Part shown: in pieces, positions 1 through 64,000 of the stretch | Numbering within the stretch: position 1 is the first letter of the stretch | Layout of the letters: each line of letters begins with the position of its first letter | From: Octopus sinensis | Lineage: Eukaryota | Length of the DNA stretch: 64,000 nucleotides | Assembly: GCF_006345805.1 (NCBI RefSeq) | Contig: NC_043001.1 | Location: 96,534,001-96,598,000 of the forward strand | Reading direction: 5' to 3' | The notes under the pieces: generated by a model | Seen by the model: only the letters and a program-made list of their open reading frames with translations | Told to the model about the DNA's origin: nothing | Databases searched by the model: none | Position numbers and translations under genes: made by a program

Positions 1-547
1 GCCAGGAAGAAAAGAAAAAAAAGAAAGAAGAAGAACGGGTTATCTCAGCAGGGAGATGATGTGCCGACTGCATGTCCCGAAGTTGTGCCACCCACGGTGG
101 AAGAAACCACCCCCACTCTTAAAGATGATCAATTAATTATCTTTTTCTACAAGGGCGGGGAGGTGGAAAAATAGTAGAAAATAGCATTGAAGATAATGAT
201 GAATATATCGATGGATATACCGAAGAGTAGGAGGTGAAAGACCCTCGTTACAGAGTTTGAAACCTCACCTCATTGGACTATTTTGTAGTGGTTTATAACC
301 TCAATTTTGTGTTTTAAGAGAGAAAAAAGAAAATATGTTAAGTAAGAGGTTTTAGTGCCTCCTCCTTGTAAAAGGTTCGAAACCTTATATTGATTTAAAA
401 AAAAAAAGAAAATATGTTTTCGAGAAAAACTCAATCGGCGGGTGTTGGGTTTCGTCTCTCATTTATTCATTATAATTCATTTCATTCATTAATGTGTTTG
501 TCCAGCCCGCAAAGCTCTTTGTACTGTCTATATGACAAATTTATCAA

Positions 548-1088
548 ATAAAGTAGCTTGCTTACGAACCACATGGTTCTGGGTTCAGTCCCACTGCGTG
601 GCACCTTGGGCAAGTGTCTTCTGCTATTGCCTCGGGCCGATCAAAGCCTTGTGAGTGGATTTGGTAGACGGATACTGAAAGAAGCCCGTCGTATATATGC
701 ATATATCTCTCTCTATATAAACGGCAGTTTGTCTGTGCGTTTTCTGTGTGTCTGTTTTCTCGTACCCTCACTCTGACCACGGCTTTCAACCGATTCTGAT
801 GAAACTTGACACACACATAGCCCAATGTCATAATTCAAAACTAACGCAGCGAAAATTTTGAAAAGTTCCCCCAGTTCTGAAAAAAATCGATAAATTCGAC
901 ATGGGGTCGAGAATCATAAACCCAAACCACAGACCGTCTAGGGGACGCAACTCCACCTTTTTTAACTTTCAAAAAAAATTTACCATCATTTTTTTTCCAT
1001 TTTTTTGCTATTTTTTGGCTATAACTCTCTAAAAATGCTTTATAGTTATTTCCCTTACAAACCTGAGCAACGCCGGGCGATACTGCTA

Positions 1089-1154
<66 letters not shown>

Positions 1155-1388
1155 ATTGTGTGTGTGTTTGTGTCTGTGTCTGTGTATGTCCCCCTACATC
1201 ACTTGACAACCGATGCTGGTGTGTTTACGTCCCCTTAATTTAGCGGTTCGGCAAAAGAGACCGATAGAATAAGTACTAGGCTTACAAAGAATAAGTCCTA
1301 GGGTCGATTTGCTCGACTAAAGGCGGTACTCCAGCATGGCCACTGTCAAATGACTGAAACATGTAAAAGAGTAAAAGAGGGTAAAGAG
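548..1388 (+). mobile_element. tRNA-derived SINE family A (head, internal (TA)n/(TG)n, 3' body ending AAAAGAGT repeats), interrupted by a Helitron
   Basis: Matches the full copy at 40383-40812: head ...GGTTCAGTCCCACTGCGTGGCACCTTGGGCAAGTGTCTT, tail GGCGGTACTCCAGCATGGCCACTGTCAAATGACTGAAAC. Confidence 0.9.
706..1089 (+). mobile_element. Non-autonomous Helitron
   Basis: 5' TC (TCTCTCTCTATATAAAC), subterminal hairpin CCTGAGCAACGCCGGG, 3' CTAG. Inserted between A and T with no TSD. The 3' ~130 bp is shared with 50019-50415. Confidence 0.85.
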
Positions 1389-2329
1389 TTAGTTCATTAA
1401 ATAGGTTTGACAAAACGACTCCAGCATCCAGTGTAGTCCTGCATCTTCCCTGGTCTTTCTTGAAGGTGATACGCTGCCTTCTTCGGTCTCCTTCTACTTT
1501 TTTATCCGTCTATGGAATACGCTTTTGTCGGAAAATTAAAGTAGGATGGAGGAGAAAAACGATTGAGAATCACTGCATTAAGCGTTTACTCGCAGATCTG
1601 CATTGTGCGACTATGAGGATCCAGTTCTTCCATTAACCAAATTATCTACTCCTGAGTATTATACAGATGTAATTCATATTAAGGATGAGTGTGACAAAGC
1701 TGTACCTGTTGGTTACAGGTAAATACACCCGACACGCATCTATACAGTTTCAGTCTACGCAACTTTAAGTAACATTGTGTGGGTCGACTCGAAGTAATAG
1801 AAATTTATATTTGCCCAATGCCATATAGTCGGATCGAAGCCGGGACCTCATCATTGCGAAGCAAACTTCTTAACCATTTGGCCAAGCACGAAGCATATGA
1901 GGAAGTACAAACAGCAATGGCATACAGCAGCAGCAGCAGCAGGTGCAACAGCAGCAGCGGCTTTAATGATTTCTATCAACGATACAAGGCCACCCATTTT
2001 GGAATGAGGCTTATACATATATATGTGTGCGTGTGTGTGTGTGTGTGTGTGTAAATGTATACGTATAAAGTATGCGTTTATATGTAAGTATATTTATACG
2101 AGCAAAACGTCCCCCGTCCAATAGACAGTGCTGAGTTGTCAAACCTTTAAACGAAATTCTCTCAAAACAACTTGTCCGACCGTCCCATAGGCTTCCCCTT
2201 TGAGAAACACTGATTTAACCTAAATTTGAGACACCAGCAAAAGAAGAAATAACGATAGACTTTTTTCTATTAAAAAACAAAAAAAAAACAAACGATTTTA
2301 TTCACTTTATCGATCGTATTCTGACATGG

Positions 2330-2476
2330 AATCGATTTTTGTAATTTTTTCAAGACTTATTATACACGCCCTGATACCGTCGGTATGTACATATCAAATT
2401 TGAGCGCAATCGGATGGAGGATGCCCCAGATCCTACAAGACACAGACAGACAGAACGGATTTTATATAATAAATAT
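2330..2476 (-). mobile_element. Probable Helitron 5' remnant
   Basis: Minus strand reads TATATAAAATCCGTTCTGTCTGTCTGTGTC...CCGATTGCGCTCAAATTTG, resembling the 5' ends of the other Helitrons here. No clean 3' CTAG was found. Confidence 0.4.
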
Positions 2477-2769
2477 ACTTCTACTACACCAACCGCAATC
2501 ACAGTAGCCACTACAAACATCACCAGTATTACCACCACCACTTTTACCTCAATCACCACCACCACCACCACCACTGCTGCTAATACTACTACTACTACTA
2601 CTATGGCCTGCTGATATTTTTGCTTTGTTTTCTGAGAAGTATTTTTTTCTAACTGCATATGAACGAAGGCATCGATGCTGCGAATGCATTTTAAAATATA
2701 AAGAAAAGAATGCACAAATGAATAAATACAGTAGCAATTTTAGACAGAAATAACAAACCGAAACCTTTG

Positions 2770-2801
<32 letters not shown>

Positions 2802-2933
2802 GATAATGCTAAAAGCAAACGAAGCATATTCAATGGATACACAATAATACATTACCTCCATGTTTCCATGTCTCATTTCGTTTTGCAGTCCACAACCAAC
2901 TTGGAATAATACAGTCATTTTTGTTAATTAAAA

Positions 2934-2964
<31 letters not shown>

Positions 2965-3895
2965 ATAATAATAACAATATTGATGATGATGATGATGATA
3001 ATGATGATAATCTAATAGAAAGAGCAAAATATAATATGATGCAAATAAAGAGAGAAGAGAAGATTGACAATAAATAACTAAAAACTCAAATTTAAGATGG
3101 TGAAAAGTGATTAAGATAAAATAAAATAAAATTTAAAACGCCAACAATATCAACGACAACGACGGAGAAAAATGGAAGATAAAAATAATGTGATTTTTAC
3201 ATTATTAACCACACTATTTTTGAAAATATGAGGAAACAATAGCAGAATAATCCAACCAATGAGAGACCGTCTACGTGATCACACATTCTGTTAGAAATAG
3301 CAACACAGTTTCTCTCAAATTATATTTTACTCTGTTTATGCATACATGCAACCCTACCACAAAAAAGACAAAACAAACTAAAAGGAAAGGAATTGGAGGG
3401 CATTTATAATGTCCTAGATACACTGTTAAAAAATGGCGTTTCAAAGATGGCTTTGTTCACTGCTGGTATGCAGTTGATCGTTATTAAATTTCTATATCCG
3501 AGCCTGCCTGGAGCTAAACAGCATTGACGACAGTAACAGCAATAAATAGAACCACTACAATTTTTATATCTATTTGTAGATAATAAGATCGAGAGTATAA
3601 AGAAAAAAAGCCTTTCACGAAATAGCAAACAGAAACAAAAAAAAACACAACCTGCTGCTCACGGGCTTCTCTGTGACATCTGGTAAAAAATAAAATAGCT
3701 TAAACTATCGTAGTTGTCTGCAATATGTTATGCACTAACTAACTCTATGGATTGCAAGTCAACTAGACGACCTATATTGTCCTTCAGCCGTTTCGAAATA
3801 ACAGCCAAATCTTCCTCGAGCACACTTTAAGGTTCAAGTGGGTTATGTAGAAGTCCTTGATTAATTAGTAAAAATGAACACAAAAAAAAGCAACA

Positions 3896-4317
3896 CTCTT
3901 TACTCTTTTACTTGTTTCAGTCATTTGACTGTGGCCATGCTGGAGCACCGCCTTTAATCGAGCAAATCGACCCCAGGACTTATTCTTTGGAAGCCTAGTA
4001 CTTATTCTATCGGTCTCTTTTGCCGAACCGCAACGTTACGGGGACGTAAACACACCAAGCGATGTTGGGGGGACAAACACAGACACACAAGTACACACAC
4101 ACACACAAACACACACAAACACACACACAACACACACACACACACACACACACATATACGACGGGCTTCTTTCAGTTTTCGTCTACCAAATCCACTCACA
4201 AGGCTTTGGTCGGCCCGAGGCTATAGTAGAAGACACTTGCCCAAGGTGCCACGCAGTAGGACTGAACCCGTAACCATGTGGTTGGTAAGCAAGCGACTTA
4301 CCACACAGCCACACCTG
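3896..4317 (-). mobile_element. SINE family A, near full length
   Basis: Reverse complement of the family A consensus with internal (CA)n. Confidence 0.9.
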
Positions 4318-6344
4318 CGTACTTTGAGATTAAAATATATTGCTCAGATGACACTATGCTTGAAGCTAAACGACATGATTGCCATGGCGGAAACGCTTTG
4401 CATCATAGGTCTATTTGATCAAGGACGGTACAAGAGCTGAGCAACAGCAATAACGAAACCCGTCAACAAATTTACTCGCTTACAAAAATACAGTATTTCA
4501 TGAATTTTATTTACATTCTGTTTCAACTAAGGCAACATGGTAACTTATTGACATTGGGTGTCAATGAAGGTAAGGTCATTCTTGTTTTTGTTGTTACCAT
4601 CTCAATATGGAGAGATCTATAGCAAGCAACATGAATATGGCTCAAGTCAATTGACCGCTTTGCTGTGTGTCCAGTAAAAGAATACTAAAAACAAAAGCTA
4701 AAGTAAAAATAGAAAAAGACAAAAAATTGAAAGAATATGTATGGTAAGAAACTTGCTTCCCAGCCACATGGATTCGGTTGTCTGCACCTTCTTTAGCTCA
4801 AGTGCCTTCTACTAAATCTCCAAGCCGTGGGTTGATTTGGTTGAAGGAAACTGAAAGAAGCCCATCGTATATATATATATACATATATAAAGAGGAATAT
4901 ATTTACACACACACACATACACACACATACACACACACACATATATACATATCTATTCGTGTGTATACATACATAATACATATATGTGTGTGTGTGTATG
5001 TATATGTGTATCTGTGTTTCTGTGTTTGTCCTCTACACCGCTTGACAACCGGTGTTTGTTTCCACACCCGTAACTTAGCGGTTCGGCAAAATGAGACCGA
5101 TAGAATAAGTGCCATGGTAATTTTTTGACTAAAGTCTTCCAGGCAGTACCCCAGTATGGCCGTAGTTCAATGACTGAATTTAATAAAAGATAAAAGAGTA
5201 AATACACACACACACACACACATATACGACGGGCTTCTTTCAGTTTTCGTCTACCAAATCCACTCACAAGGCTCTGGTCGGCTCGAGGCTATAGTAGAAG
5301 ACACTTGCCCAAGGTGCCACGCAGTAGGACTGAACCTGTAATCATGTAGTTGGTAAGCAAGCGACTTACCACACAGCCATACCTGCGTACTTTGAGATTA
5401 AAATATATTGCTCAGATGACACTATGCTTGAAGCTAAACGACATGATTGCCATGGCGGAAACGCTTTTCATCATAGGTCTGTTTGATCAAGGACGGTACA
5501 AGAGCTGAGCGACAGCAATAACGAAACCCGTCAACAAATTTACTCGCTTACAAAAATACACACACACACACACACATATACGACGGGCTTCTTTCAGTTT
5601 TCGTCTACCAAATCCACTCACAAGGCTCTGGTCGGCTCGAGGCTATAGTAGAAGACACTTGCCCAAGGTGCCACGCAGTAGGACTGAAACCGTAATCATG
5701 TAGTTGGTAAGCAAGCGACTTACCACACAGCCATACTGCGTACTTTGAGATTAAATATATTGCTCAGATGACACTATGCTTGAAGCTAAACGACATGATT
5801 GCCATGGCGGAAACGCTTTTCATCATAGGTCTGTTTGATCAAGGACGGTACAAGAGCTGAGCGACAGCAATAACGAAACCCGTCAACAAATTTACTCGCT
5901 TACAAAAATACAGTATTTCATGAATTTTATTTACATTCTGTTTCAACTAAGGCAACATGGTAGCTTATTGACATTGGGTGTCAATGAAGGTAAGGTCATT
6001 CTTGTTTTTGTTGTTACCATCTCAATATGGAGAGATCTATAGCAAGCAACATGAATATGGCTCAAGTCAATTGGCCGCTTTGCTGTGTGTCCAGTAAAAG
6101 AATACTAAAAACAAAAGCTAAAGTAAAAATAGAAAAAGACAAAAAATTGAAAGAATATGTATGGTAAGAAACTTGCTTCCCAGCCACATGGATTCGGTTG
6201 TCTGCACCTTCTTTAGCTCAAGTGCCTTCTACTAAATCTCCAAGCAGTGGGTTGATTTGGTTGAAGGAAACTGAAAGAAGCCCATCGTATATATATATAT
6301 ATATATATACATATATATAGAGGAATATATTTACCCCCCCCCCG

Positions 6345-6380
<36 letters not shown>

Positions 6381-6695
6381 CACGCACACACACGCACGCA
6401 CACAACACACACACACAATATATACATATATTATATACATATCTATTCGTGTGTATACACACATAATACATATATATGTGTGCGTGTGTGTGTGTATGTG
6501 TATCTGTGTTTCTGTGTTTGTCCTCTACACCGCTTGATAACCGGTGTTTGTTTCCATACCCGTAACTTAGCGGTTCGGCAAAATGAGATCGATAGAATAA
6601 GTGCCATAGTAATTTTTTGACTAAAGTCTTCCAGGCAGTACCCCAGTATGGCCGTAGTTCAATGACTGAATTTAATAAAAGATAAAAGAGTAAAT
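4140..6695. repeat. Local segmental duplication with A-B-A-A-B layout
   Basis: Block A (~4140-4490) recurs at ~5203-5560 and ~5557-5910. Block B (~4490-5203, containing a + strand SINE A) recurs at ~5910-6695. Copies are near-identical. Confidence 0.9.
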
Positions 6696-7029
6696 ATAGA
6701 TGCAGTCAACTTACGTCACCATTATATATAAAAAAAAGATATTAAAAAATCATTGGTTTCGTCTCGAAAAAGGAGTTGTGTGACCATGTCCATCGCAGAA
6801 TCTCAAACCGGATCAGATCATCGCGTAAACCCAGTCTGTCGATTAGCACTACTGATGATATACACTACTGATGAGTACAAGCTGTCGTGTTGCCAGGTTA
6901 TCGGTGACTAAACTGGTAACCCTAGCAAGAATATTTAGTGGGAAGGGTGCTTTATTGGATATCCTGTGGGACGAAAAACAGAACCTGTCAGAGAGAGGAG
7001 GAACGCAAGAGACTCAACGGCCATTCGAT

Positions 7030-7281
7030 AATGTGCTGGTGGCATGTGTAAAAAGATTCGAGCGAGGTCGTTTCCAATACCGCCTGACTGGCCCCCGTGC
7101 TGGTGGCACGTAAATGTACCCACTGCCCTATCGGAGTGGTTGGCATTAGAAAGGGCATCCACCTGTAGAAACTCTGCCAAATAAAGATTGGAGCCTGGTG
7201 CAGCCATCTCGTTCGCCAGCCCTCAGTCAAAATCGTCCAACCCATGCTAACATGGAAAGCGGACGTTAAACGATGATGATA

Positions 7282-7349
<68 letters not shown>
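7030..7349 (+). mobile_element. 3' part of a SINE/RTE-type retroelement ending in a (GAT)n tail
   Basis: GGCATTAGAAAGGGCATCC...CCCATGCTAACATGGAAAGCGGACGTTAAACGATGATG followed by a long (GAT)n. Confidence 0.6.
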
Positions 7350-7350
<1 letters not shown>

Positions 7351-8744
7351 GTGATCTAGTGTTTGGGGTGTTGATCGAGAGATCTTACTTTAGATTCTGA
7401 AACCGGCTGAGCGTTGTGTTCTTGTGCTAAACACTTCACACCATGTTGGTCCTGTCCGCTCAGCTTCAAATGGGTAAACCCTGAAACGGATTGGCGTTCA
7501 AGAACGAAACGATGACCCAGGAACGGAAGTCTCGAGAGCGATCAAAATGATGTATAGCACACCCCGTACTGTAAATATCATATGATTTGGGACTTGTTAT
7601 TCAACCACATCAAAGTTTGACTGAATGGCTGGACGCCAATTTATTTCAGTCTCACGGGTTATCACTCTTTCTGAAGTCTCCGTTCAATTTATTGAGGCGA
7701 GAAAGTTCTTGTACCAATCGACACTCATATATTGGAGATCTAACACCGTTATTCGGATCCTAAAGGGACCATTTAGCCGTCACGAAGAGGCCAGCAATGA
7801 GAGGTGGATTTGAATTGAAAACACAACGAGGCGGATCAGATATCACATGATATCTCTCTCAACCCTTTGACAATTTGGCCAAGATTAACACATTAAGTTT
7901 AACTACTACTGTATTTATTAAATCAGAAAGCATGAAATGCAAATAGGAGCTCAATGGCCAACTTTGAAGTTAAACTTGACCGCTGCGGTCATTTGAAACT
8001 TAAAGGCAAATTTGACCTCAGTAATATTTGACAAAAGCTCTAGATGGATTTGAAACCATAAACATCTAGTAACAAACCAAATAGTATAAGCCATCTTCAT
8101 CCTATGTATCAACTCTATCTTTGATGACTCTACGTGCAAGCCTCTATACTGGCTCAGCTTCTTCGTGGCTTGAAGAAATGCCGCCAGGCATTCTTTCCAA
8201 CGCTCCTATACTGCTATTTAGCTGCATCTAACTCATAAATGCGCCATTGAGTCTACAAAACAGGTACCAAAAATTTTACAATTTATTTCAGTTTAAATTC
8301 TGTTCACATATTAAATTTTACGTGAATCCTAATATCATTAATGGTTAATCATCCTCATATTAATGTTGTTTTTGTGAATAACATTTTTGTCTTATTTAAA
8401 TCCAATTAATTATTGAATGAAATTTTAAACCATATGCGTAAATAGGTTAGAGGCAATGAACTGGCTGGGTCATTAGAACATCGAATGAAATGTCGAATAT
8501 CATAGAGAAAGTGTTGCCGAATCGCTGCGTTTTGAGTTCAAATTCTGTTTAGGTTGACTATGTTGTTAATTCTGTTAAAGAACGAAAAAAGCAAGCGAAC
8601 ATTAAGCAGAACTTTGCATCAATAACAAATAATTTAAATTAACTTCGATTAGCTAAATAGTTTGAACAGCTTAAAATATAATTGACTCATCTACAAATAT
8701 AATTTAACAACTACCTTGACTTTGAAACTCGTAAATCTCCTTCT

Positions 8745-9790
8745 TATTCAAAGCACAAGGCCTGAAATTTTAGGGGGAGGGGGCTAGTTGCTTACATCAA
8801 CCCCAGTGCAAAATTAGCACTTATTTCATCGACCCCGAAAGGATGAAAGGCAAACTGGACATCGGTAGAATTTGAACTCAGAACATAAAAATGGACGAAA
8901 TGCAGCAAAGCATGTGTTCGTCTGGTGTGCTAAGGATTCTTATCTACTTTAGGAACAAGGGCCTACATTTTGAGGGGATGGAGCCAGTCGATTAGTTCGA
9001 CCCCAATGTAACATTGACGCTTATTTCATCGACCCTGAAAGGATGAAAGGCAAAATGGACATAGGAGGAATTTGAACTCAAAACGTAAAAATGGACGAAA
9101 TAGGGCTAAGCGTTGTTTCCGTCTGGCATGCTAAGGATTCTGCCAGATCGCCGCCTTATGGCAACGTGTAGTATAAAACTCCTGTGAATATTCTTTTCTA
9201 CTCTAGGCACAAATCCCGAAAGTTTTGGGGAGGGGACCAGTCGATTAGATGGACCGCAGTACGCAACTGGTATTTATTTATCGGCTCCGAAAGGATGAGA
9301 AGCAAAGTCGACCTCGGCGGAATTTGAACTCAGAACGTAAAGACAGACGAAATAACGCTAAGAATTTCGCCCGGCGTGCTAACGTGTCTGGCATCTCGCC
9401 GCATTAAGAAGCTGTGAATATTTATTTCTTTATTGCCCACAAGGGGCTAAACATAGAGAGGACAAACAAGCACAAAGGGATTAAGTCGATTACACCGACC
9501 CCAGTGCGTAACTGGTATTTAATTTATTGACCCTGAAAAGATGAAAGGCAAAGGTGATCTCGGTGGAATTTGAACTCAGAACATAAAGACAGCTAAGCAT
9601 TTTGCCCGGCGTGCTAGCGTTTCTTATTTCTTTACTACCCAAAAATGGCTACACACAGGGGAGACAAACAAGGACAGACAAACGAATTAAATCGATTATA
9701 TCTACCCCAGTGTGTAACTGGTACTTATTTAATCGACCCCGAGAGGATGAAAAGCAAAGTCGACCTCGGCAGAATTAGAACTCAGAACGT
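8745..9790 (-). mobile_element. Cluster of tandem/partial SINE family B copies (Meta-domain-like)
   Basis: Five repeats of ATCGACCCCGAAAGGATGAAAGGCAAAGTCGACCTCGGCGGAATTTGAACTCAGAACG. The reverse strand GCCTTTCATCCTTTCGGGGTCGATAAA-AGTACCAG resembles the MetaSINE central domain. Confidence 0.85.
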
Positions 9791-9925
9791 ATAATTTAGG
9801 ATAAAGAAAGTAAAGATTAAATTTTAGCACACATTTTATTATAACAAGAAGATAAAATATAACAGCGAGTACCTTCTGAAGTTGAGTTAAGATAAGAATG
9901 TTTAATTTATTTAAAAAAAATTTTC

Positions 9926-10310
9926 TTAACACAAATTGTATGCAATACTTGTTAAAAATTGCTGAGGGTTTTCATTTTGATATTCCCGAACTAGCTTCTT
10001 CAGTCGTGCATCAGTAATTTCAAAGGTCTTTTTTTTTTTTGAGTCTCCACGTCGAACGAGTCCAATTTTTGTCTGGCTTGATCTTTCCACGGATTTAAGG
10101 CTAGTACATAGTTTCCCCAAATTTGGATGTGTGGATGTTAGTGATGAGCGTAAAGCATTGTGGAACCCTTCTAAATAATGATTTGATAATAATAATAACA
10201 ATAATAATAATAATGATAATTTCACCTATGGTGAAATTTACTATGGTGGAATATACCGTGGTGGAATTTACTTATGGTGAAATTTACCTCGTGGAATTTA
10301 CCGGTCACCG
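9926..10310 (-). mobile_element. MULE/Mutator-type transposase C-terminal fragment plus TIR-like tandem subrepeats
   Basis: NHYLEGFHNALRSSLTSTHPNLGKLCTSLK...QFLTSIAYNL matches the NNxxEGWHN...HPNxWK pattern of MULE transposases. 10219-10310 has ~15-bp GGTGAAATTTAC subrepeats. Confidence 0.65.
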
Positions 10311-11645
10311 TTCATTCACATTTCATCCATGGCCATCCCGTCTCTAACTCATGCTCGGCACGAAGGACTGTATTTTGCAGCGTATGTCTTTAGTGAAAAG
10401 ACATGTCGTAAGCTAAAGGTGTTTATAGGTCTCTCAATTACTTTGACTTAATGATATCTACAAATCTCATTTTACAATTTGGAAAGTCAAGATAAGAAGT
10501 GTAAATTATATTTTCAGATGTTTAAACTATTTAGTTGATCTAAATTAATCTAAATTGTCAGTTTTTGAAGCAGTGCTTTGTTTAATGTTCAGTTTTCATC
10601 TCTCCCCACCTTTCTCTGTCTCTCTTTCTCCTATTGCCTCTGTGTCTCACTTAATTTCAAACCGGATTAGATAAACACTTAAACTAGACGTTGCTAATGA
10701 TGAAGTCTTTTAACAATTAAGGGCACAGAATTTTCTATTTATTAATCCGGTCAAATGTTTGTTTTATTTTAACGAAGTAAATATTCAAGTTATTTACTGT
10801 TAATTGAGCTAACGAAGGAGTTTCTCAATGTGGTCTCTTTGACTGTTAGAAATAGCAGCTAAATTTTCTTCTTCAAATTTTACCTCAATGTCTTAAAACA
10901 GAGAACATGCTTCACAATGTAGTCAAAGGCACAGATCAAGGTCAGGATGTTTTTTGATTACGAGTTTAGTTGAAATTAAATAACAATAACAAAGAAAACA
11001 ACAGCAAAACCCGTTGGCTGATTACATTTCCATTCAGAGAACATTTTTATTGGCACTACTGTCACTTTTGCAGTTGTTGTCGCTATGGTATAGCCCAGGA
11101 CAGCCCTGATCGAGAAAACCTAAGGTCAAAAGCATTCCAACAAAGATGGGAGTTTCTCATGTAATGGCGATAATCTTTATATTACTAGTGCTGGTGCTAT
11201 TTCGGAATACACATATTTCATCGATTCTAGGTCGAGGAAATCAGTACCACTTGAGTACCATACTTGACTTATCCAGTCCCCCAAATTGCTGGCCTTGTGC
11301 CAAAATTTGAAACCAATATGTATATATATATATAGGGAGAGAGAGGTCATGAGAGGTAATGGTGTAAGGACCTTACAAATACATTCCCTACTTTTAGATC
11401 ACTTTAAATAAACCCTCCATTCAATAGCACTGTGTACAAACTCTATACTTGGAATGACCAATTTTAAGTACTATTGGAATTTACTCACATGGTATTGGAA
11501 TCTTATATGTATACCATTCTGCCTAAATAATGAATCTACAAATGCAATATCCCTGCATATCTCACATCTATTTTCATTCCTCCATTTCACTCTCTATTTC
11601 ATATTTTATCTAAATTAACTATTGCTTAAACCATTTTCTCACACC

Positions 11646-11693
11646 GTCTCCGATGAAGGGATATAATAAATATCCTGAAAACAGGTGTAAAAC
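11646..11693 (+). ncRNA. Degenerate minimal hammerhead ribozyme motif (U4C core)
   Basis: GTCT CCGATGA A GGGATAT aataa ATATCCT GAAA ACAGGTGTA: 7-bp stem II, mutated stem III/I. Same family as 26773-26817. Confidence 0.55.
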
Positions 11694-12059
11694 TGTCTCT
11701 TTATAAGTGTTCTAAAATCTTTACAGCCTTGGTTTTTTTTATCTCATTCTGAATTTTTTTTTTATATGTATATATATATATAATGGAATAATTTCTATGA
11801 AGCATTGTGTAGAATATATTGTATAAAGGATCATGGCTAAGGCCAAAACAATGCGAATTAAATGCAAGGTAAATCACAAGAAAATAAATATAATGTAGAC
11901 TCATCTTGTATTCAATATTTCGGGGTTATGACCCCATTTTCAAGAAAATAAACGAATGTTACCAATGTGCGTATGTATGAGCATGTGTGGAGTGCACGTT
12001 CTTGTGATTTACCTTGCATTTACTTCGCATTATTTTGGCCTATATATATATATATACAT

Positions 12060-12257
12060 GAGGCCAGCTTAGACTGATGGAGAAAATGCTTAGCGACATT
12101 GTGCCTGTTTTTCGTTGTGAGTTCAAATTCTGCCGAAGTCGACTTTACTTTCCATCGTTTCGGGGTTTGAAAATAGGTACCAGTTGAGTATTGGGTTTCA
12201 ATGTACTCCACTAGTGCCCCGAGGAGAAATTTTGAGCCTTGTGCCTATATTAGAAAT
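12060..12257 (+). mobile_element. Degenerate SINE family B
   Basis: TGAGTTCAAATTCTGCCGAAGTCGACTTTACTTTCCATCGTTTCGGGG...GCCTTGTGCCTATATTAGAAA. Confidence 0.75.
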
Positions 12258-12281
12258 TATATATATATATACATACATACA

Positions 12282-12390
<109 letters not shown>

Positions 12391-13540
12391 GCACAATCTT
12401 CAGTGTATGATATACGATAGATGATTTTCACATGCGCACACGCACATATCACACAGAAAAGCAGACATAAATGTTTAAAGATTGTTAGGTTTAGACACGT
12501 TCTTTATAATCGCCGCTGTCGACAATTATTTAATCTGATCTGCTCTGTCGATTTCAAATGGAAAATCCTTAACACTTTGATGTGTCAGAAATGAATCGCT
12601 ACCAAAGCGATGATAAGCTCATAAGAGACGAAAGATCCATACTTAATCCAGAACAGTTTGGCGAAATGATCGATTAATATTTTAATTTAGATAGTCTATT
12701 AATTGCCACCTGAATGATCAGGTTCAGTGTCTATTAGGAGAAGAGCTTAACAGTTCACAATTTAAATACATTGAGTATGCATTTCAATATAAAAGCTGAT
12801 AATTATCCGCTTTGGCGATTATGATATGGAAATTTAGAAATGATATTTATACACACGCATACATACATACATACATACATACATACATACATACATACAT
12901 ACATACATACATACATACATACATACATACATACATGTGTGTATATATATATGTACATAATACATAGTATGAATAAATAGTTAAATAGGTTAATACAGAA
13001 TATACATACATACATACATACATATACATATATATATATGTATATGTGTGTGTGTGTGGTGTGTGTGTGTGTGTATACACAGTATATTTGCTCTACAGTG
13101 TTAGGTATACACACTCTTCTCATACGAACATATATACATATATATATGTGTATGTATACACACACACATATATATGCATATAGACAAATAAATAACTATA
13201 TATATATGTATATATAAATATGTATGTACTCACAGACAGAGAGAGAGAGGTGGGGGAGAGAGAGAGGTGGGGGAGAGAGAGGGGAGAGAGAGAGAGAGAG
13301 GGGAGAGAGAGAGAGTTCAAGCGAGTGGAAAAGGAACAGTCAAATAGACAGATAATAACAGATATAGAGAATAAGAAGAAATGAGCAAGATATTCCAGAA
13401 TTGATTGGAATATATTGAGGAAAAGGTTGAGAAAGAAAAATGAAAGAGATATAGAGAGATAAAGCGATAGCCTGATAAACTGATCACCGTTTTGATAAAG
13501 ATGAAAGTCGTCACAATCAGAAGTTTTAAACAGTGATTGC

Positions 13541-13575
<35 letters not shown>

Positions 13576-14854
13576 AAACTAAAGTAATGAAATATATACA
13601 CTGGAGATCAAATGGAGTTGACAGAAAAAGGAAGAGTTCTTTGCAGCTCTGCTGTCTGGAAACGTGTGAGTTCTAGCATATCTTGTGCATTTGAAGATTT
13701 TCTTGTAAATTTCTCACTTTCTTCGATGTTTCTCAATGTTGTCATCATCAATGATCATCATCAGCAACTTTTTAAATAAAGGCGGTTCTTATGAACTGTC
13801 TGAAGTTTCTGCTATAATAATAGCGGCAGTTATCGTTTTTGATAATACAGGCACCGTATGTTGTCTTCTACGATTGTCTAATAGCGAATCCTTCCCAATT
13901 TTAGAAGAGGGGGTGAGTGAAAGAGAAAGAGAAGAGCCGCGAGAGAGGGAGGAAGAGATAAGGCGAGAGGGGACTGAGACACATTGAGAGTGTGAGAGAG
14001 AGAAGAATTAGCGCCATTGCTTGACACGTACTTTCTTAATCGATGAAGAATAAAATTCAACTCGAAGTGTTTTGAACTTAAAGCGTATAAATATAGAACA
14101 AATACCGTAGGACATTGTATCCAACTTTCCATCGGCGGTATCAATTCACCGTGTTAAGAGCAGGTTAATTTGATTTTATGAAATAACACACTCGACAGCA
14201 GACGCACAATACTTATAATATATAGGTACTTGAAGGTAGAGAGCAGGCAAAATCGTTATCAAACCTGGCGAAATGCTTAGCGGCGTCTTGTCTGTCTTTA
14301 GGTTCTGAGGTCAAATACCGCCGAGCTCGGCTTTGCCCTCCATTCTATCGGGATGAAAGACAAAGTCGATAACATAAGCACCAGTTGAGCACTAGGGCTT
14401 GCCTTAATCACTGTCCCGAAATTTCTGGCCTTGTGCCAAAATTTGAAACCAATATATACATATTTGATAAACACGAACGCAGGAACGCACACATACTATT
14501 GTATAGGTATATGTACACGTGTAAATGTAATGTTAATGTAATGGTATAAAATTAAATACAGAGCAATTTTGATAGTTTATAGCCAAAACTTTGCGGTAAA
14601 CAGATTTGTATTTGTATTCCTGTGTTTTAAAACGAGCAAAAACTATATAATATTGAAGATAAGATAAATGACAAAGACAAAAGAATAAAGACATTGATTA
14701 TATGTGACAGCAACATGAATCCAGCCAGATGGTTTGTAGAAGAATTTAATAAATTCATCTGTGATAAAGAGTGGAGAAGCTAACGTTTTGGGAGCAAATC
14801 GTTCGTAAGTATGTGAGGAAAATACTTGATTAATTTTCAGTGTTTCAAGAATTC

Positions 14855-15005
14855 AGTTGCAGCGTGGAAGGTGTTTATAAGCCATTTAAGAAACACAAAA
14901 ACCGTTAGATTCACTTCAACAGTTAAATTTAATTTGCCAAGATATTTTCGTCGCTTTGAGACCGCGACCTCTTCACTGACAAAATTCCGTGGTGCATCTC
15001 AAGAA
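14855..15005 (-). mobile_element. Short HHR-bearing repeat (PLE terminal-repeat-like), copy 1
   Basis: Homologous to 36499-36648. The minus strand at 14933-14983 reads TTTGTCA GTGAAGA G GTCGC..GCGAC GAAA ATATCT TGGCAAA. Confidence 0.65.
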
Positions 15006-15163
15006 TTGTTATATATATATATATATAGCCGAACGTAGAGTTTACTCTATTATTATTATTACTGATATTACCCAATAAGTATTTGATACGCTTCTCATTT
15101 TCGTTATATCAAGCAATCAAATCAGATATTGTATAATGTTCTCTTTTACCTTTGAGTGCTATA

Positions 15164-15222
<59 letters not shown>

Positions 15223-15269
15223 CATGTATGTATGTATGTATATATATATAAATGAACGTCTTTAGTGAA

Positions 15270-15647
15270 GGCCCAATGGCTCAGAGGTTAGGGCAGCTGA
15301 CTTGCTGTCGTAGGATCGTGGGTTCGATTCCCAGACCGGGTGTTGTGTTTATTGAGCGAAAACACATAAAGCTCCACGAAGCTCCGGCAGGAGGTGGTGG
15401 CGAACCCTGCTGTATGTACTATTTCACCAAAACTTCCTCTCACTCTTTTTTCTTGTTTCTGCTGTACCTGTATTTCAAAGGGCCAGCATTGTCACATTCT
15501 GTGTCACGCTGAATCTCCCCAAGATCCATGTTGAGGGTACACGTGTCTGTGGAGTGCTGAGCCACATACACAGTAATTTCACGAGCAGGCTGTTCTGTTG
15601 ATCGGATCAACTGGAACCCTCACCGTCGTAACCGACGGAGTGCCACG
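15270..15647 (+). mobile_element. tRNA-derived SINE family C with 3' module 1
   Basis: A-box TGGCTCAGAGG, B-box GGTTCGATTCC, body AAAGCTCCACG..., tail ending GTAACCGACGGAGTGCCAC. Confidence 0.85.
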
Positions 15648-15897
15648 AAAGTACATCTTTATATTACAATTTTTCATAGGGTGGCAAATTGGCAGAATAG
15701 TTAGAGCACAGGGAAAAATATATTCAAGGGATTTCTTCCGGCGCTTTGCATTCTGATTCTGCCGAGGTCAGCTTTACCTTTTATTATTTTCCTGTCAGTA
15801 AATTAAGTTCTGCTCAGGTATTGTCGAATTAATCGACTCGACTCGCTACTCTGGCATTATTCCTAAATTAAAATCCATTTCCGTATGTATTTAATAT

Positions 15898-17584
15898 ACT
15901 CTATTCTTTTATTTGTTCCAGTCATTTCACGGCGGCCATGCTGGGGCACCGCCGTTAGTCGAGCAAATCGACCCCTGGACTTATTCTTTGTAAGTTTAGT
16001 ACTTATTCTTTCGTCTATTTTGCCGGACCGCTAAGTTACGGGGACTTAAACACACCAGCATCAGTTGTCAAGCGATGGTGGTGGGGGAGAGAAACACAGA
16101 CACAGAACTTACACACACACACACACACACACACTTACATACACATACATACATGGTGGCCGTCCACTCGTGACCGAGGAAGACCATTGCCGACCTTCAG
16201 GAACATTGTGCGCTCTAGAACTAACTTATATTTTGCATTTGCGGCTCCGTTGGTGGCTAATGAGCCCTTCTCTTGACAAGCATACACGACTGCAAACATT
16301 GCAGACCAAGCTTTCCCCATTCACTATAGGAGCCGTGCGCTTTCCCGCAGCTCGCTTAAGTTCTTCATGCTGGATACGTGCTCTCTCAAAAGTGTCGATC
16401 CCCTCCTTAACCTGCTTCCTCCATCTGTGGCGATGACAGGCATTGTTCTCCCAGTCAGTGTCCTGCATATCAAAGGCCTTTAACGAGGACTTGACACAGT
16501 CCTTAAATCGCAGCCTTGGTTTCTGCCGGAGTCTCCTTCCATTCACAAGTTCTCCATAGAGCATCTGCTTAGGAATCCTTCTATCCTCCATTCTAATAAG
16601 GTGTCCAGTCCAACGCAACCGGTGCTTGTGTACCATCGCCTCAATACTCAAGATATCAGCTGTCCTCAGGATCTGTGTGTCTGGAATTTTTGAGGTCCAG
16701 CCAACATTAAGAATGTGTCTGAGACGTCTCTGATGAAAACGTTCAAGGACCCTGACCTAACGTTTGTACAGAGTCCATGTCTCACATGAGTAGAGAAGCG
16801 ATGCCAGTACACAAGCACGGTACACAGCAGCTTTTGTTCTCCTTGCGATGCCATGTTGGGACCAGACACGAGACTGAAGAGACCGGAAGGAATTAGTTGC
16901 TCTCTGCAACTTGAAAGATATTTCCTCATCCAGGGAGCAAGAACGGTTGAATGTGCTGCCCAGGTAGACAAACTTGTCTACTACCTTCAGAATCGTTCCT
17001 TCAACCAAGATAGCTGGTTCTATATATGGATTTCCTGGTGCAGGCTGGAACATTACAACAGTCTTGTCCAGGCTAATGCTGAGTCCAAATGCCCTGCAAG
17101 AAGCAGAAATGCAATTCATGAGTATTTGCATGTCATCCACTGTATGAGTGACTAAGTCACAGTCATCTGCATAAAGGAGGTCACGAATAGTAGACTGGGA
17201 AACCTTTGAATTGGCAGCAAATCGGCGAAGATTAAAGAGGCGGCCAGAAGATCGATATCTGACATATATTCCCAGAGAGCTAACCTTAGCAAAAGCATGA
17301 GTAAAAGTAGCAGCAAAGTACAAAGAAAAGAGAGTTGGGGCAAAGATGTCACCCTGCTTAACACCATTCTCTACAGGAATGGGTCCTGCCATGGCACCAC
17401 CAACATTGACCCAAGCCTCCATCCCATCATGAAATGATTTAATTATTGATACAAAGTGATCCGGACATCCAAGTTTGCCAAGTATTTTCCATAGAAAGGC
17501 CCTATTTACAGTATCAAAGGCCTTAGTTAATCAATGAATACCTGGATACACACACACTTACATACACATACATACATACATACA

Positions 17585-17620
<36 letters not shown>

Positions 17621-17753
17621 TACACGATGGGCTTCGTTCAGTTTCCATCTACCAAATCCACTCACAAGGCTTTGGTCGGCTCGAGGCTATAGTAGAAGAA
17701 ACTTGCCTAAAATGCCTCGCATAGGACTGTACCATATGATTGGGAAGCAAGCT
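15898..17753 (-). mobile_element. SINE family A split by an RTE insertion
   Basis: 3' half at 15898-16154 and 5' head at ~17620-17753, with the internal microsatellite interrupted. Confidence 0.85.
16155..17547 (-). mobile_element. 5'-truncated RTE-clade LINE (RT and C-terminal domain pseudogene)
   Basis: FID/LTKAFDTVNR (frameshifted), GVKQGD..AP.LF, DLLYADD, FVYLGS, LLYSCETW, RLRWTGHLIRM..RIPKQMLYGEL, C-terminal CxxC..H zinc finger. One in-frame stop at 16757-16759. Flanked by an identical 30-nt direct repeat (16125-16154 and 17548-17577). Confidence 0.95.
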
Positions 17754-17926
17754 ACTGTATTTAATTTAATTGGCTATAAAAGCCGTACACAGAGGTAGTA
17801 ACTGCGGCCCGTACAAAACACAAGATAAATGAATGATAAAGCAAATTATGAAATTGGTGAGGGAATGCAAGTGATACCCGCCGATCGCTGCTTCTCGAAA
17901 ACATTGTTCTTGGTTTCTTCTTTTAA

Positions 17927-18150
17927 CAAATTGAGGTTATAAACCTCTTACATTAATTCGATTGCACCCAAGGTCCTTACAAATGAGGCACTAAGCCTCT
18001 TACATCTTTCATAATAACAGATTGAGGTTATAAACCTCTTACTTTAAATCAATTGGACCCAAGTTTCTTACAAATGAGGCACTGAGCGTCTTACATTTTT
18101 TTAATAATGGGCCATATGCCTCTACAATACGAGGCACTAAGACTCTTAAT
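17927..18150. repeat. ~90-bp tandem repeat (2 copies plus a partial)
   Basis: ATTGAGGTTATAAACCTCTTAC...CTTACAAATGAGGCACT repeated. Confidence 0.8.
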
Positions 18151-19251
18151 CATTTTCCGCCCCGCCGGTACCCGACCAACTGCGTCTTCGGATTTCTTCA
18201 ATTCAAGAGCGCTGCGAAACCAACGTCTTCACAATACCAGTGCAAAGACAACAGATTCACGCATGCGCAGTAAGCAAGCTGCTAACCACACAGCCAATCC
18301 TGTGAATTGTATAATTGTGTTTTATTTTTGGCTTTTAAAGAATATTTTAAACAATCGTATATATCAAACATTGTTTCGTGAAAACGAATCCAAAATTCTT
18401 CTAATTTAAAAAAAATAAATACGGACGCTACTCACTATTAATTCTAAAATTAATTACAATTGTACAGTTTGGCACAGTAGTTATCAAATTGCTTACCGCG
18501 GCCATTTGACGCACCAAAGGGAGCATCTGAGTACAATCGTAGATTTTCAAAAATATTATTTAAAGCTTCAGAGAGTCCATACTAAAAGCAAGCTTTAGAA
18601 ATGCGTTATTCATATGTTCATTATTCACATAGATACATAATAAAACGGGAACAACAATGATACGGTGTCTTTTTAAACTCAAAATATTTAAAATTCTAAT
18701 GCACAAAGCACCAGGAGTAATCTTTTGGTTTTCATACGAACTGTTGCATTATTTTTGATTGTACTACCACGATTGATCTTGGATAAAGTGAAATCTAATA
18801 TAAAAATCGAAAACCAAGAAAATTGATAGCAACAAGGATGGCAGCCGACATCGATGGCAGGCGACAGCGAAGACAATCGAACAAAACGTCTTTCTTTCTC
18901 TACCTATTGTCAGTCTCTACATAAAGAACGAGTGTTTTACTTTTCATAAAAGTCTTCGAACATTTTGTAAACAATGTATGATTTAGACTTTGAAACGAAA
19001 AATAATAAATTATAAAGCCAACAACAACTGGATTAATAGAATTTGCTGTATAAAATGATAAACGCACTTTAAATAACAATATCGAGAGCATAAAACTAAA
19101 AGAGTAAAAAATGTTCTTGCTTCAAAACTTATCTATTTATTACTTACACCGATTAACTATGTATTTTTGTTCATTTTCTTCCATTTTCATTTCCAAATGT
19201 GAATCTAAGAATCTTCATTAAACCTATCCATAAGCATACGCCATCACACAA

Positions 19252-19289
<38 letters not shown>

Positions 19290-19493
19290 AACACTGAATC
19301 CCAACAAAACAAATGTCTTACCTTACAGTTGCGTCTTCAGATTTTTTCAGTTCAAGAGCGCTGCGAAAGCAACGTCTTGACAATACCAGTGCAAAAGCAA
19401 CAGACTCACGCATGCGCAGTAAGCAAGCTACTAACTACACAGCCACTCTTGCGAGTTGTATAATTTTTTTTCTTTTTTTGCTTTTAAAGAAGT

Positions 19494-19786
19494 GGTTAGG
19501 GCAGCGGACTCGCGGTTGTAGCATCGCGGTTTCGATTCCCAGACTGGACGTTGCGAGTGTTTATTGAACGAAAACACCTAAAGCTCCACTCGGCTCCGGC
19601 AGGGTGGTGGTGGCGATCTCTTCTGTACTCTTTCGCTACAATTTTCTCTCACTCTTTCTTCTGTTGGCCTGCTCGCTTAGCCAGCGGGGTGGCGTCATTT
19701 GAAGGCTAAAACAATGCGAAGCGCATTGTGATCAGCGATATGTAGCAACATCTGATAGCCTGCTCGGTCACGGTGATCACGGTGAT
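19494..19786 (+). mobile_element. SINE family C with 3' module 2
   Basis: Same head and body as 15270, then a different tail (GGCTAAAACAATGCGAAGCGCATTGTG...GGTCACGGTGAT). Confidence 0.8.
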
Positions 19787-19799
19787 ATACATACATACC

Positions 19800-19852
<53 letters not shown>

Positions 19853-19924
19853 TATTTTATGTGTTTCAGTCAGGTGGCTGTGGTCATGCTGGAGCACATA
19901 TTTATACACCCGTGCACAAAACTG

Positions 19925-20240
19925 ACATTTCCGTCGGTTGCGACAATGCGTGTTCCAGCTGATCCAATTAACGGAATAGCCTGCTCATGAAATAAACGTG
20001 CAAGAGACTGAACAATCAACGAACACAAATACCCTTAACGCAGTTCTCATGAGAACTCAATATAGCACAGAATGTGACACGGCTGGCCCTTTGAATTACA
20101 GGTCCCATTCATTTTTTTTTCCAGCTGAGTGGACTGGAGCAACATGAAATGAAGCGCCATGCTCAAGGTGATAGCGCACCGGAATTGAACTCGCGAGCGT
20201 AGGATCGTGAGCTTACAGCCTTAACCATTAAGCTACATGC
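19925..20240 (-). mobile_element. CORE-like SINE (family D head) carrying 3' module 1
   Basis: Tail is homologous to 15465-15647; head and core resemble 32829-32970. Confidence 0.7.
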
Positions 20241-20365
20241 TTTCACACAAAACACACAACACCAATGAAATATAATTTCAATATCGGTTACATTTGTTTC
20301 AGTTTTATGCAGCTTCGATTCGCATCACACATGACACATCATGTGTGGTAAACTATTCAAGACTT

Positions 20366-20542
20366 CAGTTCTATATTTAAGGAATGAGGAATTATGTACA
20401 TTATTTACATTTGTCGGATATTTGTCCTCATCATGTTAGTTGTTAACACAACGTTTCGGCTGATATACCCTCCAGCCTTCATCAGTTGTCTTGGGGAAAT
20501 TTCGAACCTGGGTTTTCATTCGTAAGGTATGTAAATAATGTG
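20366..20542 (-). mobile_element. 5'-truncated HHR-bearing element (family E) with 10-bp TSD
   Basis: TTCAAGACTT at 20356-20365 and 20543-20552. Internal sequence is homologous to 55684-55830. Confidence 0.8.
20445..20491 (-). ncRNA. Minimal type-I hammerhead ribozyme motif, canonical core
   Basis: GACAA CTGATGA A GGCTG gagggtatat CAGCC GAAAC GT T GTGTT. Palindromic AACGTT stem III. The stem I closing pair is mismatched in this copy. Confidence 0.75.
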
Positions 20543-20789
20543 TTCAAGACTTGCTCGAAAACAATTGTAACCAATATTAATCTTGTACTACACAGATATA
20601 TTCAGCTTGAATATGCTTATTTATGTAATTTTAAGAATCTACATACTCGTTCTATCATCCTTTAAACTCCCTGAACAAACGGACCACAGTTTAAGGAATA
20701 ACAAATACTAGCCTTAATGCGTAGATAACGATGGGAATTCGTATTGAGTACTGGACATGGAATATATCGAAATTTTACCAAATCCATTA

Positions 20790-21120
20790 TGTATTGGTCA
20801 GTGACTAGAACATCGGGATCAAAATCATGAGGTAGTGAGTTCGATTCCCGGACCAGGCTGTGTTGCGTTCTTGAGCAAAATGCTTTATTTCATGGTGCTC
20901 TAGTTGCCGCAACGGTGGAAATGTGTTGCGACATCACGGGTGACAAGCTGTATCGGCCTTTGCCTTTCCACTGGATAATATGGGTGGTGTATGTAGGAGA
21001 GGGTGTTATGCATGGGTGACTGCCAGTCTTCCATAAACAACCTTTTCCGGATTTCTGCCTCGTAGGGGAACTTTCTAGGTGCAATCCCATGGTGATTCAT
21101 GACCGAAGTGGGTCTTTAAC
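20790..21120 (+). mobile_element. CORE-like tRNA SINE (family D)
   Basis: GTTCGATTCC B-box, TTCTTGAGCAA core, homologous to 32829-33170. Confidence 0.8.
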
Positions 21121-21160
21121 CTTTGTACCTATGTGTATGTATGTATTATAAATATATGAC

Positions 21161-21253
<93 letters not shown>

Positions 21254-21255
<2 letters not shown>

Positions 21256-21533
21256 AGGCAGATGGCCTAGTGGTTAGAGCAACAGATTCGCGGTCGAGGA
21301 TCGCGGGTTCGAATCTCAGACTGGGCGATGTGTGTTTATGAGCGAAGCACCTAAGCTCCACGCGGTAATGGCGAACTTCTGCTGACTCTTTCGGCACAAC
21401 TCTCCTTTTCCTCCTGCATCTTGCAGCTCACCTGCAACGGACCGGAGTCCCGTCCAGGTGGGGAGCCTATACGCCAAGGAAACCGAGAAACCAGCCCTTA
21501 TGAGCCAGGCATGGCTCGAGAAGGAACAAACAA
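21254..21533 (+). mobile_element. SINE family C with 3' module 3 (V-domain-like); duplicated at 22100-22380
   Basis: Head TGGCCTAGTGG / GGTTCGAATCT. CCTGCAACGGACCGGAGTCCCGTCCAGG resembles the V-SINE domain. Confidence 0.75.
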
Positions 21534-21630
21534 ATATATATATATATATAATATATATATAACACACACACACACACACACCACACACACACACACACAC
21601 AGATACATATATATACATATAAACACATTC

Positions 21631-21696
<66 letters not shown>

Positions 21697-21793
21697 CGGG
21701 AAGCTTTATGAAAATAAACAAAAGACGAAGGCAGGTGGAAAACAAACGAACAATTGTATTAGTATGGCGCTCAGGAAATATAAATAAAACAAG

Positions 21794-21831
21794 TCTTTAA
21801 CGTTTCGAGCCTACGCTCTTCAACAGAAAGA
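21794..21831 (-). ncRNA. Minimal HHR motif in PLE terminal repeat (A6U core); identical copy at 22616-22653
   Basis: TCTTT CTGTTGA A GAGC gtag GCTC GAAAC GT T AAAGA. Confidence 0.7.
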
Positions 21832-22375
21832 TACACAGAGAGAGAAAAACACAGAAAGAAGGAGAGAAAAAAAATGCGTGCAGTAGCTAACGAATCAACA
21901 TGGCGATCTGATTTCGGCCAGAGGTCAAAGATCAAACATGAGACGCGAGAGCGAAATAAGGGGAGATAATAGGGTTGATAAAAGGGTTGAGGGACCAGCT
22001 AAAAGTGCGTGGGAGGGGTCTGGATGTGTGTATGTATAGGGTTGGTGTATGTATTAGTATGTATAAGGGTGTGTGTGTGTGTGTGTGGTGTGTGTGTGTG
22101 GAGGCAGATGGCCTAGTGGTTAGAGCAACAGATTCGCGGTCGAGGGATCGCGGGTTCGAATCTCAGACTGGGCGATGTGTGTTTATGAGCGAAGCACCTA
22201 AGCTCCACGCGGTAATGGCGAACTTCTGCTGACTCTTTCGGCACAACTCTCCTTTTCCTCCTGCATCTTGCAGCTCACCTGCAACGGACCGGAGTCCCGT
22301 CCAGGTGGGGAGCCTATACGCCAAGGAAACCGAGAAACCAGCCCTTATGAGCCAGGCATGGCTCGAGAAGGAACA

Positions 22376-22453
<78 letters not shown>

Positions 22454-22480
22454 TACATATATATACATATAAACACATTC

Positions 22481-22516
<36 letters not shown>

Positions 22517-22518
<2 letters not shown>

Positions 22519-24803
22519 CGGGAAGCTTTATGAAAATAAACAAAAGACGAAGGCAGGTGGAAAACAAACGAACAATTGTATTAGTATGGCGCTCAGGAAA
22601 TATAAATAAAACAAGTCTTTAACGTTTCGAGCCTACGCTCTTCAACAGAAAGATACACAGAGAGAGAAAAACACAGAAAGAAGGAGAGAAAAAAAATGCG
22701 TGCAGTAGCTAACGAATCAACATGGCGATCTGATTTCGGCCAGAGGTCAAAGATCAAACATGAGACGCGAGAGCGAAATAAGGGGAGATAATAGGGTTGA
22801 TAAAAGGGTTGAGGGACCAGCTAAAAGTGCGTGGGAGGGGTCTGGATGTGTGTATGTATAGGGTTGGTGTATGTATTAGTATGTATAAGGGTGTGTGTGT
22901 GTGTGTGTGTGTGTATGAGAGAGTATTAGTGCGTAAGATTGGTCTGGACGTGCGTATGTATGGGGTTCGTGTATGTATTAGTATGTATTAGTATGTATTA
23001 GTACGTATTGGTATGTATAGGTATGTGTGTGTGTGTGAGAGAGTATAAGTGCGTATGCGGGGTCTGGACGTGTGTATGTATAGGGTTGGTGTAAGTATTA
23101 GTATGTACTAGTATGTATTAGTACGTATTAGTTGGTGTGTGTATTAGTATGGCACATCATATGTGATGTGATGTGTAAAGTCATGTGGTGTAGTGAGGAG
23201 AAGAGGGGGAGGGGGAGAAGAGGGGGGAGAGAAGGGGAGGGGAAGAAGAGGGGGAGGAGAAGGGGGAAGAGGAGAGGATGGGGAGAAGGAAGGGGAGGAG
23301 GGGGATGAAGGAGGAAAGAGGGAGAGGGGGAGAGAGGGAGTGAGGGAGCAGAGGGAAGGGGAAGAGGGAGGGAGAAAGAGGGAAGAAGGGAAGGGGAGTA
23401 GGGGTGAAAGGATGAAGGACTGAAGAAGTAGGGGTCGGGGGGAGAAAGGATAGGTGAGGAGGGGGGAGAGGGGGGTTAGATGAGGAGGGGGGAGAGTTGA
23501 GACCAAATGGCGTATAAGAGCGAAGAGAGAAGATTAATTCCTGTTCACGGCGCAAACGGGAATCCGGATGGCCTCTGTGTAAGGACAAACCGAACACAGA
23601 TAGGTGTTGCAAGGAGTGACCGGTGGAGCGGAAATGGCGTGAGACCGGTGTGTCGTTCGCAAGGTGGATGTCACGAAGGTGTTCCGCGAACCGGTCAGCC
23701 AAGCGGCGTCCCGTTTGTCCGATGTACAAGGAATTGCAGAGAGAGCAAGAGATGCAATAGATAATATTGCTGGAGGTGCAGGTGAAGGAGTGGATGATGG
23801 GATAGGGTCGATGGTGGGTGCTAGTGAGGCGGGTGGTGTTGGAGAGGTAAGGGCAAGTGCGGCAACGTGGGCGGGAGCAGGGGAACGAGCCGGGTTGGGA
23901 GGTAGGGTCAGGGAAGGAGCTATGGACCAAAAGGTCTCGAAGGTTGTGGGCTCGTTTGAAAGAGGGGAGGGGTCGGTTAGGGAAGAGGTGTGAAGTGGAC
24001 GGGTCGGACTGGAGATGACGGAAAGCTCGAAGAATGGTGCGTTGGAGACGTAGGGTCGTGAGGTGGTAAGTGAGGGGAAAAGGGAGGCGGGAGACTACAG
24101 GGCGGGTTCGGGGAGAGAGAGCAGATACACGGTCCACGGACCGTGCTCTGGCAAGGGCGGTGTGGATAGTGGTGAGGGGGTATCCACGTAGGGTGAAGTG
24201 GTGAGCCATACGTTGAGACTGAGTCTCAAGTCATGGTCGTCACTACAGAGCCTACGTAGACGGAGGAATTGGGAATAGGGAATGGAAAGCTTGGTGTGTT
24301 CTGGGTGGGAGGAAGAGAAGTTGAGGTATGAGTGTGAGTCTGTGTGTTTGTAGTGAATGGAGGTGGTAAGAGTGGAGTGAAGAATGCTAACCGAAATGTC
24401 GAGGAAGGAGACAGAGGTGTTGGAGATAGTGGAAGTGAAGTGGAGGGCTGGATGGAAAGATTGGACGAAAGAGAGGAAGGAATCTAGATGTTCGCGGGAG
24501 AGTGAGGTGGCACCGATAATGTCGTCAATATAACGACCATATAGTTCAGGAGTGGGACCAGTGAAATTAGAGAATATTTGGGCCTCAACATAGCCAACGA
24601 ACAGGTTCGCATAGTTGGGGCCCATTCGCGTTCCCATGGCCACTCCCGAGACCTGATGGTAGAACTCGCCCGCGAACGAGAAGCAGTTCAGAGTAAGGAC
24701 AAGTTCGGCCAGACGAATGAGTGTGGAGGTGTCAGGTACAGGGTTAGAGCGGAGGTCAAGAAAGTGTCGAAGGGCCTGCAGTCCTTCGTGGTGAGGGATA
24801 ACA

Positions 24804-24804
<1 letters not shown>
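22517..24804 (-). mobile_element. 5'-truncated Penelope-like element: RT C-terminal half, GIY-YIG endonuclease, 3' region with HHR
   Basis: GVAMGTRMGPNYANLFVG, RYIDD, SVSFLD, IPYSQFLRLRRLCS, then after a frameshift near 24220 CxxPRCxTC, NIIYCISC..C..LYIGQTGRRLADRFAEH. Both ends abut (TA)n. Confidence 0.95.
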
Positions 24805-24860
<56 letters not shown>

Positions 24861-25085
24861 CTAGTGACATGACTATCAATCAATTTCATAAAGCAAATTG
24901 AGAGTTCCAAAACGCAAAGCACCAGTTTATATTCCGTTCTTTCAAAAGCTTCGCAATGATTACGCACTTATTTTCCTTTTACGCTATTATTTAATACCCC
25001 ACATACAAACATGAAAGGAAAGAATAACAATATATCAATATTGTGGAAATAATCTAATACATGTGATATGAATATCTCCATTGTA

Positions 25086-25119
<34 letters not shown>

Positions 25120-26366
25120 CAAATATATGGCTTGCGATTTTCGTTTTTTATTCGTATGAATTTCCTTTTAAGTAGGAAGGAAATAAACTTTTGTAAACAG
25201 ACTATTTTTTATACGCCACCTATTTTTACTTTTGAAGATGTTCAATCGCTAAACTCCCCATTAATCTTTTACCATTTACCACAGTCGTTATAGCACTTGC
25301 CTCAAAGAACACGATAAAGAATAGTCCACCGTTTTCTGTCTCTCCGCAGTCCATCACATAACTGCCGGAAGCTGATTGCTGCCAATCATTTACCACGGGC
25401 AAAAAGAAAAGAAAGATGAAGACTTCGGTTGTTTAACCGTTTTTACGTGAATCTGAGGGAGTCCCTGAGTCAGTGGCCATGTCAACGTTGTTTACCAGTT
25501 TCTATGCTGCCGTTTACCCACGTTTTAACAGAATAGCGAACGGGGCATAATAAGAGGATAATAGTAGCGAAATTTTCATATCGGCTTCACAGCTTAGATA
25601 CGCATAGTATTTATAAAAATATCGAAAACTGTTCGAAAATTTGTACCTGACGCTAAAGACAAGAATCAACGAAAGGCAAAATTCACCATCAACTTAGAAC
25701 ACTCACGGGCACATACAGAATAAAACTGCTGCAAAAAAATTTGTCCGACGTTCTAACAATTCTGAATGCCATTACAAAATATATCTAGCATGACTATATT
25801 AGTAACGTGTATTTTAACTGAATATCACCACTCTTTTTAGTTGCACTATGAAATCGACCTACAAACAACTCAAGGTCTTTCTTTAACAGAGCCCTATATA
25901 TTTGTTATAGATTCGTTGTGTTTGAATACAAACCTCATTTCCCATTACTTTGCTGCGGGTATTTTAATTTGTTTAGTTTGTTTTATAAGGCACCGTATTA
26001 TCGTCTAGAACGATTTTAGGCTGCCGTTTTCTAGACACTGGGGCCACATTCGTAGCGCTGCGCCGTGACTAGTCACCTCCCCAAACATAGACCACTTACT
26101 GCAGCAAATTCAAAACGACTGTATTTCCCAAATAAAACCTAAATAACTCATAATTTTGGGGGTCTTTATTATTACATCCTTTGTCCCATTTTGACCACTC
26201 TATTATCGCCCCACTTTTCTTCAACGCACCCTGGATCTTTAAATAGCACCCCCCAGGAGGAATACCGCCCACTTCGGGAATCACTGGTCTAGAACAGTAC
26301 TTCACAGTCATTTCTGTACATGGGCCTCTTTGGTCTTTATTTAACTCTAGAAAAAAAAAATACTAT

Positions 26367-26638
26367 TTCTCTTTACTTGTTTCAGTCATTTGACTGTGGT
26401 CATGCTGGAGCACCGCTTTTAGTCGAGCAAATCGATTCCAAGACTTATTCTTCGTAAGCCTAGTACTTATTCTATCGGTCTCTTTTGCTGAACCGCTAAG
26501 TTACGGGACGTAAACACACCAGCATCGGTTGTCAAGCGATGTTGGGGTGACAAACACAGACACACAAACAAGATGAGGACAAATATCCGTTGGATGTAAA
26601 TAATGTACATAATTCCTCATCTCTTAAATATAGAACTG
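26367..26638. mobile_element. SINE A 3' half (minus) joined to the family E tail (plus)
   Basis: SINE A sequence switches at CACAAACA to AGATGAGGACAAATATCCG...AAATATAGAACTG, the tail also seen at 20366-20440. Confidence 0.7.
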
Positions 26639-26772
26639 CAATGACCATAATTTTAGACTTGTTTCGTATATACATATATATAATTGTTAAAGACGACAAG
26701 AAACGCTAAGGCAAAATAAACATTTCAAGTTATATACATTATTATTATTATTGGACAAAAAAAAAATTCAAA

Positions 26773-26817
26773 GTCTTACAGCTGTTTCTGAATATGAGTT
26801 ATTCCGTCATCGGAGAC
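26773..26817 (-). ncRNA. Minimal HHR motif (U4C core)
   Basis: GTCT CCGATGA C GGAATA actca TATTCA GAAAC AGCT GT A AGAC. Palindrome ACAGCTGT in stem III; stem I GTCT/AGAC. Confidence 0.65.
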
Positions 26818-27030
26818 AAATAGGGAAAATGAGAAAGATATTCATTAATGAAATGGTGACATAGAAGACAGGAGTAAATGAATAAGGAGACGAAGAAAGA
26901 AGAAAAAAGAAGCATGAATTTTCACAGCTCAACTTTCCGATCGTGTAAAGGTAAGTCCATAAGTGCTTACCTTTACACAATTGGAGGTGGTTTTGTTGGA
27001 CTAAAGGCGGTACTCCAGTATAGCCGCATT

Positions 27031-27346
27031 CAACTACAATCACCACTACAACTGCTGCAACTGCTCCATCCTCCTGCCGCGCCATCTGCTTCTGCTTCTG
27101 CTTCAGCTGCTGCTTCTCCTCCTACTACTACTACAAACATCGTTACAACTTTTATTGTTACTACCACTGCTTCTTCTACTACTACTGCTACTACTACTAG
27201 TACCACTACAACTACTATCACCACTACAACTGCTGCAGCTGTTCCCACTCCTCCTGCCGCTCAAGCTCCTCCTGCTCCTGCTCCTGTTCCTCCTCCTCCT
27301 ACTACTACAAACATCGTTACAACTTTTAGTGTTGCTACCACTGCTT

Positions 27347-27396
<50 letters not shown>

Positions 27397-27435
27397 GCTA
27401 CCACCACCACCAATCCCCCCACTACTACTACTGCA

Positions 27436-27525
<90 letters not shown>

Positions 27526-27547
27526 GCTACCACCACCACCAATCCCC

Positions 27548-27642
<95 letters not shown>
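27031..27642. repeat. Compound (ACT)n/(CCT)n/(ACC)n microsatellite with internal duplications
   Basis: Direct inspection; this tract is the source of the Thr-, Leu- and Val-rich spurious ORFs. Confidence 0.9.
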
Positions 27643-28190
27643 TTTCCATCTCTCTGTGCTTGTTTTTCTTTTCTTTTTCTCTCGTTCTTCCCAACCAAAC
27701 TGTGTATTAATGGTTGCTATGTACTAAGTTACTCTCACGTGTTGTTACTCATGTGGTTGCTGACTACAATCTATGTTATTCGTGTTCTGGTTGCTGATAC
27801 CAGATCAGTAATTGGTGCTATTTTACGGAATGTTAAAGAAAAAAAAAGAAAAAGACAAAAAAAAACATATTGATAATAAACCCAGAAAATCCCCAAAACT
27901 CGAATAAAATAAGGGAGAAAAAGAATAAGAAATAAAAAAAAAACTCCCAGAAAACCACACAATTATTCCATTGATTAAATCTCCTCGTTAGCTGGAGAGA
28001 GATACACGTGAGATTAGACCTAACAACCGAGGTTATTGTGTGCGAGTGTATGCGTGTGTGGAGGTTTGTGTTAGTGTGTTGTGTGTATGTGTGTGTATAT
28101 CTGTGCACATGGATAACTGTGTATGTATGCAGAACTGTTTATGATTATGTGCCTATGTAGTAACTGCCATTGTGGGTTTCCCTCTTCTCC

Positions 28191-28243
<53 letters not shown>

Positions 28244-28279
28244 CACACACATATACACATATACACATATATATATACG

Positions 28280-28377
<98 letters not shown>

Positions 28378-28380
28378 ATT

Positions 28381-28416
<36 letters not shown>

Positions 28417-28562
28417 CATGCACACAATATATATAAAGCTGTGTATGAGTGTATATAAATATGTGTATGAATGTGTTTACAAGTGTTTATGATTATGCGT
28501 ACGCATAGACGTTGCTGTAACTCTCAGTATGTGTATGTGAATATATATATGTGTGTATGATA

Positions 28563-28610
<48 letters not shown>

Positions 28611-29219
28611 GCGTGTGTGTGTGTGTGTTTCTGTGTGTGAATGTATATGCATGTGTATACATATACATATGTGTGCGTGTGTATGCGTGTATGTGTGCAT
28701 GTTTGTATCTGTGATTGTTTGATAGAAGGTTATGTATGGTTCTGCAAAGCACCATCTTTACTGACAAAAATGAATTATTTAAAAACAAGAAAGAAATCTA
28801 TCGTAACACCAATGTGACAAGCGTTTCGACTGCAAACTGATAAGCAGCATACCAGATAATTCTTGCCACTATTAAAGCGCGACACCACCACCACCACCAC
28901 CACCACCACCACCACCACCACCACCACACTAACAAAAACAACAGCTACAACATCAACAACAATAAAACCAACGATATTGACAACAACGATTACGATGAAT
29001 TCAACGACATTTAAAAGCCAACTCAACAACAGGAATTTCAGCTAAACCAAGAACAAGTCACAAGTCGCTACAAAGACGAGAAGTTATAAGAAAGTCGTTT
29101 GACCTGTTAGAAGTAGCAGCTAAAATACCCCTCAAACCGAAATGCATTGTGTAATAAAAAGGCTACGTTAGGAAACATTGTCAAGAGGACATTATTCCAG
29201 AACAAAATACATGAGTGTG

Positions 29220-30235
29220 TGGATGGATGGATGGATGGATCGATGGATCGATCGATGAATGGATGGATGGATGGATGGATGGATGGAGGGATAATTATTG
29301 GCTTAAAACAAAATGCCTGTTAGAAATTATTTGTTTGTTTGAATTTAGATGGATGGATGGATGGATGGATGTCTGGATGGCTGGATAGATGGGTGGATGG
29401 GTGGATGGATGGATGGATGGGTGGATGGGTGGATGGATGGGTGGATGGATGAATGGGTGGATGGGTGGATGGATGGGTGATGGGTGAATGGGTGGATGGA
29501 TGGGTGGATGGATGGAAGGATAGATGGGTGGATGGGTGGATGGGTTGATAGCTGGATGGGTAGAAGGGTGGATGGGTGGATGAATTGATGGATGGATTTA
29601 TGGATGGATGGATGGATGGATGGATAATTATTAGTTTAAAACAAAATGCCTGTTAGAAATTATTTGTTTGTTTGAATTTAGATGGATGGATGGATGGATG
29701 GATGTCTGGATGGCTGGATAGATGGGTGGATGGGTGGATGGATGGATGGATGGGTGGATGGGTGGATGGATGGGTGGATGGATGAATGGGTGGATGGGTG
29801 GATGGATGGGTGATGGGTGAATGGGTGGATGGATGGGTGGATGGATGGAAGGATAGATGGGTGGATGGGTGGATGGGTTGATAGCTGGATGGGTAGAAGG
29901 GTGGATGGGTGGATGAATTGATGGATGGATTTATGGATGGATGGATGGATGGATGGATAATTATTAGTTTAAAACAAAATGCCTGTTAGAAATTATTTGC
30001 GTGTTTGAATTTGGATGGATGGATGGATAGATGGGTGGATGGGCGGATGGGTGAATGGGCGTATGGGTGGATGGATGGGTGGATGGATGGATGGATGGAA
30101 GGATGGATGGATGGATGGATGGATGGATGGGTGGATGGATGGATGGATAGATGGGTGGATGAGTGGATGGGTGGATGGATGGATGGATGGGTGAATGGAT
30201 AGATGGGTGGATGGGTGGATGGGTGAATGGGTGGA
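29220..30235. repeat. (GGAT/GGGT)n array with a ~335-bp higher-order duplication
   Basis: The spacer AAACAAAATGCCTGTTAGAAATTATTTG recurs three times. 29305-29636 is near-identical to 29637-29970. Confidence 0.9.
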
Positions 30236-32710
30236 ACTGCTGCATTTGTTGAGTACTTAAACACCTTACAAAATTTTAAACATTTTCTGTATGTAAGTTA
30301 GGGACTCCTTCATCGAATAACTGCTGCATTTGTTGAGTACTTAAACAGTTTATAGAGTGTTAAACATTTTCTGTATGCAAATTAGGGACTCCTGCATAGA
30401 AGAACTACAGCATTTGTCGAGTATTTAAACAGTTTATAAAGGGGTTAAGAATTTTCGGTATGCAAATTAGGGACTCCTTCATAGAATAACTGCTGTGTTT
30501 GTTGAGTATGTAGAGAGTTTATTGAGCGCTAAAAATTTTCGGTATGCAAATTAGGGATTCCATCATAGAGTAACTGCTGTATTTTTTGAGTATATATAGA
30601 GTTTATAGAGCATTAAATATTTTCGGTGCGCAAATTAGGGACTGCTGTATTTGTTGAGTATATATAGAGTTTATTGAGCGCTTAAAAATTTTCCGTATGC
30701 AAATTAGGGACTCCATCATAGAATAACTGCTGTATTTGTGCACGATATATAGAGTTTATAGAGCGGTTAAAAATTTTCGGTATACAAATTAAGGACTCCA
30801 TCATAGAATAACTGCTGTATTTGTTGAGTATACATAGAGTTTATTGAGCACTACAAATTTTCGGTATGCAAATTAGGGATTCCTTCATAGAATAACTGCT
30901 GTATTTGTTGAGCATTTATAGAGTTTATAGAGCGGTTAAAAATTTTCGGTATACAAATTAAGGACTCCATCATAGAATAACTGCTGTATTTGTTGAGTAT
31001 ACATAGAGTTTATTGAGCACTACAAATTTTCGGTATGCAAATTAGGGATTCCTTCATAGAATAACTGCTGTATTTGTTGAGCATTTATATAGTTTATAGA
31101 GCGGTTAAAAATTTTCCGCATGCAAATTAGGGACTCCTTCATAGAATAACTGCTGTATTTGTGCAGGATATATAGAGTTCTATAGAGCGGTTAAAAATTT
31201 ACCGTATGCAAATTAGGGACTCCTTCGTAGAATAACTGCTGTATTTGTTGAGTATATATAGAGTTTATAGAGCGATTAAAAATTTTCGGTATGCAAATTA
31301 GGGACTCCTTCATAGAATAACTGCTGTACTTGTGCAGGATATATAGAGTTCTATAGAGCGGTTAAAAATTTACCGTATGCAAATTAGGGACTCCTTCATA
31401 GAATAACTGCTGTTTTTGTTGAGTATATACAGCGTTTATTGAACACTTAAAAAATTTCGATATGCAAATTAGGGACTCCATCATAGAATAACTGCTGTAT
31501 TTGTTGAGGATATATACAGTTTATAGAGCGGTAGAAAATTTCCCGCATGCAAATTAGGGACTCCTTCATAGAATAACTGCTGTATTTGTGCACGATATAT
31601 AGAGTTCTATAGAGCGGTTAAAAATTTACCGTATGTAAATTAGGGACACCTTCGTAGAATAACTGCTGTATTTGTTGAGTATATATAGAGTTTATAGAGC
31701 GGTTAAAAATTTTCGGTATGCAAATTAAGGACTCCTTCATAGAATAACTGCTGTATTTGTGCAGTATATATATAGGGTTCTACAGAGCGGTTAGAAATTT
31801 TCAGTATGCAAATTAGGGACTCCTTCATAGAATAACTTCTGTATTTGTTGAGTATATATAGCGTTTATTGAGTGCTTAAAAGATTTCGGTATGCAAATTA
31901 GGGACTCCATCATAGAATAACTTCTGTATTTGTTGAGTATATATAGCGTTTATTGAGTGCTTAAAAGATTTCGGTATGCAAATTAGGGACTCCATCATAG
32001 AATAACTGCTGTATTTGTTGAGGATATATAGAGTTTATAGAGCGGTAGAAAATTTCCCGCATGCAAATCAGGGACTCCTTCATAGAATAACTGCTGTATT
32101 TGTGCAGGATGTATAGAGTTCTATAGAGAGGTTAAAAATTTACCGTATGCAAATTAGGGACTCATTCGTAGAATAACTGCTGTATTTGTTGAGTATATAT
32201 AGAGTTTATTGCGCGCTAAAAATTCTCGGTATTCAAATTAGGGACTCCATCGTAGAATTGCTGTATTTGTTGAGTATATATAGAATTTATTGAGCGCTTA
32301 AAATTTTCGGTATGCAAATTAGTGTCTCCTTCATAGAATAACTGCTGTATTTGTTGAGTATATATAGAGTTTATAGAGCGGTTAAACATTTTCGGTATGC
32401 AAATTAGTGTCTCCTTCATAGAATAACTGCTGTATTTGCTGAGTATATATAGAGTTTATAGAGCGGTTAAAAATTTTCGGTATGCAAATTAGGGGTTCCT
32501 CATAGAATAACTTCTGCATTTGTTGAGTATTTAAACAGTTTATAGAGGGGCTAAAATTTTTCGGTGTGCAAATTAGGGACTCCTTCATAGAATAACTGCT
32601 GCCTTTGTTGATTATTTAAACTGTTTATAGAGAGTTTTACACTTTCGGTATGTAAATTAGGGACTCCGTCATCGAATAACTTCTGCATTTGTTGAGTATT
32701 GATACAGTTT
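30236..32710. repeat. Tandem satellite, ~84-85-bp unit, ~29 copies
   Basis: Consensus AATTAGGGACTCCTTCATAGAATAACTGCTGTATTTGTTGAGTATATATAGAGTTTATAGAGCGGTTAAAAATTTTCGGTATGCA. Confidence 0.95.
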
Positions 32711-32828
32711 AGGTCTAATCGTTTTGTCTGCGATAAATCGGGGCTAAGTTGCAACAACATTAACAAGAACAACGGCCAAAAATATAAAAATGGGGAAATG
32801 TCATTATGCTATCGCTAGACCCGTTAGG

Positions 32829-33170
32829 TGAAGGCGCATGGCACAGTGGTTAGAGCGTCGAACCTACGATCGTGAGGTTGTGAGCTCGAATTCCGGACCG
32901 GGCTGCGTGTTGTGTTCTTGAGCAAGACACTTTATTTCATGCTGCTCCTGTCCACTCAGCTCTAGAAATGAGTTGCGATGTCATAGGTGCCAAGCTGTAT
33001 CGACCCCTTTGCCTTTCCTTTGGAAAACACTGGCGGCGTGGAGAGGGGAGGCCGGTATGCATAGGCGACTGCTGGTTCTCAATAAACAACCTTGCCCAGT
33101 GTTGTACCTGGGAGGGTAACTCTGTAGATGCAATCCCATGGTCAGTGTCGTGACCGAAGGATGTCTCAGA
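32829..33170 (+). mobile_element. CORE-like tRNA SINE (family D), full length
   Basis: GGCGCATGGCACAGTGGTTAGAGCG head and GTTCTTGAGCAAGACACTT core. Confidence 0.85.
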
Positions 33171-33484
33171 CTCGTTAGAAATAGGAGTGAATTGTCACTT
33201 CAAATCCATGTCCTAGTGTTTTGAAAAGAGAAGGATACAATTGATAATGTGTTAAGAAGGGAGGATTACTGTAGTAGTTCGTAATTATTGGGTATTCTGG
33301 CGTCATAAACATTTAGAAACTTCAAGAGAACGTGAAATACTTCTTTAACTCTGAAGATCGATTCATATAAAGCTATGAATAATTGTTTGGAGTTCCACTT
33401 TTGAAAAAAAAAATTTACGTTCTCTCGAAGTTTCTAAGTTGTTATGACGGCAACGACAAACAATTCCCGCGCTGGTAACTCTGC

Positions 33485-33636
33485 TCTTTTACTCTTTTAC
33501 TTATTTCAGTCATTTGATTGCGGCCATGCTGGAGCACCACCTTTTAGTCGAATAAATCGACCCCAGGACGCTAGTTTGCGGGGACGTAAACAAACCAACA
33601 TCGGCTTTCAAGCGATAGTAGGGTACAAACACGGAC

Positions 33637-33686
<50 letters not shown>

Positions 33687-33885
33687 TCACACATACGCAC
33701 ACGCGCGCGCACACGTATATACGACGGGCTTCTTTCAGTTTCCATCTACCAAATCCACTCACGAGGCTTTGGTCGGCCCGAGGCTATAGTAGAAGACAAT
33801 TGCCCGAGGTACCAAACAGTGGGACTGAACACGGAACCATGTGGTTGGGAAGCGAGTTTCTTACCACACAGCGGCTCATGTGCTT
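33485..33885 (-). mobile_element. SINE family A with internal deletion
   Basis: Homology to family A. Confidence 0.85.
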
Positions 33886-34346
33886 ATGTACGTATAAAGC
33901 TTTTAAAATTGATAGAAAAACTTGTAGGATTGCTTTGTTTCAATACCAGAATATCTTGCATATCTACGGAAGTTGTGAATTCGAGCCCGAATGACGGCTT
34001 TTGATTTTTTCTATTAAATGCGAAGATTTTCGTCTAATATCTACACGGTATTTTTTTATAGCTTTATCAGTTTCTAACTTCAACGGTCCAAAACCTATTA
34101 TATGTATATATATATGTAATATTTTAGACTAATGGGTATACGTCAATTAGTGTGCTGATCTGTTGACTGAAGCACTGCTAGAATTTGGGCTATCTGCTGT
34201 CATCTGCAATGGGGGTATATTTCCGTTGGATCTACTTCAGGAATTCCGCAGTGTTGGTTGAAATAATAATCGATTAAGGAAACAGAAGATGGCTTTGGCA
34301 TTACATTTTATCGTGTATGATGATCGTTTCGTCTCATCCTGTATAT

Positions 34347-34551
34347 GACGCCATAATAGATCGTTAGCTACAACACACATTTTTTTCTCCCCATTTTTTC
34401 TCTCCTTGTTTCTTCTGTGTACCTTTCTGTAGAAGAGGGTAGGCTCGAAACGTAAAGGACTTTTTCTATTCCTGAGCGCCATACTAATACATCTGTTTGT
34501 TTTGTACACCACCTGTCTTCGTTTTTTGTTTATTTTCGTAAACTTTCCCTT

Positions 34552-34552
<1 letters not shown>
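34347..34552 (+). mobile_element. Solo PLE terminal repeat with HHR motif (34422-34458)
   Basis: Homologous to the 3' end of the PLE at 22517-22730. CCTTT CTGTAGA A GAGG gtag GCTC GAAAC GT A AAGG; ends in (TA)n. Confidence 0.8.
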
Positions 34553-34612
<60 letters not shown>

Positions 34613-34625
34613 TATATTATATATA

Positions 34626-34660
<35 letters not shown>

Positions 34661-34669
34661 GTATATATA

Positions 34670-34712
<43 letters not shown>

Positions 34713-34724
34713 ATATACATATAT

Positions 34725-34750
<26 letters not shown>

Positions 34751-34756
<6 letters not shown>

Positions 34757-34859
34757 GTCATTTCGAGATAGAAGTCCCCATGCAATTCTATGATATGGTG
34801 TGATGTACATTAGGATTTGATGAATTGCATGGGCACTTCTATCTCTAAATGACATATAT
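34751..34859. repeat. ~38-bp inverted repeat (hairpin)
   Basis: ATATATGTCATTTCGAGATAGAAGTCCCCATGCAATTC ... GAATTGCATGGGCACTTCTATCTCTAAATGACATATAT, 2 mismatches. Confidence 0.9.
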
Positions 34860-35041
34860 TTTCTTATCGAAAATAATTCAATTTATTTGAATCCCTGTGA
34901 CGCCGGAATTTTCATTCGCTAATTAATATAAAAATATACATACGTACATACATATATACATACATACATACATACATACATAGATACATACATACATATA
35001 TATATATACATACATATATATATATACATATATATATATAT

Positions 35042-35529
35042 AGTCCTGCGCACTACGGGCCTAAAAGTTAAAGTTGTAGAAAAGACAGGTAGGACTATCA
35101 AATCGGCATTATGCAGATCATATCCATCTGATAGAATCACCTGTCAGAGTAATTGTGTGTTCGACAAATCCACACGTAAATTGTAAAACCAAGGGCACTG
35201 TATACCAGATTAAGTGCCAGGAGGGAGCTTGCGCGGCTAACCCGGAGTCATACATAGGTGAGACCTCTAGAAGCATCAATGATAGGTTCAAAGAACACCT
35301 GGACAACTACATTGAAAGGAAGCCAAACTCCATCTTCTACCAACATGCTGTAGACTGCCACAAGGGATCCTTAGGGGAGCTTAAGTTGAACATCCTATCA
35401 ACACATCCCACCGATGCAATGTTGAGACAGGTCACAGAAGCTGTTTGTATACAAGAATACAAACCTACTCTCAACCGAAAGTCCGAATGGAATAACATCC
35501 AGAACCCATTCAGAAGGACTATTCTATAA
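35042..35529 (+). mobile_element. Second PLE family: GIY-YIG endonuclease C-terminal fragment
   Basis: CKTKGTVYQIKC...YIGETSRSINDRFKEH...RQVTEAVCIQEYKPTLNRKSEW. 5'-truncated at (TA)n. Confidence 0.9.
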
Positions 35530-36516
35530 CCACCCCTCTCTCTCTCTCCTTTCACCTGTAGTCCTTACATGCAGGTTGCAATGCGTATGTGCAGTTATAT
35601 ACAACGGTATGAGCAGACGTTGTTTGATACGAACAGTTGCACCTAGGCGTTGTATCCATTCACGGTTAGACGATTGAGAGGAACAAACACACACCCCCAC
35701 ACATATATATATATGTTGTGCGTCTATACTAACATATATGTAGATATGTATACAACCTTCAGCAAAGTAACAGTCATGTACACAACTTGGACGGACACAT
35801 GCCAGTACACGGACATACGTTCACATACACATACACATGTACACACTCTCATGGACACATCTACCCATTCTCCTAGACACTCACATACATACGTAGCACA
35901 TGAATACAAACATACATACATACCTACGTATGGGCATACACACGTACATACGCACGTACATGTACGCACACACATACATGGGCACATGCATACGAGCGCG
36001 TATACATACATACGCACATGCATACGTATGTACATACACACATACATACATACATACATACATACATACATACATACATACATACATACATCATACATAC
36101 ATACATACGCACATACATACATACATACGAACAATAGTAAAACATTAGTTCTGTGATATAGAGATAGAAATCTGATAATAGATTTTAGGGTATAGTTCTT
36201 GTGAGCAAGCGTCATAAATTCACTTTCTAGCCTCGGCCGTAGGGAGTTGAAATTTGATAGCGTTGTGATGAGTGGTCACTCTACATCCATCCATCGCTAA
36301 AGGTTTATAACTTTATGTTTTATAGAGTGTATGTGCGTGCTTATACACACACGTACGTGTATACATACATACATACATACATACATACATGCACACACAG
36401 GCGTATGTGCGTACATGCATACGTACATACATACACACATGTATGCATACATACACACATACATACGTACATATATATGACGAACTAACTGTTACTTTCT
36501 TAGATGCAGCACGGAC

Positions 36517-36566
36517 TTTGTCAGTGAACAGGTCGCGGATTTTAGCGACGAAAATATTTTGACAAA
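36517..36566 (+). ncRNA. Minimal HHR motif with G3-C8 core, in short repeat 36499-36648
   Basis: TTTGTCA GTGAACA G GTCGC ggatttta GCGAC GAAA ATATT T TGACAAA: perfect 7-bp stem I, 5-bp stem II, palindrome AATATT. Confidence 0.65.
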
Positions 36567-36687
36567 TTAAACTTAAATGTTGGAGTGAATCGAACGGCTT
36601 TTGTGTGTTTCTTAAATGGCTTATAAACACCTTCCACGCTGCAATTGCATATATATATAGATACATATATATATATATTTATATATA

Positions 36688-37096
36688 CTCTTTACTCTGT
36701 TACTCTTTTGTTTCAGTCATTTGTCTGTGACCATGCTGGAGCATCGCCTTTAGTCGAGCAAATCGACCCCGGGACTTATTCTTTGTAAGCCTAGTACTTA
36801 TTCTATCGGTCTCTTTCGCCGAACCGCTAAGTTACGGGGACGTAAACACACCAGCATCGGTTGTCAAGCGATGTTGGGGGGAGGAACAAAGACACACAAA
36901 CATACACATACATATATATATATACATACATGTATACGACGGGCTTCTTTCAGTTTCCGTCTACCAAATCCACTCACAAGGGTTTGGTCGGCCCGAGGCT
37001 ATAGTACAAGACACTTGCCCAAGTTGCCACGCAGTGGAACTGAACCCGGACTGAACCCGGAACCATGTGGTTCGTAAGCAAGCTACTTACCACTCC
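36688..37096 (-). mobile_element. SINE family A
   Basis: Homology to family A. Confidence 0.9.
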
Positions 37097-37130
37097 TATA
37101 TATATATATATATATATATACATACATACA

Positions 37131-37315
37131 TGTCTGTCGGGAGTCCCAGATGAACCTACCTCACGACAGGAGACGCAGATGCGGGCAGCAGCATCGAACT
37201 CCCTTGTTGATCAAGTGCCACGTATCAGAGGTGGATTCACATATTAGTGTAGCTCATTCAGCGGTGGTGCTCCAGCATGGCCGCGGCCTTCGGACTAAAA
37301 CATTTTAAAGGATTT
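37131..37315 (+). mobile_element. CR1-type LINE 3' end
   Basis: LSGVPDEPTSRQETQMRAAASNSLVDQV then a 3'UTR with GGTGGTGCTCCAGCATGGCCGC. Confidence 0.75.
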
Positions 37316-37326
37316 ATATACATATA

Positions 37327-37393
<67 letters not shown>

Positions 37394-37399
<6 letters not shown>

Positions 37400-37620
37400 A
37401 AGTAGATGTAGCAGTTTTTAAATCAAAGCTGGACATCTTCCTGTCGAGAGTCCCCGATGAACCTTCCTCACGGCAAGAGGTGCAAATGAGAGTAACTATG
37501 TCAAACTCCATTCTTCACCAAGTGCTACATATTAGAGGAGATTCTTCGTAATAACAGTGTTGCACAAAACGGCGGTGCATCTGCATGGCCGCAGCTCTAA
37601 GCCGAAACAAGAAAAAAAAT
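37394..37620 (+). mobile_element. CR1-type LINE 3' end, second subfamily
   Basis: FKSKLDIFLSRVPDEP...SNSILHQV; 3'UTR GGCGGTGCATCTGCATGGCCGCAGCTCTAAGCCGAAAC. Confidence 0.8.
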
Positions 37621-37689
37621 ACATATATATATATATACATACAGACTTATATATATATATATACATACATTCATACATACATACATACA

Positions 37690-37723
<34 letters not shown>

Positions 37724-37753
37724 CATACATACATACATACATACATACATACA

Positions 37754-37787
<34 letters not shown>

Positions 37788-37811
37788 CATACATACATAC
37801 ATACATATACA

Positions 37812-37844
<33 letters not shown>

Positions 37845-38007
37845 GCGGCAAACCGTCACTGTTAGGTGGCGAATATACTCCCTGATTCCGTGTGTTACTG
37901 TTTACTTCTCCCTCAGAGATTTAATATTGTTCTCTTTCTCTCTCTTTCTCTCTCTCTCTAAATATATATATATATTATATATATATATGTATATATATAT
38001 ATATTAT

Positions 38008-38094
<87 letters not shown>

Positions 38095-38095
<1 letters not shown>

Positions 38096-38472
38096 CGCGC
38101 AGGAGTGGCTGTGTGGTAAGTAGCTTGCTAACCAACCACACGGTTGCGGGTTCAGTCCCACTGCGTGGCATCTGGGCAAGTGTCTTCTACTATAGCCCCG
38201 GGCCGACCAATGCCTTGTGAGTGGATTTGGTAGACGGAAACTGAAAGAAGCCTGTCGTGTTATGTATATATATTTGTATATGTGTGTGTTTGTGTGTCTG
38301 TGTTTGTGTTTGTCCCCCTAGCATTGCTTGACAACCAATGCTGGTGTGTTTACGTCCCGTCACTTAGCGGTTCGGCAAAAGAGACCGATAGAATAAGTAC
38401 TAAAAGGTGGTGCTCCAGCATGGCCGCAGTCAAATGACTGAAACAAGTAAAAGAGTAAAAGAGTAAAAGAGT
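38095..38472 (+). mobile_element. SINE family A
   Basis: Head GCGCAGGAGTGGCTGTGTGG through tail (GTAAAAGA)n. Confidence 0.9.
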
Positions 38473-38613
38473 ATAGATCAATAAATGGTGGGGTTGTGTT
38501 GACCGCACGTGGAGAAATGATAAGCAAGGAAAAATTGTAAAAATGCAGAATGCTGGATTGAAAGAAAATTTTACCGTGGTGCATCAGCATGGCCGCATGT
38601 ATGAGCTGAAACT

Positions 38614-38683
<70 letters not shown>

Positions 38684-38932
38684 ATATACATATATACATA
38701 TATATACATATATATATATATGTGTGTGTGTGTTGTATAGAGTTAAAATCCGAGGTGTGTCCTTATGAAGCAAATCAGCTTATTGCAGTATTCCAAATCT
38801 ATAGGAAGATGTGGTGTTGTATTTGTGAGTCATGCATATGTGTTGAAAATGCTAGAAAATTATCGTTTCCAGAGTAATAATATAACACAAGAATAGAAAA
38901 TTCTTTGGAACTATTGTGATGTCCAGCACTAT

Positions 38933-39467
38933 TGCCGATTTATAGTAGCTTACACTTCGACTTATTTTAGAACATGGCTGAAGTTCATAAAATAGGATTT
39001 GATTACACCTCCATTTAGAGCACAGTTTAAGCTATCTTTTCGTGGAAGTAGGTTTATTTTCCTATAATCTGTGTTAATTCTGTAACTCTTTGAAATGGAA
39101 GATAAGAAAGTTCATTTTCGGCACTTGAAGCTTTGGGAACCAGACAAAAATTGCTGCAGCTCGGCTGGGATGTGTTACCCCACCATCCATATTCACAAAA
39201 AATTGCTCCTTCGGATTTCCACCTATTCAGGTCTCTGCAGAATATTCTTAATGATAAAAATTTCAATTCCTTGGATACCTTGATGAATTCTTTGCCATGA
39301 AACCACCACAATTTTGGGAAGAGAGTATTTTCAAGTTAAAGGAAAGATGGAGACGCATTGTGCAACAAAATGGTTCATATTTGGTTGATTATACATGTAA
39401 TGGCAAGTATTTATTGACCCTTTTTCTTGCATTTAAAAATCGGCACGAACTTTCCAGACAACCCTAT
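38933..39467 (+). mobile_element. Internally deleted mariner (DD34D-type) remnant
   Basis: MEDKKVHFRHL N-terminus, then QLGWDVLPHHPYSQKIAPSDFHLFRSLQN (YSPDLAPSD motif). Right TIR AAATCGGCACGAACTTTCCAGACAACCCTATA; partial left TIR TGCCGATTT. Confidence 0.85.
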
Positions 39468-39813
39468 ATTTATTCATCATCACACGTGATAAGTTGTTAA
39501 TAGGAGTTGCCAACTTGTATATGAAGGAGAGACATAAGTGTTATCTTCTATTAGCAAATGTAACACGTGTAATGGTGACTAAATAATATCAAAAAGTTCT
39601 TTATCTTCTGTTTCAAGATATACCTACTTACCTACCTACGCACTCACGCATACACTCATACACACACACTCATCCTTATATATATGTATATCTGTTTTTC
39701 TCTATACATATATATATATGCATATATATATGTATATATATATATATATTCATACACATATATATATACAAATATACATACATATATATACAAATATACA
39801 TACATATATACAA

Positions 39814-39848
<35 letters not shown>

Positions 39849-40382
39849 CAAATATATATACATACATATATACAAATATACATACATATATATACAAATA
39901 TACATACATATATATATATATGCGTGTATATATATATATATATATATATATACATACACACACGAACATACATACGACTTCCACATATAGTTCATAATTT
40001 AATTGTGCTCAACGGCTGTCTCATTAACAATAAACATCATTATTTCTATAATTATGTAGCTTAGATACATGATTAATTAATTAAAATTAATTTCAAAACA
40101 ATTTTTACCCAAATTATCATAATTATTATGACAATACATACATATACATAAATATACAAAGCATACATTCATACACATACAGACACACGTGTGTGAGTGT
40201 GTGTATGTGTGTGTGTGTGACATTGCTAGCGCTACGATACACTGGAAACTATGTCTATATTGTTCAATATCTAATAGAGTAGATACTATGCGTTCGGGCT
40301 AAATTTGATAGCTCACATAAATGGAAAGCAAAGCACAATATGCCATCCAAAAATATAAGAAATATGAACTAGGTTCATATTT

Positions 40383-40812
40383 AGGTGCAGGAGTGGCTGT
40401 GTGGTTAGTAGCTTGTTTACCAACCACATGGTTGCGGGTTCAGTCCCACTGCGTGGCACCTTAGGCAAGTGTCTTCTACTATAGCCTTGGGCCGACCAAA
40501 GCCTTGTGAGTGGATTTGGTAGACGGAAACTGAAAGAAGCCCGTCGTATATATGTATATATATATATATAACATATATATATATGTGTGTGTGCGTGTAT
40601 GTTTGTGTGTCTGTGTTTGTCCCCTTAGCATTGCTTGACAACCGATGCTGGTGTGTTTATGTCCCCGTAACTTAGCGGTTCGGCAAAAGAGACCGATAGA
40701 ATAAGTACTAGGCTTACAAAGAATAAGTCCCGGGGTCGAGTTGCTCGATCAAAGGCGGTGCTTCAGCATGGCCGCAATCAAATGACTGAAACAAGTAAAA
40801 GAGTAAAGAGTA
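40383..40812 (+). mobile_element. SINE family A, best-preserved full-length copy
   Basis: tRNA-like A/B boxes, CCTTAGGCAAGTGTCTT core-like segment, internal microsatellite, 3' tail. Confidence 0.92.
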
Positions 40813-40829
40813 AGGAGTAGGTTATGGTT

Positions 40830-42810
40830 GGTGTGCAACAGTTTACTCAAAGTAGCCACCCTTAGCTTCTACCACGGCCTCAAGACGGCACCGGTACGTA
40901 GCTCATGTGTCTCTTACTGTGTTCCTGTGAAAATCTTGGAACATTGTCTTGACATTGGCAGATTCTCACCGATTATCGCATAATGCTTCCCATCGATTAT
41001 CAAAATGACGATATCATCACTGCTGCTTAGTGCTTTATAAACACTCTTTATAAAGAGCATGGGACATGACATGGACAGTTGCAACGGAGACTACGAAGTC
41101 GTGGCCAGCAGGCAAGGACACGGAAAGCGTTCTGATCGCTTCTGTAGTCAGAGGTTTTGGTGTCTTTCATAACTGTGCCCCACATTTAGTAATCCATGGA
41201 ATTAAAATAGGGGTAAACATGCAGCCAGAAACGAGGGCTGGTGAAGTTGCTGAAATTCTTCGATAAACACTTATGACTGTTTTCGGAAGTATGGCAAGAA
41301 ACAGAATCCTGCTGTCACTCATTTAGCCTTCCAGCAGCAATTCTCTCCGGCCAGGATCTGACCATAATCTCCACCAGCTTCACAGAACTGTCTGAATTAA
41401 GCTTAACCCTTTCGTTACCAAACCGCCCAAAGCCGCCCGAAAAAAATTTTGGTTAATGTGACCAAACCGCCCAAAGCCGCCCGAATTTACCTATTCATAT
41501 TTAAATGAGAACATCAGAGCAAATCTCTTTAGTACATTCGTGAAAACACGTATTATACTTCGTAAACAGTTCAACTACAGTTTTGTACAATAATCGAAGT
41601 GTAATTTTAATTCCGTGAATTTTGAGAGATTTTTTTCCGAAATTTGTTCCTATTGTGTTTTCAAAATTTGTAATTCTGACAAAAAATGGATACGAATTTC
41701 ATTATATCAAGCAGCGAGTCAGAATTCGAAGGATTTTCTACTGAAGACCTTCATAAATCTAACTCTATGACTGAAAAAAAAAGCACATGGTATTTGATAA
41801 TGAATCTGATGTTTCATTTTCCGAAAGTGAAAACAGTGAATTCGAGAGCTCCGACAGCGATAAAGAAAACGAATTGGCACCTGAATGGAGTGAAAATTTA
41901 AAAACTATTTCTTTCGGTAATTTTTCTGAAGAAACTGGACCAAGCCACAGACTTTCCCAGAGGAGTAAAGCCTTAGACTATTTCTTTTTACTTTTTCGAA
42001 TGAGCCTATTTGAAATCATTACGGCGAAAACGAACCGTTACGCTAAACGTAAACAAAGCGAAAGAAACGACAGTTTGTGGTTTCCCATAACCTTAAATGA
42101 AATTAAGACTATTTTGCCGTAAATATTATTATGGGTATCAGAAAGTTACCCAGAATAACAAATTCTATCGTAAAATTTTGTTGTATACCCAATTGAATAT
42201 TAGCTAATAACCCATTTTCTATAGCGATGTTTGAACAAAATTTTAATTTTATATTTTGTTGAATTTACCTGTATCTACCTGCAATTAGAGTCACTTTGTG
42301 ACAAAAATTATAGTATAGAATTGGTTGAAAATATTTCATTAAATTATCTTCCAAAAATCAGATTAATATATTGATAAATAAAAAAGTTATAGTTGTTTAA
42401 TGAAACCAGACTAAATTTATGATTATGTTAGAAATTAATTGAAACACATAAGGGGTGTATTTTGGTCAGAAATATAGTAACGAAAGGGTTAAGGCCCTGT
42501 TCATCAGTTGTTGGATGTACACCGACGTGTGCACGCAGTCAGAACGCTTTCCGTGTCCCTTCCTGATTTTTAATATTTACAGAGCATTCAGCAGCGGTCA
42601 TGATATCGGCATTTTGGCAAACAATGCGAATCATTATTGTACAGGTAACTTCAGATGATTTATGGTGCTCCATGTCAGCTAACTTCTTCTCAACTACTAT
42701 AACTCCAGTCTCTATGTCCTCCAACGACTTTGACTATTTACCAACCTATCAAACAGTTTCTAAAAAGAGGAGACAAAATATCTTTAAATTTTGCCCGAGC
42801 ACTTTGTAAT
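40830..42810 (-). mobile_element. Decayed Tc1-like transposon interrupted by piggyBac
   Basis: Minus-strand fragments QQDSVSCHTS and RLEAVVEAKGGYFE* are typical of the Tc1 DDE C-terminus. N-terminal fragment at 42540-42680; terminus TACAAAGTGCTCGGGCAAAA at ~42810. Confidence 0.7.
41407..42488 (+). mobile_element. Internally deleted piggyBac transposon
   Basis: TTAA TSDs (41403-41406, 42489-42492), perfect 12-bp TIR CCCTTTCGTTAC/GTAACGAAAGGG, subterminal direct repeat ACCAAACCGCCCAAAGCCGCCCGAA. Acidic N-terminus and ALDYFFLLF...TNRYA...WFPITLNEIK/IIMGIRKLP. Confidence 0.95.
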
Positions 42811-44896
42811 ACACATATTTCGAAACGTCTCTCAGAATAACTAAATAACCACCATAATGGATTTGTATATTCATGTAGACAGGGATGTTCGGGGAATTCA
42901 TCTATATAATATTATCCAAGACAATCGAAAAGCGAAGTTTCCTCAATGCTGATTCAATTCCAATAGAAGCTAAAAGATATTGTTAAGCATTGCCTGGCAT
43001 GCTGAAGATTCTGTTGGCATGCTAGTAATACGTGGGCTATGAAAGTGCCTTTCTGCGTCTAACCATTTGTTGGTGATTCCTTATTATTTCTGGCGGATGA
43101 CACCTTTGCACCATTCAGGCAACAACCCTCTAACTCATGGTTCTGTTTGGGTAGTCGTTCCTGGTGAGGGTTTTACGAGGGTTTTACTGCAAATCCTACA
43201 TCAACCTATATTGGTTACCTTTTACGACACTCTGAGGAAATGTTGGGTTCATTCTTTGACATGCATGCTCCCCTCTAGAATATAGTAAATGGCTCTGAAT
43301 TTTATGGTGGAAGACGTAGTTGACCTTGGTATGATTTGAACTAAAAAACAGTGAGCTGGAATTAATGTCGTTAAACATTTTGTCCGGCGAGTTAACGATT
43401 TTGTTAGCTGCCTTTATTATTGTTATTAATCTTTCCTTCTATAGGCACAAAGCCTCTTCTTTAATCACAAGGTCTGAAATTTTGGGGAAAGGCGTAGATC
43501 AATTACATCGACTCCAGTGTTACCGAAAGGGTGAAAGGCAAAGTCGAGACCGGCGGAATTTGAACTCAGAACATAAAGACTGACAAAAATAACACTGAGA
43601 ATTTGGTTCAGCGGGATGAGAATTTTGCCAGCTGAACGCCCTTCTATTATTATTAATAATACAATTAGTTTTAGATTAGCCGTAATGAATTCATACTATG
43701 AGTTTTGGATAATACCAGCTTCTGAAATTTCAAAAATTAATAGCGAACAGGAAAAATTCCAGCTTCTTGAACATCTATCATTTGTTCCACAAATCCAAGT
43801 GCCATTCAATATTCTAAACAATATCTTTGGTTTTGTTGGTAGATCTCCTATGACAATACAGCAACATTAATTCACAATTCCCTGAATTGTCAATCTTCAT
43901 TGGCTAAATACAGATATTTTCCAATCTTTTCTGTTTCCCTAACTTTGACTTTACTATGTGATACAGCAAAATCTATTCCTCTATTATATGGTCAGTGTGC
44001 AATGAGAAATCTCATATGATCTTATCACAAATCGTTTTCAATATCAGCTTCCGTTTGGTGTTGATATATCTTTTTTCATCTTCTTTGAAGCAATATTTCA
44101 TACTAACCGTCAATTGTATCTTTTTGTATTCGTTTTCCCTATATTCATGTCATAAAAGTTTATAGGAAAGAATATATTGAAGTAGTTTTAGTTGACTTTG
44201 TCAATGCAGTCTTTTAAAAAAAAATTATTTTTGCTTAATACATTTTTTTAAGGGTAAGTTGTGATGACAAGCGCGTTGCACAGAGGGAATTGTAACAAGA
44301 TGACAAAACTAATAAAACTAATACATTCTTTGGTATAAGATATTATTTAAAAATAAAGTCCATGTCACCAAGAACAAGAGAAACAGCAGAAAATAGATAG
44401 TGAATAAAGCATCAGAGCAGGGATCAAGGTGTTTGTTAGTTGCATCCTGTCAGCAGTTCTACGCTGTGTTCGTGGTTAATTTTATGTTGCTATTTGTGAT
44501 TATCTGGATCAGTTGACACAGGCCAATGACAAGTACAATTAGCGAAAGGCACTCACAGTTATATATACGCACATACATACACAAGCACACAGATGTAGCG
44601 GATTTCTGCTGAATACTCGTCTACCAAATTCCACTGCGAATATACTGGTAAAACCGTGGCTATAGTAGAAGTCATTGGCGCAATTTGCTATAAAGTGTGA
44701 TTGAACCTGCAATAATTTGACGGCTAATCGAACTTCTTAACCTCACAGTAATGCTTGAGCTCATAAATTTATATTAATCTATTTTACCCAGTTACGAATA
44801 CGTACTACAATATGAAGTTGACAAATGCTGTAAGAAGCGGCAGTGTTGTATTGTCTTGAAAATGCACAGATATGCTCAAATATTATACATACAACG

Positions 44897-45115
44897 AAGG
44901 CGGCGAGCTGGTAGAATCGTTAGCACACCGAGTAAAAATGCCTAGCGGCATTTCGTCTGTCTTTATCTTTATATTCTGAGTTCAAATTCCATCGAGGTGG
45001 ACTTTGCCGTTCATACTTTTGGAGTCGATAGATTAAGTACCAGCTGAGCACTAGGGTCGATATAATCTACTTACTCACTCTCCTGAATTTACTGGTCTTG
45101 CGCCAAAATTTGAAA
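44897..45115 (+). mobile_element. SINE family B
   Basis: AAGGCGGCGAGCTGGTAGAATCGTTAGC head and Meta-like domain. Confidence 0.85.
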
Positions 45116-45891
45116 ACTAATATTATAGATGCAATACATGATGAAAAGTTCATACAAAAAAGGGTTAACAATTAAAATGTTACTTCCTCTATAATATATC
45201 GGCCTTCCTCTATTCTCTAAAGAAAAATCAATAAAAAATATGAAGTAGCTACTGAAGACATCTTATTTTATAAATTACGAACTATTCAAGACAGAGATGG
45301 ATGACATGTCATAAGAACAGTGACGCCTAATTATGACTAGCAGAAAATAATGAAAAGTAAGGAACAAATATATATTCTGATATGTGCGAAGGAGCCGCAA
45401 CATATTAATAGTTAAACATGTCAAGAGGTTAGCTAACTTGAGAAGCGACATAATGAGAGAAAAGCAAGATATCAGAGTTTAAACAACACATTATATGAAG
45501 TCAGCTTTGCTATCTTCATTATCTGCCCGGTAAATCTTTATTTGAACTCGATCATTTTGTCCTTGTTTCAATACAAAATATGATTGTATTGATTGTTGTT
45601 TTTTAGTCCCAAATCAACTCACATCGGGTAAACTCTTCATGGCATGCGTATTTCGATGTATAAAATTTGACGTTCTGTATAGTGCAAACACCTTAGTGCA
45701 AACAATCAAATATCCTAACCCTGCAATATTCCGCAAGGAATTTTCATTCCTCCAAAATTGTCTTGATATATGTTGACCTAACATTTTGGTCTGAAAACTT
45801 CGACGTGTACGCCGGAAAATAAGGTATATTGGGGAATATTGTATCTACAGATTCTATTGTTTCATAATTTTAAAGATGGTATGTAGTTATT

Positions 45892-46308
45892 TAAGGTGAC
45901 GAGCTGGCAGAAACGTTAGCACGCCGGCCGAAATGCTTAGTGGTATTTCGTCTGCCGCTACGTTCTGAGTTCAAGTTCCGCCGAGGTCGACTTTGCCTTT
46001 CATCCTTTCGGGGTCGATAAATTAAGTACCAGTTGCGCACTGGGGTCGATATAATCGATTTAATCCGTTTGTCTGTCCTTGTTTGTCCTCTCTGTGTTTA
46101 GCCCCTTGTGGGTAGTAAAGAAATAAGTATTTCGTCTGCCGCTACATTCTGAGTTCAAATTCTGCCGAGGTCGACTTTGCCTTTCATCCTTTCGGGGTCT
46201 ATTAAATAAGTACCAGTTACGCACTGGGATGTAATCGACTTAATCCGTTTGTCTGTCCTTGTTTGTCCCCTCTATGTTTAGCACCTTGTGGGCAATAAAG
46301 AAATAGGT
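45892..46308 (+). mobile_element. SINE family B with tandemly repeated body
   Basis: Head followed by two body units starting TATTTCGTCTGCC. Confidence 0.9.
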
Positions 46309-46752
46309 ATGTAGTGATTTGAATTAGATTTCTCTGCAATTTCGCGGAGGCCAATTGGTCATGTGAAAGCTTCGTCGTTGACTCAAAGCTCAAAGGTTTC
46401 TCAACCATCTTGATTTCTTCAATGGCTTTCGAAACATCGATGATTTAGTTTCCCGTATCTGCTAAGGTGAGTTACTTCTTTAGCTTGAACTCCTTCGTTG
46501 GCATTTCATTTCAGAACGTAAAAGGAAATATGCTAAATACTGTCTACTTCCTTCTATCGACTGGCTGCATCAGTAATATCGATTTATGAATTTGCCACAA
46601 TGCAACAAGTTGTAACGCAGATGTAAAATCGATTGAATCGCGGCAAACTTGCTACTCCTATTTCTTTTATTTCTCAAACTTGGAGGGTTGAACACAATGA
46701 TACACAAAAGGGTTATAACTTGATGTCGTAAGGCTGTTGCAACAAGGACGGC

Positions 46753-46777
46753 AACTACAACAACAACAACAACAACA

Positions 46778-46810
<33 letters not shown>

Positions 46811-46817
46811 GCTGCTG

Positions 46818-46882
<65 letters not shown>

Positions 46883-46913
46883 ACTCCTACTACTACTACT
46901 ACTAATAATAATA
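46753..46913. repeat. (CAA)n(CTA)n(CTG)n microsatellite
   Basis: Direct inspection. Confidence 0.9.
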
Positions 46914-47085
46914 AAGTATAAAGAATTGAGATAACTGCTCCAGAAGATATAGAGTCAAAATTAAAAGAAGAGTGCCATTGTCATGAAGTAGATTGACAAA
47001 ATTATTTTTGAACCTGTTGAAGACACACAAGATGTCGAAATATCGTCCACGAGATGACAATGGCACTCTTCTTTTAATTTTGACT

Positions 47086-47118
<33 letters not shown>

Positions 47119-47142
47119 TAATAATAATAATAATAATAATAA

Positions 47143-47546
47143 TCTTTTCTACTCCAGGCACAAGGCCTGAAATTTTGGGAGAGGGGCCAGTCGATTAGAT
47201 CGACCCCAGTATGCAACTGGTACTTAATTTATCAACCTCGAAAGGATGAAAGGCAAAGTCGACCTCGGCGGAATTTGAATTCAGAACGTAAAGACAGACG
47301 AAATACCTATTTCTATTTCTTTATTACCCACAAGGGGCTAAACATAGGGGAGACAAACATGGACAGACATAGGTATTAAGTCGATTATATCGACCCCAGT
47401 GCTTAACTGGTACTTAATTTATCGACCCCGAAAGGATGAAAGGCAAAGTCGACCTCGGCGGAATTTGAACTCACAACGTAACGGCAGCCGAAATACCGCT
47501 AAGCATTTCGCCCGACGTGCTAACGATTCTGCTAGCTCGCCGCCTT
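47143..47546 (-). mobile_element. SINE family B dimer
   Basis: Head at 47546 and two body units with different tails. Confidence 0.9.
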
Positions 47547-47609
47547 CCTCTGGTGTCTTGCGGAAATTTCGAACCTGGGTTCTCATTCCTAAGGTAATTT
47601 TCGATGTTG

Positions 47610-47652
<43 letters not shown>

Positions 47653-47776
47653 GGTCACCGCCTGGAATCGAACTTGGAATCTTGGGGCTAGTAGCCCGCA
47701 TTCTTAACTACTATGCCCACGGTTATATGGCGTCGTGGTTAAGAGCGCGGGCTACTAACCGCATGATTCCGAGTTC
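47547..47776. mobile_element. Family E 5' part (minus, 47547-47718) with an inverted copy of its tRNA-like head (plus, 47721-47776)
   Basis: Homology to 55780-55962; the heads are arranged back to back around CCCACGG. Confidence 0.8.
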
Positions 47777-50018
47777 TACAACTACTACTACTACTACTAC
47801 TACTAGTAGTAGTAGTACTAGTTAAGTCTCCAGGAGAGTAATTTTGGGGAGAGGTGTTTAGTCAATACCAATGGCTGCAGTACTCGACTATTTTTATCAT
47901 TTTAGCGACACTAGGTGGGTGGGGGTATTAACTGTAAAGCTTATCTCGGCGGGATTTGATTTCAGAAGGTGGAAGAATGGAACAAATAACACAAGGTATT
48001 TTTCCCAAGCCGTAATAATTTTTGCATAAGCGCAAGGCCTGAAATTTTTGTGGCGGCGAGGTTCGTCAGTTACATTAAGGAAACCTGTGCTGTCGTCCGA
48101 TTTTGATGCTTTACCGATATGTATTGCATTGAACGGATGCAGTTGTGCGTAGGACGATTCAGGCCTTCAACCAAATCTCTAGATAAATTCGACGCGCAGC
48201 TTTTCTGTAGCAAAGGAAGGATGGCAAATCTTCAAAGATGTAATGAAATTTCAACAAAAAATACTGGCACACAAATAACTTCGTAATGTTATCCGCTGCA
48301 GAGATTGACAAAAGAAACATGATTTGTGTTTTATTTTACGACAAAGTTTCTTTTCATCTTTCAAGTCACCGACATAATATATATGTCCACAAATAAAAGT
48401 CTGGAAATGTACACAATAGTATATTTCACACATAGTAAACAAAACTGAAAACAGAATAACATTTTAAATGCAACACAGAATTTGATGCGCTAAAAGACAA
48501 ATATATACGTTTTAATTATAACGAATTAGATCGAGTTGAAATGTATTCAATGATAGTAACAAATGTAGTTTGCAGGCAAGTTTTACTTCTGGTGTAAACT
48601 TTCAAGCCAACGCCTCTCGATGTGAGGCATTTTGCTGAAAGCCCGAAAACTTGAATATATTTTATCTACTGAATTGATGCCAGCTTTTCACAATCAGACA
48701 TAAAGAATCGTGAAAGAAGTAATGTAATATATTTAGGACTTGCCAAGTAATCAGAAGTTATTTTTGTTGCCTTTAAGCTAGAGTTATCGACAGCCTCGGC
48801 AGATATTTCAAATGAAATAGCCTGTAGTGGGATAGAGAGGACATATGCTACTATGTGTGCCACCATTAAAACTTAGGATGGGGTGAATGCACGAATCTAA
48901 ATAGTATGAGACACATCTTCCTATAAGCTGGTTCCTCAGTATTTTGGCAGGAGAAACACAAAGAACGCCGCATTGTTTAAATATCACCGTCTGGCTAACA
49001 GTCAACCATCGTGGGGCAGTATGGGCACCTGGTCAGTACTGATGTAACATTTAGCAATATGTTGTCGGCTAGGATCTTCAAGGAGAAATAACTGCTAATG
49101 GTTTCTCAAAACAAAACCAGAATTATATAGTGTAGTGGATGCTCAGAAGAGAAGCTTAGATGGAAAACCCATTAAAAAACATTATTCACACCAACTCCAA
49201 AAGAGACACCACGTTCAGTTCTTGATTCGGCAAATAAAAATGCCTCCCTTGATTACCAGAGGGGAAATAGTAAACTCCTAAACTCCATCTCCCAATCACA
49301 ACCGGCGAAAATACGGTGAATTTACCACAACAACAGCTGGCAGTAAACGTTCAGGAAGTCCAGTGTATGGAGACCAGACTGAGGTCGGTGGGAGTTAGAA
49401 CGCATCCTAATATTAAAAATGAAAAAAGAAAAAAAAAACGAAAAGACCCAACAGAAAAACAAAAAGAAACTATAAAAAATTGAGATGGTGTACATTAGCG
49501 AAGAGGCGAGGTTTCTCCCCACACAAGAACAGCTCATATCTCATGAAAGAGACCCAATGTCCAATGATATGGAACCAACTCCTTCTAACAAAGAGATAAA
49601 AATTCATAGCCATTGGCAAGAATATTGAAAAAAAAAGGCTCTAATAAGAGTCTTATACAATGTACACAAGAAATATCCAGACGGAGTAGGAAATGAGAAG
49701 GAATTGGGACCACATTTTATGCAGCATAAAACGAAAAAAATGCTATTACAAACATCGGATAGACTTTACTAAGTTTTATATTTTAACGTTCCAGAAAACG
49801 TGGACCCTCTGTTGCTCACTATGACTCAAAGTTCGTCTCTGAACATCTTGGAATTTCGTAACATGAAAGATACAAAAAGGAAGTATAGTGGAAGTTTAAT
49901 AAAAAAACATAGGGTAACCTTATCAAATCGAGTGGATGCTTAATTTCTATATAACTATCTTGTTTTACATATAGTCTATTTTATCATATACTTATTTCTG
50001 TGTACATTTTTTGTTACA

Positions 50019-50415
50019 TCTTTATATATATATAAGTGAAGTTGTGTGTCTGTCTCCTACGATTTAGATTCCTAACTACTCCCACATTTTGCGGTGCAGT
50101 GTAACAAAAAGCGGGTATCTTATAGCCGTGATTCATATCGAGCCCTTCTGGGTATTAGCGCGCGTCTACGATGAGTCTACGATTAAAAAAAAAATTACCA
50201 TCATTTTTTCCCATTTTTAATGTATTGTTTTTGCTATTATATAAGGTAAGTAACTCTCTAAAAATGTATTATCAAATCTCAGAACGTAAAAAGCTACAGT
50301 AACACCCCGCTTTGTGGTTAGCCATATTGAGATGGCTATTATACTTTACATCTCTAAAAATGCTTATATAGTTATTTCTCTTACAAACCCGAGCAACCCC
50401 GGGCGATACTGCTAG
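50019..50415 (+). mobile_element. Non-autonomous Helitron
   Basis: A|TCTTTATATATATAAG start, hairpin CCCGAGCAACCCCGGG, CTAG|T end. Confidence 0.85.
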
Positions 50416-51380
50416 TGAATTATATAATAATAATATGTAACAGTTTTCGTCCTTTATCTATGAATTCTCCATCACATCCCACATATCGCCCAGTTTAAGA
50501 GATAGGAAGCAAATGATTTTTAACAATGAAACTCGAAGTAGATAAAGATATAAATACTAGGGTGTAGCATATTGGATTAAAACCCTGTCTCTCTCGAAGT
50601 TCCAAAATTCTTAAAATGTAAACAAATTACAATATTTGCGTGGAAGAAGCAAAATTTCTAAATAGGAGAGAATGTTAGATGTGTTTCTTTGTCGTAATTG
50701 TTAGAGCCTCTAATTACCATAGCTAATATAGGTTCGAGTTACACGTGTATCCTTGACATTTTACTATTTTTCTACTCTTCAGTATTTTTCTTTAATCCAA
50801 TGGTTTACATGACATCATATAGGCGGTGAGCTGGCAGAATCGTTAACACGTCGGGAAAAATGCCTAGCAACATTTCATCCATCTTTACGTTCTGAGATCA
50901 AGTTCGGCGTGGATTTCTTTCAACTTCAAATTCGGCGTACATTTCCTTCACCTTCAAATTCAGCCTGGATTTCCTTCAGCTTCTAATTCTAGAGTATTTT
51001 TTGAAAAACAGAAACGTTATTTCCCACGTCGTCTTTTCGTATATTAATTCCTCAGGCAAGGTGCTTCAACATTTCAAAAACATTTCATCCGCTCCTTTTC
51101 TTCTCAAGTCCACTTGCTCCTTTTTCCTCACGGCATTTACGAGATATGAAATATTACTGATGTTGCCATTGCTTTTCGTAATGATTTTTTCTCGTTCAAA
51201 TTAATATTTCCAAAATTATTCTCCTTTGTGTCTTCTACCATACGAATATAACTGTTTAAGTTTGGGGCTATGCCTCTGTTCGTTATTTTTATCAGCTTTT
51301 CAGAAAATAGAATTTTAATTCTATTTTCTGAATGAAAATAACTTGGAGACTACTGTTACTACTGCAGCCATTTTCTGTAG

Positions 51381-51600
51381 AAATTTTTAAGAGAAAACCT
51401 TGTGGGTCGATAAAAGAAGAAGGCAAGAAGCTATTCTTTCATATGACAGAAGTCCACGTCAGTATTGATCTGCAACCCGGTGATGAAGTTGAACTTGTAG
51501 TTGTGCATGACCACAGAAATGCTAAATTTTTATCTTGTAGTTTGTGTAAAATTACTGATATTTGACTCCCAGATCGTGTTTTAAATCGACTAAAGGATTT
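51381..51600 (+). pseudogene. CSDE1: CSDE1/Unr fragment (last cold-shock domain and start of the C-terminal tail)
   Basis: EEGKKLFFHMTEVHVSIDLQPGDEVELVVVHDHRNAKFLSCSLCKITDI*LPDRVLNRLK parallels CSDE1 KKLFFHVKEV..GIELQAGDEVEF...KCSACNV...RPDRLVNRLK (recalled, not searched). In-frame stop at 51563-51565; the FGF motif appears deleted. Confidence 0.75.
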
Positions 51601-51891
51601 TTAACTGAAGACCGGCGTGCTTAAAGATTATAAAGCCAGAATTAAATTGAAAGAAAAATGCCTGGGAGTTGACATGAAAAAATGAACACGGCAAAGGATT
51701 GTTCTTATTGATACTTCTTTGGAGTTCATCTTGTAATGCGTATAAAAGTAGCAAATTCGCAAATAGCTATTTGTCAAAAATATGTAAACGTTTTCAATAG
51801 CTAAAGACAAATGTGTTTCGGACTCAAGGCCATATCTGCGCGTGTCTTAGTTTGCTCTTGCATGTATTTGCTTGTGTAAATGCTATTTCGA

Positions 51892-52300
51892 TTAGGAGGG
51901 TTTTTCGTCGTAAATTTCATTTTCTGTAGTAAATTTTGGTTTTTCTCTCTCTATTGAAACTGTTGATCTTGTTGATGTACGTTTAGTTGTAGCAATGATT
52001 GAGATATTAGTAGCAGGAAGAGTTGGTATCAATTTACTTTTTTCTCTTGTGGTGCAAATATCTTTAAAGTTGTCTCCTCCTGCACGTATAGCATTTATAT
52101 TATACACTCTTTTCCTCATCGATGCAGAAACATCTTCAACACCTGGAATTCTAGGTTCGGTTTTGCACTGAGGTGGCTCAAGCCATATGACTTCTCCGTG
52201 TTTTTTCACCATTGCCACCACTTCTTCTGGTCTTTTGTGTGACGTCACACCAACTATTTTTAATTTTGTAATACGTCATCTCATATTGAGTAGTATTAGT
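51892..52300 (-). mobile_element. Possible decayed L1/Tx1-type ORF1 fragment
   Basis: KIKIVGVTSHKRPEEVVAMVKKHGEVIWLE resembles the RRM-like region of LINE ORF1 proteins; the knuckle is degenerate. Confidence 0.35.
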
Positions 52301-52599
52301 GCGATTGCTTGTGAGCTACTTGTTGCCCATTGCTCACTGTGTTATATTGCGACTTCTGTATTCTGCTGTACATCTTTAGCTCCTTTTGTTTCCGAATCTC
52401 AGATTTCTTTTGATATGAAGTGATATAAAGCTGTCTGATAGTTTATCATTTTATCGATATGAAATCGTTCTACTTTTGGTGGCACTCACATCCTTCGACG
52501 ACATTTTTGCACCATATAAAATATATAGTTTTCTATTATGTAGTCTGTACCCCCAAGGAAACGCTCAAATCCCAAGCATTTTATCTAGCTCGTCTGTTC

Positions 52600-53060
52600 A
52601 GAGCCCAAAGACGCAGACAGACGACATGGACTTACCTTTCAAGGTGCTGATCTGCAAGCTCACCGATTTGTCTTGATTAGGATTTGTTCAGGGCGTCACC
52701 TTATATTTCCTTAGGATGATGATGACAACCTCGATTTTTGTGATAATTGACAATATTTCGATAATAACGCCTGCATATGTTGACACATTTCAAGCAGGGT
52801 GACCCTCAGTACTCGAAGTATCCCCAGAAAAGGTTTTAGAGTTTAAAAATACAGAAGAGATTACAGAAACCATTAATGCAGGACAGAGCAAGTGACACTA
52901 AACCGTTTCAATCGATAGCCATTTCACCTGACCATCGACACAGATGCCTCCAATATTGCAACGATTCTTTCTCTGCAGAGAGGAGCGAAATCAGAAGCCC
53001 TTTCGGTAACGTTCACGAAACGGAAACGCCAATATATCGAAAGCGTTCAATTGATCCCGA
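52600..53060 (+). mobile_element. Possible highly decayed Ty3/Gypsy pol (RT/RNase H) remnant
   Basis: FHLTIDTDASNIATILSLQ at ~52920-52980 resembles the RNase H FxLxTDAS motif; many disablements. Confidence 0.4.
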
Positions 53061-54518
53061 TTGATTTGGACTTTACCGGCGCTAGACCTAATTTTTTACT
53101 CGCAATATATGTAATATATTGATGAGATGGTGTATATGTATGCACAGGATTGCTCATGTCTGCGCATGTTCGATCAAATAACCTGTAGGAAGCCTCAACA
53201 TCTTCTCTAACACCACTACCAAATTCTTATTCCTTGTATTCAACAGAATAATTGTTCTAGAAATTCGATAATATTTTTTGTTCTTGTCGTTTCTCACCAG
53301 TGTTAAGACTCCTTGACGCTCAAAACCATTAAATCTACTGTTCTATTGCTAGCTGTAGCTGCCAAGAAATTATGAAACATGTCTGGTATTTAAGCATACA
53401 GTAGACTCTACATACTTTACACTTAGACCAGGCGATCTGCAACTCTGATATCCAGTTAACATTTTCTGCAATTTCAACCGCTGTTATCAGACTTTCACAG
53501 CCATTTGCACGTCGATCAGAGAATTGCAGCTTTAATAATTGGGTCAACTAGGGTCTTAGTAGACTGCACATTACTGTAAAGTAGACTATATGTTACTAAT
53601 GTATACCGCATGCTATTGAAGCTCCAATAACTATTAGCTGGTTATTCTAATAATTAGAATATAACCATCTTTGCGAGCAAAGTAAAAAAAACAAAAACAA
53701 TACTATTCGAATAGTCTTAAATCCATTCTATTCTCTACCCTATACCATCAAATACCACACCCTCACTAATACCGAAGGAAACAATAATACCAGCTAGTCT
53801 TCCAAATACAATTTTTATCATCTCTCACCAAATTTGAACTATCACCTCTCTACTACCACAAAAGATGTATTTAAAATATGTTTTCAATAATTTTCCAGTT
53901 ATCTCCAAAATATGTAGCAAATACTTTAAACCTATTCACGCCTTTGAATAGGTTTACCGTGTTCTTATTGTGTTCACTTTACTTTCGATTCTCACTCCTT
54001 ATCTATTTCATATTTCTTTAATCTAATTTACATCACTAAAACTTTTTGGAAAGGCATGAAAGCCATCATTTGAAATTTCTTCTCTACTCTCCAAGTTAAT
54101 ACAGCTGATCAAAAATTGATGGATATCACTGATTACAAATAGTCAGGTAGTTATATACACCCCTTCCATACCGTGCCACCTCTACAAAAATAAATAAATA
54201 AAAGCGCTGAAAAAAATTTGCTGGTTGACTCTAGTTTTTCATTTGAGTGTGAAATGAATAGTTTATCAGCTTTATCTTCGAATTTGCGGGCTAAAAAAAT
54301 ACAAACGAACGACCAAAAAATGGCATTATCGATTTCCAAGCAAAAGGTAATAAAATTCAACAAGCAGAGCAAATTCACAGAAGCAATAAAATAGAAAAAG
54401 ATGAAAAAAACAAAACAAAAACCATAAAAACTCCAACAGCTGCAGCTTTAGTAATAGCAGTGGTAGTAGTAACGGTTGTAATACTAATCTAGAAATATTC
54501 CTTTTTTTTCTGTCGCAG

Positions 54519-54571
54519 TGCAAGTTGGAACGATACAGCTCTGCGAATAAAACAGTTAATTGAAAATGGAG
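54519..54571 (+). CDS. Candidate internal coding exon of an unidentified host gene (ASWNDTALRIKQLIENG)
   Basis: Branch-like TACTAAT (54482-54488), polypyrimidine CCTTTTTTTTCTGTCGCAG acceptor, GAG|GTGAGA donor, one open frame, non-repetitive sequence. Confidence 0.5.
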
Positions 54572-54995
54572 GTGAGATGTGGCTTTGATGCCTGAACTAG
54601 CATCATCCATTTTATGCATAGAAATACAGGTTTGTTTATTGAAATATATATATAAAAAAACAACATAATTTTCCAAAAGGAGAAAGTGCATTTGATAGAA
54701 TTGCATTGTAGTAAAAAGGTTGCATTGAATTATTTTATTACCCCCAAGGAAGTCACAGGCAAAGTTAATCCAGTGAAGATAAAGAGAAGAAAATAAACCG
54801 AAGTAAGTATGTACTGTTTAACATGTGAACCGATGCACTACCGCTCTGTTCATTCACGGTCTTGAACCAAGAATTAATGTAACCTCCTTGCAGTCATTCG
54901 ACAAGATAACTCTCAAATCACATTTGACGGTCTTAAAAAAAGGAGTTAGAACAAACAGGTAAAATCCGTTGGAATAATGTAGGTCAAGGTACTTA

Positions 54996-55400
54996 ACAGA
55001 AACGTTAGCACGCCGGGTGAAATGCTTAGCGGTATTTCGTCTGCCGTTACGTTCTGAGTTCAAATTCCGCCGAGGTCGACTTTGCCTTTCATCCTTTCGG
55101 GGTCGATAAATTAAATACCAGTTACGCACTGGGGTCGATGTAATCGACTTAATACCTATGTCTGTCCTTGTTTGTTCCCTCTATGTTTAGCCCCTTGTGG
55201 GTAATAAAGAAATAGGTATTTCGTCTGCCTTTACGTTCTGAGTTCAAATTCTGCAGAGGTCGACTTTGCCTTTCATCCTTTCGGGGTCGATAAATTAAGT
55301 ACCAGTTACGCACTGGGGTCGATATAATCGACGTAATCCGTTTGTCTGTTCTTGTTTGTCCCCTCTGTGTTTAGCTCCTAATGGGTAGTAAAGAAATAGA
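54996..55400 (+). mobile_element. SINE family B with tandemly repeated body
   Basis: Same architecture as 45892-46308. Confidence 0.9.
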
Positions 55401-55485
55401 TGATAGTTGAACGGACGCTAAACAACAACAAAACAACAGCCAGGATATATAAGTTAAGAAAATTCATCTCATCTAATTTTCTTTG

Positions 55486-55680
55486 CCATCTTAATCTTGC
55501 AAGAGTTGTGGGTGTTGAATCCTCAAGTACGCCGCCTTCCATCGGGTCCTGTCAGAAACAAGCATCTTTATTTGATCCAGCTGGATCCCCAAGCGAGATC
55601 GACCGAACTTGTGGATATCATCCAACCATATTGTTCGTGTTCTACTCCGGGTTTCCTGCCAGTTGGTTTTGCCCATAAAA
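55486..55680 (-). mobile_element. RTE-type LINE 3' end
   Basis: GK...RSRTRTIWLDDI...SDRTRWK matches the RTE C-terminal GRPxxxWxDxI...DRxxWR pattern. Confidence 0.7.
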
Positions 55681-55683
55681 CCA

Positions 55684-55962
55684 GTACATTATTTACATTA
55701 TTTACATTTGACAGATATTTGACCTCATCTTGTTTGTTGTTAACACAACATTTCTGCTAATATACCCTCCAGACTTCATCAGATGTCTTAGGGGAAATTT
55801 CGAACCTGGGTTCTCATTCCTAACGTATTTTTCAATGCTGTCATCATCATCATCATCATCATCATTATTATTATTATCATTATTATTGAGGCCACTGCCT
55901 GGAATCGAACTTGGAATCTTGAGGTTAGTAGCCCGAGCTCTTAACCACTACGCCATATGCCC
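55684..55962 (-). mobile_element. Family E: tRNA-like head, (AAT/GAT)n, HHR motif (55742-55790) and tail
   Basis: Head GGGCATATGGCGTAGTGGTTAAGAGC...GTTCGATTCC; AAGACAT CTGATGA A GTCTG..TAGCA GAAAT GTT GTGTT (decayed HHR); tail ATGTAAATAATGTAC. Confidence 0.8.
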
Positions 55963-56532
55963 CACAAACCCCGTTCAGTGATTCTTTCCCGAGAATTCTT
56001 ACCACATGTCCTTAGTATTGAAGCTGTGATCTCTCAAACTTGAGTTTTGAAATATGATTTCAAAAATTCATTCAAGGTCAAAAATATATTAGGGCGACAG
56101 ATATTATCGAGTTAATCATCCATTAGTCGATTCAGTCACCCATTGTATTAAATGAATGGCATTTGTTTTATCGACCAAGGAGGAATAAAGCAGATTCTGG
56201 GAAGATGTGAACTTGGAAAAAAAAAAAGATAAAACGAAAACCAAAAACAAATGCGGCGTTTTTTTAAATATTTTTCTGAGACATTCTACAGATTTTGAAA
56301 TGAAGCAACCAGTTTTGAGAGCTAAATAATGGAAAAAGAAAAAAAATATCAAGGCTGCTAACTTGGAAGGAAAGATTAGTTGATTAAATCGACGGATAGT
56401 TTATTTTATCCAACTCTAGACGAATAAAAGACAAAAGTAGCCTCACGTATGTGATCGGGGTACTACGTGCCGCTCCAAGAGACATTAGAGTCTATAATGT
56501 GAGTGAATGCATGTATATTTATGGAAGGTTGT

Positions 56533-56776
56533 TCTTTTACTCTTTTATTTCAGTCATATGACTGTGGTCATGCTGGAGCACTGCCTTTTAGTCGAGCAAA
56601 TCGACCGCAGGACTTATTCTTTGTAAGCCTAGTACTTATTCTATCGTTTTCTTTTGCCTAAACGCTAAGTGACGGGGACTTAAACACACCAGCATCGGTT
56701 ATCAAGCGATGTTGGGGGACAAACACAGACACACAAACACACAGACAGACTGATAGACAGACAGACAGACAGACAG

Positions 56777-56818
<42 letters not shown>

Positions 56819-56981
56819 GTATATATATACGATGGGCTTCTTTCAGTTTCCATCTACCAAATCCTCTCACAAGGCTTTAGTCGGCCCGAGGCTGTAGTAG
56901 ACGACACTTACCCAAGGTGCCACGGAATGAACCCAGAAACATTTGGTTGGTAAGCAAGCTACTTACCACACAGCCACTCCT
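56533..56981 (-). mobile_element. SINE family A
   Basis: Homology to family A; further copies at 57423-57720 and 58326-58838. Confidence 0.9.
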
Positions 56982-57289
56982 GAATGTTTTCTTTTGTTAT
57001 TTTTAAATTTCTTTCAGTTGTGTGACTGCAGCTGTGCTGGAGCACCGACTCGAGGAGTACTTGTCGAACAATTCGACCCCAATATTTATTTTTTAAACCT
57101 AGTACTTATTCTGTCAGATTCTTTTGCTGAAACGATAAGTTACGGGGACGTAAACACACCAACATTGGTTGTCAATGGGCGATGAGAGGAGGGGAAACGG
57201 AAAAAAGACACACTCACATAGATAAGCAATGTGACTATACACGAGCTGGTGGTGATATCTTTTCTATCTTTGTACTTTTCCCTTTCCTC

Positions 57290-57317
57290 TTTCCGATGAA
57301 ACGGGCGAAACGTCAAA
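57290..57317 (+). ncRNA. Degenerate HHR-like motif (U4C)
   Basis: TTT CCGATGA AACGGGC GAAAC GT C AAA. Stem II is largely lost; the downstream sequence loosely resembles the PLE terminal repeat. Confidence 0.35.
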
Positions 57318-57761
57318 CTCTCTCATTTCAAAGTGCGTCGAGATAATACATTCCTTGTTCACGTCCTCACGTTCGTCTTCCTCGTTATTTTAAAAATTTG
57401 TTTATTTGAATTGACTAGTAATTATTCTTCGTAAGCCGAGTACTTATTCTATCGGTCTCTTTTCTAAACCGATAGGTTACGGGGACGTAAACACACCAGC
57501 ATTGGTTGTTAAGCGATGTTGGGGGGACAGATACAGACACACAAATATATACATACATATATATATATATATGTATATATATAAAAACTACGGTTTTTTT
57601 CAGTTTCCGTCTACTAAATCCACTCAAAAAGATTTGGTCGGCCCGTGGGTATAGTAGAAGACACTTGCCCAAGTTGCCACGTGGCTGGTAAGCAAGCTAC
57701 TTACCACACAGCCACTCCTGTAGACATACCTTGGAATGATTTCAGTCCTCACCTATTATGT

Positions 57762-57800
<39 letters not shown>

Positions 57801-57806
<6 letters not shown>

Positions 57807-58227
57807 CTCTGAGCGAGATATAGACAGTAACTGCTCTATAACATAAGGGGGATCAGCCATCTGAATGTGGCTAGGGACAGGGCGGGGTGGTGGGTGTGTT
57901 ACTGATGCAGTTACTGTCTATATCTCGCTCAGAGATTTATTATTGTTTTCGAACGGATTTTCTACGCCAGTGACTGTGGTTACTGTGAAAATCCCTATAT
58001 ATCCAGCCTGTAGAGGAAGTCCCTCAACGAAGAACGGTACTTGCCATGCGTTGACAAGAGGCAATAACCTCGAAACCGGTCCGTATGTAGTATCCGTATC
58101 TTCGGGGAGGCTGATCTCCCTTTGCAGGCTGGCAAGGACACCGAGATGGTGTCAGCCCTTCTGGTGACGTTGATGATCGCCCTGTCCCTAGCCACATTCA
58201 GATGGCTGATCCCCCTTATGTTGTATA
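57801..58227 (+). mobile_element. (TA)n-embedded element with two inverted-repeat pairs and an HHR
   Basis: IR-A 57803-57834 / 57907-57938; IR-B 57837-57884 / 58178-58225; HHR at 58045-58087. Confidence 0.8.
58035..58096 (+). ncRNA. Type-I hammerhead ribozyme motif with U3-A8 core and GUC cleavage triplet
   Basis: CATGCG TTGACAA GAGG caataa CCTC GAAAC CG GT C CGTATG. Stem I is extendable (CGGTACT/AGTATCCG); palindrome ACCGGT. Confidence 0.8.
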
Positions 58228-58231
58228 TATA

Positions 58232-58328
<97 letters not shown>

Positions 58329-58622
58329 TTTTATACTTTTACTTGTTTCAGTCATTTGACTGAGGCCATAATGGAGCACTGCTTTTAGTCGAGCAAATCC
58401 CCTCTTGGACTTATTCTTTGTAAGCCTTGTACTTATTCAATCGGTCACATTTGCTAAACCGCTAAGTTACGGGGTCGTAAATACACCAATATCGGTTGTT
58501 TCACGAAGTGGGCGGACAAATGCAGACACACAAACCTACGTACACACACACATACATACATACATACATACATACACACATACAAACATACAAACATACA
58601 TACATACATACATACATATATG

Positions 58623-58672
<50 letters not shown>

Positions 58673-59459
58673 TCCGACGGGCGCCTTGACTTTTCCGTCT
58701 ATGAAATCCATTCACAAGTCTTTGGTCGGCCTGTGGCTATAGTTGAAGACCCTTGCCCAAAGTGCCGCGCAGTGGGACTGAACCCAGAACCATGTGGTTG
58801 GGAAGCAAGCTTCTTATCACACAGACACGTCTGCGCCTACCTTTGTTGTAAACTCACAAGTATCCGTCTGATTGATTACATGTGCATTTTATTACATACA
58901 TACACGCCTTGTGGACGGACGTAAAGTGTCCTTACGAAACAACAGCAAAAATGGCAGTTTTTCGACTTATTTGTAAATACTCACTGTACCATTATAATTG
59001 TTATCAATTGGATAAGCAAATGTGAATCAATTTTCCATGTTTCTTACTGGAAACCCCCCCCCCAGCATTTCTACGGTTCTAGATTAATCTTTTATTAATA
59101 TTGCAGAAGCGAATGATTCTGTAACGACGGACTAAATCTCATTTAAAGTCAGACTTTAACGTAGAGGGTTCACAATGGAATACTGTTGATCTTTACACTA
59201 CAGATGAGACATAAACAACTGCAGAACAGTTGACCTTTGTTTCAGTGATTATCTTTCGTTTCTCGTCGTAGCAAATAATGTCAGCTTCAGGCCTTTAGGC
59301 TTTGTTTGTGACTACCGTTGTTATTTTTTCCTAAGTCAATTCCTTTGATTCTGAAAACGGAATTCTCACTACTTACCTTATGCATATATAAAGTATTAGT
59401 TAATATCTGATTATCCAATGTGTAGGTGTTTACAATTGTATATTTCTGAGATGTCTGAA

Positions 59460-59635
59460 GGCATTACAATCCCGGAGTTACAGACAGTGAGGGACTTGAG
59501 GATCAGTATGTGTAATGATGCATAATTTCAAAAGCACATTACCAAGATGGCAACGAAGTACAGAGAACTGGCAGGATTGATATTAAAGTCCTTCAAGATA
59601 ATAGATCAAGAAGTCATGTTGACTCTGTGAAAGAA
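59460..59635 (+). mobile_element. CR1-type LINE ORF2 fragment
   Basis: TVRDLRISMCNDA*FQKHITKMATK...GLILKSFK...EVMLTL*K matches the post-RT RDLGV...F..HI...GxIxRxF pattern. Confidence 0.7.
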
Positions 59636-60149
59636 TCACAAGACATCTAAGGAAGACAGGATTTCACAACAGTTGAAACGTAATGAAATCAACAATAAGA
59701 TCAGAACCTAAGTCTGACTAATGTAAACAGTATCTAGGTTTTATTTTAGAAAGTGTGATGAGATTTGAAGGAGATTTAGCTGCTATTTCTCGCAGGATGA
59801 GTTGACTATCTAGACGTAGCCGAATATTGTTTCTATACAATTTCTAAAAGGTTTACTGGAAGGTTATTTCTAAGGATAATATACAATTCTAACATGAGCG
59901 TGAGACCTCAAATTTTAGGGGTCAATTATAGTCAATGATAACCACTGTAGTACTTAGGTGATGCTCTATTTTATCGGTTCAGAAGGACGAAATATAAAGC
60001 TGACGTCGACAGCAGTTGAACTCAGAAAGTTAAAGGCCGTCATTAACGTCACAACACAATTCTTCCGACTTTCCAACGACTCTGACAGATCCATAAGACA
60101 ATGGTATATCTTGTCAACAGAAATTCATTTCAGACAATTTTGGTCAAAT

Positions 60150-60466
60150 TTTGAATATATAGTGTATTCCATGAGAGTTCTGTTCATTGGCAATAATACT
60201 TGACCCTCCCGGATCTTAATGACTATTTCTTCTTGCCATATTATTTTACAAAGACGTCCCACAGTTCGTGCGACTTCTCCATGCTTCAGCAGTTTCGTAC
60301 TCAACGGCCTTGTTTTTCTTCAAGGGATGAATGGCTTCTTCGACTCCGGTTACTTCTTCTAATGAAATGCCATCGCCTGGTACCTGCAAGTGATTACCCA
60401 AACTGCTTCTCTTGAGAAATTAACCCCCTGCTACATGTCCTTGGCAAAGTGTTCTGTAATGGCCTT
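60150..60466 (-). mobile_element. Decayed RTE-like ORF fragment (host of the MULE insertion)
   Basis: TKLLKHGEVARTVGRLCKIIWQEE resembles the ELLKxG...LxxxIW motif at the start of the RT domain. Confidence 0.5.
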
Positions 60467-60475
60467 ATTGCCACC

Positions 60476-61869
60476 GAGTGTAGGACAAAAACCTCCTAAG
60501 ATACAATCACACTAGGACAATACCTCTTAAAGTGCGAAAGTGGACAAAACCCCTCAGTTATAATTTTGGAGGAGGTGTACAATAAACATCCCACCCCATA
60601 TTTTTCCTTGTACTGATTTCGGAGTTTTCGACAATGGAGATTCCGATTCTAGCACAAAGAAAAAAAAATCGACATTTTATTTTCTGAAATTCAATTTTGA
60701 ACATCACAATGATGATTATGGTAAATGAAGTTGTTTGTTGCTATCGATAGTAGCAACAGTGGCTTTATTGCTGGTCACAGTTTTGGCGGTGATGATAGTG
60801 GTGGTGGTGGTGATAATGATGATGATGATGATGATGATGATGGTGATGATGAATGTTTTAGACTTGTAAAAACACATTTGAAGTTAATGCCTCCCTTTTA
60901 TGTTAGAATTTAAAAAATAAATATGTACATTTAGTAGCAAAGTCTCTTGTGTTCTGTTATTTTATTCTACTTATTTATTTTCGAGTGCATAGTTTTTTTT
61001 TTTGTATGTTTTAAAAATTGCTATTTGGGAAAAATAAAAGCTTTTCGAAACTGCAACTTCTGTTTTTGTTTACGTATAATCAAAAACAAATTTAAGAGAT
61101 TTGCCTGTTATTTCTAGTATGTGGAGAGACCTTCAAGTTTTAACTGCATGTGCAGGCTGAAAATCAGCTACGCATGCACAAATGATCGAATGTGCTTCAA
61201 AACATCCGGAATATTGATGTGCATTTGAGAAGGGCGGGAGGGGTGTCAATTTTTTTATTTTTTAAATTGAAATTTTAGGAAAAAAGATTTTAAGAATCAT
61301 ATCACCCGCATTTTTCTAGGCAGAATTCAAGGCGGTGAGATGGCAGAATTGTTAGCACGTTGGACGAAATACTTAACGGTATTTCGCCCATCGTTACGTT
61401 CTGAGAACAAATTCCACCGAAGTCAACCTTACCTTTCATTCTTCCGAGGTTGATAAATTGAGTGATCAACTATACTGCTCCCCCAAATTTAAGTCCTTGA
61501 ACCTATAATAGGATGGCTTTTTCTACGTGGAATCAGGAAATAATTTTTGGAAAGAAAACAAAGAAAAAATCAGGGGTGAGATTCAAATTTTGGAAAAAAT
61601 TGGGTGAGTGTGGCGAGATTTAAAGCTTTTAAAAAATCTAGGGTGGTCGTGGTGTGAGATTTAAATCTTGATATGCTGATTTTATTTGTCAGAATCGGAA
61701 TCTCCATTAACAAAAACTTCGGAATCTGTAGAACAAATTAAAAAAAGGGTGTGGGTTGCTTATTGTACCCTTCCGTCAAAAATATAACTGCGTTTGGTCC
61801 GCTTTCGCATTTTAACTTAATAGGCTTCGTCCAAGGGGATTTTGTCCTAGGGCTTTTTTTTAGGATCCC
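60476..61869. mobile_element. Non-autonomous MULE-like element with ~200-bp imperfect TIRs and a 9-bp TSD; contains a SINE B (61329-61512)
   Basis: ATTGCCACC at 60467-60475 and 61870-61878. TIR matches include AATGGAGATTCCGATTCT / AGAATCGGAATCTCCATT and TAGGACAAAA / TTTTGTCCTA; termini G...C. Confidence 0.85.
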
Positions 61870-62272
61870 ATTGCCACCCAACAAATAATTTAATGAACCA
61901 TTACTAGAAGAACCAGCAATGTTCAGAAGCGGACGATAAGTTCTACAGCACTATTGAAGCTAGTCTCGAGTTCTAGCAATTGCTTCTAGTCATATTCAAG
62001 AACTTCAATAAGATCTTCGACAATGTGCAACGAGAATCGCTGTAGAAGTTTGTCGCTCTGTTTAAAATGTCTACCCGCCATAACAGTGTTATGTAATTAC
62101 ATTAGGGATGTCACGTTGCTGCCTCATAAACCAAAGAGGGACATATGGAAACGATCGACATTGTTAGAAGGATGCGTCAGGGATTTAAACAGTCCCTTTT
62201 TTATTCTTGTTATTGATGGATTTAATTACGAGTAAGTCCATGGAGTGTAGCCTATACATAATAAAATGAGAG

Positions 62273-62274
<2 letters not shown>

Positions 62275-62356
<82 letters not shown>

Positions 62357-62372
62357 GCATATATATATATAC

Positions 62373-62419
<47 letters not shown>

Positions 62420-62551
62420 CATATACATACATATATATATATACATATACATACATACACATGTATATAAGCGCAGTGGCAATGGAATGCATAAGGTAGC
62501 TGAATACAGCGAATGTGCTTTAAACGGTCAAGTGTATATCCAAATATAAAA

Positions 62552-62610
<59 letters not shown>

Positions 62611-62812
62611 CATCATCATCATCATCATTTAAGGCGGCGAACCGGCAGAATCGATAGCACACCAGGCGATGATGCTTAGCGCGTCTTCACGTTCTGAGTT
62701 CAAACTCATCCGAGGTCATATCTTCAAATCATCCTTTCGAGGTCGATAAAATAAGTACCAGTTAAGTTTTGGGGTCGAAGTAATCGACTCATCTCCTTAC
62801 CCGAAATTGATG

Positions 62813-62889
<77 letters not shown>

Positions 62890-62915
62890 ATATATATATG
62901 CATATATATATATAC

Positions 62916-62946
<31 letters not shown>

Positions 62947-63092
62947 CATATATATATATACATATACATACATATATATATATACATATACATACATACA
63001 CATGTATATAAGCGCAGTGGCAATGGAATGCATAAGGTAGCTGAATACAGCGAATGTGCTTTAAACGGTCAAGTGTATATCCAAATATAAAA

Positions 63093-63125
<33 letters not shown>

Positions 63126-63347
63126 TATTATTATTATTATTATTATCATCATCATCATCATCATTAAGGCGGCGAACCGGCAGAATCGATAGCACACCAG
63201 GCGATGATGCTTAGCGCGTCTTCACGTTCTGAGTTCAAACTCATCCGAGGTCATATCTTCAAATCATCCTTTCGAGGTCGATAAAATAAGTACCAGTTAA
63301 GTTTTGGGGTCGAAGTAATCGACTCATCTCCTTACCCGAAATTGATG

Positions 63348-63351
<4 letters not shown>
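62275..63351. repeat. ~540-bp tandem duplication bounded by (TA)n, each unit with a SINE B
   Basis: 62275-62815 is near-identical to 62815-63351. Confidence 0.9.
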
Positions 63352-63438
<87 letters not shown>

Positions 63439-63445
63439 CATATAA

Positions 63446-63495
<50 letters not shown>

Positions 63496-63548
63496 GAGAG
63501 GGAGATAGAGAGAGAGAGACTGCCAGAAAGAGTGATGGACGTACGGAG

Positions 63549-63581
<33 letters not shown>

Positions 63582-63701
63582 GTCTGTCTGTCTAGCTATC
63601 TAAATGTATTAATACTCATACACGCACATATATGTATGTATATATGTATATATATAAAATATATATACATTATATGCAAAATATGCTATACATTATACAT
63701 T

Positions 63702-64000
63702 GTTAGGACACGGGACTCGCGGACATAGGATCGCGGTTTCGATTCTCAGAGCGGGCGTTGGAAGTGTTTATTGAACGAAAACACCTAAAGCTCCACGAGG
63801 CTTCTGCAGGGGGTGGTGGCGAGGCCTGCTGTACTCTTTCACAACTTTCTCTCACTCTTTCCTCCTGTTTCTGCTGTACCTGTATTTCAAAGTGCCATCG
63901 CTGTCACACTCTACATCACGCTGAATATCCTCGAGAACTACGTTAAGAGTTATACGTGTCTGTGGAGTGCTCAGCCACTTGAATGTCAATTCCACGAGCA
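63702..64000 (+). mobile_element. SINE family C with 3' module 1 (runs off the window)
   Basis: Homologous to 15270-15590. Confidence 0.85.

What the first reader, a model, noticed from the sequence alone, without database searches (positions are those of the whole stretch)
36499..36648. Candidate natural G3-C8 (inverted tertiary pair) hammerhead
Perfect 7-bp stem I (TTTGTCA/TGACAAA), 5-bp stem II (GTCGC/GCGAC), GAAA and an AATATT palindrome surround the core GUGAACA, with C3 and G8 swapped. I know the swap mainly as an engineered compensatory mutant that rescues activity; I cannot check whether natural examples are catalogued. The sister copy at 14933-14983 keeps G3 and both stems with a different loop II, but has G8 and a U16.1C change, so the family state at position 8 is unresolved from two copies.
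Basis: partly seen in the sequence, partly recalled or inferred. Interest (0 to 1): 0.75.

Follow-up and report, generated by a model that had tools for sequence, protein, structure and literature searches.

The report
Swapped-core hammerhead in Penelope retroelement
About 6,000 copies of a Penelope-type jumping gene, in what is likely an octopus genome, carry a hammerhead-shaped RNA motif whose two paired core letters are reversed (G-C), while related elements use C-G or U-A at the same spot, which suggests the pairing is under selection and that the RNA likely still cuts itself, although cutting has not been tested.

Summary
Observation confirmed. Window 36517-36566 is a minimal type I hammerhead motif at the 3' end of a 5'-truncated Penelope-like element (PLE; 35042-36647). 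G3-C8 is the family state: 5965 of 6613 genome-wide matches, against 211 G3-G8, 32 C3-C8 and 11 C3-G8. The sister copy at 14.9 kb is a decayed older copy. A tandem copy has two such motifs 4361 nt apart around an RT + GIY-YIG ORF that starts 56 nt after the predicted cut (L185). The sister PLE family in this genome keeps C3-G8 (1443 matches). Metagenomic relatives have C3-G8 or U3-A8, so G3-C8 is most likely derived. Cleavage is untested, and genomic truncations show no clear peak at the predicted cut site. In the papers I could read, natural U3-A8 is known and G3-C8 appears only as an engineered partial rescue; Lünse 2017 and Hammann 2012 were not available. This scan has reported the same kind of motif before on other DNA of this and other genomes. 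Verdict: new variant of a known kind.

The parts
35042..36647 (+). 5'-truncated copy of a Penelope-like retroelement (3' end of ORF, 3' UTR, pLTR with hammerhead motif), flanked by (TA)n
   Evidence: blastn to the unit of tandem copy L185: 93.6% over 1713 columns, gaps in microsatellites included, and 99.3% over the pLTR end; flanks read
35043..35529 (+). Remnant of the ORF's C-terminus (residues 631-793 of the L032 protein: Zn linker and GIY-YIG-type endonuclease), one frameshift near 35155
   Evidence: tblastn 95-98% identity in two frames
36517..36523 (+). Hammerhead stem I, 5' strand
36524..36531 (+). Core G3 U4 G5 A6 A7 C8 A9 plus one inserted G before G10.1; G3 = 36524, C8 = 36529
   Evidence: family tally; inserted G in 13 of 13 rows of the clade alignment
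36532..36549 (+). Stem II (5 bp, G10.1-C11.1 closing the core) with 8-nt loop; the loop differs between subfamilies
36550..36559 (+). G12 A13 A14 A15.1, 6-nt palindrome (predicted intermolecular stem III), U17; predicted cleavage after 36559
   Evidence: position by analogy to hammerhead numbering; cleavage not shown
36560..36566 (+). Hammerhead stem I, 3' strand
36616..36647 (+). First codons of the next unit's ORF (ATG at 36616, protein start MAYKHLPRC); the copy ends at the shorter of the family's two fixed 3' ends
   Evidence: the same sequence opens a 608-aa frame in tandem copy L185; two 3' ends about 60 nt apart
14851..15005 (-). Older-subfamily pLTR fragment (sister copy) with G3-G8 and U16.1C, a decayed copy
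   Evidence: 86% identity to the L185 pLTR; alignment

Best explanation
This is a minimal type I hammerhead motif in the terminal repeat of a high-copy Penelope-like retroelement family, with the core 3-8 pair reversed to G3-C8, and it likely still self-cleaves slowly as a dimer, possibly with help from the element's own protein. Shown: the motif, its G3-C8 family state, its place about 1 kb behind the ORF and 56 nt ahead of the next unit's start codon, and Watson-Crick alternatives at 3-8 in related elements. Inferred: two motifs of a tandem or read-through transcript pair through the 6-nt palindrome to build stem III; G3-C8 stacks on stem I and holds the 2'-OH of nucleotide 8 at the scissile bond, as C3-G8 does; cutting at both motifs would release a unit-length RNA of about 4.36 kb with a 56-nt leader. 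Also inferred: the swap arose once, on the stem of this family, from a C3-G8 ancestor.
For: Family state 5965 of 6613; reversed-pattern control 1. 29 of 45 listed blast matches are 100% identical, so the family spread recently with this core. Tandem copy L185 has two direct G3-C8 motifs around the ORF, with predicted cuts 4361 nt apart. The sister family has C3-G8, a doubly changed stem II pair and 1443 matches; its ORF remnants are 42-44% identical and group with this family at UFBoot 100 against metagenomic relatives. Of 16 closer metagenomic relatives whose ORF end was held, 6 show a hammerhead: 4 C3-G8 and 2 U3-A8. None of the 76 loci gave G3-C8. In 13 hand-picked motifs positions 3 and 8 pair in 13 of 13 (CG 8, GC 3, UA 2), the other core letters are invariant and stem II cells are 100% paired. 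No other letter reaches 3% at 36524 or 36529 in contigs of four runs with four organism labels. In a lizard PLE hammerhead the single mutants are dead and C3G/G8C partly restores cleavage, which needs the PLE protein (PMC11167929, passages).
Against: No cleavage was measured. Copies do not clearly pile up at the predicted cut: about 66 junctions estimated there (16 of 30 loci x 124) against 34-41 and 51-85 one and two bases downstream. In the lizard element, cleavage was dispensable for insertion in vitro and no reads ended at the site. Stem III is all A-U; the dimer hammerhead fold scores -27.2 kcal/mol against 2 x -13.3 for monomers and -31.3 for a competing dimer. The inserted nucleotide is G, where the published consensus has not-G (PMC4209133 supplement passage). 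G3-G8 copies are 6.6 times as common as C3-C8 (211 vs 32), and several old ORF-bearing copies lack C8 (L192 upstream, L195/196/198/200, L201). The three G-C rows are one event. I chose the rows; L317 was admitted by a rule that already required a Watson-Crick 3-8 pair; 10 of 16 close relatives showed no hammerhead.
Confidence: 0.68

Rival explanations
1. The motif is a catalytically dead or nearly dead hammerhead relic. The two changes were fixed one after the other in source elements because cleavage is not needed, and the fold persists as a protein-binding, translation or RT-pausing structure.
For: No peak of junctions at the cut. Cleavage was dispensable in vitro in the lizard PLE. Naiad PLEs spread without canonical hammerheads (PMC8557442, passages). 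Excess of G3-G8 copies, and G3 without C8 in some old copies. 10 of 16 close relatives gave no hammerhead.
Against: The only two core differences from the sister family fall on the two partners of one tertiary pair and restore pairing (about 1 in 200 by a rough post-hoc count, my inference). Relatives independently show U3-A8. All other core letters are invariant across a clade with 30-48% protein identity.
Confidence: 0.22
2. The core swap is selected tuning: G3-C8 makes a slower or more protein-dependent ribozyme, so that enough uncut RNA survives for reverse transcription to run through the site, and G3-G8 copies are favoured at insertion for the same reason.
For: RT starts downstream of the motif and must copy across the cut site; most sampled copies extend through it. 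C8-to-G is in 211 of 6613 copies, while C-to-G at other C's in the same ACA context is 1/179, 0/173, 0/96 and 2/84. Engineered G3-C8 is only a partial rescue.
Against: Other inactivating changes such as C3-C8 are not enriched (32). An unselected sample had 0 G3-G8 of 43. Part of the excess is duplicated loci (L072-074) and older subfamilies. No rates are known.
Confidence: 0.1

Closest known systems
Minimal type I hammerheads (min-HHR) in pLTRs of metazoan Penelope-like elements (Cervera and De la Peña 2014, PMC4209133; I read abstract, results, discussion and supplement passages)
   Same: Position in the pLTR on the ORF's sense strand, no monomeric stem III, palindromic 15/16 region, one nucleotide between A9 and G10.1, G10.1-C11.1 pair, mostly solo truncated copies, inverted pairs.
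   Different: G3-C8 instead of C3-G8 (the paper names only U3-A8 as a core covariation); the inserted nucleotide is G (their consensus: not G); stem I is 7 bp.
Natural U3-A8 core variants (Perreault et al. 2011, PMC3088659, section 8 read, figures not held; Schistosoma PLEs in PMC4209133)
   Same: Natural compensatory change of the 3-8 tertiary pair.
   Different: U3-A8 keeps pyrimidine-3/purine-8 and needs two transitions; G3-C8 reverses the polarity and needs two transversions.
Engineered C3G/G8C double mutant of the Anolis Poseidon (PAc) hammerhead (PMC11167929, passages) and of other hammerheads (PMC8495972, PMC3884650, passages)
   Same: Same base identities at 3 and 8; PAc is also a PLE pLTR motif next to the start codon.
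   Different: Engineered there; here it is the natural majority state of a family with thousands of copies.
EN+ Penelope-like elements of Neptune/Nematis type (PMC8557442, passages)
   Same: Single ORF of over 1000 aa with RT and C-terminal endonuclease, CX3CxxC linker, pLTRs, inverted 5' copies, tail, (TA)n targets.
   Different: Not placed against reference sequences; Pfam gives no hit for this protein itself.

Membership tests
Hammerhead ribozyme (minimal type I, PLE-associated) | Invariant core U4 G5 A6 A9, G12 A13 A14, A15.1-U16.1, H17 | tested here: met
   Read; invariant columns
Hammerhead ribozyme (minimal type I, PLE-associated) | Consensus letters C3 and G8 | tested here: not met
   G3 and C8 in 5965 of 6613 copies
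Hammerhead ribozyme (minimal type I, PLE-associated) | Watson-Crick pair between positions 3 and 8 | tested here: met
   Complementary here and in 13 of 13 chosen clade members, three pair types; pairing in 3D is inferred
Hammerhead ribozyme (minimal type I, PLE-associated) | Stems I and II flank the core; G10.1-C11.1 | tested here: met
   MFE fold; stem II 100% and stem I 75% of cells paired across the clade
Hammerhead ribozyme (minimal type I, PLE-associated) | Palindrome allowing stem III in a dimer | tested here: met
   6-nt palindrome 36553-36558; 82% of cells self-complementary in the clade; energy gain over monomers is marginal
Hammerhead ribozyme (minimal type I, PLE-associated) | Site-specific self-cleavage after N17 | not testable with these tools
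   The indirect genomic test was inconclusive
Rfam hammerhead families | Score at the gathering threshold | tested here: not met
   No match; the canonical C3-G8 motif near 20485 in the same window is missed too, so the models do not cover minimal forms
EN+ Penelope-like element | Single ORF with RT and C-terminal GIY-YIG endonuclease | tested here: met
   Open frames of 793 aa (L032) and 1042 aa (L187, 5'-truncated) with YVDD and YIGET motifs; Pfam 0 hits for this protein, but RVT_1 in 6 and GIY-YIG in 5 of 23 alignment members
EN+ Penelope-like element | pLTR tandem, inverted 5' copy, tail, microsatellite targets | tested here: met
   L185 tandem; L032, L184, L186, L189 inverted; tail at one end; (TA)n flanks
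Neptune clade | CX2-5CxxC linker between RT and EN (shared with Nematis) and placement in an RT tree with references | tested here: inconclusive
   Linker present; no Neptune or Nematis reference was in my tree

The most novel reading that the evidence does not exclude
First natural, family-wide purine-3/pyrimidine-8 hammerhead that cleaves. One PLE clade has used three Watson-Crick pairs (C-G, U-A, G-C) at the catalytic tertiary position, crossing non-pairing intermediates. This would show that PLEs need active self-cleavage in vivo, and that thousands of such ribozymes are invisible to CUGANGA-based searches.
Probability: 0.45. Interest if true: 0.65.

Novelty: new variant of a known kind. 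Interest (0 to 1): 0.5.

Why it matters
Whether the weak minimal hammerheads of animal PLEs must cleave is an open question: in vitro they are slow, and in one reconstituted element cleavage was dispensable. A compensatory double transversion at a catalytic tertiary pair, fixed in a recently spreading family beside C3-G8 and U3-A8 relatives, is evolutionary evidence that the active-site geometry is under selection. It gives a ready natural series for assay: G3-C8, G3-G8, C3-C8, sister-family C3-G8 and relative U3-A8. It also shows that standard descriptors undercount hammerheads. It does not reveal a new chemistry or system.

Tried and rejected
Chance or assembly error: rejected by copy number and controls. 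G3-G8 as family consensus or as one subfamily: rejected. It is 3.2% of copies and found with all loop types; 34 copies need 26 changes on a tree of 155 copies (shuffled mean 31.3; 3 of 500 as low), so there is mild clustering and no clade. C3-G8 within the family: the 7 of 11 such matches that I saw belong to other families. A second abundant G3-C8 family with a stem II not starting GT: 475 matches against 1131 in the reversed control, no repeated hairpin family among the first 100 listed; other stem II starting with GT were not tested. Truncation at the cleavage site: inconclusive. Expression: no RNA holder listed; only contigs could be laid, which cannot show ends or strand. PDB: one weak RT hit. 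Literature searches for natural G3-C8 found only engineered use. Passages of PMC6765202, PMC6155905, PMC10085705 and bioRxiv 10.64898/2026.07.22.740005 held nothing on it. Not held: Lünse et al. (PMC5785218), Hammann 2012 (PMC3334697), Przybilski and Hammann 2007 (PMC1986816), Martick and Scott 2006 (PMC4447102), and one id recalled for Weinberg 2015. Figures, file 1 of the PMC4209133 supplement and Repbase/Dfam were not seen, so a prior record cannot be excluded.

Full report
Observation. Both stems form in the MFE fold (z = -2.95). A structural descriptor finds nothing comparable in 60 simulated windows. Rfam does not recognise it, but it also misses a canonical minimal motif in the same window.

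Family state. The genome is 2.72 Gb and likely an octopus; the best protein hit is named Octopus vulgaris. The 150-base query has 1175 candidates, and 29 of the 45 listed matches are 100% identical, the window's own included. A 17-letter pattern with positions 3 and 8 free gives 6613 matches, control 1. Of these, 5965 are G3-C8, 211 G3-G8, 32 C3-C8 and 11 C3-G8; the remaining 394 were not split. The 7 C3-G8 loci I could view have different flanks and belong to other families. G3-G8 copies occur with every loop-II type and do not form a clade, so the sister copy at 14.9 kb is a decayed older copy. A further 288 matches have a non-G inserted base, mostly with G3-C8 among the first 100 listed. 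Contigs of four public runs with four organism labels show no other letter at 3% or more at either position.

The element. The window copy runs 35042-36647 between (TA)n tracts and holds the ORF's last 160 codons with one frameshift, about 1 kb of UTR, the motif and ten codons of the next unit. L032 carries a 793-aa open frame with an inverted 5' copy; L187 has 1042 aa open. L185 is a tandem pLTR-ORF-pLTR with one frameshift: two direct G3-C8 motifs, predicted cuts 4361 nt apart, start codon 56 nt after the first. The protein has RT motifs, a CX3CxxC linker and a C-terminal YIGET endonuclease. Pfam misses it but hits RVT_1 in 6 and GIY-YIG in 5 of 23 alignment members. By the features given in PMC8557442 (passages) it is an EN+ PLE of Neptune or Nematis type; I did not resolve which.

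Polarity and covariation. A second family in this genome has C3-G8, the same inserted G and a stem II with one pair changed on both sides (1443 matches, control 1). On 270 C-terminal columns (28 rows; L131, L150 and L151 dropped for low coverage; L091 is a long branch) the two families group at UFBoot 100 apart from metagenomic relatives. Of 76 metagenomic loci, 16 closer ones held the ORF end. Four show C3-G8 hammerheads, two U3-A8, ten none; 18 more distant loci show C3-G8; none shows G3-C8. I set aside A-A and G-A descriptor hits and three long-loop hits (L365, L374, L383) as chance. In an alignment of 13 motifs that I chose, U4 G5 A6 A9, the inserted G, G10.1, C11.1 and GAAA are invariant, and positions 3 and 8 pair in every row (CG 8, GC 3, UA 2). 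Caveats: the three GC rows are one event, the rows are related, and L317 came in under a rule that required a Watson-Crick 3-8 pair. G3-C8 is thus most likely derived, once, on this family's stem.

Mechanism. By analogy with PLE minimal hammerheads (PMC4209133, results and discussion read), two motifs would pair through the palindrome to make stem III and cut after U17, releasing a unit-length RNA with a short leader. In the lizard PAc element the single mutants C3G and G8C are dead, the double mutant partly rescues, cleavage needs the PLE protein, and cleavage is not needed for insertion in vitro (PMC11167929, passages). Here the all-A-U stem III gains almost nothing in predicted energy, so slow or protein-assisted cleavage is the likely state. 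I tested whether cDNAs stop at the cut: 16 of 30 loci in the cut-site class were true junctions (about 66 of 124), against 5-6 of 30 (34-41 of 203) and 3 events in 5 of 30 loci (51-85 of 509) one and two bases downstream. That is no clear peak, and microhomology blurs it. Cleavage therefore remains unshown (0.68 for a working ribozyme).

An unexplained point. C8-to-G is 6.6 times as common as G3-to-C, and well above C-to-G at other ACA sites (1/179, 0/173, 0/96, 2/84). Some old ORF-bearing copies have G3 without C8. Duplicated loci and age explain part, and an unselected sample had 0 of 43. A hot spot, an ancestral G3-G8 stage or selection for uncut RNA are all open.

Known and new. Natural U3-A8 is in print (PMC3088659 section 8; PMC4209133). 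Nine searches and the passages read gave G3-C8 only as an engineered mutant. The main surveys by Lünse et al. and Hammann et al. were not held and figures were not visible, so novelty in print is likely but not proven. Earlier notes of this scan describe the same kind of motif in this and other likely octopus genomes and report G3-C8 motifs in protist PLEs. They came after my tally and are not independent support; I did not test the protist claims. Verdict: a real, family-wide core variant of a known ribozyme in a known kind of element; interest 0.5.

Noticed in passing
window 58045-58092 (+): Candidate U3-A8 hammerhead: 6-bp stem I, 4-bp stem II, 6-nt palindrome, C17, inside a segment bounded by an inverted repeat of about 45 bases (about 57850-57895 and 58165-58212). 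The lax descriptor expects 0.017 hits per window. No copy in the 389 loci held.
   Followed up: partly
window about 11905-11950 (-): Second candidate U3-A8 minimal hammerhead with an inserted U and a 5-bp stem II; no copy in the 389 loci held.
   Followed up: partly
window about 20440-20490 (-): Canonical C3-G8 minimal hammerhead of another family. With the U3-A8 candidates, this one window holds three Watson-Crick versions of the 3-8 pair.
   Followed up: no
L316, L318, L320, L322, L325, L317 and both families in this genome: The nucleotide inserted between A9 and G10.1 is G in 13 of 13 aligned clade members, whereas the published min-HHR consensus has not-G; it may be a clade marker.
   Followed up: partly
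family pLTR, window about 36500-36510: Hot spot of 5' truncation and inversion junctions 10-20 nt upstream of stem I; coverage doubles from 50 to 100 copies at one position. The sample was selected for the core.
   Followed up: no
family 3' ends, window 36647 and about 60 nt further in other copies: Two fixed 3' ends about 30 and 90 nt into the ORF; the 60-nt tail lies at one end of inverted insertions, as expected from two RT initiation sites.
   Followed up: partly
L195, L196, L198, L199, L200, L202, L203: One old broken copy appears amplified by segmental duplication, some near contig or chromosome ends (shared frameshifts in L195 and L199); its upstream motif is G3-G8 with an inserted A, or has a 3-nt core deletion.
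   Followed up: partly
window 36577-36588 (+): A three-codon upstream ORF lies in the predicted 56-nt leader, ahead of the main start codon (read).
   Followed up: no
L353-L389 (metagenome contigs): Distant RT relatives (23-33% identity) carry canonical C3-G8 hammerheads with 6-nt palindromic stem III, most without the inserted nucleotide.
   Followed up: no

What the first reader, a model, noticed from the sequence alone, without database searches (positions are those of the whole stretch)
57801..58227. Compact element with two inverted-repeat pairs enclosing an intact U3-A8 hammerhead
Inside (TA)n, a ~32-bp perfect IR (57803-57834/57907-57938) interleaves with a ~48-bp IR with one mismatch (57837-57884/58178-58225) in the order A, B, A', B'. 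The two hairpins are therefore competing or pseudoknot-like. The enclosed HHR has a GUC triplet, an extended stem I and a compensatory U3-A8 core, and it is the best-preserved ribozyme in the window. Terminal inversions are typical of PLE insertions. A related fragment (GTGTTACTG...CTCAGAGATTTA) lies at 37890-37930.
Basis: partly seen in the sequence, partly recalled or inferred. Interest (0 to 1): 0.7.

Follow-up and report, generated by a model that had tools for sequence, protein, structure and literature searches.

The report
Back-to-back retrozyme insertion, Penelope-style
This is one damaged copy of a very common 360-base non-coding repeat that carries a predicted self-cutting RNA motif, and its two hairpins come from two back-to-back partial copies, likely pasted in by a Penelope-type jumping gene, so they are likely not an RNA switch.

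Summary
Observation confirmed: both inverted repeats and the U3-A8 type I hammerhead motif are at the stated places. The 'competing hairpin' reading is not supported. The element is a young copy of a ~360-nt protein-free tandem unit with many dispersed copies. Here a 107-nt inverted arm is joined head-to-head (3-nt microhomology) to a one-unit forward arm that lost 35 nt. A/A' and B/B' are where the arms overlap. Neither junction recurred exactly among 40 scored candidates each.

Across the family, 59 of 64 two-armed insertions end at site P on one side and site T (~42 nt further) on the other; none are P/P or T/T. They sit mostly in (TA)n, and 10 of 15 informative ones have ~12-bp target duplications. 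This is the published Penelope (PLE) insertion pattern. Hammerhead stems covary across sister subfamilies. U3-A8 cores and loopless palindromic stem III are published for PLE hammerheads.

Verdict: a new member of a known kind (non-LTR retrozyme / non-autonomous PLE). The scan reported the same pattern before on other families. Cleavage, expression and the mobilising PLE remain unshown.

The parts
57757..57802 (.). Left (TA)n target microsatellite
   Evidence: any target-site duplication is hidden by the repeat
57803..57909 (-). Inverted, 5'-truncated arm: unit positions m217 to m111 (m1 = first base after the predicted cut). Its outer end is the tail-type (T) end, about 6-11 nt shorter than the usual m223-228. 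Contains A and B.
57907..57909 (.). Head-to-head junction of the two arms, 3-nt microhomology
   Evidence: overlap 3; exact junction found only here among 40 scored of 541 candidates
57907..58181 (+). Forward arm, first part: m186 to m360 to m100; contains A' (the ~42-nt tail region) and the hammerhead
   Evidence: 97% to a natural monomer from L015
58034..58097 (+). Type I minimal hammerhead motif with extended stem I, U3-A8 core, 4-bp stem II, loopless palindromic stem III; predicted cut after C58081
   Evidence: cleavage untested
58178..58181 (+). Deletion junction: 35 nt of the unit (m101-m135) missing between 4-nt microhomologies
   Evidence: exact junction only here among 40 scored of 823 candidates; loose ends at this place in all four runs laid read the undeleted family sequence
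58178..58225 (+). Forward arm, last part: m136 to m183 (B'); ends at site P, the pLTR-type end
58224..58326 (.). Right (TA)n target microsatellite
37858..37935 (+). Separate, older 3' fragment (tail end) of a sister subfamily
   Evidence: nhmmer E 3.8e-6, window only

Best explanation
This is one young, internally deleted copy of a dispersed ~360-nt protein-free repeat carrying a predicted hammerhead ribozyme, made of two head-to-head arms that were likely reverse-transcribed into a TA-rich site by the enzyme of a Penelope-like element. Shown: unit length, two-arm layout, fixed outer ends, variable inner ends, target duplications in other copies, covarying ribozyme stems. Inferred: a PLE RT-endonuclease makes a staggered (~12 bp) cut in TA-rich DNA and primes both target strands on the element RNA, one at internal site P and one at site T ~42 nt downstream. 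Both cDNAs stop at variable points and are joined through microhomology. The inverted repeats are the sequence the two cDNAs share; the 35-nt gap arose by a microhomology skip during or after insertion. The hammerhead would cut only as a dimer of two units. This copy has one motif and lacks a conserved block, so it is probably a dead end.
For: Unit and copies: all 40 scored candidates (of 1,481) match at 95-100%; 30 distinct natural 344-360-nt monomers lie between tandem cores. IR origin: the window maps to [- m217>m111][+ m186>m100][+ m136>m183]. End rule: of 127 loci given, 124 classified (2 at the edge of the fetched DNA and 1 split were dropped); 64 two-armed, of which 59 P+T, 0 P+P, 0 T+T, 5 unassigned; binomial against 0.5 p 2e-18; 60 one-armed: 49 P, 9 T, 2 other. 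One event, one template: arms of one locus differ by 1.4% against 4.3% between loci (subfamily A) and 1.0% against 2.0% (D). Target duplications of 12-14 nt in 10 of 15 two-armed copies not masked by pure TA, against 1 of 19 one-armed, and that one is nearly all TA (Fisher p 2e-4). Ribozyme: in 20 diverged motifs 93.5% of cells pair, 12 of 20 pairs have changes on both sides, 0 of 500 shuffles reach this, and slid controls fall to 28-47%. Literature: inverted 5'-truncated copy plus 30-40-bp tail at one end (PMC8557442; PMC3846280 with 8-10-bp TSDs); two internal RT start sites delimiting the tail, both strands cut and extended, predicted dimer (PMC11167929).
Against: No autonomous partner was identified. 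A profile of 4 monomers found no sequence shared with the PLE itself in 50 GIY-YIG loci or 25 loci of a further family; the two hits (L085, L223) read as separate sister insertions beside the PLE. 7 of 64 junctions are mirror-symmetric within 5 nt (2.0 expected, p 0.004; 5 of 54 without the loci picked, p 0.025), which fits fold-back self-priming for a minority. 5 of 15 informative two-armed copies show no duplication. The P and T windows were set after seeing the data, and this copy's T end lies near the edge of its window. Some 'one-armed' copies may hide a very short second arm (L058). Loci were picked by similarity or intact core, not at random. The shuffle control ignores relatedness. No cleavage assay was run; in PMC4209133 minimal PLE hammerheads cut poorly even as dimers, and in the 2026 preprint 8 of 9 Xenopus dimers did not cut.
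Confidence: 0.88

Rival explanations
1. The A,B,A',B' layout is a selected RNA device (competing hairpins or pseudoknot) that regulates the ribozyme or yields small RNAs.
For: Arms are nearly perfect, and a transcript through the locus would form a stable 45-bp duplex that leaves the hammerhead stems folded.
Against: The layout is private to this copy among those scored. Perfect arms are expected from a young insertion copied from one template (0.4-0.8% from its closest relatives). B dominates A in nested folding.
Confidence: 0.03
2. Same element class, but the inversion arises by fold-back self-priming on one template (the model of Arkhipova et al. 2013), not by priming from both target strands.
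For: 7 of 64 junctions are symmetric within 5 nt, more than chance; PMC3846280 describes palindromic inverted junctions.
Against: 57 of 64 are not symmetric, this copy included (about 75-79 nt apart). Self-priming alone does not predict one P and one T end in 59 of 59 assignable cases, nor duplications confined to two-armed copies.
Confidence: 0.12
3. The unit is the solo pLTR of an autonomous PLE not yet found, left by severe 5' truncation, and not an independent non-autonomous element.
For: PLE pLTRs carry such hammerheads and tails. The search for a partner was limited (75 loci of thousands of GIY-YIG candidates).
Against: Complete units follow each other directly in arms of up to 1,375 nt. 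None of 124 classified loci showed a further unit segment after a long gap; translated PLE proteins hit only separate neighbours in the 60 loci tested. Tandem arrays occur in at least four sister subfamilies.
Confidence: 0.07

Closest known systems
Metazoan non-LTR retrozymes (Cervera and de la Pena 2020, PMC7229834, read parts 2-3 of 6; Li, Clavereau and Pollet 2026, bioRxiv 10.64898/2026.07.22.740005, read parts 1-3 of 5, supplements closed)
   Same: Protein-free tandem units of 150-450 bp (mussel 350-390 bp), one type I hammerhead per unit, well-paired predicted circle, TSDs longer than 4 bp, proposed dependence on PLEs.
   Different: Minimal-type ribozyme with loopless stem III and 3:8 pair varying C-G, U-G, U-A; short dispersed arrays, about half two-armed and inverted; circular RNA not shown here. 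The parts I read do not discuss head-to-head arms.
Insertion units of endonuclease-bearing PLEs (Craig 2021, PMC8557442, passages and section 11; Arkhipova 2013, PMC3846280, passages; Frangieh 2024, PMC11167929, parts 1-2 of 4)
   Same: Partial tandems, inverted 5'-truncated copy, 30-40-bp tail on one end, TA or AT-rich targets, TSD around 8-12 bp, microhomology junctions and deletions, two internal start sites.
   Different: No ORF; tail 42-46 nt. Those papers call the tail optional or 'often at one end', and report no strand difference in start site in vitro; here it is on exactly one end in 59 of 59 assignable two-armed copies.
Minimal PLE hammerheads, including the U3-A8 variant of Schistosoma mansoni Cercyon (Cervera and de la Pena 2014, PMC4209133, parts 1-2 of 4)
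   Same: Type I, palindromic positions 15.2-16.2, U3-A8 covariation, predicted dimer.
   Different: Here stem II is the canonical 4 bp with no extra base after A9, stem I is long, and whole subfamilies carry a U3-G8 wobble. Lunse et al. on PLE hammerhead variants (PMC5785218) was not held (title only seen) and may cover this.

Membership tests
Non-LTR retrozyme | Short (150-450 bp) unit in head-to-tail repeats | tested here: met
   344-360-nt monomers between tandem cores, 30 distinct; this copy holds one unit only
Non-LTR retrozyme | One type I hammerhead per unit | tested here: met
Non-LTR retrozyme | No protein coding, no LTRs | tested here: met
   Copies consist of unit sequence only; PLE proteins give no tblastn hit inside the units. 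PBS/PPT not searched separately.
Non-LTR retrozyme | Stable, highly paired circular fold | tested here: met
   Plus-strand circles z = -3.5, -4.8, -6.0, -5.0, -1.6 for 5 monomers, 40 shuffles each; minus strand weaker in 4 of 5. Prediction only.
Non-LTR retrozyme | Self-cleavage in vitro | not testable with these tools
   No assay; dimer cofold forms the intermolecular stem III (-39.1 against 2 x -17.1 kcal/mol)
Non-LTR retrozyme | Expressed as linear and circular RNA | not testable with these tools
   Only contigs of runs with unrecorded library type were available
PLE-mobilised insertion | Inverted 5'-truncated copy with tail on one end | tested here: met
   59 of 64 two-armed copies P+T
PLE-mobilised insertion | TA/AT-rich target and TSD of about 8-14 bp | tested here: met
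   (69 of 102 outer ends next to TA repeats); masked by (TA)n in this copy
PLE-mobilised insertion | Autonomous partner sharing terminal sequence | tested here: inconclusive
   RT plus GIY-YIG PLEs with 762-781-aa frames exist, one family with its own U3-A8 motif, but none of 75 loci shares sequence with the unit
Autonomous PLE | ORF with RT and GIY-YIG endonuclease | tested here: not met
   423-bp element, wholly unit sequence

The most novel reading that the evidence does not exclude
The strict one-P, one-T rule shows that a Penelope integration complex is an asymmetric dimer: it cuts both target strands about 12 bp apart and starts one cDNA at each of two fixed sites on the same 360-nt RNA, likely a circle or an uncut multimer, so every two-armed genomic copy records one double-priming event. 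The family, with natural C-G, U-G and U-A versions of the hammerhead 3:8 pair, would be a ready substrate set to test this and the role of the ribozyme.
Probability: 0.5. Interest if true: 0.55.

Novelty: new member of a known kind. Interest (0 to 1): 0.27.

Why it matters
The locus itself is ordinary: one broken copy among many. The family is useful because how PLEs make head-to-head insertions with a tail on one end is still open (stated in PMC8557442 and PMC11167929). These short, young, protein-free copies give a clean count that favours asymmetric priming from both strands over self-priming, and a 360-nt RNA for testing it. I found no paper describing this family, but the pattern is published qualitatively and the scan has noted it on other families.

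Tried and rejected
Rfam: no hammerhead family hit in the window or on the element alone; MIR444 and other weak hits are hairpin or microsatellite noise. Expression: no RNA holder listed; four runs laid were contigs only, library unrecorded, so nothing follows on expression, editing, circles or cut ends. No listed piece spanned this copy's junctions, which proves nothing. Footprint of cleavage: 5' breakpoints are not enriched at the predicted cut (6 of 188 within 8 nt, 8.4 expected), as expected for an uncut or circular template or for an inactive ribozyme; it does not decide. Strict C-G/U-A covariation of the 3:8 pair: rejected, since U3-G8 has 408 matches in whole subfamilies; C3-A8 is rare (2 of the first 100 listed of 854). 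Partner search: L085 and L223 hold sister units beside PLE frames but separated by microsatellite or far downstream, and not matched at the PLE's own 3' end; the PLE piece next to L073 is separated by a TA tract; L068/L069 is a sister unit interrupted by another element. Not given: duplicate loci, four multi-insertion loci (L114, L125, L131, L133) and subfamilies without a full reference monomer. Literature on activity of U3-A8 cores: searches gave only the 2014 paper and two listings I did not read. Supplements were not read; File S1 of PMC8557442 may list the partner.

Full report
Observation. The two inverted repeats are as described: 32 bp perfect (57803-57834 / 57907-57938) and 48 bp with one mismatch (57837-57884 / 58178-58225), between (TA)n tracts. 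The hammerhead motif reads stem I 58045-50, UUGACAA, a 4-bp stem II with a 6-nt loop, GAAA, CCGG, UC (C58081), stem I 58082-87, and stem I extends further with bulges. Rfam misses it. The genome (G000, 2.72 Gb) is unnamed; that it is octopus-like is my recall from its repeats and the wording of earlier scan notes, not a tool result.

A repeat family. A 233-nt query from the middle gave 1,481 first-look candidates; all 40 scored matched at 95-100%. Neighbouring hits 358-360 bp apart define a tandem unit. Against a natural monomer from L015 (m1 = base after the predicted cut) the window copy is [minus m217 to m111][plus m186 through m360 to m100][plus m136 to m183]. So B and A are m136-183 and m186-217 of the inverted arm. 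In the forward arm, which is one circularly permuted unit starting at m186, m186-217 comes first (A') and m136-183 last (B'). The stretch m111-135 has no partner because 35 nt are deleted between 4-nt microhomologies. This accounts for the order A,B,A',B'. Both junctions matched in full at 100% only here among 40 scored candidates each; one other locus covered each query at 86-89%, and the one inspected for the deletion (L136, another subfamily) has a similar but different deletion.

Sister subfamilies and the ribozyme. Core patterns gave 518 (U3-A8), 854 (C3-R8; 98 of the first 100 listed are C-G) and 408 (U3-G8) exact matches, each with 0 in the reversed control; these count motifs, not insertions. 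Monomers fall into four clusters 57-80% identical, and two more subfamilies lack a full monomer in my sample. The common stem III sequences are palindromes of different letters (CCGG, CTAG, CTGCAG, CTCGAG, CTATAG) or wobble-compatible (CCTGGG, CTGCGG). In 20 diverged motifs (27 picked, 5 truncated and 2 near-duplicates left out) 93.5% of cells pair and 12 of 20 pairs change on both sides; the 3:8 pair is U-A 12, C-G 4, U-G 4. The control ignores relatedness, so this is good but not formal evidence of selection. Circular plus-strand folds are more stable than shuffles in 4 of 5 monomers. Two copies of the motif co-fold through stem III, the known dimer mode (PMC4209133).

How copies are built. 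Of 127 loci given, 124 were classified. Outer ends fall at two sites, P (m~183) and T (m~217-228). All 59 assignable two-armed copies have one of each, in either order; 5 more had one unassignable end. One-armed copies end mostly at P (49 of 60). Inner ends are scattered, joined mostly with 0-5 nt overlap, and not enriched at the ribozyme cut. The two arms of a locus are two to three times closer to each other than to other loci. Two-armed copies outside pure TA have 12-14-nt duplications in 10 of 15 cases, one-armed copies in 1 of 19; lengths may include a base or two of chance overlap. A minority of junctions (7 of 64) are mirror-symmetric. Limits: windows for P and T were set after a first look, and loci were chosen by similarity.

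Mechanism. Published PLE insertions have an inverted 5'-truncated copy, a 30-40-bp tail on one end, microsatellite targets and 8-10-bp TSDs (PMC8557442; PMC3846280). A purified Poseidon protein cuts and extends both strands of AT-rich DNA, starts at two internal RNA sites that delimit the tail, is predicted to dimerise, and does not need ribozyme cleavage (PMC11167929). My inference is that a PLE enzyme acts in trans on the 360-nt RNA, primes both strands at P and T, and the two cDNAs are joined. Which PLE does so is unknown: frames of 762-781 aa with RT-like and GIY-YIG parts exist, one with a CX4CXXC linker and its own U3-A8 motif ('Neptune-like' is my label from the paper's description), but none of 75 loci shares sequence with the unit.

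Comparison and verdict. It works like a PLE pLTR without the ORF and meets every sequence-testable feature of a non-LTR retrozyme (PMC7229834; bioRxiv 10.64898/2026.07.22.740005). Cleavage and circular RNA are untested. U3-A8 is published. Searches for this family in print found nothing specific; the sequence look-up in earlier scan notes was blank, but word look-up showed the same two-fixed-end pattern on other units, which I had counted before seeing those notes. New member of a known kind; the hairpin layout is a by-product; interest 0.27.

Noticed in passing
genome-wide: Related subfamilies carry C3-G8, U3-G8 and U3-A8 cores in hundreds of copies each, while C3-A8 is rare: a natural series through the wobble pair.
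   Followed up: partly
L068:1850-2980 (G000:C1:73840459-73843490): A sister unit is interrupted by a 1.1-kb element with a CCHC-like reading frame and a 10-bp duplication; it looks like a LINE ORF1 piece by eye, not tested.
   Followed up: no
L136 (G000:C6:102864600-102865900): An independent deletion of nearly the same block (about m104-m136) in another subfamily; the block can fold into a small hairpin, so it may be a skip hot spot.
   Followed up: partly
L081-L084, L086, L089: A young autonomous PLE family (781-aa frame, 97-99% identical copies) with an overlapping upstream frame of 279-479 aa, and a U3-A8 minimal hammerhead near the 3' end in L038 and L047.
   Followed up: partly
window 50289-50349 (+): Weak match to unit positions ~110-171 of the family profile (nhmmer E 2e-9, window only); context not explained.
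   Followed up: no
window 57284-57320: A degenerate hammerhead-like string (CCGATGA...CGAAAC) seen by eye; it did not pass my scan.
   Followed up: no
window 56540-56980, 57430-57720, 58340-58840: Copies of a SINE-like repeat with internal microsatellites flank the insertion in the same orientation (seen by eye).
   Followed up: no
window 30235-32711: An 85-bp tandem satellite of about 29 copies.
   Followed up: no
run X16: A run labelled as a different organism (B) holds the family, with 98 contigs at 99% or more; same study as X15, so not independent.
   Followed up: no
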